64,000 bases of DNA. It comes from a virus. The stretch spans positions 1-64,000 of IMG/VR virus record IMGVR_UViG_3300047160_006886. The stretch is one strand, 5' to 3'. This document shows, piece by piece, positions 1-64,000 of the stretch. The notes under the pieces are model-generated. The model did not search any database. It saw only the letters and a program-made list of their open reading frames with translations, and was not told the DNA's origin. Position 1 is the first letter of the stretch, and each line of letters starts with the position of its first letter. Made by a program: the position numbers and the translations under genes.

Positions 1-507
1 GCCGCCGTAGCCAATGTTGGGAAAGATCGTGGTCGGCGAGCCGTTCACGTTCTTGATGACCACCCACCGCATGGTGCTGCCCGGAGCCGCATGGGAAAAG
101 CCGGTGTAATCGAGCCAGGTTGTATTGGCCGGAGCCTGGACCGGGTTGAAGGGACCGTTCGCAGCGATGGGCGAGCCGGGCACGCCGAGCGTCGAAGAAG
201 CCCCGGCGTCGTAGAGGGTTGCCTGCACGTCGCTGGCCCCGACCGCCCCGGTTATCAGCTTGCAGTAAATGCGGAAGGAGTTGATGGTCTTGCCGCCCGG
301 AGGGATGCGGACCGAAAAGGCGATCCAGGTCGCTGCCGCGTTGAGGGTCTGGGCTTGCGGTGCCCAGGTCGAACCGGCTACTGACTGCGACTGCCAGCCA
401 ATCATGATGGGGTAGAGAGATTGATTGGGGGCGGCCAGGGACAGGGAGAACGCCCCGGCCAGGAGGATCGCCAGCACCGAGAGGAGAAGCCACCGATAGA
501 GTCTCAT
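1..507 (-). CDS. Signal-peptide-bearing beta-rich protein, 3' end outside window
   Basis: Manually translated from ATG at 507 (MRLYRWLLLSVLAILLAGAFSLSLAAPN...). The frame stays open to position 1. Not in the ORF track because it has no stop inside the window. Confidence 0.75.
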   Translation of the reverse strand, partial: MRLYRWLLLSVLAILLAGAFSLSLAAPNQSLYPIMIGWQSQSVAGSTWAPQAQTLNAAATWIAFSVRIPPGGKTINSFRIYCKLITGAVGASDVQATLYDAGASSTLGVPGSPIAANGPFNPVQAPANTTWLDYTGFSHAAPGSTMRWVVIKNVNGSPTTIFPNIGYGG

Positions 508-509
508 CG

Positions 510-1199
510 TTACACCACCTGCTGCGAGAGGATCGCCGAGACCGAGGCCGCACACTTCTGATCGCCCTGGTACTGACCGATCAGCGAGTGAGCACCCCGA
601 CCCAGAGTCGAGATCGCAAAGGTTGCCACACCGTTGACGACCGGTGAGTTGCCCAGTAGGACCGCCCCGTCGAAGAAGTAGCAGAGACCGCCGGGGACGA
701 TGGTCGGCGAGCTGGCCGGAGGAGCGACGGTCGCGGTCAGAGTCAGAATCGTGCCGAAGGCGACCGGACTGCCGGAAGTCGTCAGTACCGTCGTCGTTGC
801 CACCGGCACTACCGTTGGCAACTTGTTGCGGTACTTCATCAGGCCCAGAGTTCGCCGGACATCCCGGCCGCGGAGGTCGTAGGTCTTGTTAAACGCCTTG
901 ACCTCGTAGAGATCCGGCGGCGAAGAAGCGACCGGCGGCGGACCTGTACCGACGAGGTTCAAGTCATCGAGACAGCCAGCCCACATGATCGAGCCGACCC
1001 GGATGTCCAGATCGACCACCGCCGTAGCATCAACGGCGATGGTGTTGTTCTGCGGATCGAGCATCTCGGTTTGCTTCCAGACCCAGCGGACCAGAAGCGG
1101 TACCGGCGTCGAGACGGTGAACTGACCGTACCTGTCAGCCCCGGCGAACGGCCAGAGTACTGCGTCCTGATAGAGGTCAGAAGTTTCCAGCGGCGGCAT
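510..1199 (-). CDS. Head-closure (head-tail adaptor)-like protein with C-terminal Ig-like (Big_3-like) domain
   Basis: N-terminal AVLW...DRYG...VRW pattern is typical of phage head-closure proteins. C-terminal TTTVLT...LTATV...FFDG...LG...GAHSLIGQYQGD is Big_3-like. Lies among neck genes. Confidence 0.65.
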   Translation of the reverse strand: MPPLETSDLYQDAVLWPFAGADRYGQFTVSTPVPLLVRWVWKQTEMLDPQNNTIAVDATAVVDLDIRVGSIMWAGCLDDLNLVGTGPPPVASSPPDLYEVKAFNKTYDLRGRDVRRTLGLMKYRNKLPTVVPVATTTVLTTSGSPVAFGTILTLTATVAPPASSPTIVPGGLCYFFDGAVLLGNSPVVNGVATFAISTLGRGAHSLIGQYQGDQKCAASVSAILSQQVV

Positions 1200-1470
1200 A
1201 ATCGTGATATCCTTCGATCCGTCTTTGGCAATGAGCCAGCCCTTCAATGTTCAGCTGCCTCTCCTGTCTCAGCACCTTGAGATCATTCTCGGCGACCTGG
1301 ATCAGCCAGTCGAGCTTCTTGATGTTCTCTTCGAGGATGGCGGCTCTCTCCCCGGCTTGTTGCTTCCAGAGCTGCCGGGCTCTTCCACCGGTGACCCCTC
1401 GCGTGGGCGGTGGTCTGATCTTTTTCTTACGTCTGCATTCCTTCTTCTTGGCGATAACGGAGGCACGCAC
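1177..1470 (-). CDS. Small basic coiled-coil hypothetical protein
   Basis: Fills the gap between neck genes, with GGAGG upstream of the GTG start. Confidence 0.45.
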   Translation of the reverse strand: MRASVIAKKKECRRKKKIRPPPTRGVTGGRARQLWKQQAGERAAILEENIKKLDWLIQVAENDLKVLRQERQLNIEGLAHCQRRIEGYHDYAAAGNF

Positions 1471-1498
1471 ATCCCTGTCCTCCTCTTCTTTTTCTTGG

Positions 1499-1942
1499 TC
1501 ATGGCGGCGTGTTCTGAACCACCTCCGCCGTATTACCCACTTCCAGGGAGGTGAAGGCCGAGTTCTTGAGTGCCCCGGTGTCGATGGGCACGACCTTCAT
1601 GCTCTCCCGCTGAACCCGCAGACCGGCCAGGAGCATCGCCTGAGCGACCGTCTTACCAGCTTCCCAGGCGGCCGCGATGATCCCAGCCAGAGTGCCCTCG
1701 CTGGCCAGCCGCCGAAACGGCTCTTCCAGGTACTTCGCCTGCTTGCCCTCCTTGTGCTGGGCCTGGAGATTCTCGTGCACGTAGATAGCGTAGGACTGGG
1801 TATAGCCGACTGCGACCGACACTCGCTTCTCCTTCGACGCCTTCACCGCCAGTCCTTGCAGCTTGGCGATGAGCTTGTTCATCTCGACGATGGCGGCGAT
1901 GCCTTCCTTGTGGTCCGACGGCAGTCCGGGATAGGCCGGCAT
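1499..1942 (-). CDS. HK97 gp10-like neck/tail-completion protein
   Basis: VGY..SYAIYVHE...KYLE and PIDTGALKNS motifs; GGGAG RBS. Confidence 0.7.
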   Translation of the reverse strand: MPAYPGLPSDHKEGIAAIVEMNKLIAKLQGLAVKASKEKRVSVAVGYTQSYAIYVHENLQAQHKEGKQAKYLEEPFRRLASEGTLAGIIAAAWEAGKTVAQAMLLAGLRVQRESMKVVPIDTGALKNSAFTSLEVGNTAEVVQNTPP

Positions 1943-1954
1943 AGATCTTCTCCC

Positions 1955-2161
1955 TCACCACCTAACAATGGGGTGCCCGGCCAGAGCCAGGAGCACCGCG
2001 ATGCAGACGAAGACCGCACCGACAACCAGGATGATCTCGGCGACCTTCTTGAACGGCTCCGGCGGGTTGATCCTGCCGAGAGCCCAGTAGAGCAGCCAGA
2101 AGATTATGCCGCCGACAATCAGGTACAAAAGAGCCATTACGATAGTCTCAATCGAGATCAC
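1955..2161 (-). CDS. Small two-TM membrane protein (holin-like candidate)
   Basis: Two hydrophobic helices separated by INPPEPFKK. Confidence 0.6.
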   Translation of the reverse strand: MISIETIVMALLYLIVGGIIFWLLYWALGRINPPEPFKKVAEIILVVGAVFVCIAVLLALAGHPIVRW

Positions 2162-2208
2162 GATGCCACCATCCTTTCTTTCCCTTGCCCTTTCTCATAG
2201 TTCGTCGA

Positions 2209-3540
2209 TCAATAACCGCCTCCATCGAGGCCAGAGTTGGTGTCCGAGGTCCGCGTCGAAGTGCCGGCCACGATCCACGGTGAGCCGATGGTCGCTCCGC
2301 TAGTGACGTTCTCGAATCGGCAGCTTTTGCTGCCGATGGCCGGGTTGACCCAGACGCCGGCAACCGTGAAGCCGCCGGCAATGGATGACGAGCGGCAGTG
2401 GAGTGCTCCGCCCTTCTGCACCTTGAGGCCATAGTTGGTGGCCGTACCGCCGCCAGGATCGACCGGCGTGCTGCGATTATGGCCGTTGATGTTCATGGCG
2501 TCGATGGTCAACAGGTCGGGACTCTGACAGTCGACCGCAGTCAGGTCCGCTTCCGATGAGAGATAGCCGATCCGTCCGTAGAACTTGCCGCTGGTCCCGT
2601 CCGGCTTGATGCCGATCTGGAGGCCGGTGTCGTTGGTCTGGAACTGGATCGAGGCGATGTCCCACTGGTTCGAGAGCCGCACGGCGAAATGCCACTGAGT
2701 CGCATTCCAGGGGATCGAGAGCCGGCCTTGCCCGTTGGCGGCGATGCCGACCGAGTTGGGCCAGGTCGTCAAGTTGCCGGTCAGCAGGACATTGTCGAAG
2801 AGGACGCCGAGGTTGGTCGGCATCAGCTTGCCGACCACGTAGGGATTCTGACCCTGCCCGCCGCAGTCGCGGATGGTCAACCCCTGCATCTGCTCGCACT
2901 GGAGACCGCAGGCGAGAGCGTTGGTCGAAGTGTTCTTGACCGTGCAGCCCTGGAGGAATCCTCCCCGCGTGATGTTCGCCCCGCTGGCATTGCAACCTAG
3001 GAGCGGTCCGCCGTCGTTCTGACCGGAGATGGTGGTGTTCGAGAAGCTGACGATTGAGAACTTCGACCCGCTCCACATCGAGGTCAAGTCGACGAGGCCG
3101 GTCGCCGAGTTGCCAGTGCCGAGGTAGACGTTCCCCGGCGGCAGAACGATAGTCACTCCGGGGCTGACGGTGTTGACCAGCGTCTGAAAGGCGACGTGGA
3201 CGTCGGTGCCCCCGCCGGTCACTCCGTTGGCACTGGCATCGACGAGACCCGGCGGCAGAGCACCGGCACCGGGAGGTCCCTGCGGACCGACGGGACCGGG
3301 AGGGCCGGGCTGACCGAGTCCCGCTGGCAGGTCGGAGGCGACCAGCTTGACGAACCGCGGCGGCTGGACGATGAGACCATTATTGACGACCAGCTGATCG
3401 CAGAACTGCCGCTGAGCCGCCGCTTGAGTAGCCGTGGCAGCAACTGTGGCAGTGGAGTTCGTCGGTCGCGAGAAGGCGACCCCGAAGAGTCCCGCCAGCA
3501 GGACTGGAGTCAGCCAGAACAGTCTAAGCCACTGCCTCAT
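2209..3540 (-). CDS. Signal peptide + short collagen-like segment + right-handed beta-helix (pectate lyase/tailspike-like) protein
   Basis: Hydrophobic N-terminus, GQPGPPGPVGPQGPPG, then NGVTGGGTD...AFQ..VN...TIVLPPGNVY beta-helix cap followed by G/N/T-rich rungs. Confidence 0.65.
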   Translation of the reverse strand: MRQWLRLFWLTPVLLAGLFGVAFSRPTNSTATVAATATQAAAQRQFCDQLVVNNGLIVQPPRFVKLVASDLPAGLGQPGPPGPVGPQGPPGAGALPPGLVDASANGVTGGGTDVHVAFQTLVNTVSPGVTIVLPPGNVYLGTGNSATGLVDLTSMWSGSKFSIVSFSNTTISGQNDGGPLLGCNASGANITRGGFLQGCTVKNTSTNALACGLQCEQMQGLTIRDCGGQGQNPYVVGKLMPTNLGVLFDNVLLTGNLTTWPNSVGIAANGQGRLSIPWNATQWHFAVRLSNQWDIASIQFQTNDTGLQIGIKPDGTSGKFYGRIGYLSSEADLTAVDCQSPDLLTIDAMNINGHNRSTPVDPGGGTATNYGLKVQKGGALHCRSSSIAGGFTVAGVWVNPAIGSKSCRFENVTSGATIGSPWIVAGTSTRTSDTNSGLDGGGY

Positions 3541-3995
3541 GGATTGTCTCCGAAGACGCCGGTCACACCCTGGCCGGTCGAGAAGCCGTTCGAGGGGCAG
3601 GGATGAGGAGTGCCACCCCAGAATCCCCTTGCCACCTTACGCTTGTCGATGGCCTCCAGGCAGCCGGAGTAATCGAGCCGCAAGGCATCCTGGCCGTACC
3701 AAGAACCCTCGAAGCCCTTGCCGGTCTGACCGAGAAAGGACCCTGAAGCGTTGTCGGTCGACTTCTGCTGGAAGCCCCGGTCCATCGTCTGGTAGAAGTG
3801 ACAGGCCAACAGCGTCTCGATGTCAGTCAGCTCGTCGTCGGTCATGACGACCGGCGGCACCCTGGAAGCAGCACAGGTAACAACCCGGTCAACAACCAGG
3901 GATGCCCGCTTGATGTATGGAATCAAGTTCGGTTTCCGCTTAGTATCGTAATCCCGCTGCAGAGTCGCCTGCACCTGTCCGGCGGTGGTTCGCAT
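3537..3995 (-). CDS. Head-tail connector protein (gp6/DUF4054-like)
   Basis: IE.LLACHF...G.G..GSWYGQ.A..LD pattern; located downstream of the MCP. Confidence 0.7.
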   Translation of the reverse strand: MRTTAGQVQATLQRDYDTKRKPNLIPYIKRASLVVDRVVTCAASRVPPVVMTDDELTDIETLLACHFYQTMDRGFQQKSTDNASGSFLGQTGKGFEGSWYGQDALRLDYSGCLEAIDKRKVARGFWGGTPHPCPSNGFSTGQGVTGVFGDNP

Positions 3996-4103
3996 AGCTC
4001 AACCTCGCTTTCCGTCCGCTACTTATGATGGGGCCGGCGGAGTGCCCAGTCCCCGACCGGCCCCTGACGCGAGAGACCCCTCTACTCACGTCGTTGCCCT
4101 CTC

Positions 4104-4766
4104 TCAGCCGGCCGGCACGTGCTGTCGGAGGATGGCGATGATGTCCTTCTTCGACTTGGCCGAGCCGAGCGGGATCTCCTCCGAAGCCGCGTGAGCCTTC
4201 AGCTCATCAACGGTCATTTCATCGTAAGTGTCTTCGTAGTCGACCGGCTTGGGATACCGCCCAACATCAGTCTTGTGAGTGTCGAAGCCCTCCTTCGCCG
4301 CTTCCGCCGCCGGCGACAACCGCCTAGCCTCCTCCTGAACCCGCTTCAGGAAGTCATCAAGGCTCTCGCCGGGCAGCTGGTAGAGCTGACCCGGAGGAAC
4401 GACTGCCGAGCCGGCTCCATCGCCGAGTACCCGCTCGAACTTCGGCAAGGCGTTCGTATCACGGGAGTTGAAGAGCAGGCACAGATCATGTTCACTCTCG
4501 ATGATGTCAGTTGCCTCGCGGAGGGCCGTCTCCAGTTGGGGATTGTCATCACCGCGATGGACGGCAGCCGCATGCATGCCACGAGCTGCATAGAGCCGGA
4601 TGGCCCGCCTGGCCCACTGCTCCGGGGTCTCCAGCTTCGTCTTCGGATCGCCTTTGTCGTCGAGGAACGGCTCATTGGTCTCCGGGTTGATGACCGGAAC
4701 CATCTTTCGCTCGACTCGCGGATCGGTCGCTACGTAGGTGCCGGTCAGTATTCGGAAAAGTGCCAC
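4104..4766 (-). CDS. Head-associated protein with C-terminal Rho-N/HeH-like helical domain
   Basis: YDEMTVDELKAHAASEEIPLGSAKSKKDIIAIL at the C-terminus; strong AAGGAG RBS. Confidence 0.65.
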   Translation of the reverse strand: MALFRILTGTYVATDPRVERKMVPVINPETNEPFLDDKGDPKTKLETPEQWARRAIRLYAARGMHAAAVHRGDDNPQLETALREATDIIESEHDLCLLFNSRDTNALPKFERVLGDGAGSAVVPPGQLYQLPGESLDDFLKRVQEEARRLSPAAEAAKEGFDTHKTDVGRYPKPVDYEDTYDEMTVDELKAHAASEEIPLGSAKSKKDIIAILRQHVPAG

Positions 4767-4914
4767 GTCAGTTCTCCTTCTTTCGTTCTGGGCCAGGGGG
4801 GATGGTAAAGTCTGAAATGGCGGCCCCGGCCCCCCTTGGCAAGTTGGAAGCAGGCCCCCTTTTTTCTCCTAAAGTGTTCCCGCTTCACAGGCCGAGACCG
4901 CCAGGTCGCCCTCA

Positions 4915-5076
4915 TCAGGCCGCTTTGGCCAGATGCTCTTTAGCGGCCTTGATCTCTGCCGGCGAAGATCCGCCTGTCACGGCGGTGATGATGGCTGCCA
5001 CGTCACGAGCGACGGCCAGCCAGTCCTTCGCTTCGGCGTCAGTGAAGAGTTTCAAGACGAGTTGCATCAGAGGCAT
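4915..5076 (-). CDS. 53-aa hypothetical protein
   Basis: Manually translated MPLMQLVLKLFTDAEAKDWLAVARDVAAIITAV...; AAGGGAG RBS; below the ORF-track size cutoff. Confidence 0.6.
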   Translation of the reverse strand: MPLMQLVLKLFTDAEAKDWLAVARDVAAIITAVTGGSSPAEIKAAKEHLAKAA

Positions 5077-5118
5077 GGTTTTTGTCTCCCTTTCAAGGGG
5101 TAAAGGTGATGATGGAAA

Positions 5119-5484
5119 TCAAGGGTTCGCTTCCTGGTACATCTGAGTTGTGTCGGCTTCGGTCAGAGTCGAGGTGACGCTGTCGAAGGCATCCTTCACC
5201 GGGATGACCAGAGCCGGTGAGTCAGCCAGGTTCTGCTCGATGACATCGTCTCTGATCCGCCGGTGTCGGCGGTTGGGGCTGGTGACGATCTGGTAGACTC
5301 TCGCCGCCGGGGGCTTGCAGAAGCCCAGCCCGCCGGAACCTAAGAGCTGGAGGATTATCGTGATGATCGTCTGCAGGATCGGCCCGCCGATGCCAGTAGC
5401 CTGCGGTCCGGTGCTGCCGCCTTCGCTGGCAACTACGTTGTCGACAATAGCCTGGGCTTTCTGCGTGATGACTGTCAATGCCAT
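5119..5484 (-). CDS. Hypothetical protein with central hydrophobic segment
   Basis: Start overlaps the S53 gene stop; ILQTIITIILQLLG hydrophobic stretch. Confidence 0.7.
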   Translation of the reverse strand: MALTVITQKAQAIVDNVVASEGGSTGPQATGIGGPILQTIITIILQLLGSGGLGFCKPPAARVYQIVTSPNRRHRRIRDDVIEQNLADSPALVIPVKDAFDSVTSTLTEADTTQMYQEANP

Positions 5485-6911
5485 TACGGGTGTCCTTGTA
5501 GTTGGAGAATACGGGTGTCAATGTAACGATTGAGCATGGCGTCCACCTTCTTCTGCCCGGAGTTGGTCTCTATCGCTTCCAGGCCGCGGAAGGCCTGATC
5601 GAACTGATCGGTCAGGCTCTGCTGCGTCGGTGGTGGAGGAGGAGGAGCGGTCCCGCCGCCGCAGACCGCCTGGCAGGCGGCGAGGGTCGCGTACTGACCG
5701 TTGGGATCGACCACGCAGATACCATTGACGCAGGAGTACTTGAGCGGTGGTGGTGGCTGGACCTGAGCACCGGAGAGCCGCTGGAAGGAGAGTGCTCCCC
5801 GCAAGGCACCGAGGCCAGAGGCCGGGTCCCAGCCCTGGGTGGCCGGGAAGTGCGGAGTGATCAGTCCACGTGCCAGGGTGTTGTTGCCGCTGGTGATGTC
5901 GAACCAGTCCTCCGGGTGCTGGTAGAGCAGCGGATTGACCAGACCTAGTCGGGGCAGCCCTACCGCCTCGCGAACGGCGTTGACGACGGCGAAGTAGGCG
6001 GCCATGAAGGGGGCGACAGCTGAAGTTCCACCGACGACTCCGAATGGAGTCTGCCATCCAGTAGCTGGATCGCCAGCAGCGCACACGTCAGGAACGCCAC
6101 GGCCGGTAGCAGCAGCAATGCCAGACTGATAAGAAGGAACAGGCTCAATGTCAGAGTAACCGCCACCAGTAGCTCCGCCGCTAGCATTCCAAGGACTCTC
6201 ATTGGAGATCGCTCCGTTGTTGACGACGATGGTGGTAGCTCCGCAGCCGACCACGTAGGGGGAGGAGGACGGGAAGTCGCAATTCTTGCCGGTGCCGCCG
6301 TCGGAATCGCCGGCATCTCCGGAGGCCACACACCACGTCAGGCCGGCTTGGTTTCCCGCTTGAAAGTTGCTATCCATCGTCTGGATGTAGGAAGAGCCGG
6401 AGGTCTGGTTCTCGTTCTGGCCCCACGAGATGCCGCAAGCGGAGGGTCGAGACGAATGCTGCGGAGCTTGCTGGATACCATGCTCGAAGCCGGTGTCCGA
6501 GTTCGGGCAGAAGACCATCAGGAACTTGGTCGGCGTGTTCGTGCAGTAGCTCCAGACCAGCCCACAGCAGATGTCGAGTTCGACCTCCACATCAGCCGAG
6601 TTGGGGTCACCCGTGTAGGAGTTCTTCGCTCCGTCAACGCCGAGGTCCGTGAAAGCTGGGTGAGGAATGCCGTACTGATCGCAGAAGGCGTTGATCTTCG
6701 CCGGGTCATAACCGCCTCCCAGCTCAATCAGAGCGATGGTCTGCGGAGAAAATTGGATGCCCTGTTCGTAGAGCTTCGGCAGTCCGTAAAGAGTGGCCAT
6801 CTCATAAGGCGAGAAGCCGCCGCTGGCATGCAGCGGAGCGTAGGCGTAGTTGTGGAATCTCGGCCGGCCGACCCTGCGTGCCCGATGCCTGGCTAAGCTG
6901 CTCGTCGTCAT
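5484..6911 (-). CDS. Sedolisin/kumamolisin-like serine protease (S53) with C-terminal Cys-rich repeat
   Basis: Catalytic motifs EVELD, SGDAG and GGTSAVAP; Ca-site DITSGNN and GWDPASGLG. Start chosen at ATG 6911 (AAGGGAG RBS). Confidence 0.9.
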   Translation of the reverse strand: MTTSSLARHRARRVGRPRFHNYAYAPLHASGGFSPYEMATLYGLPKLYEQGIQFSPQTIALIELGGGYDPAKINAFCDQYGIPHPAFTDLGVDGAKNSYTGDPNSADVEVELDICCGLVWSYCTNTPTKFLMVFCPNSDTGFEHGIQQAPQHSSRPSACGISWGQNENQTSGSSYIQTMDSNFQAGNQAGLTWCVASGDAGDSDGGTGKNCDFPSSSPYVVGCGATTIVVNNGAISNESPWNASGGATGGGYSDIEPVPSYQSGIAAATGRGVPDVCAAGDPATGWQTPFGVVGGTSAVAPFMAAYFAVVNAVREAVGLPRLGLVNPLLYQHPEDWFDITSGNNTLARGLITPHFPATQGWDPASGLGALRGALSFQRLSGAQVQPPPPLKYSCVNGICVVDPNGQYATLAACQAVCGGGTAPPPPPPTQQSLTDQFDQAFRGLEAIETNSGQKKVDAMLNRYIDTRILQLQGHP

Positions 6912-7029
6912 GATGTCTTTCGCTCCCTTAGAAAGAGGACTCCCCGCAGTCAAGCCGCAGTCAGCGGAAGAAAGGAACCAGCTGCGAGGAGCCCCTTCTC
7001 CGAGGCTACGAAGTCTTGCGTGTCTAGAA

Positions 7030-7052
7030 GGGCCGGGCAACGCACCCGGCCC
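7030..7052 (-). terminator. GC-rich hairpin, possible terminator or attenuator upstream of the S53 gene
   Basis: GGGCCGGG-TGCGTTG-CCCGGCCC followed by a short TTCT tail. Confidence 0.45.
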
Positions 7053-7113
7053 CCTGTTGCAGTGAACTAGCCCGAAGGCTGCACATCAGAATCTGCCAGA
7101 GAAGTCACTGCTC

Positions 7114-7422
7114 TCATCCCCTGATTCGAGTCCTGGTGACGGATCGCTCTCTCACCCTGGGTGCTCGCTGCCGGACGTTGACCCGCTCGCGAATGATGTT
7201 GTTGTTAATGACGAACGGAGTCGACTGGAAGCCGACGAAGGCCGGCAGGGTCGTGAAGCCCTGGTTGCAGCCGCAGCCGCTGTTGAAGCTGCTGGTGCTG
7301 AACTGGCTCTGGAAGGCGAACGAGAAAGCCTGTGGGCAGGCGTCAGCCCTATTCGCCGGCATCAGGCAGAGAAGCGAGAGGAGAACCAGGACTCCAACCA
7401 AGATGTTCTTTGCGTCCTTCAT
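7114..7422 (-). CDS. Small secreted protein
   Basis: Sec signal ending in ADA-C; AAGGAGG RBS; Arg-rich C-terminus. Confidence 0.7.
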   Translation of the reverse strand: MKDAKNILVGVLVLLSLLCLMPANRADACPQAFSFAFQSQFSTSSFNSGCGCNQGFTTLPAFVGFQSTPFVINNNIIRERVNVRQRAPRVRERSVTRTRIRG

Positions 7423-7461
7423 GAGTGAACCTCCTTTGAAAAGGTGTTGAGTTTCGATCTG

Positions 7462-8532
7462 TCATTGTCGTCTAGTATTCCCTTGCCCACCGCCGCCGTT
7501 CCAGGTCTTGAGGAAGCCGAAGAACTCGTTGACGGTCAGGGCTGGATGGTCCTTCGGCATCAACGGTGCGGAGGGGTCCTTGGTCAGGTACGGATTGTTC
7601 GGGAAGTTGAGATAGGGCACGACCTTGCTCATCCGGTCCTGATAGGACATCGCCGCATAGGCCGGCAAGTTGAACTTCTTCCAGCCGGCTCCCTGGGCAT
7701 TGGCATGACATTGAGCGCAGCGGGGCTGGAGGACCGTGGCGTTGAACCGCTCGAAGGAGCTGGTGTCGACGGCCTGAGCTGCCGGGATAGTCGTCGTGGT
7801 GGTCGAGGTGCCGACTCCCTGACCATCGGTCTGAGCGGTCGCCGTCGTGGTGGTGATCTGCTGTGAGGTCTCCAGCTGCTTCAGCAGGGCTGGCAGGACG
7901 GTCAAGGCGAAGTTGGCTTTGGTCTGCATCAGAGCCGCCTGGCTGTTGCCGTCGACGACTGTCTGGACGACCGAAGTGCCTCCCTCGATGGCCCGGTCCA
8001 ATACCGGCGGGATCAGACCGATGGCCGAGAAGAGGTCCTGGAGCGCCTGGTTGGCATTGATGCCGCCGTAGGGCGGCGTGTTCACCTGAATGACTTGATT
8101 GCCACCGGCGAACGACTGCGACTGATGAGAGTAGGCGTTGCTGGCGATGGAAGTTTGTGGTGGCGTCGGGAAGGATGCCTGGAGGGCCTGCGAGAAGAGG
8201 CGGTTGTCCTCGATCTGAGCCTTGAACTTGGCCAGGAGCGCCCACCGGTTGATCGCCGTCTTGGAGATCACCTTCGTATAGTTGTACTGACCGGCCGTCT
8301 TGAACCACTGCCACTTCCAGCCGCAGCAGGGCACCCACACCTGCTGCTGATACCACTGACCCTCGACCCACTCGCGGGAATACAGCTCGCCGGACTTGGT
8401 ATAGTAGTTGTCTTCAGCGAGGGTGAAGCCGTCTTCATTGACCGAGCCGATCTCGTCGTCGGCACGGAGGAGAGAAGAGACACTGAAGCCAAGGAGAAGG
8501 AAGGTCGTCGCCAAGAGAAACCGAAACTTCAT
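7462..8532 (-). CDS. Secreted protein with C-terminal planctomycete cytochrome c-like domain (CAQCH)
   Basis: Signal peptide MKFRFLLATTFLLLG...; VLQPRCAQCH...MPKDHPALT...FLKTW resembles PSCyt1-type mono-heme domains; AGGAGG RBS. Confidence 0.75.
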   Translation of the reverse strand: MKFRFLLATTFLLLGFSVSSLLRADDEIGSVNEDGFTLAEDNYYTKSGELYSREWVEGQWYQQQVWVPCCGWKWQWFKTAGQYNYTKVISKTAINRWALLAKFKAQIEDNRLFSQALQASFPTPPQTSIASNAYSHQSQSFAGGNQVIQVNTPPYGGINANQALQDLFSAIGLIPPVLDRAIEGGTSVVQTVVDGNSQAALMQTKANFALTVLPALLKQLETSQQITTTTATAQTDGQGVGTSTTTTTIPAAQAVDTSSFERFNATVLQPRCAQCHANAQGAGWKKFNLPAYAAMSYQDRMSKVVPYLNFPNNPYLTKDPSAPLMPKDHPALTVNEFFGFLKTWNGGGGQGNTRRQ

Positions 8533-8552
8533 CGTTCTGCCTCCTGTGTTTG

Positions 8553-10592
8553 TCAAGCCGCCTTCTTCTTGGCGTCAGGAGCATCACCCCTGACAGCCTT
8601 TTTCGAGGCGGGCACTAGATTCCAGCGAACGCTTGCCGCAACGAAAGAACGAACCAGTGCCCAGTCGGTCCACGGCTCTGACGAGCCGGTCGGCTGCTTC
8701 TGGTTCGGTCGAAAGCACTTGATGCGGGGATCTTCAGTGATGATGCCGGCCACCGAGGAGAGGATCGTCACCGGGATTAAGCGGTCGAACTCACGAGCTG
8801 CCCTCAGGGCACGCTGCTCGGAGGTCTCACCGTCGAGATCGGGCAGATCATAGCCGACATCGCGGAGAGCATCCTCGGCAGTGACCAGAGCATACATCCG
8901 GTGGTTGTACTCGTCGGCCAGGTACTGAGACGCCAGCCGGGCGACATGCTTCAGTCCCTGACCGGATATGTCCTCCCACACCGATCCCGGTGCCAGTTCG
9001 ACGCACTCGCGGACGGCGTCGGCATAGTCAAGCCGGGAGAGGTTGAGGTGCTTCTCGAAGTTCCGGGTCCACTGACCGATCAGTCGCAGGCGAGGATCAT
9101 CGGCTATCAGCGGCGGGAAGCGATTGAGGTCAAAGTCGTTGGCGTAGAGGTTGGCGACGTCGTTATGGATCGGCTGGTAGAAGTTCGTGTCGACGGTCTG
9201 GTCGCCGACTGACATCGTGTCGACGCCGTGACAGAATATGCAGCTGCCGATGGCGAAGAGGCGATGAGTCTGCGGGAAGGGCATCTTGTGATTGTCGACC
9301 ACCCCACCCTGACCGGAAGGGGCCTCGTCCTGCCGCTTCTTCTGGGCGTTGAACAGGCCGACGACGGGCAGCTTGTTGTTGCCCTTGGCGATGACCTCGT
9401 AAGCCTGGACCACCTCGAACGGACGCTGTATATTCGCCATGAAATTCTGGAAGAGGTCCACGTCCTTGTCCCTCACGTCGAGGGTGACGAAGACCTTGGA
9501 GTCAGCCTCGGCGGTCTGGGCGTTGGCCTGGAAGAAGGCTCGCTTCTTCCCGGAGACGTTGGACTTCTTCATCCCCGCCCACATATCGGAGCGGGTCCTG
9601 GCCAGGACCTGCTCGAAGGTCTCCCCCTTGCAGCCGACGCCAAGAGCGGCAAAGAAGCCGTCGAGATCGTCGCTAACTCCGCGGAAGCGGAAGTAGAGAC
9701 CGCTGAAGACCGCCTTGAAGAGCCCATCCTCCTCAATGGAGTTGAGCATGCGGACCTTGAGATAATCGTCCGAGACAATGGGAGCCAGCGACCCGGTCAT
9801 CTGCTGCATCTCGGTGAACTTGGCCTGGTCGAAGTCCAGGGCGTTGAGGCGGACCACGTCCACCTTGTCGGCGTCGAACTTGCGGCTGATCCAGTCGGCG
9901 TTGACCGAGGGAGCGGCTCCTCCGGCCCGGACTCGATGGTGAATGTTGACTTCCCACTCGCCGGCTTCCAGCTCCCTTTCTGAGATCTCACGGGAGGATG
10001 GGTTCGATGGATCTTCGAGGCCGAAGGTGCCTTCGGGCCACTTGTAGACCCCGCCCTTCCAGGTGATGTTCTTCTTCTCGACCCACTCGCGGTCCCGGAC
10101 TTCGGTTGACGTCAAGCCCATGCGGTTGATGAAGCCGGCGTTGAACTTGATGAAGTCGCGGGTGAAGAGGAGAGCGAAGTCGGGGCAGTAGGACAGCTCC
10201 TCCCAGACCTTCCGCCAGGTCTCGAACTTCGGATCGTAGGGAAGCAGGTTGACGCAGACCAGCCAGCCGTCGTTCAGGATGCGGGGCCGGTAGATGAAGT
10301 CACCCTGCGAATTGAAGTTCATGGTCAGGAATATCGTGCGCAGAGAGCGGAGATCGGGGATGCCATTGGGGAACTTCAGCGTCAGAGCCGGCACCTTCTT
10401 CCGCCAGACGTAGCGAGTGACCAGCCGTTCGGCCGGTGAGAGGGACTTCAGGTGTGAATGTGCCAGGTTCACAGCGAGGTTCCGGTCAGTTCTGACCTGG
10501 TTTCGTTCCCAGTTCTGGGCCATGATAGTGAGCGTCGTCAGCACAGAGAAAGATGCAGTGAACATTGCCAAGGGGTCCTTTCTTCTGCTCAT
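8553..10592 (-). CDS. Large exported CXXCH (c-type heme motif) protein
   Basis: N-terminal hydrophobic segment; SNVS..KR...EVIAKGNNKLP...RQDEAP...GSCIFCHG resembles a family I recall from planctomycetes. Confidence 0.7.
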   Translation of the reverse strand: MSRRKDPLAMFTASFSVLTTLTIMAQNWERNQVRTDRNLAVNLAHSHLKSLSPAERLVTRYVWRKKVPALTLKFPNGIPDLRSLRTIFLTMNFNSQGDFIYRPRILNDGWLVCVNLLPYDPKFETWRKVWEELSYCPDFALLFTRDFIKFNAGFINRMGLTSTEVRDREWVEKKNITWKGGVYKWPEGTFGLEDPSNPSSREISERELEAGEWEVNIHHRVRAGGAAPSVNADWISRKFDADKVDVVRLNALDFDQAKFTEMQQMTGSLAPIVSDDYLKVRMLNSIEEDGLFKAVFSGLYFRFRGVSDDLDGFFAALGVGCKGETFEQVLARTRSDMWAGMKKSNVSGKKRAFFQANAQTAEADSKVFVTLDVRDKDVDLFQNFMANIQRPFEVVQAYEVIAKGNNKLPVVGLFNAQKKRQDEAPSGQGGVVDNHKMPFPQTHRLFAIGSCIFCHGVDTMSVGDQTVDTNFYQPIHNDVANLYANDFDLNRFPPLIADDPRLRLIGQWTRNFEKHLNLSRLDYADAVRECVELAPGSVWEDISGQGLKHVARLASQYLADEYNHRMYALVTAEDALRDVGYDLPDLDGETSEQRALRAAREFDRLIPVTILSSVAGIITEDPRIKCFRPNQKQPTGSSEPWTDWALVRSFVAASVRWNLVPASKKAVRGDAPDAKKKAA

Positions 10593-10626
10593 CCATGAAG
10601 GAAGGTTATTGTGAGACTTTCAGCGA

Positions 10627-11136
10627 TCAGATGTCGTCATTCTTCTTTTGTTGCTCCTCTGGTTTGAAGGCGTCTCGGCCAAGCCGGGGCATCTGGTCAG
10701 TGGGCTTGCCCATCGATGCCCAGATGATGTGCTGGCGATTGGCCAGCAGCTGCATACCGGTCTGCGTGGCGTGGATGGAGTTGTGAACGTAGCTGCGGTG
10801 CTCCTTGAGGGCGTTGAGCAAGTTCTCTTTCAACTCGCTGACGGAATGAACCGTCAGCTCCCTCAACTCGTCAGCTAGATGCTCGATCTCGCCCCGGGTC
10901 ATGAACTGCTCCAGACGGCTGTCACCGGCTGAGTCGATGTTGTGCTGCCGGCGATACCAGTTCCAGAGCAGTGACAGCTTCATGTCCATCTTGCTGAGCC
11001 GCATCAGCACCACGCCGGCACCGGAGAGGACAGACATGACTGTTACCACCAGGGTGACGATATCACCCAGACTGACTACCGGTTCCACCGCCCCCAGCAC
11101 CTTCTCCACCACCACCACCACTACCAGAGTCTCCAT
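10627..11136 (-). CDS. Membrane protein with coiled coil (lysis-module candidate)
   Basis: Hydrophobic N-terminal helices; lies directly after the MCP. Confidence 0.6.
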   Translation of the reverse strand: METLVVVVVVEKVLGAVEPVVSLGDIVTLVVTVMSVLSGAGVVLMRLSKMDMKLSLLWNWYRRQHNIDSAGDSRLEQFMTRGEIEHLADELRELTVHSVSELKENLLNALKEHRSYVHNSIHATQTGMQLLANRQHIIWASMGKPTDQMPRLGRDAFKPEEQQKKNDDI

Positions 11137-11287
11137 CCTTCATCTCCGCTAGCAGAGCATCTTGCTTGCCTTCGATCTTCTGCAGCCTGGCCAGGAAGAC
11201 CCTGGCCAGCCACAGAATCGTGATCACGAGTCCGATGAGATGCAGGGCGACTCCCAGAGAGACGTCATCGGTGAAGTGCACATGCAT
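11063..11287 (-). CDS. Small single-TM protein (holin-like candidate)
   Basis: SLGVALHLIGLVITILWLARVFL followed by a coiled coil; GGGAGG RBS. Confidence 0.6.
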   Translation of the reverse strand: MHVHFTDDVSLGVALHLIGLVITILWLARVFLARLQKIEGKQDALLAEMKDGDSGSGGGGGEGAGGGGTGSQSG

Positions 11288-11380
11288 GATGGTTGCCTCC
11301 CTCCGGCCTGAGTCGGTCTACCGGGGTGGCGATGCCCCAGCGAGAATCGGCACCTCTTTTGCCAATGCCGCTGAAACGAC

Positions 11381-12697
11381 CTACCTAGTAGCAATTGCAT
11401 CCAAAATTCCACAGTTTCCGTAGAAATCTGCTCTGAGCTGGGGAACTTGGATGCACATCACCTTGAAGTTGAGTCTCATTCCACCTATCGACTCCCACTG
11501 CACGGTGGTGATATCCATGCCATTGACCGCCCTCGCCACATCAGGTGTCATCTGCACCATGATGAGCCGGAACGGTGAGAGAGCGATGTCCACGTCGGTG
11601 CCGGGGCCGCGAGAGGCCGAGCCGGCACCAGTGGCCGGGATCGAACCAAACAAGAAGTCGAGACGCCGGACATCGGTGATGCCCTCGATGGACTTGAGAC
11701 GCTCCCGGAGGGTCTGGGTCGCCACGCCAGCTACGCCACCGATGCCGCCGACCACGATGTAGTCGGAGTCCATGTACTGGTCCCAATCATTGCTGTGGTA
11801 CAACATAAAGGGACCATAGAACTTATTGAGATAAAGCTGATCTCGCATGGCGAGAACATCTTTCAGCGTGTCGAGCGGCGTCCAGCCGGAGCCGGTTCGG
11901 CCGTTGCCGGTCGGCTTGTAGTTCGTGGTCAGAGCGATGCGGTTCGGGAAGTTGATGTACCCATAGACCGTGCTGTTGCGACCGTAGCCGCCGGCGTAGG
12001 TCGAGGCGCCGCCGTAGGTCACGCCAGTGCTGACACCGATGGTCGTCTTCTCTATTTTTTCCGCCACACGACGGCCGGCTGCTTCACCCATCGTCACGTC
12101 GAGCGGGGTGCCGGTGTTGCGGGAGATCGCCAGCTTGCGGGCCGAGAACCAGAAGTCGCTGTGCGTGATGGGGAGTGGCAAGCCCTGGAGCTGGAATAAT
12201 GGCTGGTCGGTGCGGCCTTCGGTCAGGGCGTCCATGTCGACGATGGCCTCGCCGGGATCGCTCATGGTCTCGTGCTCAAGGATCATCTTGGCCATGCCGT
12301 TGAAGCCGCCGAAGCTGTTACTGGCAGCCAGATCGGCCCAAGCCCGCAGACGAAAGCGAGCGGCACGGAGAACCACGGCGTCGAGCATGATCCACTCTTC
12401 CTTGCGAAGCGTTGCGGCATTGAAGACCGGATGGTCGATACCGTTGGCTCGGAGGTCCTGGATGCGGACGTTTTCATACTCGATCCGCCGCTCCATCTTG
12501 CCCGAGTCGCGGTTGCGGACCAGGCGTGGACCCTTGTTGACCATGCAGCAGGGACGACCCCGCTCATCCCGGAACGGCCGGAGCAAACCGGAATCCCAGA
12601 CGATCCCGTCATGTCCGGTCGCAGCGATCCCATCGCCGATGGGGCCGTAGCCACGTCCGTCGAGGAGGTAAGAAGCACTTGCGAACATCTTTACCAT
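11381..12697 (-). CDS. Major capsid protein (HK97 fold, linocin-M18/encapsulin-like phage clade)
   Basis: NAATLRKEEW..LD, LPLPITHSDF, YGYINFPNR, FYGPFMLY and TTVQWE...LNFKVM.IQVPQLRAD motifs; follows the protease/scaffold/decoration genes. Confidence 0.9.
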   Translation of the reverse strand: MVKMFASASYLLDGRGYGPIGDGIAATGHDGIVWDSGLLRPFRDERGRPCCMVNKGPRLVRNRDSGKMERRIEYENVRIQDLRANGIDHPVFNAATLRKEEWIMLDAVVLRAARFRLRAWADLAASNSFGGFNGMAKMILEHETMSDPGEAIVDMDALTEGRTDQPLFQLQGLPLPITHSDFWFSARKLAISRNTGTPLDVTMGEAAGRRVAEKIEKTTIGVSTGVTYGGASTYAGGYGRNSTVYGYINFPNRIALTTNYKPTGNGRTGSGWTPLDTLKDVLAMRDQLYLNKFYGPFMLYHSNDWDQYMDSDYIVVGGIGGVAGVATQTLRERLKSIEGITDVRRLDFLFGSIPATGAGSASRGPGTDVDIALSPFRLIMVQMTPDVARAVNGMDITTVQWESIGGMRLNFKVMCIQVPQLRADFYGNCGILDAIATR

Positions 12698-12763
12698 CTC
12701 CTTTTGTCTTAGTGTTTGGATGAAAGTCGTGAAGTAAGTGCCAAGCCAAGGGAGACAGAAAGA

Positions 12764-13246
12764 CTAGCCGATGTATCGGCACCAAGTCAGCTGAGCCACC
12801 GGCGGGTTCACGTCGGCGACGTTCTCCAAGGCGATCCAGGGCGTTTCTTCCGGTGAACCCGTCTCTGGAGTCAGCTTGCCCAGGGTGTCATTGATCAAGT
12901 AAGTCCCGAAGTGGACGCCACCGTGGGAACCGGTGCCGGTGCCGGGGACCTCGACGAAGACGTTGCACTCCTCGCCGGGGACGGGAGTATAAATCCTGCC
13001 GCGGGTGCCGGAAACGTAAGCGGTGCCGACCGGGAAGCCCTGGAGGGTGTCCTCCAGGAGCACCGCTTGCTGGCGCATCTTGCCGTTCGCACGGGAAGAT
13101 GCCTTCATCTGAAATCGACCGTTGAGCATTCCCACGCTCGGGTCGAGTTCCATGATCGTGCCAGGGAGACTGTTGTCACCCATGTTGCACTCGTCGAAGA
13201 CCCCCTTCGGAGGAGTGTTCAGGGGTCCGATGGTAGATCCATGCAT
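12764..13246 (-). CDS. Capsid decoration/cement-like protein
   Basis: 160-aa beta-rich protein between scaffold and MCP; PGTIME...LLED.LQG....AY..G.R pattern. Confidence 0.65.
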   Translation of the reverse strand: MHGSTIGPLNTPPKGVFDECNMGDNSLPGTIMELDPSVGMLNGRFQMKASSRANGKMRQQAVLLEDTLQGFPVGTAYVSGTRGRIYTPVPGEECNVFVEVPGTGTGSHGGVHFGTYLINDTLGKLTPETGSPEETPWIALENVADVNPPVAQLTWCRYIG

Positions 13247-13326
13247 TGTTCAGTTCTCCACTATGTTTAAGGTTTAAGAGTCTAATTTCGCCGATGCCAA
13301 GGGGAGAACTTTAATCTGCGGGGGAG

Positions 13327-14073
13327 CTAGTCACGCCGTTGCTGAGCGGCCGCCTTCTCGTGGACGTTGACGCCACCGAAGTCCCTGACCCAGTCAACCT
13401 CCTGCGGAGCCATCGACTGGTCCTTCCGCTCGTTCTCGGTCAGCCGCTGTCCGCCGCCGGAGTAGGAGAAGTTGGCAACGCCACCGCCGGCCGCACCGAG
13501 GTAGTTGGTGCCCATATACTTTGAGTACTCATCCTCTTCCTCATCGCCGCCGAGGCCGCTCCCTCGATTGACCAGCACCGGTCGCTGTACCAGCGATAGC
13601 ATCTCACGAAGTTCCTCACGGGACTTCTTCATGTACTTGTTGAAGAGGATCTTCTGCTGCTTGGGATCGGCGATATTTGAAACGATCTCCCGGACCATCG
13701 CAGCCCGCTCGTGTTTGTCGATAGCCATCGCATTGACGACTGCCGAGCGAACCTCTTCCGGAGCGTTCGTCTTCTGGAGCCAGTCAAGAGTGCGGCGGTT
13801 GCCGGAGAGTTCATACTCCTCCTTGACGCCCTTGCCGCCGGCCTGAGTCGGCCCGGAGTCGGCCCGCTGCTCACCCGGCTTCATGTCAAAGGAGTGGGTA
13901 GCTTCGCCCTTGTTCTTGCCGACGGTCCTGTCGCCCTCGTCGTTCTCGACATCGTCGTCATCGTCGTCGTCATCGTCATCGTCATCCTTGGCGTTGGCCA
14001 GGAGGGCTTGCCGGGTCCGCTCGCAGGAGCAGTTCTCGGCCAGCTCTCGAATTTGTCGCCGGGTCAATGGCAT
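13327..14073 (-). CDS. Nested in-frame scaffold protein (internal start)
   Basis: AAAGGAGA-ATCAGAC-ATG at 14073 (MPLTRRQIRELAEN...); analogous to lambda Nu3 nested in gene C. Confidence 0.6.
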   Translation of the reverse strand: MPLTRRQIRELAENCSCERTRQALLANAKDDDDDDDDDDDDVENDEGDRTVGKNKGEATHSFDMKPGEQRADSGPTQAGGKGVKEEYELSGNRRTLDWLQKTNAPEEVRSAVVNAMAIDKHERAAMVREIVSNIADPKQQKILFNKYMKKSREELREMLSLVQRPVLVNRGSGLGGDEEEDEYSKYMGTNYLGAAGGGVANFSYSGGGQRLTENERKDQSMAPQEVDWVRDFGGVNVHEKAAAQQRRD

Positions 14074-17000
14074 GTCTGATTCTCCTTTGCGAGAATGGGA
14101 CCCTGGTTTATAGGACATCTTCCACGCGGAAGGTCCAGTGAGTCGGAATTGTTGCTTATTGGTCTCGGCGTTGACGGTCACCTCGACCAGGTCTTCGCCA
14201 GTGATGTCCTTCGGCATCTCATCAAGGACGAGCTGTGCCGAGTTCATGGTCGCCTTGTGCATCGAGGCGGCCTTGCGATGGAGAGCGGCGGCATTATCGT
14301 GCTCGGTCGCTCCGTCGGCATTGCCGCTCTTCCGCTCCTTGGTCGCCGCCGTCTCGTGCATCGAAGCGGCCTTGAGATGAGCCGCGGCCGCCCCGGCACA
14401 GTCGTCAGCCGAAGAACACTCCAGAGCGTTCTTGGCATGGCCGAAGGCCCTGTTGTGTTCGGTGAGCAGCGAGGCACCGGCTGCCTGCTTGGTCGCTGCA
14501 TGTGCATCGTCTGGTCCGCCCATAGTACCTCCTGGAGCCATCTCGGCTAGTGTCTGATAGGTTGAATTACGACTTGGATTGAGAGTCGCTGAAGTTGAGT
14601 TCTTGGCATCGTCCTCTTCGTCTTCTTCCCAGTCCTTGTATTCAGGCAATGATCCCTTGTTGTCGAAGCCATGCTCCTTGACCCAATCGTGCCCGAACGC
14701 ATAATTGAGATACTTCCGCTGGGCCTCGGAGACTGCTGGGTTGATGACGAAGCCGGTCGAGCCATCAGCGTTGGTCACGGGCAGGAGTATCTGATCCTCG
14801 GGGACTCCCTTGGCAAGGGAAGCTGAGTTATGTGTCTCAGATTTAAGCCGAGCTGCTCCGGTATGTTGCCGTTGAGCATACCTATGATCTGCCTCAGCTG
14901 TCCTGTGTGCTTGACGAACTGCTTCACTGCTCGATTCCCTGCCAGCCTGTTCATGAGCAACCGCCGCTTGTCCGTGTGCTTCTGCCACGTCTTTGTGTCC
15001 TTTTGTGGTAAGGTCACTGCCGGCACGAGCATGACTTGCAGCCACGTTGGAAAACTCTTTGCCTTTTCCTCCCGCGTAAGTGGATGATTTGTGGGCTTTT
15101 GCTGAAGCTGCTCTAGCTTCCTTTGCCGCTTCTCTTGCCTCTTCGGACCAAGCATTCTCAGTCAGTTCGTTGTGCACCAATGCACGGTGAGCCATCGCCG
15201 CGCCCGAATGGGCGGCAGCTGCCTCCTGGTGGGCCTTCATCCCCTCGCCGCCCCGCATGGCAGCTGAGTTGTGCATTCTCGCTGCGTTGTCGTGGGCCTC
15301 GGCCGCACCGGCGTGGTCGCCGCTCTCAGCCAGGGACATCGCCCGGCCGGAGTGGGGATTCTGACTGCCAGCCGCTCCGGTCGCAGCGTGAGCCTGTTTG
15401 GACTCTTCTGCGGCCTGACGGGCTTCCTCAGTCCACACGTTACTGATTCGCTCACTCCGCCCAAGGGGACCCCCACCAACCCCGCCATACTCTGCATCCA
15501 TAGCCCTCTTCTGGTTCGTCTGCACGGCAGCGACCGAGTAGCCCGTCTTGATCGAGGACTTGGTCTCCGGGATGGACTTGGTGCCGGAATAGGTACCGCG
15601 GAAATATTGTTCCGGAGCGTGGCTGTCCTCGTCGCCAGCTCCGGCCAGTCCCTCCTGACCAACTCTCTGCACGGTCTCGATGATGCGGCCGTCGGGGGTC
15701 ATCTGCCTGCCGACCAGCTCGGCTGCGGCGTCGTTCTCGTCCAGCTCCTCGGACGGGGGCTCGAAGGCGGGGTGAGGACCGGAGCCTCGCTCCTTGCCAG
15801 GCCAGAGACCCGGAGTGATCACATTGCTCGTTGGAGCCTTCAGTCCAGCGGCCCTCATGTGAGACTTGGCGGCATCCAAGTGAGCCGAAAAGGCGTCGCC
15901 ATGAGCACCGCGCACATAACTCTCCATTCTTGGATGTTGTCCAGCTTCCATGTGAGCATTAGCGGCGTCTAAGTGCGCGCCAGCAGCTTTCTTGTGATCC
16001 TCAGCGGATTCCGCGTTCCGGCTCAATCTCGCTGCGTCGTCAGAATGGTCCGTGAACGATCTCCCCGCCCTACTTCCCTTCACAGAATCCGTATGTCCCT
16101 TGGCCTTGACGCTGGCCGCTCTCGCCGCCTGTGCTGCTTGTCTCGCTTCATCGGTCCACACGTTCTCGGTAACGTTCACGTCAGCCACGTCTCTGCCGGG
16201 CCAGAGTCCGGCGGTGACCTTGTTGGCGGCGAGGGAGAGGAGGTCGACGGTCTTCTCAAAGAGACTGGTCTGCTGGTTGTGCGTTCCTCCACCACTCAAG
16301 AGATCATAATGAGCTGCGGCCATCGTCTTGGCTTCAGCCGGCGAGCGAGCCGTTCCCAGATGGTGCCAGAGACCACCTCCGACTTTGCTTTGTGTGTTGG
16401 CGAAATGGACCAAGTATCCCGCATGCCGGCCACTCGAAGTCGTGGTCGGTGAAACGTGATACTCGCCGTGCTCTGTCCTAGTTGTGTAACCATACTTGCC
16501 TTCAGCGGCTCCGGTTCCACCCGCATGAGTTGACCACTCAAGCTTGCTCTTACCAGTTCTAGCACTTTTACGTGCCTCGATGGCTGCTTGTCGAGCCTCT
16601 TCCGTCCAAGTGTTCCCCGTCAGCTGCTCTGCTCCCCTCAGATCCTTGACCGGAGCCGCCGGCGTCTTCCTCGGCACGTCGTAGGTGCCCGGATCGGTCT
16701 CGCTGCCCATGTTGGTGTCTCCTCCCTTCTCGTAAGGTTCTCGCTTGGTGCCACTCCACGACTTCCGCAGGATGTCGGCGGCAGCCCGCTCCCGCATCAT
16801 CGAGTTCTCATGGCTGCGGGCGATGTGCTCCTGGCCGACCTCATTGTAAGCCTTGGCGGCGTCTTCGTGCATCTTGGCAGCTCCGAGATGGGCCTTGATG
16901 GCGTCGCCGAAATCGCTCTTGCCCTTGGCGGTCTCGCTCTGCCGTCCTGCTGCTTCGTGCAGGTCGCGGGCCTTGGCTCGTACTCGCTGATCCTTGGTCG

Positions 17001-18765
17001 CGTAGGTCTCGGCGGGAGCGGGAGTCACGTTGGCAGTCAACTTCTTGTATCTCGTTCCTGGGAACGATCCTGAAGGCTCGCCTCCCGTCATCCCGTTCTC
17101 CCAGACAAGATGATGGTGCCCTCCGGGTTGTTCCGTCGCCATCACATCTTTGCCAGTAACGCTGTCGTGATGCGTCGGCTTGAAGTCCACCTCGGTCGTT
17201 TCGACATGTGGATCGGCGTGGGACGAGTCCCAATGCTGGTAGAACTCCTTGGCATCAATGCTCGGCTTCAGGCCACGTTCTTTGACGTACTGCCCATAAC
17301 CAGCCTGCCGATCTCGCGTGTAGCTCTTGACTCTTTGTACCAGCTCACGGTCTGACAGCTCATTCGACGGGATCGGTCTCTTCACCGTGACGGTTTTGCC
17401 GGCCCCGCCAGTAGAAGCGAAACGGCCTCGTTCATCTCGTTCCTGTTCGGCGTTCTTCGCATACGAATGCTTCTCGAAGTCCGTGTGGATCTCGCCATGA
17501 CCCCTGACCGCCGCGTTGTGGGGCTTGCCCTGCCAGGAGCCATCATGATGCCGGGGCTGAGGCGGAGCAGCGGTGAAGGGCCGGCCCGAGAAGAGGGTCG
17601 AAGGATGGTGCTCTTCCTCGTCATCAGGGTTGACCACCAGATCGGTGTCGCCGGGAGACGTGCCCGAGAGGATCGCCGAGTCGGCCTTGTGACCGGCTCC
17701 CTTCTTGACCTGGATGCGGAGGGATTGATCGTCATCGCCACTGCCTTCGTTCTTTGTCATCTTGCTCCCCTCCTTTGAATGCTCGGAATAAGCTCGATTT
17801 GCTAGATCAATGGCATCGCGGAGGTCACCACCAGCATGCTCTTCCATCGCGTTGAAGAGGAGGGCCTGATACCAGTCCTCATAGTCGTGAGCACTTAAGG
17901 CGTCGTCGAGCAGCTTGGCTCGGTCAATGGCGTTCGTGGCGAACCGAAAGCCAGTTGCCGACTCTCGCAGTTTGTGAAGACCCTCTTTAACTCCGGCGGC
18001 CGACGAGAGACCTTTGGCTGCTTCTTTCGACCGAGAGATGCTCTCCTTAATGGCGTCCTTGGCGGCTCGATAGGTCTTGATTGGATTACGGGCAGCGGAG
18101 TAGAGGATGTAGGATGATGAGGCGGCCGGAGCCAGGCTGGCCAGGGTGCCGGCCGGACCCGCTCCGTGGCCGGCGATGGCGACGGGCTTGGCCAGCATGG
18201 TATCCCAGGTCGCCAGCGTGTTCTTTAGAGCCTTCGCCTCCTCCGGAGTCCGACCGCGAGCGACGGCCACCTTCTCAGCCAGGTTCTGCCCTGCGTGATA
18301 GGTCGAGAAGAGAGTGTCTTTGACAACTCTGCCGGCGAAGAAGGAGGCACGAACCGGACCCTGCATCGGCTTGGGCAACTTCGAGACCGCGGCCTCCAGC
18401 TTATCCTTGACCCAGGTCGAGGCCGCGTGCTCCATCGCCTGAGCATACTCTCGCGGCTTGCCGCCGACCAGCTTCGCCGCAGCCAGGGCCGAGCCGACCG
18501 ATGACAGGGGAGAGCCGAACGCTTCCATCCCATGAGGCAGGGTGTGGAATCCTTCGAGATGTTCCAGGCCGTGACCGGCGATCTCGCCGACCGTCTCGAC
18601 CGAGTGACCGAGGTGTCCGACCTCCGCTCCGACCGGGTGAGAAGAGTGTTCAGCCCCATGACCAGCCGCGACGTGGACCGGACTTGCCCCACCTCCCCCT
18701 TCGGATGAGAACCGCCCTGCCTCATCTCGCGGATGGTCTTCTTCCTCCCACTCAGCATTGACCAC
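13327..18765 (-). CDS. Giant scaffold/cargo polyprotein (1812 aa), in frame with the upstream protease across one UGA
   Basis: The C-terminal ~250 aa are scaffold-like (acidic tract, helical). The rest contains repeated N-xWT(E/D)EARQAA, RDExGRF and His/Ala-rich helical modules. No SD upstream of GTG 18765. Confidence 0.8.
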   Translation of the reverse strand: MVNAEWEEEDHPRDEAGRFSSEGGGGASPVHVAAGHGAEHSSHPVGAEVGHLGHSVETVGEIAGHGLEHLEGFHTLPHGMEAFGSPLSSVGSALAAAKLVGGKPREYAQAMEHAASTWVKDKLEAAVSKLPKPMQGPVRASFFAGRVVKDTLFSTYHAGQNLAEKVAVARGRTPEEAKALKNTLATWDTMLAKPVAIAGHGAGPAGTLASLAPAASSSYILYSAARNPIKTYRAAKDAIKESISRSKEAAKGLSSAAGVKEGLHKLRESATGFRFATNAIDRAKLLDDALSAHDYEDWYQALLFNAMEEHAGGDLRDAIDLANRAYSEHSKEGSKMTKNEGSGDDDQSLRIQVKKGAGHKADSAILSGTSPGDTDLVVNPDDEEEHHPSTLFSGRPFTAAPPQPRHHDGSWQGKPHNAAVRGHGEIHTDFEKHSYAKNAEQERDERGRFASTGGAGKTVTVKRPIPSNELSDRELVQRVKSYTRDRQAGYGQYVKERGLKPSIDAKEFYQHWDSSHADPHVETTEVDFKPTHHDSVTGKDVMATEQPGGHHHLVWENGMTGGEPSGSFPGTRYKKLTANVTPAPAETYATKDQRVRAKARDLHEAAGRQSETAKGKSDFGDAIKAHLGAAKMHEDAAKAYNEVGQEHIARSHENSMMRERAAADILRKSWSGTKREPYEKGGDTNMGSETDPGTYDVPRKTPAAPVKDLRGAEQLTGNTWTEEARQAAIEARKSARTGKSKLEWSTHAGGTGAAEGKYGYTTRTEHGEYHVSPTTTSSGRHAGYLVHFANTQSKVGGGLWHHLGTARSPAEAKTMAAAHYDLLSGGGTHNQQTSLFEKTVDLLSLAANKVTAGLWPGRDVADVNVTENVWTDEARQAAQAARAASVKAKGHTDSVKGSRAGRSFTDHSDDAARLSRNAESAEDHKKAAGAHLDAANAHMEAGQHPRMESYVRGAHGDAFSAHLDAAKSHMRAAGLKAPTSNVITPGLWPGKERGSGPHPAFEPPSEELDENDAAAELVGRQMTPDGRIIETVQRVGQEGLAGAGDEDSHAPEQYFRGTYSGTKSIPETKSSIKTGYSVAAVQTNQKRAMDAEYGGVGGGPLGRSERISNVWTEEARQAAEESKQAHAATGAAGSQNPHSGRAMSLAESGDHAGAAEAHDNAARMHNSAAMRGGEGMKAHQEAAAAHSGAAMAHRALVHNELTENAWSEEAREAAKEARAASAKAHKSSTYAGGKGKEFSNVAASHARAGSDLTTKGHKDVAEAHGQAAVAHEQAGRESSSEAVRQAHRTAEADHRYAQRQHTGAARLKSETHNSASLAKGVPEDQILLPVTNADGSTGFVINPAVSEAQRKYLNYAFGHDWVKEHGFDNKGSLPEYKDWEEDEEDDAKNSTSATLNPSRNSTYQTLAEMAPGGTMGGPDDAHAATKQAAGASLLTEHNRAFGHAKNALECSSADDCAGAAAAHLKAASMHETAATKERKSGNADGATEHDNAAALHRKAASMHKATMNSAQLVLDEMPKDITGEDLVEVTVNAETNKQQFRLTGPSAWKMSYKPGSHSRKGESDMPLTRRQIRELAENCSCERTRQALLANAKDDDDDDDDDDDDVENDEGDRTVGKNKGEATHSFDMKPGEQRADSGPTQAGGKGVKEEYELSGNRRTLDWLQKTNAPEEVRSAVVNAMAIDKHERAAMVREIVSNIADPKQQKILFNKYMKKSREELREMLSLVQRPVLVNRGSGLGGDEEEDEYSKYMGTNYLGAAGGGVANFSYSGGGQRLTENERKDQSMAPQEVDWVRDFGGVNVHEKAAAQQRRD

Positions 18766-18801
18766 TGCAGCGGCAACTGCCGCCCGGCCGTCCTTCGGTC
18801 A
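18759..18801 (-). promoter_or_regulatory. In-frame UGA with SECIS-like recoding hairpin (candidate)
   Basis: UGA at 18799-18801, then GCGGCA-GU-UGCCGC with the apical GU 22-23 nt downstream; lower UGACC/GGUCA pairing; codon context C-P-T-UGA. Confidence 0.5.
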
Positions 18802-19491
18802 GGTCGGACACTTGGGCTTCTTGCCGTTGCAAGTACAACCATTACTCCCGACCTTTCGATTCGCTACGACGCCGATTCCACAACCATCATTCACCGAGCA
18901 GGCCCCGATCTGACCGATGAGGACAGCCAGATGGTCGGGTCGATAGTTGCGAGCGATGTAGTCGAACGCCTGCCCCTTGTAATTCGCTCCCGGCAGGGCT
19001 CGTTCGTTATCCGTGTAGAGGCCGGTTGACAGCTCGGTCGGGATGCCGTTGGTCAGGTTGTGGTAGATCTGCTCCCGCTCTTCTCGATAAGGACGGAGGG
19101 GGTCCCGGAGCAGGGCGAGGTCAAACCAGGCGTTCGCTCCGAGCTTGCCGTTCATCGAGGACTCGGCGATGAAGCCTAGACCTTGGTTATTCCAGACATT
19201 CGGATCGAGAGAACCGTCGGATTTGTGAGCCGAGACGTTGGAACCGTCGCCGGCGAGGGGGTGGAAGAGGACCAGGGGCATCCCGTTCCAGTCCGGAGTC
19301 GAGTTGCGACACTCTTCTGCCGGGTAGAACAGCTTGCCCTTGGAGCCTTCAAGGACTTGAGGGACGATGATGGTGGCGGGAGCAACCAGGTACTCACGGC
19401 CATTGCGGATGGCCCGGCGAGCCTTGGTGACTTTGACGCCGAAGTTCAGGACGAGGATCTGACGGCGGTCGAAGATCTCGGCAGCATCCAT
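18799..19491 (-). CDS. Prohead maturation protease, DUF2213-like
   Basis: EYLVAP..II..QVL...LFYP.EE...WNG.PLV..HP, ELSTG and PDHLAVL...GACS motifs; upstream of scaffold and MCP. Confidence 0.85.
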   Translation of the reverse strand: MDAAEIFDRRQILVLNFGVKVTKARRAIRNGREYLVAPATIIVPQVLEGSKGKLFYPAEECRNSTPDWNGMPLVLFHPLAGDGSNVSAHKSDGSLDPNVWNNQGLGFIAESSMNGKLGANAWFDLALLRDPLRPYREEREQIYHNLTNGIPTELSTGLYTDNERALPGANYKGQAFDYIARNYRPDHLAVLIGQIGACSVNDGCGIGVVANRKVGSNGCTCNGKKPKCPT

Positions 19492-19609
19492 GATGCCGAA
19501 ATTCTAAAGGAGTAGAAGAGAGTTGAAAACGTGAATCGAGGAAAGATTTCCTCGCTAAATAGTCCTAAAGACTAAATAGATTTAGTGACTAAAGAAGTGG
19601 CTAACTGAC
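19492..19609. promoter_or_regulatory. AT-rich head-operon control region with two palindromes and CTAAA repeats
   Basis: CGAGGAAA-GA-TTTCCTCG (19537-19554), ACTAAAT-AG-ATTTAGT (19571-19586) and five CTAAA copies; adjacent to a wHTH gene. Confidence 0.55.
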
Positions 19610-19870
19610 CTATTTGCGACCGTCGTAGGCAGAAGCGAGATGACGGACCATCCGATACCAGGAGTCGCCGTTGTTCCGGCAGCAGACGATATCGAAACCG
19701 TTCCGCTGGATGCGATCCCGGAGGTTGGATATGTGCATTTGGACGTTGTTGACCGGACCCTGATCGTCATAGAGACAGGAGTGCAGCTCCTGCTTCGTGT
19801 GCGGCAAGCCGTCGGAGAGGATCTTCAGCATCCGCTCCTGGGTCAAGGTGTAGAGTCGCCTCGTTGCCAT
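19610..19870 (-). CDS. Winged-helix DNA-binding protein (probable late regulator)
   Basis: TQERMLKILSDG.PHTKQEL...NVQMHISNLR..I......I......YR wHTH pattern. Confidence 0.75.
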   Translation of the reverse strand: MATRRLYTLTQERMLKILSDGLPHTKQELHSCLYDDQGPVNNVQMHISNLRDRIQRNGFDIVCCRNNGDSWYRMVRHLASAYDGRK

Positions 19871-19900
19871 TGAAGGTGGACTCCGTTCGCGAGATCCTAA

Positions 19901-20098
19901 TTATGGATTGTACTTCTCTCCGGTCGCGATGCCAAGGATCTCCTCACCTGGCAGCAGAGGTGGCCCGACGATAACACCGAAACAATCAGCGGCAGAGTCA
20001 CGACGCTTCTTCGCTTGCTCCTCGGTCAGACCTTCGGCGATCTCTGCTTCGCTCAACTCAAACTTGAATGGCTGATACGTCTTATCTTGGTTGTCCAT
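19901..20098 (-). CDS. Small acidic protein directly after the ART domain (candidate immunity/partner)
   Basis: ATG 1 nt after the toxin stop; 65 aa. Confidence 0.5.
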   Translation of the reverse strand: MDNQDKTYQPFKFELSEAEIAEGLTEEQAKKRRDSAADCFGVIVGPPLLPGEEILGIATGEKYNP

Positions 20099-20099
20099 C

Positions 20100-22307
20100 T
20101 CACGACTCCTCCAGATCCACAAAAAGCCGCACCTTCCCCTGATTGTGAATGTTGGCGTTCTTGTGAATACCTTTGACTATGTAAACCGTTCCGTGCCTAC
20201 CGATCAGCTCCTTCTCAGACTTGAACCCATCAGACGAAATGATGGGATGAACTCCCTTGGTCTTGATCCGTAGCAGTAGTTTACCATAAGAAAATCCATA
20301 GCTCGTCGACGGTGACAGACTCGTCCCATGTGGGGCAGTATCCACATATGTCCCGCCGACGCCCTGATCCTCAAGCTTCTTGATCAATTCGTCCGAGTAC
20401 GCTCCGTGGATGCCTCGATATACAGTTCCTGCATACGGAGGAGACTTATATACCGCACTAAGAAAGTTCTTCGTCGACTCGCTCTGCGTGCCCGTGGTGA
20501 CCTGATTTCGCATCGAACTCTGACTGCCGCCTTTCCAATGGGCAATGGCAGATCTTTCGGATGAACTGAGACTTGCTGCCCATTTCTCGTGCTGCTTCTC
20601 TTGTTCGGCCGTCATGCTCGACGATGTCAAATGGTGAGTTGCGCCGTCGGTAGTACCGGCGGCGATCTCTGCCTGTGTCATCGGTTTGACTGTCGCCGAT
20701 GGCTTACCGACCTCAACTCCAGCGGCACCGAAGTCCAGCTCCGATTCGTGATGGACCTTCGAGTACTTCGGAACTGAGATGCCCTTGGCGGCGAGCTTCC
20801 CAGGGGTGATCGAACTCTTCTTGATCACCGTTCCGGCCGGCAGAACCTTCCCGAGGTCCTCTATCTTCTTGGCATTGGCTCCCTTATCACCGGAGAACAT
20901 CGGCACCTTGATCACGCCGTTCTTGATCCCTTGTGGATTCAAAGCGCTAATCTTTGCCAGCTGCATGTGCGTGAATTGGACCGTTCCCTTGTTCTGAAAC
21001 AGATGCTTGACCAATCCGTTGGCAGAATGGAGTTGATGCTCTGTCGACGCCTGCGGATACGTCTGCGACTGTGTCGGAGTGTACGTCGGAGCCGGAGCCG
21101 GCTTGGGAATACCTGTTCCTTCTTTCTCCTTCAACCAGTTCTGCAAGCTATCAAACCGCTTGTCGACGATGGCACGCGTCTCCGGGTTCTTGATCGCTTT
21201 CAGCACGTCCATTTTCTTCGGCAGGATCTCCTTGATCTGTTCTTTGATCTCTTTATCCCCGATATGCCCGAACACACTCGCAGCACTCGGATTCAGACTC
21301 GAATTGCGAAGTGTACTTAGTTCGCCAACTTCAGACCCAAACTTGTGCCCCTTCGCCGCCCCTTGCGCCCTGTACAGCAACGCTCCTCCATTGTCGGCCC
21401 GCAAGGCAGTTCCGTCTTTGGTGATGAGAATGTTGTCCTTCGTCAGCCCTGCCACATCCCAATTAGCAAGTAGAGAATCAGCTACAAAGTGCTTGCCGAT
21501 CTGCTCATGCATCTTGGCAATGTCGGCGGGACTATGAGAGCTCTCGTATTCTGCGAGAGTTTGAACTCCCTCATGGTATTCGCTGACCTTGGCGATTCCC
21601 GTCGTTCCAGCAGCGGGAGCAATGCCGGACTTCGGGACTTTGACTCCAAGAGCGCGGTAAGCGTTGTCAGCATCCACCTCGTTGGCCAGTTGTAATTGCT
21701 TGGCTGGACTGCTCTTCACGACCCAGCGATTACCAGCCTCGTCTTCCATCAACTTCGGGCCAGTAGTTCCAGGCAGATCCTTGATGTATTTCATACCCTC
21801 CACTGGCGGCACATAGTCCGGTGGGAAATAAACAGGATGAGGCGTGCTCAGAGGAGCGACAGGCAGAGCGGGAGGAGCGACAGGCGTTGTCAATATCGTG
21901 CCTGGTTTCGATACTCCAAAGAATGCCCAGCCATTGACAGCGGTATCCGATCCCTTCACCGCCTTGGCTGCGGATGTCAGGCTGCCATATGTCTTATCAC
22001 CGATCTTGAAGCCACCGTGTACCACCTCTACCTTGAATGTCTGTCCTTTGTAGACCTTCTCGAACGATCCACCCACAGGAGGCAGAACCTGACCAGAAAC
22101 AGCTGCAGCACCGACGCCGCCAGGAGAGCAGCTTGGATCGACGCCCCCGCCGGGGCCGGTTGGACAGAACGCATTTATCACCGGGTCGTCCTGCTGATCC
22201 TCCCACTCCATCCAGAAGAGAGGATCGCTCTCATCAAGGTCAAACTCCTGCTCCGAGATGACTGGCCCGGATACGTGTCCGCGAAGAGCTGCTAATGTCT
22301 CACCCAC
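20100..22307 (-). CDS. Multidomain effector: tag + DUF2924 + HipA/PI3-4-kinase-like + ADP-ribosyltransferase
   Basis: NAFCPTGPGGGVDPSC tag; SLTSAAKAVKG...NGWAFFG; kinase VVK...NEV...NWD...DNIL...DNGG; ART YRG...GTS...EKE (R-S-E class). Confidence 0.8.
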   Translation of the reverse strand: MGETLAALRGHVSGPVISEQEFDLDESDPLFWMEWEDQQDDPVINAFCPTGPGGGVDPSCSPGGVGAAAVSGQVLPPVGGSFEKVYKGQTFKVEVVHGGFKIGDKTYGSLTSAAKAVKGSDTAVNGWAFFGVSKPGTILTTPVAPPALPVAPLSTPHPVYFPPDYVPPVEGMKYIKDLPGTTGPKLMEDEAGNRWVVKSSPAKQLQLANEVDADNAYRALGVKVPKSGIAPAAGTTGIAKVSEYHEGVQTLAEYESSHSPADIAKMHEQIGKHFVADSLLANWDVAGLTKDNILITKDGTALRADNGGALLYRAQGAAKGHKFGSEVGELSTLRNSSLNPSAASVFGHIGDKEIKEQIKEILPKKMDVLKAIKNPETRAIVDKRFDSLQNWLKEKEGTGIPKPAPAPTYTPTQSQTYPQASTEHQLHSANGLVKHLFQNKGTVQFTHMQLAKISALNPQGIKNGVIKVPMFSGDKGANAKKIEDLGKVLPAGTVIKKSSITPGKLAAKGISVPKYSKVHHESELDFGAAGVEVGKPSATVKPMTQAEIAAGTTDGATHHLTSSSMTAEQEKQHEKWAASLSSSERSAIAHWKGGSQSSMRNQVTTGTQSESTKNFLSAVYKSPPYAGTVYRGIHGAYSDELIKKLEDQGVGGTYVDTAPHGTSLSPSTSYGFSYGKLLLRIKTKGVHPIISSDGFKSEKELIGRHGTVYIVKGIHKNANIHNQGKVRLFVDLEES

Positions 22308-25300
22308 CGAGGTGCTCCTTCAGCAGTGCAGTCGTGTAATGAGCATCGAAGATCTTCGCCATCCCTGGATGTCGCTTGCGATAGCCCTCAAGGAACTTTC
22401 CGTCTCCACCCTCATACTTATCTCGGTATATCTCGCGGTGGTAGAGACGATAATGCTCAGCGAAATTCTCTTCCCAGTTGTCCAGACTACGACGACCGGC
22501 CACACCGTACTTTTCCTCGTACCATTCGTGAGGCATCTTAGTCTTGAGTCCGGCCGGGTCTGCTTTTACCCGGTCCATGACTTTCTTGTACTCATCGCTG
22601 ATGGCTTCGGTCATAGTGTTTTTGTTGCTGTAAGACGAACCACCCAGAGACCCCCGGAGGACATGCCCCAGCTCGTGCCTGTAGCTTCCTGGTCTGGTCG
22701 TCGAGCCAACCTCGATCTGACGTGATCCGAGATTGGCCAGGGCTTCACCGCCGAGAGCAGTCTTATGTACTGTGATCTTCGTCAGAGCGTCCAAGTCATA
22801 CTTCGGCGTATCACTGAACTCCTTCACTGGTCCGCCCGCAAGTCCACTCGTAATCTCCACAACTCGATTCGGATTTCCTCTGACGACCTGGGTCACGGCG
22901 TTCTCGACAGCACTACCAGACTTAAAGATAGAACCGGTCACCTTTGTTCGCATTTCCATATCCGATGACAGACCAGCCTTTAACTGCTCTTTCGAGTAGC
23001 CAGTATCTTTCGCTACTGACGACAGGACCGACCCCAAGCCATGTTCGGTAGTTGGCGACGGAGTGGTTACCGCAGGAGGAAGAGGGAGGAGAGACTGGGG
23101 AGCTGCTTTCGTCAGACCGAAGAACGCCCAGCCATTTATCGGCGTGTCAGTGCCCCGGACAGCCTTCGCCGCCGCAGTGAGACTCTTGTGAACTTTGTCT
23201 CCGATCTTATAGCCATCGTGCGTGACTTCAACTTTGATCTTCTGTCCTTTGTACGTTTTCTCAAACGTGCCTCCAACCGGAGGGTGGGGCTGACCCTTTC
23301 CGGGCGAACATGAGTTATCCTGACCTCCCCCAGGTCCGGTTGGACAAAAGGCATTATACGTTAGTGGTTCCTTACCTTTTGGATTGTAGACCTGTAATGC
23401 CCAGATGAATTTATGCCCGGCCTTTCTGAATTCGTTCACTCGATGGTGTCCGTCTTCAACTGACCATTTCGAGTGTTTACTCTCCTCCATCCCCTCCGGA
23501 ACGCCCTCGGTTATGACCGGCGGATGCAATCCAGATGGATTTTTCTTGATAATACTCGCTATGTCTTTTCTTGGTGGTGAGTCACCGATAGGATTCTCAG
23601 ACCCAGCTAGAGCACGAACAGGAACAGACACCAGTTTCCATTTCAGTTCTCTGATATTGCGAACATTACCTGCTTCAGCTTCCGAAACAGCATCTTCAAC
23701 CAGCTTCTTACTGGGGGGATCGTACTTTGGCTTCTCCGAATGAGAGCACGAAGGATCAACTCCTCCACCTTTTCCAGTTGGACAGAAAGCGTTCCACGTG
23801 TACCCCGGCCACGGGCACGCCGGCCACAACCGGGCTCCATCGGTGCCGAAGTGTCGGATGTTGAGGATCGACTTAGGCCGCGATGTCGAAAGTGGGGAAC
23901 CAGTGACCGCCCCGACCACCTTCAGTATCGTGCTGATGGCCGACTTCGACCGCTTCTGACCCTTGGTATCTTCGCCGACGTTGGCCGGAATCCAAGCGCA
24001 GCGACAATTCGGGTGCTGGGGCAACATGCCGCGAGCCTCGTCGGTCGTCAGGACCACCCCGTCGAGCTGTTCACAATCGGGACAGACGTCCTCATCGTCA
24101 GCAGTCGACCACTCGACGGCAGCGCCGACCTCTTCGATGCCCAGGGCGTCGAAGCCGTCGAGCTGCCCTTCGGCGTGGGCACGGATGATCTCGGTTCTGG
24201 CGATGGTCAGGGCCCTCTCGCGGCCGACGTCGACCGCCTTGGAGAGGTCACGGCCGATGTCTCTCGGAGACTGCCCCTGGACCAGCCCGTCGAGAAGGGT
24301 CCGAGACATCCTGATCGCCATCAGCTGGGTGACTCCATCCAGCTCGGTGAAAACCCTCCCGGCCAATTGCTTGACGCGGTCGATGGAGATTGGGTTGGCG
24401 AAGGCCGAGCGGAGGAACTGGGCCTTGGTTCCTTCGAAGAAGTCCATCGGTTCACCCATCGTCTGACCGAGGGCCTTCTCGGCGGCGGTGGCATCCTCGA
24501 ATGCCCTCCCCTGGCCCTTGGCGTACCCTTGCATGATGTACTGCTGCCAGAGCTGATCCATCGTCTGGCCGCGAATCTGCGACTGGACCTGCTGCTTGAG
24601 CCACGCCTTGAACGCCTCGACCTGTTCAGAGGTGGTGTGGAACTTCCAGCGAGTGTTGTCAATCAAAGCGTTGCGAGTCTGGGCTTTCACTCGAACCTCA
24701 GATCGTTCGGCATCTCTCGCTCTCTTTTCCATCTGATCTCGCGTCAGTTCATCTCTTTTATCGGTGATATCCCTAGCATGTTGCAGTTCGTGCCGCCAAG
24801 TCCGTCCTGCTTGATCCTTCAGTTCTGGATCAGTAAAAAGTATATGAGGAAGATTTACTCTAGCTCCACCTTTGCCATCTCCGAACGCTTGTGGCAATGC
24901 GTTCTTCAAGACATGAACAGTCACTCCGTGCATAGGAACGTGGGCTTCCCCTTCCAACCATTCTAGATACCTCTTCGCTCTAGCATTCCCAGCTCTCAGT
25001 TTGCCAGAACTCCTAACTTTTGGCGAACAGCTTGGATCAACTCCTCCGCCCTCGCCGGTGGGACAGAAGGCGTTGCGAGTGAGCGTATATTCCTTCATCG
25101 CAGGAAGATCTCTGACATCAACAGAGTATCCGTAGGACTTGCCAATCTCCTTGGAGATCCTGTCGTAGAACACCACTCGACTCGGCTCGCTCTTCGCGGC
25201 AGTGAACTCCATCGACCTCGGCTGCTTGTCCTTGATGAACTGACTCAAGGATGTCTGCACTCCTCGGAGCACCTTGATCGGAGACGTGTTCGGATCGTGA

Positions 25301-27534
25301 GTCATCAGAGACGTTCCTTCCGACGACCCTCGCTTGGACTCAAGTCCGAATCCTATGTCCCAGTGCCCTCCTCCTCCATGTTCTGCGTCGAAGAAGAACT
25401 GCCTATCTCCAACTTCAAACTTGGTGGAATATCGCAGACCATCATCCTTGACAATCTCGTGCCTCGAAGAGCAGCTGTTGTCTTCACCCCCACCTTCACC
25501 AGTTGCACAGAATGCATTGAGCACTCCATCCGCTCTCTTGCACTCCTCCCACGCCCTGGCGTACAGAGTCTTCGACCCCTCCTTTATCCGCCTGACCGCC
25601 TCAGCCTCGCCGGGGGTCATCTCCTCGCGCCCCTCATGCTCCATCGCCGCCTTGATAGCCCGGACCACGTCGTAGGCGTTGTGGTCTCGCTCCCGGGCAA
25701 TCCAGATCGGCTTGAGGCAGAAGATCACCTCGACGACGAAGCCGGAGGAGAGCCGGTAGTTAACCAGCAGGTCGCGGTAGCCGTTGGCCATCGGCTCCTT
25801 GAAGCGGTCCTTAGGTAGGCGAGCGAGAGAGCCGCCGGACTCCTCGACCCAAGAGAGGAGTTGATCGGCGGCGTCCCTCAGCTCCTGCATCGAGTCGGTC
25901 AGGACCGCCGCCCTGACGACATCGAGCAGCCGCGACCAGTCGCCGTCGTAGTCGCTCTTGACCTTCTCTTCGGCTCTCTCCTCCCCCTTCTGCGGGGCCA
26001 GGACGACGAGGCCGCCGGGCTTGTCCAGCTTAACCTCCAGGTCACCAAGTTCGAGATCCTGGTAGCGTACCATCGGATAACCCAGCTTAGCGAGCAGACC
26101 TTCCAGCTCATCCTGTCCTCCCTTGGCCATGTCTTTGAGGTCGTCGTAGTTGTCAGCATCGGAGATCGGCTGCTTCGGCTCGCCATAGACTTGCTCGACG
26201 ACCTCCGGCAGCAAGTCCTCCTCCCAGTCCTTGTCGCTCGTCGCATGGATCGACTTGTCATCAACATAGGCGACCGCCTCCATCTTCTTCTTGACCCCGT
26301 CATGGTCAATGCCCCACTCTTTGAGCTTCTTCCTGACTCCCGGCGGGTCGGGATTGGCGGTGAAGATGACAACCTTGAAGCCGGCTGCTCGCAGCTTCTT
26401 CAGTCCGTCCTTCGCTCCTTCCCTCAGAGTCATCCGATTGAAGTCGTGGACGCCGGGATCATTGGTGATGGTGCCGTCGAAGTCGATGCCAACCGTCCGC
26501 TGAGCATCAGGGACGGTGTTGAGAGCCGGCATCAGCGAGATGACGGTCTTCTCCCCGTCCGGGTCCGAGAAGACGAGGTCGGTCAGCGACATCTTCATCC
26601 TGGCCACGGAGTCGTCGCCTGTGTACTTCGGTCCCAGACCGGCCTTGACGTAGGCCAAGGTGACGTGCGGCGAGTATCCGGCGTGAGTCTCGACGTGGTC
26701 CAGGCTCGCCAAGAGGCGGTTCAGCCTCTCCAGCTCCGAGCTGACGACATCGATCTTCACCACGTCGGCACCGTCGCTGCTCTCGGTGGCCGGGAAGAAC
26801 GAAGTCTTGCCTAGCTCGATCTCGACGATGCCGAAGCCCGACACCAGCCGCCGGACCTCCTCCGGGTCCTTCGTGGTCAGGCCGTAGCGGACGGTCACGT
26901 GGATCTCATCCTCTTTGCCCTTCCCGGCCAAGTCGTCGTCGGCGATCCTGTCCTGCAGGGCGAGGATCTTCGGCAATGGATCGCCGGTCAGGTCGAACTG
27001 AGTTGAGGAATACCTGTGCTCACCTCCTTCACCAGTTGCACAAAAAGCATTATCCACGAACTCTGGTGACCAATCTTTGTAGGCAAACCCATCCACATCG
27101 ACGAAGCGACATGGCCCGCCCGGATAGTCCTGCTCGAAGCGGGAGCCGTCGGGGACGCCGTCGGGCAGGGGCATGAAGACGTTGACGGCGATGCGGAGGT
27201 TGCCGTTAGCTAGAGGGAGCGGCGGAGTCGCCATCCGCTGAGACCCGGCTTCCCTGCCGCTCCCCGACCCCGAGGTGAGGTTCGCTGTCGTTGTCTCCTT
27301 CAACCCCCTCAGACCAAAGGCGTCCTCGTCGACCACCAACTTGACGATCTGACCCTTGAGCCGGTCGAACTGCCGGCGGATCTTGGCGGCAAACTGGCGG
27401 CGGAGAGCCAGCGTCCGGGACGGGTCGATCCGGGACGGACTCTTCCGCCGCCTGGCATCCGTGCCGCCATGAGGAGACTTTCGGCGATTGATCGCTGCCC
27501 GCAGCTGGAACTTGCTCGGAGTGCGGATCTTCAT
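22300..27534 (-). CDS. MuF (SPP1 gp7-like) minor head polyprotein with multiple inserted effector domains
   Basis: MuF core IARTE...EWSTADD..VCPDC...PQHPNCRC; 2H HVT...HVT; HAD DFDGT; RelA/SpoT DVVR...GYRD; HELQH; DGHHR; DUF2924; HELGH...ENFAE. Confidence 0.9.
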   Translation of the reverse strand: MKIRTPSKFQLRAAINRRKSPHGGTDARRRKSPSRIDPSRTLALRRQFAAKIRRQFDRLKGQIVKLVVDEDAFGLRGLKETTTANLTSGSGSGREAGSQRMATPPLPLANGNLRIAVNVFMPLPDGVPDGSRFEQDYPGGPCRFVDVDGFAYKDWSPEFVDNAFCATGEGGEHRYSSTQFDLTGDPLPKILALQDRIADDDLAGKGKEDEIHVTVRYGLTTKDPEEVRRLVSGFGIVEIELGKTSFFPATESSDGADVVKIDVVSSELERLNRLLASLDHVETHAGYSPHVTLAYVKAGLGPKYTGDDSVARMKMSLTDLVFSDPDGEKTVISLMPALNTVPDAQRTVGIDFDGTITNDPGVHDFNRMTLREGAKDGLKKLRAAGFKVVIFTANPDPPGVRKKLKEWGIDHDGVKKKMEAVAYVDDKSIHATSDKDWEEDLLPEVVEQVYGEPKQPISDADNYDDLKDMAKGGQDELEGLLAKLGYPMVRYQDLELGDLEVKLDKPGGLVVLAPQKGEERAEEKVKSDYDGDWSRLLDVVRAAVLTDSMQELRDAADQLLSWVEESGGSLARLPKDRFKEPMANGYRDLLVNYRLSSGFVVEVIFCLKPIWIARERDHNAYDVVRAIKAAMEHEGREEMTPGEAEAVRRIKEGSKTLYARAWEECKRADGVLNAFCATGEGGGEDNSCSSRHEIVKDDGLRYSTKFEVGDRQFFFDAEHGGGGHWDIGFGLESKRGSSEGTSLMTHDPNTSPIKVLRGVQTSLSQFIKDKQPRSMEFTAAKSEPSRVVFYDRISKEIGKSYGYSVDVRDLPAMKEYTLTRNAFCPTGEGGGVDPSCSPKVRSSGKLRAGNARAKRYLEWLEGEAHVPMHGVTVHVLKNALPQAFGDGKGGARVNLPHILFTDPELKDQAGRTWRHELQHARDITDKRDELTRDQMEKRARDAERSEVRVKAQTRNALIDNTRWKFHTTSEQVEAFKAWLKQQVQSQIRGQTMDQLWQQYIMQGYAKGQGRAFEDATAAEKALGQTMGEPMDFFEGTKAQFLRSAFANPISIDRVKQLAGRVFTELDGVTQLMAIRMSRTLLDGLVQGQSPRDIGRDLSKAVDVGRERALTIARTEIIRAHAEGQLDGFDALGIEEVGAAVEWSTADDEDVCPDCEQLDGVVLTTDEARGMLPQHPNCRCAWIPANVGEDTKGQKRSKSAISTILKVVGAVTGSPLSTSRPKSILNIRHFGTDGARLWPACPWPGYTWNAFCPTGKGGGVDPSCSHSEKPKYDPPSKKLVEDAVSEAEAGNVRNIRELKWKLVSVPVRALAGSENPIGDSPPRKDIASIIKKNPSGLHPPVITEGVPEGMEESKHSKWSVEDGHHRVNEFRKAGHKFIWALQVYNPKGKEPLTYNAFCPTGPGGGQDNSCSPGKGQPHPPVGGTFEKTYKGQKIKVEVTHDGYKIGDKVHKSLTAAAKAVRGTDTPINGWAFFGLTKAAPQSLLPLPPAVTTPSPTTEHGLGSVLSSVAKDTGYSKEQLKAGLSSDMEMRTKVTGSIFKSGSAVENAVTQVVRGNPNRVVEITSGLAGGPVKEFSDTPKYDLDALTKITVHKTALGGEALANLGSRQIEVGSTTRPGSYRHELGHVLRGSLGGSSYSNKNTMTEAISDEYKKVMDRVKADPAGLKTKMPHEWYEEKYGVAGRRSLDNWEENFAEHYRLYHREIYRDKYEGGDGKFLEGYRKRHPGMAKIFDAHYTTALLKEHLGG

Positions 27535-27641
27535 GACGTCACTTGCTCCCGAAGTACCACATGGCGAAGATGAGGAGAGCCACCAGCCCCATCACACCGG
27601 TGATGAAGATGTCCCACGGGTCATGCTGTTGCGATGCTGGG

Positions 27642-28196
27642 CTACTCATCAGGAGTCTTCTTCTCTTCTGTCTTGACTTCAGCCTCAGTTCCCTTCGGTT
27701 CGCCGAGATCGAGATCATAGGCGTGCTTGCAGCGGTAATTCTTGGCTCCGCAGGTCGGGCAGTCGGGGAGGGGGTCCTCAACGCCGAGCACCTGGATTTC
27801 CTGCATGACGATGCTCTCCTGCCACAGGTGGCGGACCCGAGCCGCGATGATCTCACCGCTGAAGACGACGATGTCACCCTCCTTGACCGACTTGACCTCC
27901 GGGCCGATGGCGATGACCAGTGCCCTGGCCGTCGCCGGCCGGTCCTTCGAGCCTTCGGGCAGGACGATGCCCTGCTTCGTCCGCTTCTGCTCGAAGTAGT
28001 GGACAGCGATGAGGTCCTTGATGGGCGTGAAGGTCTTCTTTGGGATCGGCTTGTCGACCGCATCAACCAGCATCGAGTCGGGAGCCAGGACGGCCGCCCC
28101 ATCGGCCGCCAGCTGGTCGCCGCTGAGGGTCCGCATCGAGGGCACCATCGGTGGCTGTTGATCGTATCGCTTTCTCCCGCGGTTGTGTCTGCTCAT
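27642..28196 (-). CDS. groES: GroES/Cpn10-like co-chaperonin with C-terminal Cys motif
   Basis: FTPIKDLIAV...TKQGIVLP...VIAIGPEVKSVKEGDIVVF...IQVLGV, then CPTC...C.H. Confidence 0.8.
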   Translation of the reverse strand: MSRHNRGRKRYDQQPPMVPSMRTLSGDQLAADGAAVLAPDSMLVDAVDKPIPKKTFTPIKDLIAVHYFEQKRTKQGIVLPEGSKDRPATARALVIAIGPEVKSVKEGDIVVFSGEIIAARVRHLWQESIVMQEIQVLGVEDPLPDCPTCGAKNYRCKHAYDLDLGEPKGTEAEVKTEEKKTPDE

Positions 28197-28936
28197 CGCT
28201 TCTTTTCCTCCTTATTATTGCTGCTCTGCACTTCATCCATTGTCATCACGGGGTGGATCTCCCAGACGGTCACATTGCCGACGCCGCCGCCCCGGCGGTT
28301 GCTGAGGTTATGTCCCTTGTGCTCCCCATCCCAGAACGCCTTGCCGGTGATTCGGAGGATCGGCTTGCGGCTGAGATTGATCCAGTTGGTGTCCTTGCCG
28401 AGCGTGAACGGGAACTTCTGGTCGGGAGCGAACTCATTGAAGAACCGGGTGCGGATCTGGTCCCACGGCTCACCGAGCGGGATCTCGACGACGACCTCCG
28501 GCCCGGACCCGGAGACATCCTGCAACATCAAGTGGATGTCCCCGTCGGCCTCGGCCTTGGCGACGGTCAGCCGGCCGGTTAATTGATACCAGAGCTTCTC
28601 GCGACCGGAGCGGGGAGTCGCCTTGGTCACCCGGCCCTGGAGGTCCGGCCAGGAACCGACGACGATTGGCGTGACCTGGTTGGCTTCGAGGATGGCATCC
28701 GGCGGCACTTCGCCGTCGGTCTTCGCATCCCACCGCCAGACGCCGTGGTTGCCCTGGCAGGCAGTCGGTGAGAGGAAGATGACCTCCTGCTTCTGGAGGT
28801 TCCTCGGGTCGCCGTTGGTTAAGTCGATTTCGGTGGCCTTGCCATCGCAGCCGGAGAAGAGGATGAAGAAGCTCTCGACCACCAGGCAAACGATGCCGAA
28901 CGACGCCAGCATCACAGTTAATGCTTGTCTTTTCAT
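28193..28936 (-). CDS. Exported (lipoprotein-like) OB-fold protein
   Basis: Hydrophobic N-terminus ending in LFSGC; EADGDIHL...VVEIP...ITG.AFWD..H...WEIHPV motifs. Confidence 0.6.
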   Translation of the reverse strand: MKRQALTVMLASFGIVCLVVESFFILFSGCDGKATEIDLTNGDPRNLQKQEVIFLSPTACQGNHGVWRWDAKTDGEVPPDAILEANQVTPIVVGSWPDLQGRVTKATPRSGREKLWYQLTGRLTVAKAEADGDIHLMLQDVSGSGPEVVVEIPLGEPWDQIRTRFFNEFAPDQKFPFTLGKDTNWINLSRKPILRITGKAFWDGEHKGHNLSNRRGGGVGNVTVWEIHPVMTMDEVQSSNNKEEKKR

Positions 28937-28938
28937 AA

Positions 28939-29256
28939 TCAGGGTCTCTCGTGAATCTGATGCACTTTGCCCATATTGGCGAATGCGAACTTCTGCAATT
29001 CGGCCAGCCCCTCGACGGTGCCTCCGAACCGAATGTAGAGCTGCGAGTGATTGTACAGCTCCAAGTCATACGTCACCGCTTCGATGAACCAGTCGCCCCG
29101 ATCCGGCGGCGGGAGAACCAGAGAGTCCGGACTTCCCAGCATCCTCATGTCTGCCGCGGTCGCGGGGAGTATCTTGACCACCCCGCTGCCGATGGCTCCG
29201 ATGAGGCTCGACTTGGCGATCAGGCCCAAGAATCCGCGACGGTCCTGATTCATCAT
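28939..29256 (-). CDS. Twin-arginine (Tat) signal-bearing small protein
   Basis: MMNQDRRGFLG plus a hydrophobic h-region; ATGA overlap with the upstream gene. Confidence 0.65.
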   Translation of the reverse strand: MMNQDRRGFLGLIAKSSLIGAIGSGVVKILPATAADMRMLGSPDSLVLPPPDRGDWFIEAVTYDLELYNHSQLYIRFGGTVEGLAELQKFAFANMGKVHQIHERP

Positions 29257-30080
29257 GACAGAGTCTCCCTTTGCCGGAGAAGTTCTTCGTTGATGCGGTC
29301 GACCTCCTTCAAAAGCGGCGAGTCGTACTCGGCGATGAATGCTCTGATATCCTTGGGCAGGCAGCGGCCGCTGTAGCCGCGGTAGCCGTCCTTCATCACG
29401 GAGAGGTGGTGCATGCCGAACCAGGGTATCCTCGCCAGGGCGTACTCGATGCCGTCCCAGTCCGTGATGCCAACCTTCTGACAAGCGTCGTACATCTGGT
29501 TGCCGAAGATGGTCAGGGTGGCGAAGAGGCAGTTGACCGAGTACTTGACCATCTCCGCCGAGGCATTGTCAAAGAACATATGCTTCGCCGCCCAAGAGAA
29601 GAAGTTCGGATAGTCGTGGATAAACTTCCCTGCCAGTCGTCCGCCGACGACGACCATCCAGGGCCGCTTGGCGTCCTTCTCGGCAGTCCGCTCCGAGAGG
29701 AACTCCGGGAAGGAGACGATGTCAACTCCGTGCTGCTCAATCAGCCGCTTCGCCGTACCAGGGATGACGGTCGAGCGGATGACGAAGGGCATCTTCAACT
29801 GCTTGAAGTCGACGATGATCTGTTCGACGATGGAAGTGTCGCAGGACCCGATCCTCCGAGCGCTTGGATCGCCATCCGGGATGTCGTTGGGAATCTCGGC
29901 TGGTGGATTGAACTCCGGCGTTGGCACGCATATCCAGAGCCAGCCCTTACCGTCGGACTTCCGCGACATGTCCCGCAGGGCCTTGCTCACCTCACCCTGG
30001 TCGTAGCAGCTCTCCCGCGGGATCTTGAAGACCGCCGCGGTAGCCTTGCCGACCACTCCGTAACCGAACAATGCATCCAT
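29253..30080 (-). CDS. UDP-glucose/GDP-mannose 6-dehydrogenase family protein (lacks C-terminal UDP-binding domain)
   Basis: GYGVVG, CVPTP, RSTVIPGT, PEFLSE, AEMVKY..N and GYSGRCLPKD; only 275 aa. Confidence 0.85.
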   Translation of the reverse strand: MDALFGYGVVGKATAAVFKIPRESCYDQGEVSKALRDMSRKSDGKGWLWICVPTPEFNPPAEIPNDIPDGDPSARRIGSCDTSIVEQIIVDFKQLKMPFVIRSTVIPGTAKRLIEQHGVDIVSFPEFLSERTAEKDAKRPWMVVVGGRLAGKFIHDYPNFFSWAAKHMFFDNASAEMVKYSVNCLFATLTIFGNQMYDACQKVGITDWDGIEYALARIPWFGMHHLSVMKDGYRGYSGRCLPKDIRAFIAEYDSPLLKEVDRINEELLRQRETLS

Positions 30081-30083
30081 GAC

Positions 30084-30329
30084 TCAGGTCTCCTCCGTCA
30101 GAGGCTGATTGACAGCTGACATGTGATTGTACCGCTCCGAGATCAGCTCGTCGAGCTTCTGCCCCATCTCCCAGGTGACGACGTAGAGAACGATGCCGCC
30201 GCCGTAGTGGTCCGTCAACCGGATCTCCCGCTTACGAGCCCCGTCCTTCTCCATCACGTCAGCGATGAACTGGGGCAGGACCTCTCCCAACCGTTCGACG
30301 ATCTCCGGATAATACATCTTCTTGCTCAT
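30084..30329 (-). CDS. Hypothetical protein
   Basis: GAGGAGG RBS; ATGA coupling. Confidence 0.6.
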   Translation of the reverse strand: MSKKMYYPEIVERLGEVLPQFIADVMEKDGARKREIRLTDHYGGGIVLYVVTWEMGQKLDELISERYNHMSAVNQPLTEET

Positions 30330-31015
30330 GGTATCCTCCTCGATCTGACGCCCGACTGTCCATCGCCCCATATCTCCAGACCGAACCGCTTGATGACGTC
30401 GGGGTGCTTGCGGGTGCCTTCGTCATCGTGCCACCGCAGGAGCAGATCTCGCTCGAACAGCTCGCCCCAGGCCCCCGGCATGCTGGGGTCCATGAAGTAG
30501 AACCAGTTGCCCCGCCAGCCGACGGCGACCACGTCGTGACCGTTCTTGTTCTTGTCGTAGGTCGCCGGGTTGCCGTATGCCTGGATCGAACAGATGACGT
30601 TGTGGCCCTTGTCGATCATCAACCGCAAGTCAGCCGGGGCGATGTCGTCGTGGACCTCGACGTGGAGGCCGAGCGACTTGCAGTAGTGGACGATGTCCTC
30701 GTAGAGCGTGCCGTTCGCCTTGGTAGTCCGGACCTCGCGCTCGACCTCGGCGAAAGTCCGCTTGCCGACTCCCCAGCGTGAAGTCACCGAGAGGGTACAG
30801 GCCGCCCCGCAGCCGTCGCTGTCGAGCTGCTGGACCTGGGGAACCGGAGCCTTGATGTCCTTGGTCAGGACCGGATCGTTGGTCAGAGCGTCCAGCGGCG
30901 ACGAACCGATCCGGTCCTGCGACGGAGCCAGCAGGCAGAGATAGGCAAGCGGGATGCAGACCCACGGCACCCAGCTGCTCCAGAACAATCTCATGAATCG
31001 TCCGGATCGACTCAT
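30326..31015 (-). CDS. Exported C39-like (papain fold) cysteine peptidase
   Basis: Q.....CGAAC, GHDVVAVG and FMDP catalytic motifs; N-terminal hydrophobic segment. Confidence 0.8.
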   Translation of the reverse strand: MSRSGRFMRLFWSSWVPWVCIPLAYLCLLAPSQDRIGSSPLDALTNDPVLTKDIKAPVPQVQQLDSDGCGAACTLSVTSRWGVGKRTFAEVEREVRTTKANGTLYEDIVHYCKSLGLHVEVHDDIAPADLRLMIDKGHNVICSIQAYGNPATYDKNKNGHDVVAVGWRGNWFYFMDPSMPGAWGELFERDLLLRWHDDEGTRKHPDVIKRFGLEIWGDGQSGVRSRRIP

Positions 31016-31224
31016 GTCAATTTTCCAGACAAGAAGTCCTCAAAATCCTGCATCCCCTTTGGATCGATGCTCAGGCGATCCTCGTCGGTGAGATCTTCGA
31101 TCTTCTTGAAGCGGCCAACTGTGTTGGCCCGACTGATGAAGACGAACTTCTGCCCGCAGACGCACTGAGACAATCCCGGTCCAATGGTGCGGCAGTCACG
31201 ACTAATGTGCTTGCAATTGTTCAT
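31012..31224 (-). CDS. Small Cys-containing hypothetical protein
   Basis: CxH...CxC; translationally coupled to the next gene. Confidence 0.55.
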   Translation of the reverse strand: MNNCKHISRDCRTIGPGLSQCVCGQKFVFISRANTVGRFKKIEDLTDEDRLSIDPKGMQDFEDFLSGKLT

Positions 31225-31234
31225 TGATGACCCC

Positions 31235-32365
31235 CTACTGTACTGGAGTTTGGATGGTGTAGAGGTTGCCAGGATTGACCATCAGATTCTGCCAGACCGG
31301 CACGCCCGGCTGAGCGTTGCCCGCCTGAGTCTGCGTGAAGAACTGCTGGCCGGCGTTGGGCTGGAGTGAGATGGTCGCCGTGGTGAAGTTGCCGCCGACC
31401 GAGGCCGAGTTCCAGGTGCAGTTCTGGCCGTAGCTCATGATGCCGCAGGTCGCGAAGCCGGTCCCGCCGAAGCGGTCGCCGAGGACCGAGAACTGGTTGA
31501 AGATGCAGTTGGACGAGTTCTTGAGCACGCTCTGGTGCAGGCCATTCGCCTCGAAGGTACCGGCGTTCCAGACCCCGTTGCACGACGACAGGAGGCCGGT
31601 CTGCAGGCCGACATTGTTCTCCTCGAAGCGCTGGAGGTTGCCGACTACCGTGCCGGAGATGTCCTGGCCGACTCCGCAGCCGGTGTAGACGCAGTTGTCG
31701 AACTGCACCCGCATCCAGCCCTGCACGCCGGCGGTCTTGCAGTTGATGAAGCCGCAGTCGACGAAGTGGACCGAGGTATTAGGCAGCGGCGGGTTGCCGA
31801 CCCTCCCCGAGTACCAGCCCCGCCCCGCTCTCGTCGAGAAGAAGCAGCGGTCGATGGAGCCGAGGTAGATGCCGGTGATCGAGACCGCGTCAGCCGGAGC
31901 GGTGGCCGAGGAGGCGTTGTTCGAGTTGGTGATCTGCACGTCGCGGATCTCGACCGGCACGGTGCCGATTCCTCCGCTCGTGCCCCTCCGGACCGTGCCG
32001 ACTGGATCGGCCGAAGTCAAGACCGAGGCGGCCTGTCCCCCCAGCGATCCCGCTCCGACGATGCGGACCGCCGGCAATACATCCCATGAAGCTGAAGCGT
32101 TCGTGATGCCCGGAGCCAGCCGGATCTTCGCACCGGAGAAGCCGCCGCCCTTGACGCCGCCTGCCGAAGCAGCCATCTGAGCAATGAGGTTCTGCAGAGC
32201 CGTCGAGCAGTCCGGACCGGGAGCGACTCCGTAGTCCGGTCCCCAGATGCAGCCCTCGTGATCCCAGGCCAGCGGCGTCGGCGTCTGGTAGTACCTCGCC
32301 GATACGAAGGCCAGCGGGACGAAGCCGCAGAGGACAATCACTGCCATCGACAAGAGTCTCTTCAT
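31235..32365 (-). CDS. Signal peptide + right-handed beta-helix (pectate lyase/tailspike-like) protein
   Basis: DYGVAPG.DCSTALQ..I...GAKIRLAPG cap followed by N/G-rich rungs; AAGGAG RBS. Confidence 0.7.
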   Translation of the reverse strand: MKRLLSMAVIVLCGFVPLAFVSARYYQTPTPLAWDHEGCIWGPDYGVAPGPDCSTALQNLIAQMAASAGGVKGGGFSGAKIRLAPGITNASASWDVLPAVRIVGAGSLGGQAASVLTSADPVGTVRRGTSGGIGTVPVEIRDVQITNSNNASSATAPADAVSITGIYLGSIDRCFFSTRAGRGWYSGRVGNPPLPNTSVHFVDCGFINCKTAGVQGWMRVQFDNCVYTGCGVGQDISGTVVGNLQRFEENNVGLQTGLLSSCNGVWNAGTFEANGLHQSVLKNSSNCIFNQFSVLGDRFGGTGFATCGIMSYGQNCTWNSASVGGNFTTATISLQPNAGQQFFTQTQAGNAQPGVPVWQNLMVNPGNLYTIQTPVQ

Positions 32366-32401
32366 CGTGTCAACTCCTTGCTCGGGTTATAAGGTAAGCG
32401 T

Positions 32402-32578
32402 TCACTCCATCAAGTCTTGTTTCTCACCACACTTCGGGCAGGTCAAATAGCCCTGGATATCTATACCCTTATTGTCGCTAGTCACTGTGATGTCCTTCAC
32501 AGTCAGCGACCACTCATGATCGCACCACGGGCAATGAACCTCGAACGACATCTCGTTATCCCGCTCGGTCGTAGTCAT
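32402..32578 (-). CDS. 58-aa zinc-ribbon protein
   Basis: Manual translation gives CPWC...CPKC; ATGA overlap. Confidence 0.6.
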   Translation of the reverse strand: MTTTERDNEMSFEVHCPWCDHEWSLTVKDITVTSDNKGIDIQGYLTCPKCGEKQDLME

Positions 32579-34095
32579 GGCAGATCATCCTCCTCGGCCA
32601 GGATCGAACCCCACATCTCCAGTTCCTGCTTACGTCTTACCGCCGCAGCCTCTGCTTCATTGATAGTCTGCTGTCGTCGCCGACCTTCCTCGGTCAGTTC
32701 ATCCTTCCCACGCTTCCGTCTGGTCGCCAGGACCACCACCTGAAGGCCGGGTTGCTGGGGCGGTTGGGGCTGAGTCGCGACGACGGTCGCCACAGCACCG
32801 ATACCTCCGGAAGCCGAAGGCATGAGGTTCGATGGTACAGTCACAGTCGCTGCCGCTCCGGCGGATGCAGTGGAGTGTTCGAGCGAGGAAGCTATTTCCG
32901 TCGCCACCGCATGGACAGTCGCCGAAGCCGCCTTGATGGACGAAGCCACGACCGAAGCGGCGGCACCGATAGTCCCTTCCCCACTGGTCGAGAAGCCGGT
33001 GACAGTAGTCTCCATCAGCATATAGGAGCAGGTCATCCGGAGCTGCCCGGACGATGGAGCCGCAGTGCAGAGAACACCGACCTGAGCGCCATCAACCCCG
33101 CCCAGGGTCCACGCCGAGCCGGTGGCCGGGTCAGTCACGAAGAGTTTCTGGATGGTCTGAAAGGCCGGGTTCATACCCAGGGCAGTGGTCGTGTCGGAGT
33201 CAGTAGTCGAACTGCGGAGCCGGGATTTCACCGAGCCGGCGGAAGCGACTACAGAGTTCTCGCAAGCGATGAAGTTCTTGACGGCATTGACAGTACCGGA
33301 AGCGCCGATGGTCCCGGTCGATTGCATGGTGTAGGTCGCTGCATTATTAATAGTCGAATTAGTCACATAGGTCGAAGTGTCGAATGGTATCTCAGTCAGG
33401 TTGGTGTAGCTCCCAGACCAGGCAGTGTAGAAACCAGCCCCGGTCGGTACGGAGACCAGGGTGAACCCGGGGCCGGGGTAGGCCGCTGAGTCGATGTTGC
33501 AGTCATCGTAGTAGAAGTCAACCGTGTTCCCGTTCTTATTCACGTACTTCCCGAAGACCACGTCACCGACCGACTCAGTGGTGGTATCGGTGCCGCTGAT
33601 CTCGCTGACCCCGTTGATCTTGATCTCCCACGCGGTATTGAGCCCGGAGCCGAACTTGCACTCGATCCGGTACCAGGTCCCGGAAGAGAGCACAGTCGTC
33701 CCGGTCGCCATCAGCGTGTTGGCATGGTTGTAAGCCCGGAGGTGACCGTTGAGGTCGAGCCGTATCTGGAAGCCGGGCGGGAGACCCTTCAGAACAGTGA
33801 TAGTTGTGAAGATGATCTCGTCAACAGCTGCCGGCTTGGTCAAGTACTGGAAGTAGAAGCGGACCCAGTAGCCGACGTTGTTCAGCGACGGGGCCTGGAA
33901 CGCAGTCAGGACACCATTGTTGCCGATCAGCCCGAATGAGAAGTAGCCCGTGCCGGTCGTGGTCGGGTTGCAGCGGAAGGCATACTTCCCGGTATGGACG
34001 ACAGAGGTCTGGACAGAGAACGTCCCGGCACTAGTCGACAACTCGCTGGTGTCGCCAGTCTCAGCACCGGTGAAGTTCACAGTCGTCGCGGACAT
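32575..34095 (-). CDS. Virion structural protein, concanavalin/LamG-like beta-sandwich
   Basis: T/S/G-rich; GTWYRIE...EIKING...FYYDD pattern typical of fibre/capsid accessory proteins. Confidence 0.6.
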   Translation of the reverse strand: MSATTVNFTGAETGDTSELSTSAGTFSVQTSVVHTGKYAFRCNPTTTGTGYFSFGLIGNNGVLTAFQAPSLNNVGYWVRFYFQYLTKPAAVDEIIFTTITVLKGLPPGFQIRLDLNGHLRAYNHANTLMATGTTVLSSGTWYRIECKFGSGLNTAWEIKINGVSEISGTDTTTESVGDVVFGKYVNKNGNTVDFYYDDCNIDSAAYPGPGFTLVSVPTGAGFYTAWSGSYTNLTEIPFDTSTYVTNSTINNAATYTMQSTGTIGASGTVNAVKNFIACENSVVASAGSVKSRLRSSTTDSDTTTALGMNPAFQTIQKLFVTDPATGSAWTLGGVDGAQVGVLCTAAPSSGQLRMTCSYMLMETTVTGFSTSGEGTIGAAASVVASSIKAASATVHAVATEIASSLEHSTASAGAAATVTVPSNLMPSASGGIGAVATVVATQPQPPQQPGLQVVVLATRRKRGKDELTEEGRRRQQTINEAEAAAVRRKQELEMWGSILAEEDDLP

Positions 34096-34097
34096 CG

Positions 34098-34370
34098 TCA
34101 GACCCTTATCTCCAAGTGAGCGATCGAGAAGGTATCCCAGTCGATGTCGATGACCACCTGCCTATCATCGAGAGCCAGAGCCGAAGCGATGCGATGAATG
34201 AGCTGGCTTCGGGCCATCTCCTGCTGGAGGTCTTCGCCTCCCCCGATGGCCACAGTTTCCAGGGCCAGAAAGGTAGCCTGGACATCTGCAGTCGAGACGA
34301 CCACAATCCGCTCCCGGTCGCGGATATAGATGCCGCCGTTTTCGATCCGCTGCTCGACGATAGCCGGCAT
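34098..34370 (-). CDS. Hypothetical protein
   Basis: GGAG RBS; tight packing with neighbours. Confidence 0.6.
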   Translation of the reverse strand: MPAIVEQRIENGGIYIRDRERIVVVSTADVQATFLALETVAIGGGEDLQQEMARSQLIHRIASALALDDRQVVIDIDWDTFSIAHLEIRV

Positions 34371-34382
34371 TACACACTCTCC

Positions 34383-35009
34383 TCAGAACCTTCGCAAGTC
34401 CCTATCGATGAACTCAACCGCCTTGGTCTGGAATGGTCTTCCAGCGAAGGAAGCAATCTCCGCGACGGAGAGCGCTTTGTAGTCGATGACCTGGTCAAAG
34501 GGCACTTCCAGGACCCGGCTCGGCTTCGGCTGAGTGTTATCAATAATGTCTTCGATCATCATCAAGTGCCGGGATAACTGCTCCGCAGCTTCCCACCACG
34601 AAGTCCGGGTTCTCGCGGCCCAGCTCTTGACGCAGCGATGGAAGGGCCGGACCGGACGAATGATCTTCGTGTCCGGGAAGAGCTGCAGGAAGTTCGACCA
34701 GAGGAAGGGCAGGCGCCACTCATTGATCGCCCACGGCTCCTCCTTGGAGAGAAGGTGACTCCTCCACCGCTGCAGCTCCGGCCACGGTGTCCCTCTCTCC
34801 TCGACTAGATGAGTCGGGGCGAACGGCTTGCGGATGAACCCATCGTGCAGAGCGGCAAGTTGAGCGTCGACAAAGAACCCCTTGGGATTCCAGTCCTTAT
34901 CCGCAGGCCACAGCTCCCCCGAACCCAGGGAATAGCCAAGGTGGTGAAGGATACCAGCGATCAGGCTATTACCGCTTCTGGGCACTCCGAGCACTGCGAT
35001 CATCACCAT
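34383..35009 (-). CDS. Sulfotransferase family protein
   Basis: VLGVPRSGNS (5'-PSB loop), NPKGFF and R.....VKSW (3'-PB). Confidence 0.75.
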   Translation of the reverse strand: MVMIAVLGVPRSGNSLIAGILHHLGYSLGSGELWPADKDWNPKGFFVDAQLAALHDGFIRKPFAPTHLVEERGTPWPELQRWRSHLLSKEEPWAINEWRLPFLWSNFLQLFPDTKIIRPVRPFHRCVKSWAARTRTSWWEAAEQLSRHLMMIEDIIDNTQPKPSRVLEVPFDQVIDYKALSVAEIASFAGRPFQTKAVEFIDRDLRRF

Positions 35010-35031
35010 CGTGGCTCCAGTTCGGTTAGCT

Positions 35032-35241
35032 TCAAAATCTCTCTCCGTGACCACCGCCATTGAAGTGCTCGAATCTCTGGCAACAATCGAAACACACGTA
35101 CTTTCCGCAGCCCCCGCACCGGGCGCACAGGTCGCAGACAGATACTCCGCAGTGAACACATTCATGATTCAGCGCCATCCAGTTTGGCGTCTCATCGCCG
35201 CCATCGTTTCCGCAGGCCGGGCACGGTTCTACTGATGTCAT
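35032..35241 (-). CDS. Cys-rich zinc-finger protein
   Basis: Multiple CxxC pairs. Confidence 0.55.
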   Translation of the reverse strand: MTSVEPCPACGNDGGDETPNWMALNHECVHCGVSVCDLCARCGGCGKYVCFDCCQRFEHFNGGGHGERF

Positions 35242-35255
35242 GACGCTGTTCCAAT

Positions 35256-35600
35256 TCAACTGAGACTTAGGTGCCATCGACCGTGCGTCAAGTAACCATG
35301 CCAGTAATACGTTCCGTGCCCGGCGCCGATAGAGTCTCTTATCGTCAGCGTGCCGTCCGCCTCTTCCGTGAACGTGTGAGGCGGGCTTTGAACGTGATGC
35401 ATCGACCTCGCTTCTCCATGCACATCCGGGTCTCGGGCTATCGGTAACAAGAAGAATACACACGGGTTTCCGTTGCTCGCGCAATTGACCGGACCGCAGT
35501 AATCTCCGGCGTCCTTCAAGATCGAATAAGGGTCTTGACCTCCCACGATTGGCAAACGCCGACCCTGCATTTCCGTTGGCATGATTAGAACCCTTCCCAA
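35256..35600 (-). CDS. DUF6527-like hypothetical protein
   Basis: GTLTIRDSI.....WHGYLT.GRW C-terminal motif. Confidence 0.55.
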   Translation of the reverse strand: MGRVLIMPTEMQGRRLPIVGGQDPYSILKDAGDYCGPVNCASNGNPCVFFLLPIARDPDVHGEARSMHHVQSPPHTFTEEADGTLTIRDSIGAGHGTYYWHGYLTHGRWHLSLS

Positions 35601-35881
35601 TATCGCTTACGTGCCCGATAGAGCCGTGTGTCTCGCCGAACTTGAGCCGCCCAAAACCTCTTTCTTTTTGCCTGCATCTTGCGGCATGTCCTGCAAGTTA
35701 CTACCAGACTGCCTGGCGGTTTGTGTCGCGTGTTGACGGTCAACCGTGGCTCGATAGCGGGCTCGGCATACCGAAGGAACTCTGGATACTGCCGTCGCAT
35801 CTCTGCTAGCGGCACTTCTGCTCGAAGGTCGTGTTCGGTGCGTGTTTGATGTTGTACTGGTCGGATAAAGACATATCTCAC
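35585..35881 (-). CDS. Hypothetical basic protein
   Basis: Fills the gap; H...CxxC motif. Confidence 0.5.
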   Translation of the reverse strand: MRYVFIRPVQHQTRTEHDLRAEVPLAEMRRQYPEFLRYAEPAIEPRLTVNTRHKPPGSLVVTCRTCRKMQAKRKRFWAAQVRRDTRLYRARKRYWEGF

Positions 35882-35887
35882 TCGCTT

Positions 35888-36106
35888 TCATTCAAGGACC
35901 GGCAGCCCAGCCTTGCGCCGCTCGGCGTTCCATTCAAGCACATCGCGCTGAAGCGCCGCTACTAGGCCGAGCGCCTCCTCCATCGCCACGATCTTCTGGA
36001 CTACGCTGTGGGAATTGTTCGCGTTCATCAGGTTGACCAGTTGGTCGAGGAGGTCCTGGCCCCTGGCCTCGGCCATCTCGTCAGTGATCTTGAACTTCGC
36101 GATCAT
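35888..36106 (-). CDS. Hypothetical helical protein
   Basis: Tight packing; typical codon usage. Confidence 0.6.
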   Translation of the reverse strand: MIAKFKITDEMAEARGQDLLDQLVNLMNANNSHSVVQKIVAMEEALGLVAALQRDVLEWNAERRKAGLPVLE

Positions 36107-36108
36107 GA

Positions 36109-36747
36109 CTACGATCCCGTGATGGTGTAAGTGACGGCCAGCGTCCCGCCGCTGGACACGTTCAAGGTTGAGAAAGTGTCGTGGCAGAGCAGGAAGTTCT
36201 TGCCGCCGGCGGTGATCCGCAGGCCGACCTCCTGGTAAGCGCGGTTGGCCCCGGCGGTGACTGTCCCGGTGACGGTGAACGATCCCGACGAGCCAGAGCC
36301 GGAGTAGGCGTTGACGACTCCTGCGATGGTCTCGGTGGAGGTGCCCAGGGCGACGTCGAGGACGGTCGCGGCCGTGCCTGTAGTGCCCGCTTCGATGGTC
36401 ACCGCCGAAGTAGTCGTCGGCGTCGCTCCGCCTATCGAGGCGGTCGACGAATCCTCGGCGGTGATGGTCTCGGCGGTCACCAGAATGTTGGCCTGGATGA
36501 ACTGCATGAACTGCTTGGTCGCCAGGTCGCCCCTGATCTCCCGAGTCTCCCTGACCGGCATGCAGGTACAGGCCTTCCCAAGTGGGGCATGGATCGGGCA
36601 GGGATCACGAACCTCCAGCTTCAGGTCGATCCGGATGTGACCCCGCTGGACATCCGGGGCCGGAGCTGCTGCTGCTACAGGACCCGTCACCAAGGCCGGG
36701 GCTTCCTTCACTTCATCGTCGTCGTCGCTGCTACTGCTCATCATCAT
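36109..36747 (-). CDS. Putative virion structural protein
   Basis: T/A/G-rich; EVGL...LL.HDTF..LNV.SG.TL.VTYTI C-terminus is common in phage structural proteins. Confidence 0.6.
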   Translation of the reverse strand: MMMSSSSDDDDEVKEAPALVTGPVAAAAPAPDVQRGHIRIDLKLEVRDPCPIHAPLGKACTCMPVRETREIRGDLATKQFMQFIQANILVTAETITAEDSSTASIGGATPTTTSAVTIEAGTTGTAATVLDVALGTSTETIAGVVNAYSGSGSSGSFTVTGTVTAGANRAYQEVGLRITAGGKNFLLCHDTFSTLNVSSGGTLAVTYTITGS

Positions 36748-37579
36748 CGTTCGTCTCCGTAGTTATGGTCGCAGTGGACCGACTCCCGTCCGCATGGCGG
36801 AAGCTGATAGTCTTCTCCCTGGGTCGGACCAGAGTTGCCAGCTCCTCGGCGACATTGGCAATGGCCTCGATAGATGGCTGTAATTCACCGACGATGACTC
36901 CCGCCAGCTCCTCGACCGGCATATTCACTGTCACCGGCGACGACTGGCTATTGACGACCGGTGGTTGCTGGGGCCGAGCCAGGTTAGCGACGAGGGAAGT
37001 AAGCTGCGATAGCTGCTGGTCAAGACTCCGGACCAGACCACCCAGGGTCCCGGCCATCGCCGATAGGACTTCCGCCATCGCTGTCTGCGATTCCTTCAGA
37101 GCATTGGCGACCGGAGTCATATCGACGAGAACCTCCACCGGCACCTCACTCGCCATGATGGTCGGAGCGAACTTATTGGTGATAGGCGTGGGTTCGATGC
37201 GGTTCTCGATAGTCACTGGAGTCGGCTGGAGCGATGGCAGGTTCAACTGCGGCGAAAACTCATTCCGGATCGGTGTTGGCTCAATCCGGTTTTCGATGGT
37301 CACTGGGGTAGGCTGAACCTGCGGGGAAAAAGTCGGCGAGAACTCATTCCGGACTTCCGGACTTTGGAGCCGGTTCTCGATAGTGATGGGTGTCGGAGCT
37401 ACTTCGTTGATGACCGCCGGCGTCTCGACCGAATTGTGCACATGCACGTCCGGTGGCGTCGCAGCCGGAATTTCATTATGGACATAGGGCGGAAGCTGTC
37501 GCTGGGTGAGTCGCTTGTTCAGGACCCGGCCCATCGCCTTGATGGCGACTTGCATGTCATCGCTGAGGACACGACTCAT
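36731..37579 (-). CDS. Internally repetitive protein (PTPxTIENR / RNEFSP repeats), probably head-associated
   Basis: Three PTP(I/V)TIENR repeats and many V/I-x-N motifs; AAGGAGG RBS. Confidence 0.7.
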   Translation of the reverse strand: MSRVLSDDMQVAIKAMGRVLNKRLTQRQLPPYVHNEIPAATPPDVHVHNSVETPAVINEVAPTPITIENRLQSPEVRNEFSPTFSPQVQPTPVTIENRIEPTPIRNEFSPQLNLPSLQPTPVTIENRIEPTPITNKFAPTIMASEVPVEVLVDMTPVANALKESQTAMAEVLSAMAGTLGGLVRSLDQQLSQLTSLVANLARPQQPPVVNSQSSPVTVNMPVEELAGVIVGELQPSIEAIANVAEELATLVRPREKTISFRHADGSRSTATITTETNDDDEQ

Positions 37580-37865
37580 GATGAAGCCGACCTCCTTCCG
37601 CCACGATAGACTTTCTTCGGGTAGGTCAGAGAGGGAAAGTTGTTCTGCAGTCGCTTCGGCTTGGCGTGGCTCAACCGTTCGCCGCGGGGGCGCATCGAAC
37701 CGGGGATCACCTTGCTCCGTTGAATGTTCATCAGTCAGACCCTCTCAACATAGTTGATAAGAGACATCCAGGCGGCACGGTCAAAGTGGAGTCCCGACAG
37801 AATCATCCACCGCTCCACCTCTTTCAGCCAGGCATTGAAGAGCACGCACTTGGCGATGTCGGCCA

Positions 37866-38099
37866 TCAGAGCCGCTTCTCCACTTCTTGAAGAAACAAAA
37901 TCGCCCCACGGACCATCTTCCGCAAGTTGCTGATCTTGTCGCCGTTGGGGTCTTCGGGCAGTTCCAGGAATAGACCGGAGCGGCTGATGCCCTCGGCGGT
38001 CGCCCTGGACATCAGGAGGTGCAGAGCCGCCGATGACCCCTTTTCAGCCATCAGAGCACCCATCTGCCGGCCTAGTTCCTCCATGCTCTCCTCAGTCAC
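37866..38099 (-). CDS. Hypothetical protein
   Basis: GGAGG RBS; GTGA overlap. Confidence 0.55.
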   Translation of the reverse strand: MTEESMEELGRQMGALMAEKGSSAALHLLMSRATAEGISRSGLFLELPEDPNGDKISNLRKMVRGAILFLQEVEKRL

Positions 38100-38308
38100 G
38101 ATCGCGGATCTCCTCCGTGCTCCAACTCCTTGTCGACCTGCCACTCGCAGTTGGCCCACCTCGCTACGTTGGTCCTCTGCAACTCGAAGCAAGCGATACA
38201 CATCGGGGCCGGGTAGATCTCAAAGCCATTGCGGAAGATGGTCATGTCCGGGAAGGTCTCGGCCATCATGCCGCAGCGAAGGCAGGGTTCAGCAGGGCGG
38301 ATGGTCAC
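38096..38308 (-). CDS. Small zinc-finger protein
   Basis: CLRC...CIAC; coupled to the portal stop. Confidence 0.55.
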   Translation of the reverse strand: MTIRPAEPCLRCGMMAETFPDMTIFRNGFEIYPAPMCIACFELQRTNVARWANCEWQVDKELEHGGDPRS

Positions 38309-41300
38309 TGCATCTCCTCCTCCATCATATCGGCGACCTCGGCTATCCGGTCGTCGTCGTCGTCGTCGTTGCTCCTTCTGTTATCGACGCCTCGGTACCG
38401 ATTCTCTGTGTCCTCATCAGCCTCTTCATCCTCCTTTTGTTCCTTCGCCTCGCCCTCATCCTCATCACCCGACTCGGCTTTAGCTTCCTTCCTTGCCATT
38501 CCAGCTTCGGCGTCGGGAGACTGCTGCCCTCCATCCCCCCTGCCGCCTTGGCCATCACCGCCGCCCTCTCCTCCTTGCTGCTGTCCGTCGAGATTGGTGT
38601 CGCCGCCGAATCCATCACCGCCTCCTTTGGAAGGGTCCTTGTAACCTTCGGGAGCCTGCGGCACGTAGCCCTGCTCATCCGCCAGGTCTGCTCGCTCTTG
38701 CTCCTCCTCTTCCTGCCGCTTGGTGGCTTCATCAACGACCGCCTGCGACTCTTCCTCGGTCCAACCGAGGATCTTGGTGAAGAACGATTGCTCGCTCATG
38801 ATGTTCGACATCCCACCGGGACCGGCGTAGAGTTGCAGAGTCTGGGCGTTCTGAAATGCGATGCCGGCTTTGTCCTTCTTGCCCAGGGCGTCGACATCCG
38901 GCCACTCGATGCGGTAGCCGCCAGTGGCGACCTCGATCTGCTTGTCCTTGGTGCCCTTGGTCGCCTTGCCATTATCCTTTCCGTTCCCGTTCCCGCCGTT
39001 GCCGCTGTCATCATCGTCATCATCACCCTGATTTCCGACGAAGCGGTTCCTGGCGGCCTGCTTCTCGTAGACCATGTCGCGGATGGCTGCTGCCGTCGCG
39101 GTCTTCTTCTCACCGGATGGCGCGGTCAGTTCGTAGTGGGTGACCCACTTGCCCTCGTGCGGTATCGACTGTCCCATACCGAGCTTGTAGCCCATCTGCT
39201 TGAGTGCTGCCTGAACCTGCGGCAAGTTGGCCTTCCTCTTGTTCTTCGGCAGTTTAACTGAGTGAGTGCCCCCGCCATCGGCGAAGCGGCCGGCTTCATC
39301 TCGCGGCTGGTCCTCATCATAGTTGAAGGCGGGTACTGGCTGGCCAGGCTTGACCAGCAGGAAGTTCTTGACCAGCCGTCCGGTCGCCTGATCCCGACGG
39401 ATGACCTGTCGCTTGATCTTAAAGCCCTGCCGCAGGAGGTTCTGAACCTGCTCCTTCTGGCTCTCCTTAGGCTCGGGCAACACGCCGATCTGGATGAGCC
39501 GGTCGATGAGAGGGCAGATGATCTTCGGCGTGATGTAATTCTGCTGCCGCTCGGCCTTCCGCTTGTTCCAGGCTTCGTCGTCCTGGCTGCTGGCCAGTTC
39601 GCCTCGCTCCGAGCCCTTAAAGACACGAATCGGACAGCCAATCTTGATGCAGATCGCTTCGATGCAGGCATTTAAGTGCGGGGTCGGATCGACGACTGAT
39701 GGCGGCAGGGTCTTGGCCGACATGCCCATCAGCACGAGATATCGCTGGAGGCGGGCCTTGTAATCGACCATCATCTGGCGAATGCTCGGCTCGTCGATGA
39801 GCACATCGCCGCCCAGAGTTGGAGCGGTCTCCAGGCTGATAGACGGGAAGCAGCTTTGCCAGTAGCCCTCGGCGCCGGCACCGCGGACCTTCCTACGGTC
39901 AAGCACCTCAGGTAGGACCTGCTTCAATCGCGGGAAGCCGAAGATCTCCGAGTTGAGGAGGTTGTCGGCGATGTGGATGACCCTTGACCAATGCACGTAG
40001 ACAGTAGCCAGGGGTAGACCCACACCAGAATGAGGCTGGCGAGGATCATTAAGGGTAACCCGATACATAACAGGCAGACCGAATCGCGGGTTGCGGATGT
40101 TCCACTCATACCTCACCACCTGCACTAGGTCTTCTGAGAAACAGCGGAGGAAGACGAGTCGCCGCTTCTTCTTGGCCGGCTTGTCGGCGAAGCTCTCCGA
40201 GGGGCCGAACTGGACGCCGAAGTATTGCTGGTCAGTTCCACTGAGAGAAGGAGCAATTTCTCCGATAGGAGCCGGCATGCCGAGGCCGAATCCTTGACTG
40301 TACTGTCGGTCAGTTCCCTGGATGAACGGACCATCGCCCGGATATCCCGCACTCCGACCAAGATACGGGTCAATATCCGGCGTAGTTTTGTTTTCGACAC
40401 GCCCGCTGAGTGTTTCAGCCCCACCTCGATCAGAGCCAGCGACTCGTCGTCGGGCCTGAAGGGACTCGATGATCTTGACGTTGTTCTCATGGTTGGTAAC
40501 AAGTTGTCCTCCTCGCTTGTTGACGATGATGCGGCCGCGGTCGGTCAGGACGCAGGCTTGAGTCTGACGGTCCCACTTCCAGAGACCATCCCGCTTCAAG
40601 CTCTCCGCTTCCCGCTCCTCGACCCAGGGATCATAATTGAAAGTCGAGTCCTCGCGGTCGGTGACATCGAGCTGACCGATCTCTCTCGTCTCGCCGTTCT
40701 CCCACGTGGAGATCGGGATCACCTTTCTGTTATCGATGATGGCAATCTGCTCATTATCAGCCAGCTCCGCCGCCGACGGTGGATGATCGGGCAGGACCTC
40801 CTGGCAAGAGACCCACTCCAGCTGCCTCGTCTTGAGGTTGCGGACCTGGACGCGGGTATTGGCGATGACCTCAACACCATCGACCGGGTCCTGCAGATTC
40901 TTGCCATCGTCGAGACCGAGGAGGATGATGCCGAACTGGCCAATGCCTGAAGTGATATCCGCTCGAAGGATGTGCTCCCAGATCGGTGCACCCTGCTCTT
41001 CGGCATGCCACGAGCTGCCCGACATATTGACCTGATTAGCAGTGTCATCCCATGCCTCCTCAAACTCGGTCGCCTCGTCGGAATGCTCAGACTCGTAGAT
41101 GGTCGGAGCACCCTGGAAGCACTCCTTGGGCATCACCTCGACCACCCTGGCGGCGATGGCGTCCTGGTCGTAGAGGGAACGATAGAATTGCGGGGTCATC
41201 TCCTCCGGCGACGGCCAGCCGCACTCCTCGCGGATCATGTGACCCCGCTCGAAGAAGCGGTTGAAGAACTCGCTCCGGGAGGTGACGACCTGGTTGATGA

Positions 41301-41673
41301 CACCGTCCATGTTGGCGATGAACCGCTCCATGTCTTCGCGAGTCGGTGGCGTGCCCTGGAAGGTCCGCCGCAGATCACTCGGATCGAAGCCGTGAGCGTT
41401 GAAGGCAGGTCCGTTTTGACCATTGCCATTGCCGAATGGTGGAGGTGGGGGTGGGGGAGATGATCCGCCGAAGCCCCTCCACTCAGGAGGTGGAGATGCT
41501 CCGCCAGAGCCGGCTCCATCCGGCGGAGGAGAAGGTGGGGGTGAGCCGCCCCCGGTATTGCCAGTGGGGGGACTGCCTCCACCCGGAGTCTGTTCGTGCG
41601 TCTCTCCGGAAGAGTTGCCGACCGGCGGCTCTCCAGAATTGGTCGTCGGTGTTCTTCTTCGCTGCCTCGCCAT
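38305..41673 (-). CDS. Portal protein (DUF1073-like) with low-complexity termini and inserted modules
   Basis: LY.QDAIAARVVE..PKE, PRFGLPVMY, VHWSRVIH..D...FG.PRL and IGCPIRVFKGSERGELASSQD motifs; downstream of terL. Confidence 0.85.
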   Translation of the reverse strand: MARQRRRTPTTNSGEPPVGNSSGETHEQTPGGGSPPTGNTGGGSPPPSPPPDGAGSGGASPPPEWRGFGGSSPPPPPPPFGNGNGQNGPAFNAHGFDPSDLRRTFQGTPPTREDMERFIANMDGVINQVVTSRSEFFNRFFERGHMIREECGWPSPEEMTPQFYRSLYDQDAIAARVVEVMPKECFQGAPTIYESEHSDEATEFEEAWDDTANQVNMSGSSWHAEEQGAPIWEHILRADITSGIGQFGIILLGLDDGKNLQDPVDGVEVIANTRVQVRNLKTRQLEWVSCQEVLPDHPPSAAELADNEQIAIIDNRKVIPISTWENGETREIGQLDVTDREDSTFNYDPWVEEREAESLKRDGLWKWDRQTQACVLTDRGRIIVNKRGGQLVTNHENNVKIIESLQARRRVAGSDRGGAETLSGRVENKTTPDIDPYLGRSAGYPGDGPFIQGTDRQYSQGFGLGMPAPIGEIAPSLSGTDQQYFGVQFGPSESFADKPAKKKRRLVFLRCFSEDLVQVVRYEWNIRNPRFGLPVMYRVTLNDPRQPHSGVGLPLATVYVHWSRVIHIADNLLNSEIFGFPRLKQVLPEVLDRRKVRGAGAEGYWQSCFPSISLETAPTLGGDVLIDEPSIRQMMVDYKARLQRYLVLMGMSAKTLPPSVVDPTPHLNACIEAICIKIGCPIRVFKGSERGELASSQDDEAWNKRKAERQQNYITPKIICPLIDRLIQIGVLPEPKESQKEQVQNLLRQGFKIKRQVIRRDQATGRLVKNFLLVKPGQPVPAFNYDEDQPRDEAGRFADGGGTHSVKLPKNKRKANLPQVQAALKQMGYKLGMGQSIPHEGKWVTHYELTAPSGEKKTATAAAIRDMVYEKQAARNRFVGNQGDDDDDDSGNGGNGNGKDNGKATKGTKDKQIEVATGGYRIEWPDVDALGKKDKAGIAFQNAQTLQLYAGPGGMSNIMSEQSFFTKILGWTEEESQAVVDEATKRQEEEEQERADLADEQGYVPQAPEGYKDPSKGGGDGFGGDTNLDGQQQGGEGGGDGQGGRGDGGQQSPDAEAGMARKEAKAESGDEDEGEAKEQKEDEEADEDTENRYRGVDNRRSNDDDDDDRIAEVADMMEEEMQ

Positions 41674-41930
41674 CAGCGTCTTAAGCCCTTCCTTGCCAAG
41701 GGAGGTTTCTTCTTCTGCTTCGCCTCTCGCTCCTTCTCTGCGATCATATCCTGAACCTTCTCCCGCGGGTTGAACATGAGGATCGCCTGCGGCAGCAGGT
41801 TCGGATTGAACTTCGCCAAGTGGAACAAGTTCACCACCTCCAGCTCGGTCATGTAGAAGCCGTCGAGCAGCTTCTCGGCGACCGCCCGCTCCTTCTCCGT
41901 CAATGAGTCAAGGATCGATGGCTTCTTCAC
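41673..41930 (-). CDS. Hypothetical protein
   Basis: GTG start overlaps the upstream stop; its own stop overlaps the portal ATG. Confidence 0.55.
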   Translation of the reverse strand: MKKPSILDSLTEKERAVAEKLLDGFYMTELEVVNLFHLAKFNPNLLPQAILMFNPREKVQDMIAEKEREAKQKKKPPLARKGLRR

Positions 41931-42142
41931 TTCACCCGCTCTCCTCGCTCCAGGCCAGCTGCCCTTGCCGCCTGCCACCACTCCGGCCGCAGGTGCAGAC
42001 GGTTGGTCATCACTCTCCGGTCGAGCCACTCGTTGCAGTAGCCGCAGCACTGGCGATGGTCGCGGAGCCTCCGGATGTCATCATCGGTCTCGCTGCCGGG
42101 GGCCATCGCCAGGATGAAGTCGCGGAACTCGTCACAGCTCAC
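41927..42142 (-). CDS. zf-HC2 (ZAS anti-sigma-like) zinc-finger protein
   Basis: MSCDEFR...HRQCCGYC (C...HxxxCxxC); GGGAG RBS before GTG 42142. Confidence 0.6.
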   Translation of the reverse strand: MSCDEFRDFILAMAPGSETDDDIRRLRDHRQCCGYCNEWLDRRVMTNRLHLRPEWWQAARAAGLERGERVK

Positions 42143-42208
42143 CGTCGTCTCCCTCTGCTGCTGCTTGTGCCGGCCAGAGCCGGCTGGATTGTCGGCAATG
42201 GGGTCCAC

Positions 42209-42385
42209 TTACGACTGAGCACGCTTCACCTCCTCCTCGCGAACTATCCTAGTCCCCTCCGGCAGCACGCCTTCGGCCACCAGCCGGTCCAGGAACGGCT
42301 GCAGCACCTTCTCATCCCATATCCTCTGCCACTGCTGCCGACGCTCCTCATCAAGCTTGTGCATCAGAGTCGATAATAGCTCCAT
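42209..42385 (-). CDS. 58-aa hypothetical protein
   Basis: Manual translation MELLSTLMHKLDEERRQQWQRIWDEK... Confidence 0.45.
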   Translation of the reverse strand: MELLSTLMHKLDEERRQQWQRIWDEKVLQPFLDRLVAEGVLPEGTRIVREEEVKRAQS

Positions 42386-42441
42386 TTCTCACTTCTCTTT
42401 GTTCAGCGTCAATAAGTCTCTTTCGTTAGACATGCCAAGAC

Positions 42442-42657
42442 TCACCGGCCGAGCCGTCTCATCGCTTCGCGGAACGCCTGCTGGCCGGAGTAGTCGGCCC
42501 CGCCCTTTGACAGGAACTCAAACTCGGCCTGGGCACGCTCCTCCGGCGTCTGGTCCTTGCCGTAGGTGCCGACGATGATCTTCTTCCGCTCGGTCGAGAT
42601 GCCAAGCCGGTGCCGGAGGTCATCGAGCAGCTCATTGTCGCGTTGTGGTTCGTTCAT
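42442..42657 (-). CDS. Hypothetical protein
   Basis: ATGA coupling. Confidence 0.6.
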   Translation of the reverse strand: MNEPQRDNELLDDLRHRLGISTERKKIIVGTYGKDQTPEERAQAEFEFLSKGGADYSGQQAFREAMRRLGR

Positions 42658-43013
42658 AAAAACTCCCTGCCACGTCGAGGCGGTGATTGCTGTGGCTGGT
42701 TCATGGCGGAGCTACCCCTCTCGCCGCAAGCTATCACGCCGTCCTTGAAACGCTGGCACAGCGTGCCGCTGCTCGTCATGCCGACCTCGTAAGGCGGGTC
42801 CTTCGGCGCATCCAGCCGCTTCTCCTCTTCCTGCTTGCCCTCGAAGGTATCCTTCGGCACTCCCATCCGCTGCTGGATCTCGTAGAGAGTCAATCTTTCG
42901 ACCTCGCGAAGAGCCAACCTGATGACAGCTTCCGCATGGGTCGGCTTATCCTTCTGCAGAAGCTCCAGGGCGATATTCAGTTTGCCGATCAGATAGTCTT
43001 CCATCATCGTCAT
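42654..43013 (-). CDS. Hypothetical protein
   Basis: ATGA coupling; AAGGAGG RBS. Confidence 0.6.
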   Translation of the reverse strand: MTMMEDYLIGKLNIALELLQKDKPTHAEAVIRLALREVERLTLYEIQQRMGVPKDTFEGKQEEEKRLDAPKDPPYEVGMTSSGTLCQRFKDGVIACGERGSSAMNQPQQSPPRRGREFL

Positions 43014-43255
43014 CGCCCACCCCTCCTTTCACGCTCCTTGAGAGTCTCGACGATGTCGTCGGCCTCATCCCACGGTGCCTCGGCCACCGACACTTTGACC
43101 TCGGCCACCGACACTTTGAGCCGCTTACCGCTGGTCAGGGTAACGATGAAGTAATCCGGCTCGATCCGACCTATCCGCCGGATCGAGACGGTGCCGCCGT
43201 CCTTGTGGATCGAGGACAGCAGGAAGCCGGTCACGAACGGCACCATCGGGTCCAT
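43010..43255 (-). CDS. Hypothetical protein with tandem KVSVAE duplication
   Basis: GAGGTG RBS; short tandem DNA duplication near 43078-43119. Confidence 0.55.
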   Translation of the reverse strand: MDPMVPFVTGFLLSSIHKDGGTVSIRRIGRIEPDYFIVTLTSGKRLKVSVAEVKVSVAEAPWDEADDIVETLKERERRGGR

Positions 43256-43419
43256 CGCTCACCTCGCTTTCCGTTGTTGGTTGTGGAGGCCCCGGCCGGA
43301 ACACGGATGTTCCCGCAGAGGCCAAGGAAGGCCTCGGCCGGCGGAGACACGAGAGATCTCGGAACGCCCAGTTGAACCGAGACCGGATATTGAACCCGCC
43401 GACCGGAGGCCATGAGTCG

Positions 43420-43815
43420 TCACCTTATGATCACCTGGAACTGCTGGCCGCAGTGAGGACAAGTCACCATCAGGGGAGCCGCGGTCTCCAGGACCAATAC
43501 CTCCTCCGGCAGCACGAAGTCATCGCCTAGAACCACTCGCGGCGAGACGAAGCCGCGGAGCCAGACCCAGCCGTAGGAAGGATGCCAGTGCCAGCGGCCA
43601 CCGGCCCGCATCGGCGGCATCCGGGAGGAAGGCTCGCGGACGGAGTCCTTGAAACGGACCAAGTCCTTCGAGGACTTCGAGACGATGCGGCCGCTTCCCT
43701 CCCGTTGCTTCTCGACCGTCACCGACTTCATCTGCGACTGCGTTTGCACCCGTGGCTGCTGCAACTGCTGGGGCTGCTGGAAGAGGGCGACTGCCATCAT
43801 GACCGTGAACATCAT
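43420..43815 (-). CDS. Exported Gln-rich protein with C-terminal CPHC motif
   Basis: Short signal peptide; GGGAGG RBS. Confidence 0.6.
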   Translation of the reverse strand: MMFTVMMAVALFQQPQQLQQPRVQTQSQMKSVTVEKQREGSGRIVSKSSKDLVRFKDSVREPSSRMPPMRAGGRWHWHPSYGWVWLRGFVSPRVVLGDDFVLPEEVLVLETAAPLMVTCPHCGQQFQVIIR

Positions 43816-43849
43816 AACCTCCCTTGCCGGTTGTCAGGTTGGAAGATCG

Positions 43850-43911
43850 AAAAAAGGGAGCCAGGACCACTGGAACATCACCATGACGAGGGACAGACAG
43901 GTCCTGGCTCC
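43850..43911 (-). terminator. Rho-independent terminator closing a structured RNA region
   Basis: GGAGCCAGGACC/GGTCCTGGCTCC 12-bp stem followed by CTTTTTT. Confidence 0.65.
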
Positions 43912-44250
43912 TTGGTTTTCCAGATCCCGGCCCCACTCCTATTGCACGAAGAATGGGAACCGGAACCTGTCGGATAAAGCGGGGGCCGCACTTTCCAAAG
44001 CCTCCGCCGGAACGCAATAGCGACGAGCCATTGCATGCTTGAGATTTTTCGTCCCCGTTTCGTCCAACAGCGGCACGGGGAGGGCCGGTTCGCAAGATGG
44101 AAGAAGCCCTGAGCTTTCGCCCGAAGATGAAGAGACCATATTCCACCCGTTGGTCTCGAAAGGTGCCTGCTGCTGTTTCATCGGACCTGGAACTCGCACA
44201 AAGGGAAGTCCGTCCAGAGATCTCCTCTGGCACCATAACGCAGGCACGAG
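43850..44250 (-). ncRNA. Candidate ~400-nt highly structured non-coding RNA
   Basis: No convincing ORF. Consecutive stems GUGCCUGC/GCAGGCAC, CCAGAG/CUCUGG, CGGACUU/AGGUCCG, GGGC-GAAA-GCUC, UCCCCGU/ACGGGGA and a further long GC-rich stem; ends in a terminator. Confidence 0.5.
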
Positions 44251-44254
44251 TCAC

Positions 44255-44578
44255 TCATAAGCCGGCAAATTCTTGAACTGCCAACCCGACCGAGCCATGA
44301 GGTATTCTCACTTGTATCTTGGTTACTGTGCCTCTGTATTTGCGCATTCCCAAATAGGCGGCAAAGCCTGCCGTTTCGTGTTTAAGTCGTTCTTCAAGCA
44401 AGTCGTTCTTGTGCTCCACCCGGCGCAGTTCCGCTTCAAGCTCGCGAACGCGGGAGAGCAAGGCGCGGATATGGTAGGCGCAATCGACGGAGACAAGATC
44501 ATTATTATGGCGATCTTGGGCACCTTGGGCATCTGCGATCATGGCTGCTTCAAGTTGTTCGTCTGGCCAGATAGTCAT
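44255..44578 (-). CDS. Lower-GC hypothetical protein (moron)
   Basis: MTIWPDEQLE...IRALLSRVRELEAE; lies mostly between the 22-bp direct repeats. Confidence 0.55.
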   Translation of the reverse strand: MTIWPDEQLEAAMIADAQGAQDRHNNDLVSVDCAYHIRALLSRVRELEAELRRVEHKNDLLEERLKHETAGFAAYLGMRKYRGTVTKIQVRIPHGSVGLAVQEFAGL

Positions 44579-44719
44579 GTTTGCCTCTGAAAGAGATATT
44601 GCGGGTACAATTGCTCTACCAACAACTTCCATTCATCAGGATTCGGCATTGGCGTTACATTACTATTCCACGGCAGTTCATCGAACATGCTCTTATACCA
44701 TGAGGTATTCTCACTTGTA
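44295..44719. repeat. 22-bp perfect direct repeats flanking a lower-GC insert
   Basis: CCATGAGGTATTCTCACTTGTA at 44295-44316 and 44698-44719. Confidence 0.9.
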
Positions 44720-44920
44720 CTCGCCACACCAACCATCAGCCAGAGTGATCGGCCAGCCGCCAGCCGGCGGCGGGTAGCGACGACAAAGACCGCTTCCGGA
44801 AGGTGCTGCCGAGTGGAGGAAGTAGAAGAGGCAGTTGCCGCACTGCTGACCAGCTGGCGGCTTCTTCGGCTCACTCGTCCTCGGTGACGATGATGCTGTT
44901 GGTTTGCCATGACTATCCAT
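44711..44920 (-). CDS. Small 4-Cys protein with HiPIP-like Cys spacing
   Basis: CGNC.FY...GLCRRYPP...WP.T...WCGEY, a recurring small phage family. Confidence 0.7.
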   Translation of the reverse strand: MDSHGKPTASSSPRTSEPKKPPAGQQCGNCLFYFLHSAAPSGSGLCRRYPPPAGGWPITLADGWCGEYK

Positions 44921-44954
44921 ATCTTAACCCGCCTGCGGAAAAATCTCGAAGCAG

Positions 44955-45077
44955 AAAAAGGGGCCTCGTTTCCCAACACCGGCACGAGGCCATTAGAAGA
45001 GCCGGTCGTTTCCAGGAGAAAGAAGAGGGAACCCATTAACCCAAACGAACCCCTTCCATCTCGCTGCTGTTGGTCTC
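44955..45077 (-). ncRNA. Second copy of a pseudoknot-like RNA motif, ending in a terminator-like hairpin
   Basis: GAGACCAAC...CCGGC...GGCCUCGU-GCCGGUGUUGG-GAA-ACGAGGCC-CCUUUUU; homologous to 44052-44157. Confidence 0.45.
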
Positions 45078-45320
45078 TTAAATCACATCCCGATCCGCTT
45101 TTGCAAGCCGCAGCCGCCGCAGCCGCTCAAAGGTGGTGTCAACGTCCGGATGGCGTATCCTGAACACCAGCTCGTGACCCCGATCAACAAACTCGGCGAT
45201 GCCGGCATCCTCGGCGGCTCTGCGGCAGCCAACACAGGCGAGGGAGGAATAGGCTGTCAGCCACAGTCTAGTCTTTCGAACGTCCTGGCCGTCGCAACTG
45301 CGGCTCCTGACTTCGCACGA

Positions 45321-45740
45321 TCAATGTTGCGTTGGCGTGCCAGGAACGATGATCACTCCCGTCACCGGGCCGGCGACCACATCGACCGGCAGGGTGAAGG
45401 AGAACGGACCCTTCGAGCCGTCATTCCAGGTCGCTGTCACGGTGATGTTGACCGGAGACCCGGGTGTCGAGGTCGGACCGACCGCATGGATCTTGAAGGT
45501 CATGCCGCTAGGAGGATCGACCGCGACGACCGAAGGATCACTAGATGCCGGCGCCGGCGTCAAGGTCGCTACCGCCGAGATGTCCGCTCGATTGCCAGCT
45601 TGATCGACCCCATAGACGGTGCAGGTGTCATCACCATTGTCCTGGAGGATGAAGTCGACCACCGCCGCTCCCGCCGCCAATGGCTTCGGAGCCGCCGCCG
45701 ACCGCATCTTATCACGCCTCACGAGTTTCACGCCCATCAC
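45321..45740 (-). CDS. Ig-like (Big_2-like) small protein
   Basis: SSDPSVVAV...G..NITVTAT...VDVVAG; AAGGAG RBS. Confidence 0.65.
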   Translation of the reverse strand: MMGVKLVRRDKMRSAAAPKPLAAGAAVVDFILQDNGDDTCTVYGVDQAGNRADISAVATLTPAPASSDPSVVAVDPPSGMTFKIHAVGPTSTPGSPVNITVTATWNDGSKGPFSFTLPVDVVAGPVTGVIIVPGTPTQH

Positions 45741-45753
45741 GAAGACTCCTTTG

Positions 45754-46071
45754 CTATGGTTGGGTGGTGTTATTGGATCTCTCGACTCGCTGCAAAGCCT
45801 CCCGCAGGGAAGACTCGACTATCAGCCGCAGGTCGGACCAAGGAACGTTGCCTCGCTTGTTGCCGCGGACCCGGCTGTAGATCGCATCACCGTCCTTCCG
45901 CGACCGCTTCAACATCACTTCGGCCTGCTCCTTGGTGAGGCCGTCGAGAAGTTCTCCGTCCTCCTTCTCGATCAGCTCGCAGAGATGAGCCAGGATCACG
46001 ACGGTCGCGATGCACCTGTTGATCTCCCGACCGAACCGCCGGGTCACAAATTTGTCGGTTGCTTGGATCAT
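45754..46071 (-). CDS. Hypothetical protein
   Basis: ATGA coupling. Confidence 0.55.
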   Translation of the reverse strand: MIQATDKFVTRRFGREINRCIATVVILAHLCELIEKEDGELLDGLTKEQAEVMLKRSRKDGDAIYSRVRGNKRGNVPWSDLRLIVESSLREALQRVERSNNTTQP

Positions 46072-46346
46072 TGCAGTGGGGTCTTCTCTCCTTCCTTCTT
46101 CCCTTCCTCATGGGTCGTCGGCTTGCCGGGCACCACCTCGATACCGGTGACTCCCTTGCTCCGTTCCTTGAGCATGGCGTCAGCGATGAGGTAAGCAGTC
46201 TCAGCCGTCAATCGCGGAGAACCGCCTAACTGCTTCCTGCACACCTCACCCAATCCAGTCAGAGCCGCCGCAGCGAAGTAGTCGCGGAGGGTCAGGTCTC
46301 CGTTTGCCGTCACAAGACCACCGGATTCTCCCCTGTCATCAGGCAT
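46068..46346 (-). CDS. Conserved small phage protein (LRDYFAA...AY.IADAML family)
   Basis: Characteristic motif; GGAGGTG RBS. Confidence 0.75.
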   Translation of the reverse strand: MPDDRGESGGLVTANGDLTLRDYFAAAALTGLGEVCRKQLGGSPRLTAETAYLIADAMLKERSKGVTGIEVVPGKPTTHEEGKKEGEKTPLQ

Positions 46347-46348
46347 CG

Positions 46349-47260
46349 TCACTTCACCTCCACCACGGCGAGGTTGCCCAGGTAGTCGGTCCGGAACTGG
46401 GGCACCACGCAAGCTAGGATTCGCATGTTCTCCGGGCTCTCCTTCGTCGGCCAGTGGACGAGCACCGGGTCGAGACCGACGACGGCACGGATCACGTCGG
46501 GAGTCGTCTGGAGGACGAAGCATGATTCTGAGTGCAGGTTCGTGCTCTCCACCTCATCGGACTTCTCGAACTGCACCAAGGCCGCTTCAGGATCGGAATA
46601 AGGCTTGAATGGCTTGTGCTCGAACGTCCTCGCGACGCCGCGAACGATGATGTAAGGACCATAGTACTCCACGGCATACAATCGTTGTACTGCCTCTTCA
46701 ACCGAACGAGCCACCATCGGCTCGGGCCATCGCTTGCCGGAGGGAGCCAGTCCCGGCTTCGGCTTGTCGCTCATCATCTCCGTCAAGGCACCGATGAACG
46801 TCTTCTCGATCTCGATGCCGAGCTTGTCGGCGGCCACGGTCAGCGGCAGGAGGTCGGCGACGGACTTGATCACACAGTCTTGGAAAATGGTCGGCAACTG
46901 AAGTTGTGTCAAGAAGAATGTGGGTCCTCCGTCCGTGTCCTGCCGGGTCTCGGACTCCAGTTCGTGCTTCATCTCCATCCTCGGCAAGTCAGCTGCTCGG
47001 AACACCAGACCGAGACCGACCAGCTTCGAGGCCAGCGGAGCAGTCCTGCTCAGCTCAGCGTTCACCAGTCGGTCCATCGCCATCCAATCGTCCTTCGAGA
47101 AGCGGACGTCGAGAGAGCCAAAGTAAGGAACCGGAGAAGCCTTCGGCAAGAGCGACATGTGCCATCGCCTGCCGTCGGCCAACCAGGGACGCAGCAGCCG
47201 CCAGCCCTTCGGTCGTCTCATCAACGCTTGGAGTTCTTCGGGCTTGATCATCGCGCTCAC
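46349..47260 (-). CDS. Diverged, shortened paralog of the major capsid protein
   Basis: Colinear motif matches to the MCP: LLRPW/LLRPF, SKDDWMAMD/RKEEWIMLD, YYGPY/FYGPF, QTTPDVIRAVVG/QMTPDVARAVNG and VPQFRTDYLGN/VPQLRADFYGN. Confidence 0.8.
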   Translation of the reverse strand: MSAMIKPEELQALMRRPKGWRLLRPWLADGRRWHMSLLPKASPVPYFGSLDVRFSKDDWMAMDRLVNAELSRTAPLASKLVGLGLVFRAADLPRMEMKHELESETRQDTDGGPTFFLTQLQLPTIFQDCVIKSVADLLPLTVAADKLGIEIEKTFIGALTEMMSDKPKPGLAPSGKRWPEPMVARSVEEAVQRLYAVEYYGPYIIVRGVARTFEHKPFKPYSDPEAALVQFEKSDEVESTNLHSESCFVLQTTPDVIRAVVGLDPVLVHWPTKESPENMRILACVVPQFRTDYLGNLAVVEVK

Positions 47261-47261
47261 C

Positions 47262-48224
47262 TCACTTCGAAACGTTCGAAGTCTCTCCAGCGAACGCGGA
47301 CTTCAGCCCCGTGAACTTGTCCGTGCCTTGCACGTCGCCGAGGTTCTTGTCCTCAAGACCGAACCAGTGACCCTGGTAGCTCTCGACCGACACCGGAGTC
47401 GGCAGAGGCTTGCCAGTAATCTTGGCGAACTGCTCGGCACCGATCAGGTAGACTGCGAGAGCGGAGATGGGCTTGTCCTTCCAGACTTCGATCCCGTGTG
47501 GATCAGGATAGATCTTCTGATGGATCTTGCCGCCCTTGCCGACTCCCATCTCCTTGACGTCTTCGCGGTCGGCACTCAGACCATCGAAGTCGAGGACTGC
47601 TTCTCCTGGATCGCTCATCGGAGCATTGCAAATTGCCCGAGGCGTAGAGAAACCGAATCCCTTCATGAGGCCGGAAGTCTTGATAGCTCCGGTCTCCTCA
47701 TACCCCCACTTCTCCTGTGGCAGATGATGATGCTGCAAGCTCCTGACGTCCTTTGGCTCGAAGACGGCGATGCCGAGGGCACCGGTCTTCGACTCCTTGC
47801 CAATCAGCTGTTCGCCGACGGTCAGACCTTCTCCCTTCTTGTGCTCGGTCGCCACGAACTGGTAGACCGTGCCGTCCTTGTCCTTCCAGCCGTCGAGCCA
47901 GGGCTGAGGCGGAGTCACGAGGTAATTGTCCTTCTCCAGCACCGTGCCGAGCTTCTCGCCGGTCAAGGCGTTGACGCCTCCGGCTCCGATGAGGAGTGCG
48001 ACGGGGGTACTAGTGGCGAAGGACATCCACATCGCTTCCTTGTCGTGGAGTGCCAAGAAGATGCCATCGTCCTCCCAACCGGCGGGGCAGGTCTTCCGGT
48101 ACTCCTTCACGTGATGGATCTCCATCGTACCAAGGCTCGGCGGCAGGTTCGAGACCTTGTCAGCCGCCACTCGCACCGTGCGATGGAACTTGATCTTGAG
48201 AGAGCCGATCACCAAGTCGTTCAT
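47262..48224 (-). CDS. Conserved hypothetical protein (RT.R...LPP.LG...EAMW...QPWLDG...QFVA family)
   Basis: Motif set recalled from an uncharacterised bacterial/fungal family; AGGAG RBS before ATG 48224. Confidence 0.7.
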   Translation of the reverse strand: MNDLVIGSLKIKFHRTVRVAADKVSNLPPSLGTMEIHHVKEYRKTCPAGWEDDGIFLALHDKEAMWMSFATSTPVALLIGAGGVNALTGEKLGTVLEKDNYLVTPPQPWLDGWKDKDGTVYQFVATEHKKGEGLTVGEQLIGKESKTGALGIAVFEPKDVRSLQHHHLPQEKWGYEETGAIKTSGLMKGFGFSTPRAICNAPMSDPGEAVLDFDGLSADREDVKEMGVGKGGKIHQKIYPDPHGIEVWKDKPISALAVYLIGAEQFAKITGKPLPTPVSVESYQGHWFGLEDKNLGDVQGTDKFTGLKSAFAGETSNVSK

Positions 48225-48263
48225 GTTCGATGCTCCTGAGAAAATTGCCAAGGGTTCGCGCGA

Positions 48264-49910
48264 TCACCTCTGAATCGATCCTACCATATCGGAAGAAAAT
48301 CTCGGCTGAGCGTGGGGACCGGCGACCACCTTCCTCGGCTCGTGCAGCATGCCCCAACAAGCAAGGACGAAGGCGTCTGCCTCGTCAGGAGAGCAGCCGA
48401 GGATCTCGGTCAGCGTCTTCTCCCTGGAGTCGGGGTCCTTCTTGTTCTTGGCTGGCAGGTACAGCCTGCCTTCGCCGTCTCTCAACCTGGGAATGCCGGC
48501 GAGCTGACGACTCAGCTCCCAATACGGGTCTCCCCGCCGTCCTCGCGGCAGTCCGAATCCTCGCGGGTTGATGGAAGGGTCGAAGAGCATCGAGGCTTCC
48601 CCGTACATCTCTGCCCTGCGATTGACGTAGACGTAGCGATCCTCCCTCATCTCCAGGCGGGTGGCGAAGGGAACCTTGCTGGTGCCCCGCCTGATGTCAG
48701 CCAAGATACCCTCGCCGAAGGCCACCGTCCGCACCTCGTAGCCTTGAGCCCTGAGGCGATCCGCATGCTGCTTCCCTCCACCACCACGGTCTAAGAGCAC
48801 GTTCTGCCAGTCCTCTCGCTTCTGCGGACTCAACCACCGCTTGGCGAAGGCGATGATGTCGCCGGTCACCTCACTCGTGTCCGGAGTCTTGCGAGACTCG
48901 ACCTCGATCACGCCTAGCTCGTCCACCGCGACCATCGCAGTGTTTGCTGAGCCCTCGCCAGGGTCAACTCCAACTGCTCTAGCCTTTCGATGACTCCGCG
49001 AAGCATTCTGCGGAAGCTCCTCAGCTCTCGTGAGCCAATCTTGGGAGAAGAGCTTGTTCTCTGGGCCTTCGTAGAACTCTGCCTTGTGCGCGACCGAGAT
49101 CCACTCCGGGTCGTCGGCCCTGGTCTCTTGTTCTTCACGGTATCTGCTCCAGCTCTTGACTCCAGGCACCAGGATCTCGTCGGTCGGCTCGACGCCAGCA
49201 GCGATCTGAGATCGGGCGTACCTCACGTTCGGGGAGTCCTCGGCGGTCAGGCGGAGGACGTTCCTGAACAGCTTGCCGTCGACGATCCGGTTGCCCTCCT
49301 TGACGGCCCTCCGCCAGAAGTTGTCGCACGGCCAGGTGTTGCCGATGACCAGGATGCGGTCGGCCCACGGAGCGGCGGTGTCCATGTACTCGTCGTTGAC
49401 CGAACTCGCCTCGTCGACGATGAAGAGCGTCCTCGGGATGCCGTCCGAGCTGGCGATGTGGTGGCCTCCCATCGCGGCCATCGAGTCGGCCGAGGCGACC
49501 ATGCCCTTGCAGTAGCTCTTCGGACAGACGCCGTCGCGAGTCACCTTCCTCAGCTCCTGGTGGTTGATGATCAACGGCCCGCCCAGCTTGAAGTCCAACA
49601 CGAACTTGCACGTGCGGATGAAGTTGTTGATCTCCCCCCAGAGCACGCGGAGGTGGTCCTCCTTGGCCGAGGTGGTGATGATGCGGCAGGGATGCCTCGT
49701 CAGGAAGAAACAGAACGCCTCCCAGCCGGCCACGAAGTCCTTGCCCATCTGTTGGCTCGCCGGCACGAAGGTCTGACGGTTGTCGAGGACCGAGAACAGG
49801 ATGTCCTCCTCCTCGGGATAGAACCAGTAGGGAGAGCCGTCTGGCTGCCGGGAGAAGCCGTCCGGGAAGCACAGCTTGGCGAACTCGACTGGGTCGATCT
49901 GCTGGCTCAT
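48264..49910 (-). CDS. terL: Terminase large subunit
   Basis: Walker A ASQQMGKD, Walker B FIVDEAS, coupling motif IGNT, nuclease VGVDPG...SPDEADA. Confidence 0.9.
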   Translation of the reverse strand: MSQQIDPVEFAKLCFPDGFSRQPDGSPYWFYPEEEDILFSVLDNRQTFVPASQQMGKDFVAGWEAFCFFLTRHPCRIITTSAKEDHLRVLWGEINNFIRTCKFVLDFKLGGPLIINHQELRKVTRDGVCPKSYCKGMVASADSMAAMGGHHIASSDGIPRTLFIVDEASSVNDEYMDTAAPWADRILVIGNTWPCDNFWRRAVKEGNRIVDGKLFRNVLRLTAEDSPNVRYARSQIAAGVEPTDEILVPGVKSWSRYREEQETRADDPEWISVAHKAEFYEGPENKLFSQDWLTRAEELPQNASRSHRKARAVGVDPGEGSANTAMVAVDELGVIEVESRKTPDTSEVTGDIIAFAKRWLSPQKREDWQNVLLDRGGGGKQHADRLRAQGYEVRTVAFGEGILADIRRGTSKVPFATRLEMREDRYVYVNRRAEMYGEASMLFDPSINPRGFGLPRGRRGDPYWELSRQLAGIPRLRDGEGRLYLPAKNKKDPDSREKTLTEILGCSPDEADAFVLACWGMLHEPRKVVAGPHAQPRFSSDMVGSIQR

Positions 49911-50206
49911 TTGACCTCTCCGGTCACCATGTCGACGCCGCTCTCGATCTCCGGTACCAAGCCGACCTCGGGATCGACGAGAGAAGCGGCCTTGAGGCGG
50001 CGACGAGACTCCAAAGTCTTCTCCCGCTCCTCGGCCCTCTGCTCCGGCGTCGCCGCCTCGTGCATCGCCTTGAGCATCGGAATGAACTCGTTCTTGCACC
50101 GCTGGCAGCTCTGAGCGTGCCGGATCAAGGCTGCCAATTCAGACGGAGTCTCCAGAGGGGCATCGGCAGGACGGTTGATAAAAGCTCGCAGTTGATCGCA
50201 GGTCAT
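49907..50206 (-). CDS. zf-HC2 (ZAS anti-sigma-like) zinc-finger protein
   Basis: MTCDQLR...HAQSCQRC; GGAGG RBS; ATGA couplings. Confidence 0.65.
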   Translation of the reverse strand: MTCDQLRAFINRPADAPLETPSELAALIRHAQSCQRCKNEFIPMLKAMHEAATPEQRAEEREKTLESRRRLKAASLVDPEVGLVPEIESGVDMVTGEVK

Positions 50207-50445
50207 GCGACGCCTCCGTTCATCCTCTCCCAGCTCCGCCAACAGTCGGGGCAGAGCGTGCCGAGATCCCGAGGCTGGATCTGCGGACCATATCGCTCCC
50301 TCGCCTCCTTGATGGCCTCGGCCTCCGGCCGATCCGAGACGAAGACCCCGCGACAGATGATGCAACGGTATCTCATATAACCAAGGTTGCCTTGTGGCCT
50401 TCGCTTTCTCCGCTCCCGCTCATACCGCTCTTGCTGTTGTTCCAT
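50203..50445 (-). CDS. Small zinc-finger protein
   Basis: CIIC...CPDC. Confidence 0.6.
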   Translation of the reverse strand: MEQQQERYERERRKRRPQGNLGYMRYRCIICRGVFVSDRPEAEAIKEARERYGPQIQPRDLGTLCPDCWRSWERMNGGVA

Positions 50446-50455
50446 GTTATTCTCG

Positions 50456-50634
50456 CACATCGTAGGACTCCCCTGAATGAAAAGAGTGCCAAGGGAGGTG
50501 AGTCCTGCGACATCGTCGTCGGCGTTACTCATCTCTCCTAGGTAAGACCAATATCATCGCTAAACCTCCATATGCTGAACGCTCCTACGAGAGACCCCCC
50601 ACATCGGGGACTCCACCTGGACGAATGAAAAAGA
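50456..50634 (-). repeat. Imperfect duplicated intergenic motif
   Basis: TCTTTT(T)CATTC..AGG(T)GGAGTCC..CGATGTG at 50456-50485 and 50600-50634. Confidence 0.65.
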
Positions 50635-50639
50635 AGAAC

Positions 50640-50936
50640 TCAAGTCCGTCGCTGTCGCCCCTTCTCCAGCCGCCTCTGGTCGCGACCATCCAGAAGTTTG
50701 TTGTCGACCTCGCAGTCCTCGTGAACTGCTCCTCTATCCTCCTCTTTCTCGCTGAAGTGATCCGGCTTCCAGCTCTTCCAGCCATCGAGCATCGCTGACA
50801 TGTCCTTCCGGATCGAGGAAAGGGTCATGATGAACCAGACCAGGAACATGATCGTCAGGACCAGTGACACAAAGCCGATGATGGCCGCGAAGGCCACTGC
50901 GTCATCGGAACCGCTGCTTGCAATTATCAGAGCCAT
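50640..50936 (-). CDS. Single-TM membrane protein
   Basis: Long hydrophobic helix; GGAGG RBS. Confidence 0.65.
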   Translation of the reverse strand: MALIIASSGSDDAVAFAAIIGFVSLVLTIMFLVWFIMTLSSIRKDMSAMLDGWKSWKPDHFSEKEEDRGAVHEDCEVDNKLLDGRDQRRLEKGRQRRT

Positions 50937-51030
50937 GTCTTCCTCCGTTCCAATCTCTCTGTCGCGATCATCAGCAATGTCAGTGCGACGAGGCAGATGA
51001 TCGCAAATGCCGAGTCCGCTTTTGGTTCTC

Positions 51031-51294
51031 CTAAGACTCCTTGATGATGGTCGCCTTGAAGTTCGGGAAGAACCCATCGTGGTAAGGATGCAGGCAGGTC
51101 GTCAGCCCACCAACCGGCACCACCGCTCGACCGCCGCCCGGAGCGATGGTCCCGCTGTTAAACTCACCACCATCGGCGACCGCAGAACGGTTCTGGTGAG
51201 TCTGGTTGATGAAGGTCACGGTCGCCGAACCGGAGTTGAGCCGGAGCACCGAGAGTGAGAAGCCGTGGGCGGTGATGAAGACGTCGTAGTTCAT
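51031..51294 (-). CDS. Cupredoxin (plastocyanin)-like fold protein lacking Cu ligands
   Basis: V.I...GF....L....G.TVTF.N....SA.AD.G.FNSG.I.PG...YH...P..KATII pattern. Confidence 0.55.
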   Translation of the reverse strand: MNYDVFITAHGFSLSVLRLNSGSATVTFINQTHQNRSAVADGGEFNSGTIAPGGGRAVVPVGGLTTCLHPYHDGFFPNFKATIIKES

Positions 51295-51300
51295 TTTGGT

Positions 51301-51861
51301 CTACTCCTCTTGTGGGTTGGTGGCTCCCTGGCCGAGGGAGTCGTCCCCGAACTGTGGATGCTGTTGCCTCAGTCGTTCCACTTGAGCCCGGATGATGGAT
51401 CGCAACTGAGCCGCCTCGATCTCCTGCCGTTCTCTCTTCAGATCTTCCATGTGAGCGACCAGAGCACGGACCGCCTTGAGCACGACGATCTGAAGAGCGA
51501 AGAGGTCGATGGCGGATAGTGGAGCATCACTCCGGATGAGATCCTCTGCAGAGCTGATCGCCTCATCGAGCTGAGCTACCAGGGCCGGCTTCTCCAGCTC
51601 TTCGATGGCTTCCTTCTCGACCTTGTCGGTCATAGCACCCATCGCTTCCTGGTCCTCATAGAGCCGCTGCATCCGCTGCTGAATGGCCCTGTTCTGCTCC
51701 GGGGTCAGTTCTTGCTCCTTCTCCCGCTTCGAGGCGATCCACCTGGCACACTTAACGCAAGAGTGACCGTGGTTGATGATCGCGGCATACTCAGCGTTGG
51801 TGCCGGCTGACTTCGAGAGTCGCTCGGCCAGCTGACGGAACTCTTCGCAGGTAAGCATCAT
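51301..51861 (-). CDS. zf-HC2 (ZAS-like) N-terminal finger + coiled coil
   Basis: LTCEEFRQL...HGHSCVKC. Confidence 0.65.
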   Translation of the reverse strand: MMLTCEEFRQLAERLSKSAGTNAEYAAIINHGHSCVKCARWIASKREKEQELTPEQNRAIQQRMQRLYEDQEAMGAMTDKVEKEAIEELEKPALVAQLDEAISSAEDLIRSDAPLSAIDLFALQIVVLKAVRALVAHMEDLKRERQEIEAAQLRSIIRAQVERLRQQHPQFGDDSLGQGATNPQEE

Positions 51862-52631
51862 GGTTCTCCGTTGGGCTTGTTTTCACCATCAGCAGCCGGC
51901 GGTGGAATCGCCTTGACTTCTCTCGCCTCCCTTATCCTTCGCTCGACCGGATCTTCCTCTCCGCTCTTCCTGCCCCTGGCAGCCTGGTCGGCGTAGAGCT
52001 TGTCGAGATCCAGGGTCATGAGGTTGACGTCGTGCTGGTGCTTCTCGGTCAGCGAGTACTTGGCGGCCAGGCCGAGGGCAAAGGTCTTCGAGACGAACCG
52101 GACGCGAGCCCTGTCCTTCTCGACCCAATCTTCGACCTCCTCTTCATCTCCGGCGTCGTTCTTGACTTTCCTCTTGGTCAGCACCTCGACGTGCTCGATG
52201 TCGACGGCCTCGATCATCCGTTTGATGTGGATCGGCAGTTCCTTGTATGCCTCGATATCGATGACCCAGCCGCCCTGATCCGGCGTGAACCAATCCAAGA
52301 GCGAGACGTTGACGACCTCGGATATCCGCTGCCGGATGTCCTGTGCTTCGAGGACGGTCTGCTCTTCGATGATCTTGAGTAACCGATTGACCTCGATCAC
52401 CACGAGCGGATACAGCTCTGGATCGAGCCACTGGAATCCCTGAGACGTCGCCGACCGTTCACTGATCCCGGCCGCGAGGGCCGATGCCTTCACGTCCTTT
52501 GACTTGACGTACTCGTCGACGAAGATGCGTTGCTTGGCCGTCAATCGCTTCTTCCGAGAGTTGTACGCCGCCATCTGGGCCTTCTTGGCACGTCTGGAGT
52601 CGCTGTCGGAATTTGTTAGGAACTGCGTCAC
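51858..52631 (-). CDS. terS: Terminase small subunit
   Basis: LTAKQRIFVDEY.....ASALAAG.S..SA...G...L HTH typical of Terminase_2. Confidence 0.85.
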   Translation of the reverse strand: MTQFLTNSDSDSRRAKKAQMAAYNSRKKRLTAKQRIFVDEYVKSKDVKASALAAGISERSATSQGFQWLDPELYPLVVIEVNRLLKIIEEQTVLEAQDIRQRISEVVNVSLLDWFTPDQGGWVIDIEAYKELPIHIKRMIEAVDIEHVEVLTKRKVKNDAGDEEEVEDWVEKDRARVRFVSKTFALGLAAKYSLTEKHQHDVNLMTLDLDKLYADQAARGRKSGEEDPVERRIREAREVKAIPPPAADGENKPNGEP

Positions 52632-52649
52632 TTCGTCACTTCCTCGATC

Positions 52650-53093
52650 CTACAGTGCCACCCTCAGCGGTGTCATGTCCAGGTGCCTGCCTCCCTGCAT
52701 CGCATGATCCTGCTTCTCTCGCATCTCCTCTCGCAGCTCCCGTTCCATCGTTCGGACGGCCTTTGACACCCCTCCGTCGATGACCGTCTCTGGATCAAGT
52801 GGAGTAGCTATGCCCTTCCCTTTGCCGGTGCTGATCCTGTCTGTCGGCCTGTCCGTCCTGCCGAACACCCCTCGATGGTACAGCATCCTGACCACGTGGC
52901 GGAACAGACCCCAGAGCAGTGTGGGAGGCAGGGATGAAATGGCCTTCAGCAGATCCTCGAACTGAGCATCATCGCTTCCATCCGTCGGTTCCCTGCCCCG
53001 CATTCCCACACCCTGGGTGTGAGGGACCGACGAATGGACGACGGGAATGTGTTCGAATACTTGCTTCTCTCGGGCGTGTTCGAGGAACGCCAT
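52650..53093 (-). CDS. Hypothetical protein, first gene of the packaging operon
   Basis: CAGGAGA RBS before ATG 53093. Confidence 0.55.
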   Translation of the reverse strand: MAFLEHAREKQVFEHIPVVHSSVPHTQGVGMRGREPTDGSDDAQFEDLLKAISSLPPTLLWGLFRHVVRMLYHRGVFGRTDRPTDRISTGKGKGIATPLDPETVIDGGVSKAVRTMERELREEMREKQDHAMQGGRHLDMTPLRVAL

Positions 53094-53310
53094 GAAATTC
53101 TTCTCCTGATGTCTACCTCGAATTATACGGACCGGGAAAGGAAAGAACCAAAAGAAAAAATTCATCCCAACAAAAAACGAAAGAAACATTTTTCATTTTA
53201 CCTGTGATATAATCACAGTGGGAAAATCCTTTCTTTCTTTTTCTTTTCTTATCTTTTATTCTTAGCAAGGAGGTAGAAACAGATGCAAGGCGACGTTGTA
53301 GAAAAACAAT
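53094..53310. promoter_or_regulatory. AT-rich island upstream of the terS operon with divergent -10 boxes
   Basis: Minus-strand TATAAT at 53122-53127; plus-strand TGATATAAT near 53205-53213; long A and T tracts. Confidence 0.55.
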
Positions 53311-53319
53311 GTTCCCGAT

Positions 53320-53433
53320 GTCTGACCGAAGTGAGTATCCGGCTGAACCACAGAACGGCTCGATGATGGTGTCATGAATCGGAGGCGGATACTTCGGAGC
53401 CAGACGCCACTTGCCGCCAAGGTAGGTGAACAT
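53320..53433 (-). pseudogene. Truncated Dam-type DNA adenine methyltransferase (N-terminal fragment)
   Basis: MFTYLGGKWRLAPKYP....TIIEPFCGSAGYSL, then runs into AT-rich sequence with no DPPY. Confidence 0.75.
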
Positions 53434-53503
53434 CGGCTCCAGACCTAAATTCCTCCGCATCCTCATAGCAGAATAATTCCTCAAGAAATCTCCAGATCGA
53501 TGC

Positions 53504-53531
53504 TTGACTTCGCGTCTCCAGACGTTATACT
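53504..53531 (+). promoter_or_regulatory. sigma70-like promoter
   Basis: TTGACT-16 nt-TATACT upstream of the only plus-strand gene. Confidence 0.65.
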
Positions 53532-53617
53532 TGCAAGTAGATTCGAGTTGATGGTTTAGGGACGTATCCCTTGGCGGCTCGAATCAGGAAACACTCGCCC
53601 GACAGGAGATCAGTATC

Positions 53618-54217
53618 ATGGCAGCCATTACCCTCACCGGAACCCAGGTTCGCGTCCTCAAGGCACTGGCCAGTGTCAAGACCGCCGGCGGATCGCTCAC
53701 CCGCAAGCAGATCGCGGCCAAGGCGTTCAACGGCAACTCGGTCAACTTCGTCCCCATCCTGGACCCGCTCCTCAAGGCCAAGTACGTCAAGCAGATCGAG
53801 AGTGACGAGGGCGGTGCGGACGATGCGTCCCATACCAGCTTCGCCATCACCGCTCCCGGTCGTGCGGCAGCGAGCAAAGCCCCTGAGCATCCCGTCCGGG
53901 GCAACGGCTCCACCGAGCACAAGTCCCTGCCCAAGGTCGGCGAGAGCTTCACCAAAACGTACAACGGTAAGGATTACAAGGTCACTCGCACCGAGGCCGG
54001 GTTCCGTTATGCGGGTAAGGAATACGCATCCCTCACCGCGACCGCCAAGGCCGTTCGTGGTACCGATCAGGAGGTCAACGGCTGGCTGTTCTTCGGATTC
54101 GTGAAGCCCAAGGCGGGCGAGGCCAAGCCAGCCAAGACCACGACCGGCAAACCGAAGGCCAAGAAGGCGAAGGCGGCTCCGGCCGAGGCTCCGGTCCCGG
54201 CGACCACAGCCAGCTAA
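53618..54217 (+). CDS. wHTH + DUF2924 (RAMA-like) + Lys/Ala-rich tail DNA-binding protein
   Basis: N-terminal winged helix; PKVG..FTKTYNG..YKV.....F.Y.GKEYASLTATAKAVRG...NGWLFFG; own promoter, AGGAG RBS and terminator. Confidence 0.85.
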   Translation: MAAITLTGTQVRVLKALASVKTAGGSLTRKQIAAKAFNGNSVNFVPILDPLLKAKYVKQIESDEGGADDASHTSFAITAPGRAAASKAPEHPVRGNGSTEHKSLPKVGESFTKTYNGKDYKVTRTEAGFRYAGKEYASLTATAKAVRGTDQEVNGWLFFGFVKPKAGEAKPAKTTTGKPKAKKAKAAPAEAPVPATTAS

Positions 54218-54241
54218 GCCTAACCACAACCCAACGCTGCT

Positions 54242-54272
54242 ACCCCCAGGAAACCCCTGGGGGTTTTCTTTT
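54242..54272 (+). terminator. Rho-independent terminator
   Basis: ACCCCCAGG-AAACC-CCTGGGGGT followed by TTTCTTTT. Confidence 0.85.
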
Positions 54273-54335
54273 GCCCTTTGCTTCGATTCTTTGGCCCCGC
54301 CGTACGATCCGGGTGAACGCCCTTGGCTAATCTCC

Positions 54336-55790
54336 CTACCCACGCTTCCCGTCCCTGGTTGCACGCAATTTCGACCACTTCATTCCATCCCGTTCCCGCA
54401 CTGGGTCAATACCTGCATATGAAGAGAACCGATCCAGGCAGACATCCACGTATCTTGGCTCAATCTCCACGGCGTAACATACGCGAGCGGTCTGTTGGGC
54501 AGCGATGATCGTGGTTCCACTCCCAACGTAGATATCCGTCACCACGTCGCCAGGATCGGTGTGCCGCAGGATAGCGTTGACAGGTAACTCAACAGGCTTG
54601 GTAGTTGCGTGGTCCGGCGAACGTAATGGGTTATCTACTTCCCATATCGTTGTGCGGAACTCTCCCGCGTCCCTTTTCTTGTGTGTCCGTTTCCAAGTGA
54701 AGAGGATAGGTTCGTGCTGATAGTCGTAGTCAAGACGGTTCAGCGAGAACGTGGCTCGATTCTTCTTCCAGATAATGACGTGCTTGACGGGTAGTTTCGC
54801 GTCTTGCATAAGTAGCAGCATCGTTAAACCCAAGTCACCTCCCTGAGCCGAACAGACAAATACTGAGCAGTCATCAGCAAGGTGCGGATAACAGGCGTTA
54901 AATCCCTTCACTAACACTTCGCGCAGATCTTTCGGAGCAATAGAATCGTCTTTGATATCTACTAAACAGCGTCCAGCCTTCTGGACGCTGTTTAGCAGCC
55001 TATTCTTAGCTCCAATCGATACTCCATAAGGCGGATCAGTAAAAAGCAACGTCGCCAGCTTCCCGTTCATCACTTTCTTCAGACATCGAGGATCTGTGGA
55101 GTCACCGCACAGCAATCGATGTTCACCAAGAAACCAGAGGTCTCCGACTGATGACAATGGCTCTCGTGGTGGCTCGGGGACCTCATTCGGGTCTCCCTGT
55201 GCCTTTGGCTGCAGCATTAGTCGCAGACCAACAATCTCTTGCGGAGTCCATCCCGGCATGATCGACTGGCCGGCTGCACTGCACATCCGCTCGATCCGGC
55301 CGACGACCTCGAAGTCCCAGCGGGCGTGCTCGGCCGTGCGGTTGTCGGCCACCCCGTACCCGGCGGCGGCCACGTCGTCGAGGTCGGTCCAGATCACCCC
55401 GGCCTTGGTCCAGGACATCTGCTTCATCGCTTCGAGCGTGCCGTTGCCCTTGATCACGATCCGGCTCTTCCTCCTCACCACCAGCGGGGTCTGCTGACCG
55501 TAGATCGACAACGACAGCTTGATGCTGTCGATGTTCCGCTCGGGGTGGAGGCGGGCGTTCATCGGATCGGGCTTCAAGGTCTTGATGTCCACGATCTCGA
55601 CTTTGGACAACGACTTGGCGATGAAGTCCTTCCGCTCGGGGATGGCCGGAGCGGCGAGAGCCTCGTCGGCCTTGCCGTCCCCATCTGCTTGCTGAGGTTT
55701 GGACAGCATCCCGGCAGGACCACGGTTCGTCAACTTGCCACTGGACTTCGAGAGCAGTCCCGAGGGACCGCGATTGGTCAGACTTGGCAT
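54336..55790 (-). CDS. ParB-like N-terminal domain + N6/N4 DNA methyltransferase
   Basis: LKPDPMNARLH...GNGTLEA...ADNRTAE; HRLLCGDS, TDPPYG, HATTKPVEL and DIYVGSGTT. Confidence 0.9.
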   Translation of the reverse strand: MPSLTNRGPSGLLSKSSGKLTNRGPAGMLSKPQQADGDGKADEALAAPAIPERKDFIAKSLSKVEIVDIKTLKPDPMNARLHPERNIDSIKLSLSIYGQQTPLVVRRKSRIVIKGNGTLEAMKQMSWTKAGVIWTDLDDVAAAGYGVADNRTAEHARWDFEVVGRIERMCSAAGQSIMPGWTPQEIVGLRLMLQPKAQGDPNEVPEPPREPLSSVGDLWFLGEHRLLCGDSTDPRCLKKVMNGKLATLLFTDPPYGVSIGAKNRLLNSVQKAGRCLVDIKDDSIAPKDLREVLVKGFNACYPHLADDCSVFVCSAQGGDLGLTMLLLMQDAKLPVKHVIIWKKNRATFSLNRLDYDYQHEPILFTWKRTHKKRDAGEFRTTIWEVDNPLRSPDHATTKPVELPVNAILRHTDPGDVVTDIYVGSGTTIIAAQQTARVCYAVEIEPRYVDVCLDRFSSYAGIDPVRERDGMKWSKLRATRDGKRG

Positions 55791-55794
55791 GGGT

Positions 55795-56628
55795 TCAGTT
55801 CCTTGTAATAAGTGCCTCGTGTTTGTCTTTGTTCGCCGCCGTTCTGCTCGTTTGCTTGTGCCAATTCCACCCGTGACGGTACAGCGACCGGGCGAGTTCG
55901 CAGTCTCCTAGCCTCACGACGATCTGGGCGTGCTCGAACTCCGACAAGCATCTCGCCAGTCTTTCGTGATCAGTAAACGAGAGCGTGTGCAGATAAGAGT
56001 CTCCGTCTCCCGGCCACGGAGGATCGCAGTAAATGCCGTGTTCTTTCTTGTCCTGACATCTGCTCAGGAACTCGAAGGCGTCGAGGCAGACGAACGTGCA
56101 TCGAGACAGGATACGTCTCCACTCGCGGAGCGACATCACAGCATTGTGAAACCGTACGGCAGAGTCTCCTCCCCCAGCTTCCCATCTGACGGACAAACCA
56201 GCGTCAAATTCATCTTTCGTACCGGCCTTCCCGTTCCTCGACATCCATGCGGATGTAAAGTACTTCATCGCTGACACAACGTCCGGACAGTCCGGTCGAT
56301 TGTTTCGACACCAACTCTGCGACTCGACCAGCGTCGTCGGATGGAAAGGCAGCCTCCGCAACATCCTCCACATCTTCGGTCCGATGACCGGATCGGCAAC
56401 ACAAACCGCGAGGTTGATCACGTGACCGTGCAGATCGTTGACCACGACGGTGCGGGCGTTGATGTAAGTAATCTCGCACATTCCTCCCGCGAACGGAACG
56501 CCGACCCACGAGCGACGGCCGAGCAAATCTCCCACGTTCTTCGCCAAGATACGGTTGCTGCCGTACCAAGGCACCAACGCCTTGATCTTGGGCAACCTGG
56601 TCGTGGTCCGCTGATCAGCTCTTGGCAT
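55795..56628 (-). CDS. Dam-like (D12 class) DNA adenine methyltransferase
   Basis: PWYGSN, VPFAGG, VVNDL and YCDPPW (variant of DPPY). Confidence 0.85.
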   Translation of the reverse strand: MPRADQRTTTRLPKIKALVPWYGSNRILAKNVGDLLGRRSWVGVPFAGGMCEITYINARTVVVNDLHGHVINLAVCVADPVIGPKMWRMLRRLPFHPTTLVESQSWCRNNRPDCPDVVSAMKYFTSAWMSRNGKAGTKDEFDAGLSVRWEAGGGDSAVRFHNAVMSLREWRRILSRCTFVCLDAFEFLSRCQDKKEHGIYCDPPWPGDGDSYLHTLSFTDHERLARCLSEFEHAQIVVRLGDCELARSLYRHGWNWHKQTSRTAANKDKHEALITRN

Positions 56629-58936
56629 CGCGCATTACCCTCCCGAACAGTCCTCTCATACTTTCCGTCAGCCGCCACATTTCCTGCCCCTCGACCACCC
56701 CGGCCGTCCCTCCCTTGTGATAATACTCGGTCACGCCGATGGCCCGGAGGAACCGCAGCAGCTTCGTGGTGCGGTCGTGGGTCTGGTTGGTCACCGTGGC
56801 AATCCCCGAGCGGTGATTGCCCTGCGTGCCCTGCTTGAACAACCAACGGACCATGTCGAGCGTGGTCCCTCGGGCCGTGTCGAAGGCGATCTGTCGGACC
56901 TGGGCCATCACCGGCTCGTCCACGCTCTTCCTTTGATACACGCCGGCGAGGCAGATGGCCAGCTTGCCGATCTGGCCGACGAGGCGGGACGACAGCTCCC
57001 GCGATGAGTGCTCCTCCTGATGCCGCGACGGTCTGGCCCGCAAGCAACTCACAAACTTGCCGAGGTCATTGCAACGCTCGGCGATCTCCTCGTCGACCGC
57101 CACACCGTGCAGGATCTGCACGTCTTGCTCGCGGAGGAAGTTGACGTACCCGGCCGTCATCTGCATCGCCAAGACCATCTCCTTCGAGCGAGTCAAGGCG
57201 ATGGAGGACTCGTCGCCGTTCTCGGTGGCGTTGCGGACCACCCGCCAGAACGTCCTGAGACCGATGTTCCGCTCGGAGTCCTCGTCGATCTTCTCCATCA
57301 TCACCACGTCGAGGAAGCGCTCGCCCAGCTCCGAGGAGTCGATCTTCCGCAGCGAGTCCGTGCCGCAGATGATGATGCCGAGCTTGATGTTGTCGTACCG
57401 CCGCGAGATGCCGTGGAGGTAATGGACCCTGGCCGCCCCGTCGTACAGGTCTCGCAGCTCGCCGAAGACCTTCGACGGATCGGCCGAGGTCAAGAGCGTG
57501 TCGCCGTCCTTGATCACGAGCGTCTTGTTCTGAATCAGGGGCACCAGGCCGTGATCCTCCTCCCCCTTCTTGTCGGTCTTCCACCCCGAGTGCATGCCGG
57601 TCATCTTCGAGAGCGGGAACACCCAGTCGGTGGCCACGGCCAGGGCTTCGCACAAAGTGCTCTTGCCGGTCGAGGCGGGCGACATCACTTTGATCCAAAG
57701 GGGGTCATCGGACAACCGGGTCGAGAGCACGGTCGCGAGCATCGCCGCCAGAGCCTTCTCCAACCCCTCGGACCACTCCATCGCCTTCCGCCAACAGTTC
57801 TTCAGCTCGGCCCACGATTCGCACCGGAGAGGCTCGATCTGGACCGACCCCGGCCTCGACGCTGGCGACGACGACGTGGACAGCCATTCGGACGGGATGG
57901 GCTTGATCTTCGGCAGCAGCTCCTCGCCGAGCAGCTTGATCCGTTCTGGCAACGTCTCTCCTTGCGACAAGAGATCCCGCACGTCGAAGCCGGACTTCAG
58001 GCTTGGGTCATAGCCGAACACGCCCCACTCCAGCCACTCGACCCTCGACGGCTTCTTCTCGGCAGCAGACAAGATCCTGACCGCCCGCTTCGAGGCGTCG
58101 AACCCGGCTGGAGGCACGTCCTGACCGTTGTATTGCCTCGGATGGTCCGAATCGAAGCACAGGATCACCCGCTTGCCGGCGAACAGCGGAGCCCATTTTG
58201 CGAACGGCGTGCCGACCGATCCGCAGCCAGGGATTGCCAGCACGGCTGACCCGGCGAGCAACGAAGACGATTCCGACCCCGTCTCGGCCAAGCCGTCCTC
58301 CGTCTCCTTCGCGGACTTCAACACCTCCCACAAGGCCATCCCGTCCCAGGGACCTTCCGTCAAGTGAATGCTCGTCGCTTTCCGGTCCCACGTCATCGGA
58401 GCGAACAGGCCGTGGCCAAGACCGGACGTGGCGTGCAACTCCATCCTGCCTGACTTGCCCTTGACCAACTTGTAAAGTTGACAAAACTTGCCATTGACGT
58501 CGTAAGCAGGCAACAACCAATTGCCATTGATGATCGATCTCGCGACTCCCCACTGGGTCAGCGTGTCGGGCCAGAGCAGCTTCCTCTCCTCGGCCAGGGC
58601 CTTCGTGTGCCCGTTCGTGCGCTCATACGATCTCTGCCACAGGCACTTGAGGAACGACAGCACGTTGCCGCCGACCTTTGGACCCTCCTTCGTCTCGTGC
58701 TGACCCTCGGGACACACCCAGCACCGCCACTGGCCAGTCTCGATCTTGACGTTGAACTTCCCTTCGCGACCGCAGAAGGGACAATCGGAGATCGCTTCCC
58801 GACCGTTGACTCGGGGATCGAGTCCGTGGAACCGAAAAGGCTTGAGGAAGTCCTGTCCCTGCCCGTCACCTGGTGGAAGCGAAGTCTCTCGGACTTGACT
58901 TCCCGTTGCTGCTGACCTTTGCTCTGCCGTTGGCAT
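56615..58936 (-). CDS. Primase-helicase (Zn-binding + TOPRIM + AAA+/MCM-like helicase)
   Basis: CPFC...CWVC; LTEGPWDG and FDSD; Walker A SPASTGKS, VIKDGD and LGERFL. Confidence 0.85.
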   Translation of the reverse strand: MPTAEQRSAATGSQVRETSLPPGDGQGQDFLKPFRFHGLDPRVNGREAISDCPFCGREGKFNVKIETGQWRCWVCPEGQHETKEGPKVGGNVLSFLKCLWQRSYERTNGHTKALAEERKLLWPDTLTQWGVARSIINGNWLLPAYDVNGKFCQLYKLVKGKSGRMELHATSGLGHGLFAPMTWDRKATSIHLTEGPWDGMALWEVLKSAKETEDGLAETGSESSSLLAGSAVLAIPGCGSVGTPFAKWAPLFAGKRVILCFDSDHPRQYNGQDVPPAGFDASKRAVRILSAAEKKPSRVEWLEWGVFGYDPSLKSGFDVRDLLSQGETLPERIKLLGEELLPKIKPIPSEWLSTSSSPASRPGSVQIEPLRCESWAELKNCWRKAMEWSEGLEKALAAMLATVLSTRLSDDPLWIKVMSPASTGKSTLCEALAVATDWVFPLSKMTGMHSGWKTDKKGEEDHGLVPLIQNKTLVIKDGDTLLTSADPSKVFGELRDLYDGAARVHYLHGISRRYDNIKLGIIICGTDSLRKIDSSELGERFLDVVMMEKIDEDSERNIGLRTFWRVVRNATENGDESSIALTRSKEMVLAMQMTAGYVNFLREQDVQILHGVAVDEEIAERCNDLGKFVSCLRARPSRHQEEHSSRELSSRLVGQIGKLAICLAGVYQRKSVDEPVMAQVRQIAFDTARGTTLDMVRWLFKQGTQGNHRSGIATVTNQTHDRTTKLLRFLRAIGVTEYYHKGGTAGVVEGQEMWRLTESMRGLFGRVMRDAKS

Positions 58937-61061
58937 GTCCCTCTCCTGTCTTCTCCTTGATCTTGACACCTTCCGACCAATTGTCCGTGTGCCACTTCAT
59001 CGACACCGGCGTGACCACACCGATGTCGTCTCCGCCCTGTCGCATCAGCCGTCGCAGCTCGCTCGCGATCCCGAGGTTGCTCCTCTCCGGTTCCTTGATC
59101 GGGTCTCCTCGCTTCGGGAAGGCGAAGAGCAGTTCATCATGCACTTGAAGGATGATCTTGCCTCCCGACCGCCTCCCCCGCTCGGTCCGTGTCAGGAAAT
59201 CGTGGCAGCGGATCTGGGCCTTCAACATCCACCAGCAGGCCGAACCGGACGTGTGGTACGACATCGGCAGCGTGGGCTTGACATTGCCCCGCTCCGTGCG
59301 AAAGCAAAGGATCGGATACCCTCGTTCGGGATCGACGGTCCGGTCGGGGATCGTCTCGACGAACCCGTGCTCGTCGGCGAACCGGATCAGGCTCCTCGCC
59401 AAGGCGTCGATCTTCGGGAACCGGTCCGAGACGAGGTCGAATCCGCCGACGACTCCGAACGTGGCATCGACCTTCTTCCTTTGAGCTCCGTACTGCCTCG
59501 CGAAGTTGCCGCACTTGATCCGGTGATACTGATACGGGAACTCCTCTTTGAAGCCTGCTCCCCTCACGGCACTGCGGAACTCCTTCGGGAAGAGCAGCTC
59601 AGCGACCACCGAGTGATAGCTGCCGAAGTGAGGAGGATCGTCGGGATGCTCGAAGACCCAGATCAAGTCGTTCTCGCCGACCTCGTATGCGGGCACTCGC
59701 AGCTCCAAGTTCTCGCCGTCCATCGAGCACCATTCCCAGCCCGGTTCGGGACCGAACATCCAGCGGATGTTGTGCCCCTTGCGGTCGGCGTCGAGACCGT
59801 CGGCAGCTTCCTCGGCGATCCCTTGTTGCGAGATCTGTTGACCATTCGGGTGTTCCGATGCCATCCGCAAATGGGCCGTCGCCGTCGGGTTGAGGTTCGG
59901 GTGCAAGCGGAAGTGATCGGCGAGGTCGGCTCCGTCGTCGCCGGGGATCGGCAAGCCGTACTTCTCGTATGCCTTGACGAACGACAGGCCGGTCTGGCGG
60001 CGACGGTAAGCGAGCAAGTTGCTGATGAACGTGTGCGGCTTGCCCTTGGTCGAGAGCAGCCAGTCCTCCAGGACCTCCTTGTCCATCGACACGTTGCCCT
60101 TCTTCGTCCGCTTCGGATGAGACAACCCGAACTTGTCGAACACCACCGCGTTCAAGGCGTTCGAGCGGCCGTTCTTCGGCAACGCCTTGATCTCGCCATC
60201 GGCCGCATCGACGCACTTGCGGTGACACTCGGCGGCGGCTCGTTCGTATTGTCCTCCGAGCGTGCGGGCTCGGCTCTTGATGCCGGTCAGCCCGTTGCCC
60301 TCGATGCACACGACGACGGGATGGACTCGCATGGCCGTCTCGAAGATGGCCCACAACTTCCTCCGCCGGATCTCCCGCTCTTGATGTCGCCACAAGTGCC
60401 AGGTCGCGAACGAGTCGGCGTTGGCGTACTCGCTCGTCACGACCCAGAACCTGTGACCCATGCACCGGAAGCAGCCCCAGCCGACCCATTCGTGCCGGCA
60501 ATCCGGCTCGGGCCGAGGCCAGTCCTTCTCCAAAGCCAAGGCTCGCGGCAGCCAGTAATCGTATCGCCAGGTCTTCTCCTTCGCCGACGGCATCTCGGGC
60601 AGCTCATCGCTCGCGATCCGCCAGTCCGGGAAGTCGATCCGGGCCGCGTCCCTCGCCTCCTTCACCGCCTCTTCGAGCGTCTTCTCGAACGGGCCGATGT
60701 CGAGTCCCACGTCCCATGCCATCGATGTCAGATCGTGGGGTTGGTTCGTGGCGAGCAGATGCCCAGCCCGCAAGGTGCAGCGTGTCTTCTCCCACGGCCA
60801 CTCGTCGGCCTTGACACAGCCGGCCCGGTCGAGGACGCGGACATCAAACTTCGCATTTTGCAGACACAGCTCATCGGCGGAGAGGATCAGCTCGCGGATC
60901 TCGGCGAGATCGTCCTCGGGAATCTCCGGCCTGCGGGTGAAAGGATCGACCGGCCATTCCCAGAACCTTTGACTTTCGTCTCCGGTGCAGGTCGTGACCA
61001 GGAACGGCAGAGCACCATGAAACAGATCGACGCCCGTAACTTCTGTGTCAATCGACAGCAT
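58866..61061 (-). CDS. polA: Family A DNA polymerase with 3'-5' exonuclease
   Basis: Exo motifs DTE, NAKFD and YANAD; motif A DGENLELRV, motif B RIKCGNFARQYG, motif C QVHDE. Confidence 0.92.
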   Translation of the reverse strand: MLSIDTEVTGVDLFHGALPFLVTTCTGDESQRFWEWPVDPFTRRPEIPEDDLAEIRELILSADELCLQNAKFDVRVLDRAGCVKADEWPWEKTRCTLRAGHLLATNQPHDLTSMAWDVGLDIGPFEKTLEEAVKEARDAARIDFPDWRIASDELPEMPSAKEKTWRYDYWLPRALALEKDWPRPEPDCRHEWVGWGCFRCMGHRFWVVTSEYANADSFATWHLWRHQEREIRRRKLWAIFETAMRVHPVVVCIEGNGLTGIKSRARTLGGQYERAAAECHRKCVDAADGEIKALPKNGRSNALNAVVFDKFGLSHPKRTKKGNVSMDKEVLEDWLLSTKGKPHTFISNLLAYRRRQTGLSFVKAYEKYGLPIPGDDGADLADHFRLHPNLNPTATAHLRMASEHPNGQQISQQGIAEEAADGLDADRKGHNIRWMFGPEPGWEWCSMDGENLELRVPAYEVGENDLIWVFEHPDDPPHFGSYHSVVAELLFPKEFRSAVRGAGFKEEFPYQYHRIKCGNFARQYGAQRKKVDATFGVVGGFDLVSDRFPKIDALARSLIRFADEHGFVETIPDRTVDPERGYPILCFRTERGNVKPTLPMSYHTSGSACWWMLKAQIRCHDFLTRTERGRRSGGKIILQVHDELLFAFPKRGDPIKEPERSNLGIASELRRLMRQGGDDIGVVTPVSMKWHTDNWSEGVKIKEKTGEGHANGRAKVSSNGKSSPRDFASTR

Positions 61062-61105
61062 GATCCACACCGCACCATCGACATGCCAAGGGAGGGGAAG
61101 GCGAG

Positions 61106-61156
61106 GGAAAAGACCTGCGTGAGCGAGAGGAGAAGCGGCGCTCACTCACGCAGGCG
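61106..61156 (-). terminator. Terminator-like hairpin upstream of polA
   Basis: CCTGCGTGAGTGAG...CTCGCTCACGCAGG followed by TCTTTT. Confidence 0.55.
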
Positions 61157-61310
61157 TCAAGGGGGAACAGGATGAACCGGCGGGCCGGGAAGCCGGAGGA
61201 CTGCAACCTGCGTCATCCTCTCTCGGAGTCGCCATAAGACTCATGTCCGCTAGTCAAGACGTTAGGCCACGCAGCGTTCTGAGGTTTGACGGCTTCCTTC
61301 GGCCCTCAGA

Positions 61311-62447
61311 TCAATCGTGAATCAGGTCGGCCCACGGGATGGCTTGGGGCAGACCGCCGGAGACGATCATCTTCTTCGTGGTGTTGTTCTTGGCCGTGAC
61401 GGTTTCTTTCTTCTCGTTGACGGTGACCACTTCGATCTCGATGGCCTTGAGCGGCTTTTTCGTGGTCTTGTCTCGTAGTGGGTTGCCTTTGGCATCCGTC
61501 GGCTTCCACTTGACCACGGCACCCTTCTCGGGCTTCCACGCTTCCGGCTCGGAGGTTTCTTCCTGCTGCCCCTCTCCCTCGTCCCCGGCGGATTGAGCGG
61601 TCTTGATCGACGCGGCCACATCGTCCCAGCTCGGCATGTCGGCCGCTCCCTCAACCCCGCATTCGGCGGCCAACTCCAAGAGCCGTTCGCGATACGGCTT
61701 GGCTTGATCATCGTCCTCGCCGTTGGCAGCTTCGAGGAGCTGGTCCACGTCGAGGTCGGCGAGGGCGACTTGGCCCTCGTTGTCGGACGGCTCGTCGACG
61801 GCCGGAGCACGATCACTGCTCGCGTCGCCGGCCTCTCCGCTCGTCTCGTCCGAGGTCACGCCGGCTCCCGGGTCGACCTGGCCGTTGTACTCGCATTTGG
61901 CGAGCATGTTCGTGAACACGCCGCCCTCGATGGTCTTCTTCGGGTCTTTCGGGTCGGGTCGGTCCTTGGCTTTCGCCGTGGAGTAGTTGAAGTATGGCTT
62001 GTCCTTCTGCAGGTGCTCCAAGATGCCGTCCATCTGCTCGAACGATACGGCCTCCATGCTCTTGACGCCGAGGAGCCTGCCGACGTGATCGAGCATGAAA
62101 TTGTACCAGTTCTTGAGGCTGCCCGGGATCTTCTGCGGGCCGATGGTCCGCTTTGGCGTATCGCACATCGGGAACATGAACGGTCCGACGAGCTGCCCGG
62201 CCACTTGCACGCCGTCGTGCTCCTCGGGAGTCTTGGCCACGCCCATGAGCAGCACGTAAGGCTTGCCTTGATTGTCTCCCGAATCGTACTTGCCAACCCT
62301 CGCTTGCGTCAGCTGAGCGACGCCCCGGTTGATGCCGGCAGGCAGTCCTCCTCCCGACACCGGGTTCGACTTCGTCTCCTCATGCACCTGCTTGCCCCGT
62401 TGCCCGAGGGCTGCGGCAAGCGTCGTCTTCGCGGTCTGTCCTGGCAT
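61311..62447 (-). CDS. Probable single-stranded DNA-binding protein with acidic linker
   Basis: LPAG...AQL...GKPY OB-type start; acidic central region; located between the AAA recombinase and polA. Confidence 0.6.
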   Translation of the reverse strand: MPGQTAKTTLAAALGQRGKQVHEETKSNPVSGGGLPAGINRGVAQLTQARVGKYDSGDNQGKPYVLLMGVAKTPEEHDGVQVAGQLVGPFMFPMCDTPKRTIGPQKIPGSLKNWYNFMLDHVGRLLGVKSMEAVSFEQMDGILEHLQKDKPYFNYSTAKAKDRPDPKDPKKTIEGGVFTNMLAKCEYNGQVDPGAGVTSDETSGEAGDASSDRAPAVDEPSDNEGQVALADLDVDQLLEAANGEDDDQAKPYRERLLELAAECGVEGAADMPSWDDVAASIKTAQSAGDEGEGQQEETSEPEAWKPEKGAVVKWKPTDAKGNPLRDKTTKKPLKAIEIEVVTVNEKKETVTAKNNTTKKMIVSGGLPQAIPWADLIHD

Positions 62448-62540
62448 GATCTTTCGTCCTCACTTTCTGCTGATGAAAATGGGGAGCCGTACTGTGCTCC
62501 GTCGAGCGTTTCCGGACTCCCCGGCCACGTGGATTTCCCT

Positions 62541-63449
62541 TCATTTTACGACAGTTTTCGGCAAATTCTTGAGCGGCGAGACGGGATCGCCCCGGCTCAG
62601 CTTGTCGATGATCTCGAACGCCGAGACCGTCGGTCTTTGCCCGGTCCGGCCGAGCACGACGATCTCGGGCAGCAGGTCCGGCCTGGTCGTGCGGAACTTC
62701 GTGTAATACGTGTCGAGCTGATCGCAGCAACGCAGGCAATATTCGGTCCCGGCCCGCACCTTGCTCACGGCGTCTGTGCCTGGAATCTTCTGCTCGACGA
62801 ATCGAGGCCGGAGAAAAGTCTGGACAAAGAAATCGAACTCGCGGTTGAGGAACAGGCACACCGACGGTGTCGTGCCGGCGTTCACGACCGGGGCGATGAT
62901 GTCTGATGTCTTGTCCTCCTCCGTGCCGGAGAAGACCCGCTCGTGGGCGACCACGACCAGGTGACCGGGCAAGTTCAGGAGTGGGCGGAACATGTCCTTG
63001 ATGTCGATGGCGATCTGTCCCCATGTCCGCTTGTTGTCGCCGATGATGGGACGTTGCAACGGCACCTCCTCCAGGCCAAGGACTTCCTTCAGGTCGAGGT
63101 CTTGGAGTCCGCCGACGTGGTCCAGGACCACAGTAGCGAAGCTCGGAGCCTCCTCCTTGACGATCCGGCGGAACTGATCCGTGGACGAGATCACCGTCGC
63201 CTTGACCTTCTTCCGCATCTCGGGCGTGTTGATGCTCCGCAACTCGCCGGGCCTCAGACCGGACGAGCACACGAGGGCCAAGATCGGTCCCGGAAACGAT
63301 GACCAGAGCGTGGTCTTGCCGGTGCGGCTCTGCCCATACACCACGAGCCGGATCTGGTCGATGAAGTCCCAGGCCGACTGATCAACCGTCGATTTCTGAC
63401 TCAGGGACGGCCTGCTGTTGCTTGCGACTTGCTTCGTCACCGTCGGCAT
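62541..63449 (-). CDS. AAA_24/Sak4-like ATPase
   Basis: VVYGQSRTGKTT, TVVLD, WG and VVVAHE. Confidence 0.8.
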   Translation of the reverse strand: MPTVTKQVASNSRPSLSQKSTVDQSAWDFIDQIRLVVYGQSRTGKTTLWSSFPGPILALVCSSGLRPGELRSINTPEMRKKVKATVISSTDQFRRIVKEEAPSFATVVLDHVGGLQDLDLKEVLGLEEVPLQRPIIGDNKRTWGQIAIDIKDMFRPLLNLPGHLVVVAHERVFSGTEEDKTSDIIAPVVNAGTTPSVCLFLNREFDFFVQTFLRPRFVEQKIPGTDAVSKVRAGTEYCLRCCDQLDTYYTKFRTTRPDLLPEIVVLGRTGQRPTVSAFEIIDKLSRGDPVSPLKNLPKTVVK

Positions 63450-63609
63450 GTGGTTGTCCTTTCTCCAACAATTCCGACCTGAAGATGGGCACCTCTCGCG
63501 GTGCCTCGATCCCCAGCCGGACCTTGCCTCTGTCTATCTCCCTGACCGTGACGACCACGTCATCACCGATCACGATTGACTCTCCCAACTTCCTGACGAT
63601 TACAAGCAT
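63382..63609 (-). CDS. csrA: Carbon storage regulator CsrA
   Basis: MLVIVRKLGESIVIGDDVVVTV..I..GKVRLGIEAPREVPIFRSEL; AAGGAG RBS. Confidence 0.95.
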   Translation of the reverse strand: MLVIVRKLGESIVIGDDVVVTVREIDRGKVRLGIEAPREVPIFRSELLEKGQPHADGDEASRKQQQAVPESEIDG

Positions 63610-63634
63610 CAGAGACTCCTTTCCTCGTTCGGCG

Positions 63635-64000
63635 TCATTGTAACTCCGGAAAGAGATTCATGACCCTCTGCATTCCTACCATTGAACCGGTGGCAAGATG
63701 ATAGTCCATGTCGGAAGGACGCCCCTCCAGTAAAGGATTCCACACGCCGTATGGTAATCTAAAGTGCAGCGATTTCGCTCCTCCCCATACCTTGCAGTTG
63801 CCATCGTCGTTGACTACTTGCCACCAATCGCAGAGCTGCTCCAGGATCGGATCGAGGCACTGCCGCTTGAACTTGGCGATGTCCTCCTGACTGATCTCGA
63901 CCTTCCAGCGGTAGAACCAGCCGTCAGGAGCATCCGGGGTCGCCATCCATTCGCGGATCTTCTCCTGCAACCGCTCGCACAGGTGAGCGATGGACTCATC
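63635..64000 (-). CDS. C-terminal part of a probable PD-(D/E)XK/Cas4-like exonuclease (5' end outside window)
   Basis: Frame open to the window edge; WFYRW.V motif; sits next to the Sak4/SSB genes. Confidence 0.45.
   Translation of the reverse strand, partial: DESIAHLCERLQEKIREWMATPDAPDGWFYRWKVEISQEDIAKFKRQCLDPILEQLCDWWQVVNDDGNCKVWGGAKSLHFRLPYGVWNPLLEGRPSDMDYHLATGSMVGMQRVMNLFPELQ

Follow-up and report, generated by a model that had tools for sequence, protein, structure and literature searches.

Polyvalent proteins of phages, in which at least two disparate biochemical activities reside in one polypeptide with a link to the virion, were catalogued by Iyer, Burroughs, Anand, de Souza and Aravind (2017, J Bacteriol; PMC5512222). 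The parts of that paper that deal with MuF describe 2H and RelA/SpoT domains fused to it in proteins encoded among the late virion genes, with zincin-like peptidases embedded in them, and already propose that such fusions act on nucleotide signals, by degrading them or by synthesizing alarmones; the RelA/SpoT examples given there come from prophages of Spirochaetes and epsilon-Proteobacteria. The Apk2 MuF polymorphic toxins (PMC12226406) also unite MuF and an RSH-fold domain resembling adenosine 3'-pyrophosphokinases in one phage head protein. They are found in temperate phages and consist of an N-terminal MuF domain and a C-terminal toxin domain, followed by the immunity genes IapK and Aph1, so that the statement of the first-pass annotation that described MuF toxins usually carry C-terminal toxin domains agrees with the characterized ones. 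Among solved structures, the relevant systems are Tas1/Apk1, a (p)ppApp synthetase delivered as a T6SS effector (PDB 6ox6); the Acb1 anti-CBASS proteins (PDB 7t26/7t27 and 9q2g), which are stand-alone 2H enzymes of ~150 residues; and the BT0820-type HADs (2obb, 1xpj; HAD-IIIA-like), minimal, capless Rossmannoid enzymes with DxDxT/T/K/DD motifs.

The locus described here lies in a window of 64,000 nucleotides (the whole stretch of DNA that was analysed) from the genome of a 112-kb uncultivated soil phage, 93% complete. The segment singled out in the first-pass annotation, 25530–27015 on the minus strand, corresponds to residues 174–668 of a single 1,744-residue open reading frame, here called P0001, the organization of which is as follows:

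22300–27534, minus strand: whole gene, encoding the 1,744-residue polyvalent MuF protein P0001; single open frame, GC3 0.69.
27289–27435, minus strand: N-terminal MuF helix (aa 34–82, DPSRTLALRRQF...DAFGL), a recurrent N-terminal element of MuF proteins.
27016–27051, minus strand: first Cys-Gly tag, degenerate (aa 162–173, NAFCATGEGGEH), found by motif scan; upstream boundary of the cassette.
26521–27015, minus strand: 2H phosphoesterase domain (aa 174–338), with HxT motifs at 26881–26904 and 26647–26670.
26200–26502, minus strand: cap-less HAD phosphatase domain (aa 345–445), with DFDGT, T392, K417 and DD425-426; phrog_1238, 4.6e-16.
25519–26124, minus strand: Tas1-like RelA/SpoT-fold (RSH) domain (aa 471–672), with the Syn4 variant EVIFCL at 25708–25737.
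25480–25518, minus strand: second Cys-Gly tag (aa 673–685), found by motif scan; downstream boundary of the cassette.
23935–24672, minus strand: MuF core (aa 955–1200, ending in HPNCRC), with Pfam PF04233 at aa 1079–1181, TIGR01641 at 4.1e-15 and the invariant columns of alignment A4.

The gene is flanked by those of the portal (38305–41673) and of a capsid-like protein (11381–12697), which, together with the terminase gene, form a head module on the same strand. This position among head genes and the matches to Pfam Phage_Mu_F (PF04233, 6.3e-15) and phrog_758 (2.4e-28) link P0001 to the virion, and several disparate activities are present in its chain: 2H, HAD, RSH, MuF and DUF2924 domains were assigned by profile or fold, and HExxH and DGHHR motifs were read directly from the sequence. 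We consider it probable, though short of assured, that the 2H (Acb1/LigT-like), cap-less HAD and RSH (Tas1-like nucleotide 3'-pyrophosphokinase) domains form a tag-bounded cassette of three enzymes, carried in a loop between the two parts of the MuF domain of this virion-associated polyvalent protein, and that host nucleotides are its targets at an early stage of infection.

Close relatives of the protein were not found. P0001 alone as a query returned zero relatives in viral contigs, alignment A3 retrieved 12 loci there, none of them close, and in the last homologue search the closest homologue had at most 54% identity. In a protein atlas only unnamed clusters were matched; in one such cluster, 17% of the proteins carry RelA_SpoT. 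Contigs from four soil runs cover the stretch in part; one contig of 184 bases from run X1 is identical to 25577–25760, including the EVIFCL codons, but does not count as independent support, because the source sample may be X1 itself.

The MuF domain is discontinuous, its N-terminal helix packing back onto a core located ~880 residues downstream. Pfam and PHROGs gave no match to the N-terminal 161 residues alone, and the helix was placed via relatives. In one of them, P0156, the helix (residues 7–52) directly precedes the core (68–312), while in nine others the gap between the two is filled by growing inserts; the phrog_758 profile spans both helix and core in P0156 and in P0155. The C-terminal HxNCRC motif of the family is present as HPNCRC at aa 1174–1179. 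When helix and core were co-folded, the predicted complex scored 0.78, against 0.02 for the best of three controls, with at least 78% of the contacts in common between runs and a partner pLDDT of at least 71; by rough counts, obtained with our own alignment, 58 of 80 solved complexes attain this mark, as do 2 of 110 mismatched pairs. From the helix (aa 34–82) to the first core residue matched by P0156 (aa 959) there are 877 residues, and the separation of ~870 residues given in the first-pass annotation is therefore right. A split MuF with a cargo site between helix and core is absent from the passages of PMC5512222 that name MuF.

The same annotation described the intervening sequence as inserts that include the 2H, HAD and RSH domains. 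Their presence between helix and core was borne out, but they are not three inserts apart from one another: the Cys-Gly tags, which begin at aa 162 and aa 673, and the disordered ends of both the 2H and the RSH models (residues 1–10 of the 2H model have a pLDDT below 50) define 2H, HAD and RSH as one single 56.6-kDa cassette. The MuF loop also holds a stretch upstream of it (aa 83–161) and, downstream, a domain at aa 690–820 and a zincin-like segment with HELQH at aa 838–930.

This architecture bears on whether P0001 is a polymorphic toxin of a temperate phage, of the Apk2 type, serving interbacterial competition and paired with a cognate immunity protein. The presence of MuF and an RSH-fold domain in a single protein, in a family characterized in PMC12226406, speaks for it. 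However, the RSH domain (aa 471–672) is not C-terminal but is located inside MuF, before the core (aa 955–1200), as it is in all six proteins that have both helix and core, P0001 included; more than eight other domains are present, in the style of polyvalent proteins; and the 93%-complete genome contains neither an HD_4 (RelA/SpoT-type) hydrolase, such as an Aph1-like immunity protein would be expected to have, nor a tyrosine integrase. We regard this explanation as highly improbable and retain that of an enzyme cassette carried in the MuF loop.

The first domain of the cassette has its two catalytic motifs in IHVTVRYG (aa 211–218; H212-V-T214) and PHVTLAYV (aa 289–296; H290-V-T292). In the 12-sequence family alignment A2 the corresponding H51-x-T53 and T131 show no variation, and H129 almost none (at least 90% conserved). 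The Pfam 2_5_RNA_ligase2 model matches at 28.1 bits (cut-off 27), and the AlphaFold2 (AF2) model, with a pLDDT of 91, retrieved 43 2H-type structures at E ≤ 1e-3 with Foldseek. Regarding the kinship with Acb1 suggested in the first-pass annotation, no solved structure is closer than Acb1 by sequence profile (6e-5), target-normalized TM-scores to the Acb1 structures are 0.72–0.75, the fold and the two HxT motifs are common to both, and Pfam Acb1 matches occur in relatives of this 2H subfamily. By fold, however, LigT-type CPDase and Usb1 rank equal to Acb1, and the Pfam Acb1 model (PF23474) reaches 22 bits, below its cut-off of 27. The link is thus plausible but not decisive, and the P0001 domain differs from the stand-alone Acb1 proteins in being a cargo domain.

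The second domain has all four HAD motifs in place: IDFDGTI (aa 350–356; D351, D353 and T355), FTAN (aa 390–394; T392) and K...YVDD (aa 416–427; K417 and D425-D426). Searched against the PDB, its family profile finds the cap-less HADs 2obb (1.7e-9) and 1xpj (5e-8); TIGR01662 (HAD-IIIA) matches at 4e-7, below its cut-off. Whereas BT0820-type enzymes share this minimal build, the HAD of P0001 is fused directly upstream of the RSH domain via a conserved linker helix. This order is a recurrent feature and, relative to the 2017 catalogue, a new one: among the 150 best relatives, 20 have a HAD immediately upstream of the RSH domain, all 16 of the top-ranked being among them, and in the alignment of the pair the T, K and DD of the HAD are invariant, with both Asp of DxDGT present in at least 90% of the rows. 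A text search of PMC5512222 returned no HAD, hence no such pair. The recurrent, tight linkage suggests coupled chemistry.

A 2H domain followed by a phosphatase could also be read as an RNA end-healing module, in which a cyclic phosphodiesterase (2H) and a 3'-phosphatase (HAD) would mend tRNAs or mRNAs after cleavage by anticodon nucleases of the host or by further metal-independent RNases, as do T4 Pnkp and the healing half of tRNA ligases. The drCPDase and LigT structures are among the top fold matches of the 2H domain, phrog_755 and phrog_2659 bear the label "RNA ligase", and the HAD has weak matches to polynucleotide kinase-phosphatase (phrog_415, 0.01; Pnkp1 4xrp, 0.75). Against this, neither an RNA ligase (PF09414) nor RtcB is found in the 93%-complete genome, polyvalent-type 2H domains are never associated with RNA ligases according to the portion of Iyer et al. 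2017 (PMC5512222) that treats them, and the conserved partner of the HAD is the RSH domain, not the 2H. End healing is therefore improbable, and the HAD is better considered together with the RSH domain as part of a nucleotide-directed cassette.

The RSH domain escapes standard annotation. Pfam, NCBIfam and PHROGs found nothing in this segment alone, and PF04607 (RelA_SpoT) did not match even at E ≤ 10, although the same Pfam family is matched by 31 of 85 relatives at E ≤ 1e-3 (best 5e-8); the domain was placed only by its family profile and by fold search. The profile (A1) finds Tas1 among solved structures at 1e-17 and RelA at ~1e-3, with SAS and Rel also matched, and the AF2 model (pLDDT 92.9) has Tas1 (2e-7) and RelP (1e-6) as top Foldseek matches, followed by SAS1, CapRel and Rel. 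The motifs are KGEERAEEK (aa 516–524), DVVR, KDRF..P..NGYRD (aa 575–588), EVIFCL (aa 602–607) and H..Y (aa 618–622), and K516, R520, K524, D538, R541 and E602, whose conservation across the family is 95% or more, are all present. The first-pass annotation had named 2H, HAD and RSH-type domains from these motifs, with EVI in place of EVQ in the last; all three identifications were corroborated by profiles, and the models match the 2H and RSH folds, a mismatch of which would have spoken against its proposal.

Tas1, the best solved relative by both profile and fold, has the ExQ of the family consensus in common with it, as well as the motifs K-x-x-x-R-A-x-x-K, DY-GD and D-x-x-R. It differs in its Syn3 motif, GYSG instead of GYRD, and in its context, as the P0001 domain has no PAAR or T6SS association and is embedded in a virion protein beside a HAD. 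The GYRD acceptor-loop signature, invariant or nearly so in a Tas1-like RSH clade of at least 1,717 cluster representatives, corresponds neither to the guanosine (SxH) nor to the adenosine (GxN) signature of PMC12226406. The P0001 domain is acidic, with a pI of 5.0–5.6 for a family median of 7.2. The toxSAS enzymes that target tRNA are basic proteins, and the acidity is a weak argument against tRNA pyrophosphorylation of the CapRel/FaRel2 type.

The Syn4 motif of the P0001 copy is anomalous, reading ExIxC instead of ExQxH. Gln is found in 152 of the 153 family domains and His in 131, and the Ile and the Cys occur solely in P0001, where the complete ExQ motif is thus absent (E-V-I). In the AF2 model, E602, I604 and C606 alternate on one β-strand. 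A sequencing error was rejected, since the codons ATC (Gln being CAG or CAA) and TGC (His being CAC or CAT) each differ by two or three bases and the frame is intact. The synthetase activity of this copy is probably impaired or re-specified, as an otherwise invariant Gln, whose role we infer from its conservation, and a neighbouring His are both lost on the catalytic strand. The catalytic carboxylates, D264 and E323 in RelSeq (PMC7983052), are nonetheless intact as D538 and E602, which would allow residual or normal activity.

Two explanations hinge on this anomaly. In the first, the Gln-to-Ile change is tolerated and the domain, once injected, is a fully active producer of (p)ppApp or (p)ppGpp that shuts the host down or reprogrammes it. 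The ATP-binding K/R/K, D538, R541, the GYRD loop, E602, H618, Y622 and R626 are retained; only one of 25 columns of at least 90% conservation deviates (family mean 0.85); Tas1 is the closest solved relative; and (p)ppApp is made by the MuF-linked Apk2 toxins (PMC12226406). On the other hand, all 152 relatives keep the Gln, the His on the same face of the strand is lost too, conversion of the syn2, syn3 and syn4 motifs of Apk2, including YH to IR in syn4, leads to stepwise inactivation (PMC12226406), and depletion of ATP would damage a phage that depends on host energy. We hold such full activity to be unlikely, if worth serious attention. The second takes the cassette as a decaying evolutionary relic without current function, which would account for the unique loss of an invariant RSH residue and for the degenerate first tag. 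Every catalytic motif is kept in the 2H and HAD domains, however, the single deviating RSH column is close to the family mean, no stop codon interrupts the 5.2-kb frame, and the models are confident (pLDDT 91 and 93), which makes decay very unlikely. For a cassette that is in use, simple alarmone synthesis by this particular copy is doubtful, as judged from its sequence.

The domain identities, the limits of the cassette, the split MuF, the conservation of the dyad and the altered active site emerge from the analyses above, whereas packaging, processing, ejection and substrates are inferred. In the arrangement that we favour, the MuF domain would bring the polyprotein into the procapsid, close to the portal. 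The cassette would be freed by processing at the Cys-Gly tags, which are putative cleavage sites, by the embedded zincins or by a prohead protease, and would then be ejected with the DNA to act on host nucleotides early in infection. The 2H domain would most likely cleave cyclic-oligonucleotide or 2',3'-cyclic-phosphate immune signals, and the HAD and RSH domains may work as a coupled phosphatase/pyrophosphokinase pair on adenine or guanine nucleotides. The first-pass annotation had likewise proposed injected enzymes that degrade immune second messengers and rewire alarmone pools. Its domain assignments, the RSH fold among them, and the split MuF are supported; the general form of the proposal is not new, having been put forward in the portion of Iyer et al. 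(2017; PMC5512222) cited at the outset, and its alarmone part is weakened for P0001, the only copy in which both Gln and His are replaced.

A more far-reaching and rather unlikely extension would make the HAD–RSH dyad a new virion-delivered nucleotide-modifying unit, a 3'-pyrophosphokinase and a phosphatase acting in sequence, much as synthetase and hydrolase are paired in long RelA/SpoT enzymes but with a different hydrolase, to produce a non-canonical 3'-phosphorylated nucleotide, to trim one, or to neutralize an immune signal with a free 3'-OH. In it, the split MuF would be a general "cargo loop", in which effectors of 15 to ~3,700 residues are held at both ends by a portal-associated anchor until processing, and the ExIxC copy would be a re-specified form or a nucleotide-binding pseudoenzyme.

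Beyond the 2017 catalogue, the locus adds a Tas1-like RSH clade that is missed by Pfam in P0001 and weakly detected in its relatives, a HAD partner, and the MuF cargo junction. As a preferred site of cargo insertion, the helix-to-core junction aids the annotation of many giant MuF proteins and the prediction of which of their parts are packaged, while the unique change from ExQ to ExI is a natural probe of the role of the invariant Gln. The means by which phages counter nucleotide-signalling immunity (CBASS, Pycsar, type III CRISPR and Thoeris) are under active study, and enzymes delivered by the virion work before any phage gene is expressed.

The stretch 25530–27015, to which the first-pass annotation had assigned three enzymatic domains, lies within one open reading frame and encodes residues 174–668 of P0001, a polyvalent MuF protein. 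The contig, an IMG/VR virus record, spans 111,990 bases (completeness estimate 93%), and its head module runs, on the minus strand, from the large terminase through the portal and the P0001 gene to a capsid-like gene.

Genes in the window and enzymatic domains of P0001
48264–50099, minus strand, large terminase (head module)
38305–41673, minus strand, portal (head module)
22300–27534, minus strand, P0001, single 5,235-base ORF, 1,744 aa
11381–12697, minus strand, capsid-like gene (head module)
20100–22307, minus strand, P0151, 735 aa, ORF following the MuF gene
54336–55790, minus strand, ParB-like nuclease domain fused to a DNA methyltransferase (phrog_498, 2.4e-91)
P0001 aa 174–338, 2H phosphoesterase (Pfam, profile and AF2 fold)
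P0001 aa 345–445, HAD phosphatase (phrog_1238 and profile)
P0001 aa 471–672, RelA/SpoT-fold (RSH) domain (profile and fold)

Pfam places Phage_Mu_F at residues 1079–1181 (6.3e-15), and head-morphogenesis families of PHROGs also match, phrog_758 being the top one (2.4e-28). No close relative was found in the databases searched, the best showing 54% identity. Short contigs identical to parts of 25400–27100 turn up at a depth of 2–4x in four runs of soil metagenomes, drawn from four studies; the virus is apparently a soil phage that occurs in several samples. The fusion at 54336–55790 resembles the polyvalent-type "ParB-methylase" theme.

The MuF domain was proposed to be split, its N-terminal helix (aa 34–82) being separated from the core (aa 955–1200), and three lines of evidence support this. 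First, the two parts are adjacent in the relative P0156, where the helix (7–52) is followed by a 15-residue spacer and the core (68–312); the gap is 877 residues in P0001 and ranges in nine other relatives from 131 (P0155) to about 3,700 (P0014). Second, phrog_758 aligns across helix and core, covering profile positions 25–296 in P0156 and 7–300 in P0155, and the N-terminal segment of P0001, used as a query, matched only MuF-bearing proteins. Third, co-folding, in which the best of three controls scored 0.02, gave 0.78 for residues 28–84 with 950–1205, a mark attained in 58 of 80 cases by solved complexes and in 2 of 110 by mismatched pairs (rough counts, obtained with our own alignment). At least 78% of contacts recur between runs, the partner pLDDT is at least 71, and the result supports a predicted docking of the helix on core helices at 995–1010 and 1084–1121, within the Pfam MuF region. 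Cargo seems to have been inserted at the helix–core junction repeatedly. Elsewhere in the domain, P0156 and P0153 carry an intein-like insert exactly within the MuF HxNC|RC motif (residues about 295–640 in P0156, HVNC-VTGDS...VTSN-CRC; a Pfam Intein_splicing match in P0153).

Cassettes in P0001 are bounded by a Cys-Gly tag, NAFC[AP]TGxGGGxDxSCS, found at aa 162 (degenerate), 673, 821, 1248, and 1394, so that residues 162–672 form one tag-bounded unit of 56.6 kDa. Residues 686–820 (25075–25479) are a further tag-bounded module of ~130 residues, which, like residues 83–161 (27052–27288), has no family match in Pfam, PHROGs, or NCBIfam. One more tag copy opens the neighboring P0151, together with a second copy of a DUF2924-like module; this ORF closes with an ADP-ribosyltransferase-like set of R-S-E motifs (YRG, STS, EKE) and overlaps the MuF stop by 8 bases in a different frame; it may be a gene in its own right or be reached by frameshift. 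The G+C content falls to 0.54 across 20000–24000, compared with about 0.60 elsewhere, over the region that encodes the C-terminal MuF cassettes and the next effector ORF, which suggests that this cargo was recently acquired.

The 2H assignment is secure. The isolated segment exceeds the Pfam 2_5_RNA_ligase2 cut-off (28.1 bits; cut-off 27), and its AF2 model (pLDDT 91.1) matches 2H folds. In 11 stand-alone homologues (34–52% identical), the first HxT and the second Thr never vary, and the second His hardly does. The top BFVD match, 39% identical, is a fragment of a large protein from an uncultured Caudovirales phage, indicating that 2H domains of this type are found repeatedly among phage proteins. 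The proposed kinship with Acb1 fared less evenly: the homologue profile retrieves Acb1 structures first (9q2g at 6e-5, 9q2y, 7t26), with CPDase far behind, but the segment alone stays below the Pfam Acb1 cut-off (22 bits; cut-off 27) and drCPDase, Usb1, and Acb1 score similarly in fold. "Acb1-like" is therefore the best sequence-level guess. An RNA-repair reading is unlikely, no ligase having been found in the 93%-complete genome.

The HAD domain matches phrog_1238 (4.6e-16), and HAD-IIIA and related NCBIfam models below their cut-offs. A profile of the HAD–RSH dyad matches the cap-less HADs 2obb (1.7e-9) and 1xpj (5e-8). Across ten aligned dyad sequences, T, K, and DD never vary, and both Asp residues of DxDGT occur in at least 90% of rows; P0001 has all of these residues, as originally described.

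The RSH segment has no match in Pfam, NCBIfam, or PHROGs, and phmmer against the PDB finds Tas1 (1.7e-3). A 22-sequence profile reaches Tas1 at 1e-17, then RelA, SAS, and Rel at about 1e-3, and the AF2 model (pLDDT 92.9) matches Tas1, RelP/SAS2, SAS1, CapRel, and Rel, which upholds the RSH-type assignment. Searching 1.84 billion representatives exhaustively gave 1,717 relatives at E≤1e-3, of which 616 reach E≤1e-10; Pfam RelA_SpoT detects 31 of 85 relatives at E≤1e-3. Among 153 aligned family domains the Syn4 Glu is invariant, and the EVI noted in place of EVQ is indeed singular: Gln occupies this position in 152, Ile only in the window's copy. The following His (131/153) is Cys, again only there. 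Several bases separate the Ile (ATC) and Cys (TGC) codons from those for Gln and His. E602, I604, and C606 alternate along one β-strand of the model, whose geometry places I604 and C606 on the face of the catalytic Glu. The domain deviates at one of 25 columns at least 90% conserved (family mean 0.85), and is thus not generally decayed; equivalents of the RelSeq catalytic pair, D264 and E323 (PMC7983052), are intact. In Apk2, conversion of syn motifs, syn4 included, progressively inactivated the enzyme (PMC12226406). Synthetase activity in the window's copy is probably impaired or re-specified. Apk enzymes have GxN and guanosine RSHs SxH in the acceptor loop (PMC12226406); the family's loop, GYRD (each residue kept in 150 or more of the 153 domains), corresponds to neither.

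Characterized Apk2 toxins belong to temperate phages and combine an N-terminal MuF with a C-terminal toxin, IapK and Aph1 being the immunity genes (PMC12226406). The architecture of P0001 differs, its RSH lying between MuF helix and core, as in all six of the 150 best RSH relatives having both (P0001 included); the RSH is C-terminal in 54 of the 150. No HD_4 hydrolase or integrase was found in the 93%-complete record. Other polyvalent RSH proteins hold sigma-70 regions 2 and 4 with peptidase C39 (P0004), a portal domain (P0168), or an InPase pyrophosphatase (P0028).

The observation as a whole is confirmed. Its interpretation, as injected enzymes degrading immune signals and rewiring alarmone pools, is supported in part, for the domain identities and the split MuF; the Acb1 link is not discriminated by fold and the alarmone synthetase is probably impaired or re-specified. 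This functional reading repeats that of Iyer et al. 2017, who defined polyvalent proteins, listed 2H and RelA/SpoT fused to MuF, and suggested that 2H breaks down nucleotide signals and that RelA/SpoT sets off an alarmone-like response (PMC5512222). The HAD–RSH dyad, the discontinuous MuF insertion site, and the unique Syn4 variant were not found in that paper. The dyad lies in a Tas1-like clade poorly covered by Pfam: HAD is directly upstream of RSH (within 80 aa) in 20 of the 150 best relatives, all 16 top-ranked ones among them, and 2H co-occurs in 14 of the 150. Within the wider family, RSH is also partnered by genuine Acb1 domains (6.4e-30), InPase, ART-PolyVal, a portal domain, and a single HD_4 hydrolase, the last a pairing as in long RelA/SpoT enzymes. 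Together with the HAD dyad, these partners make a phosphohydrolase beside this synthetase fold a repeated theme.
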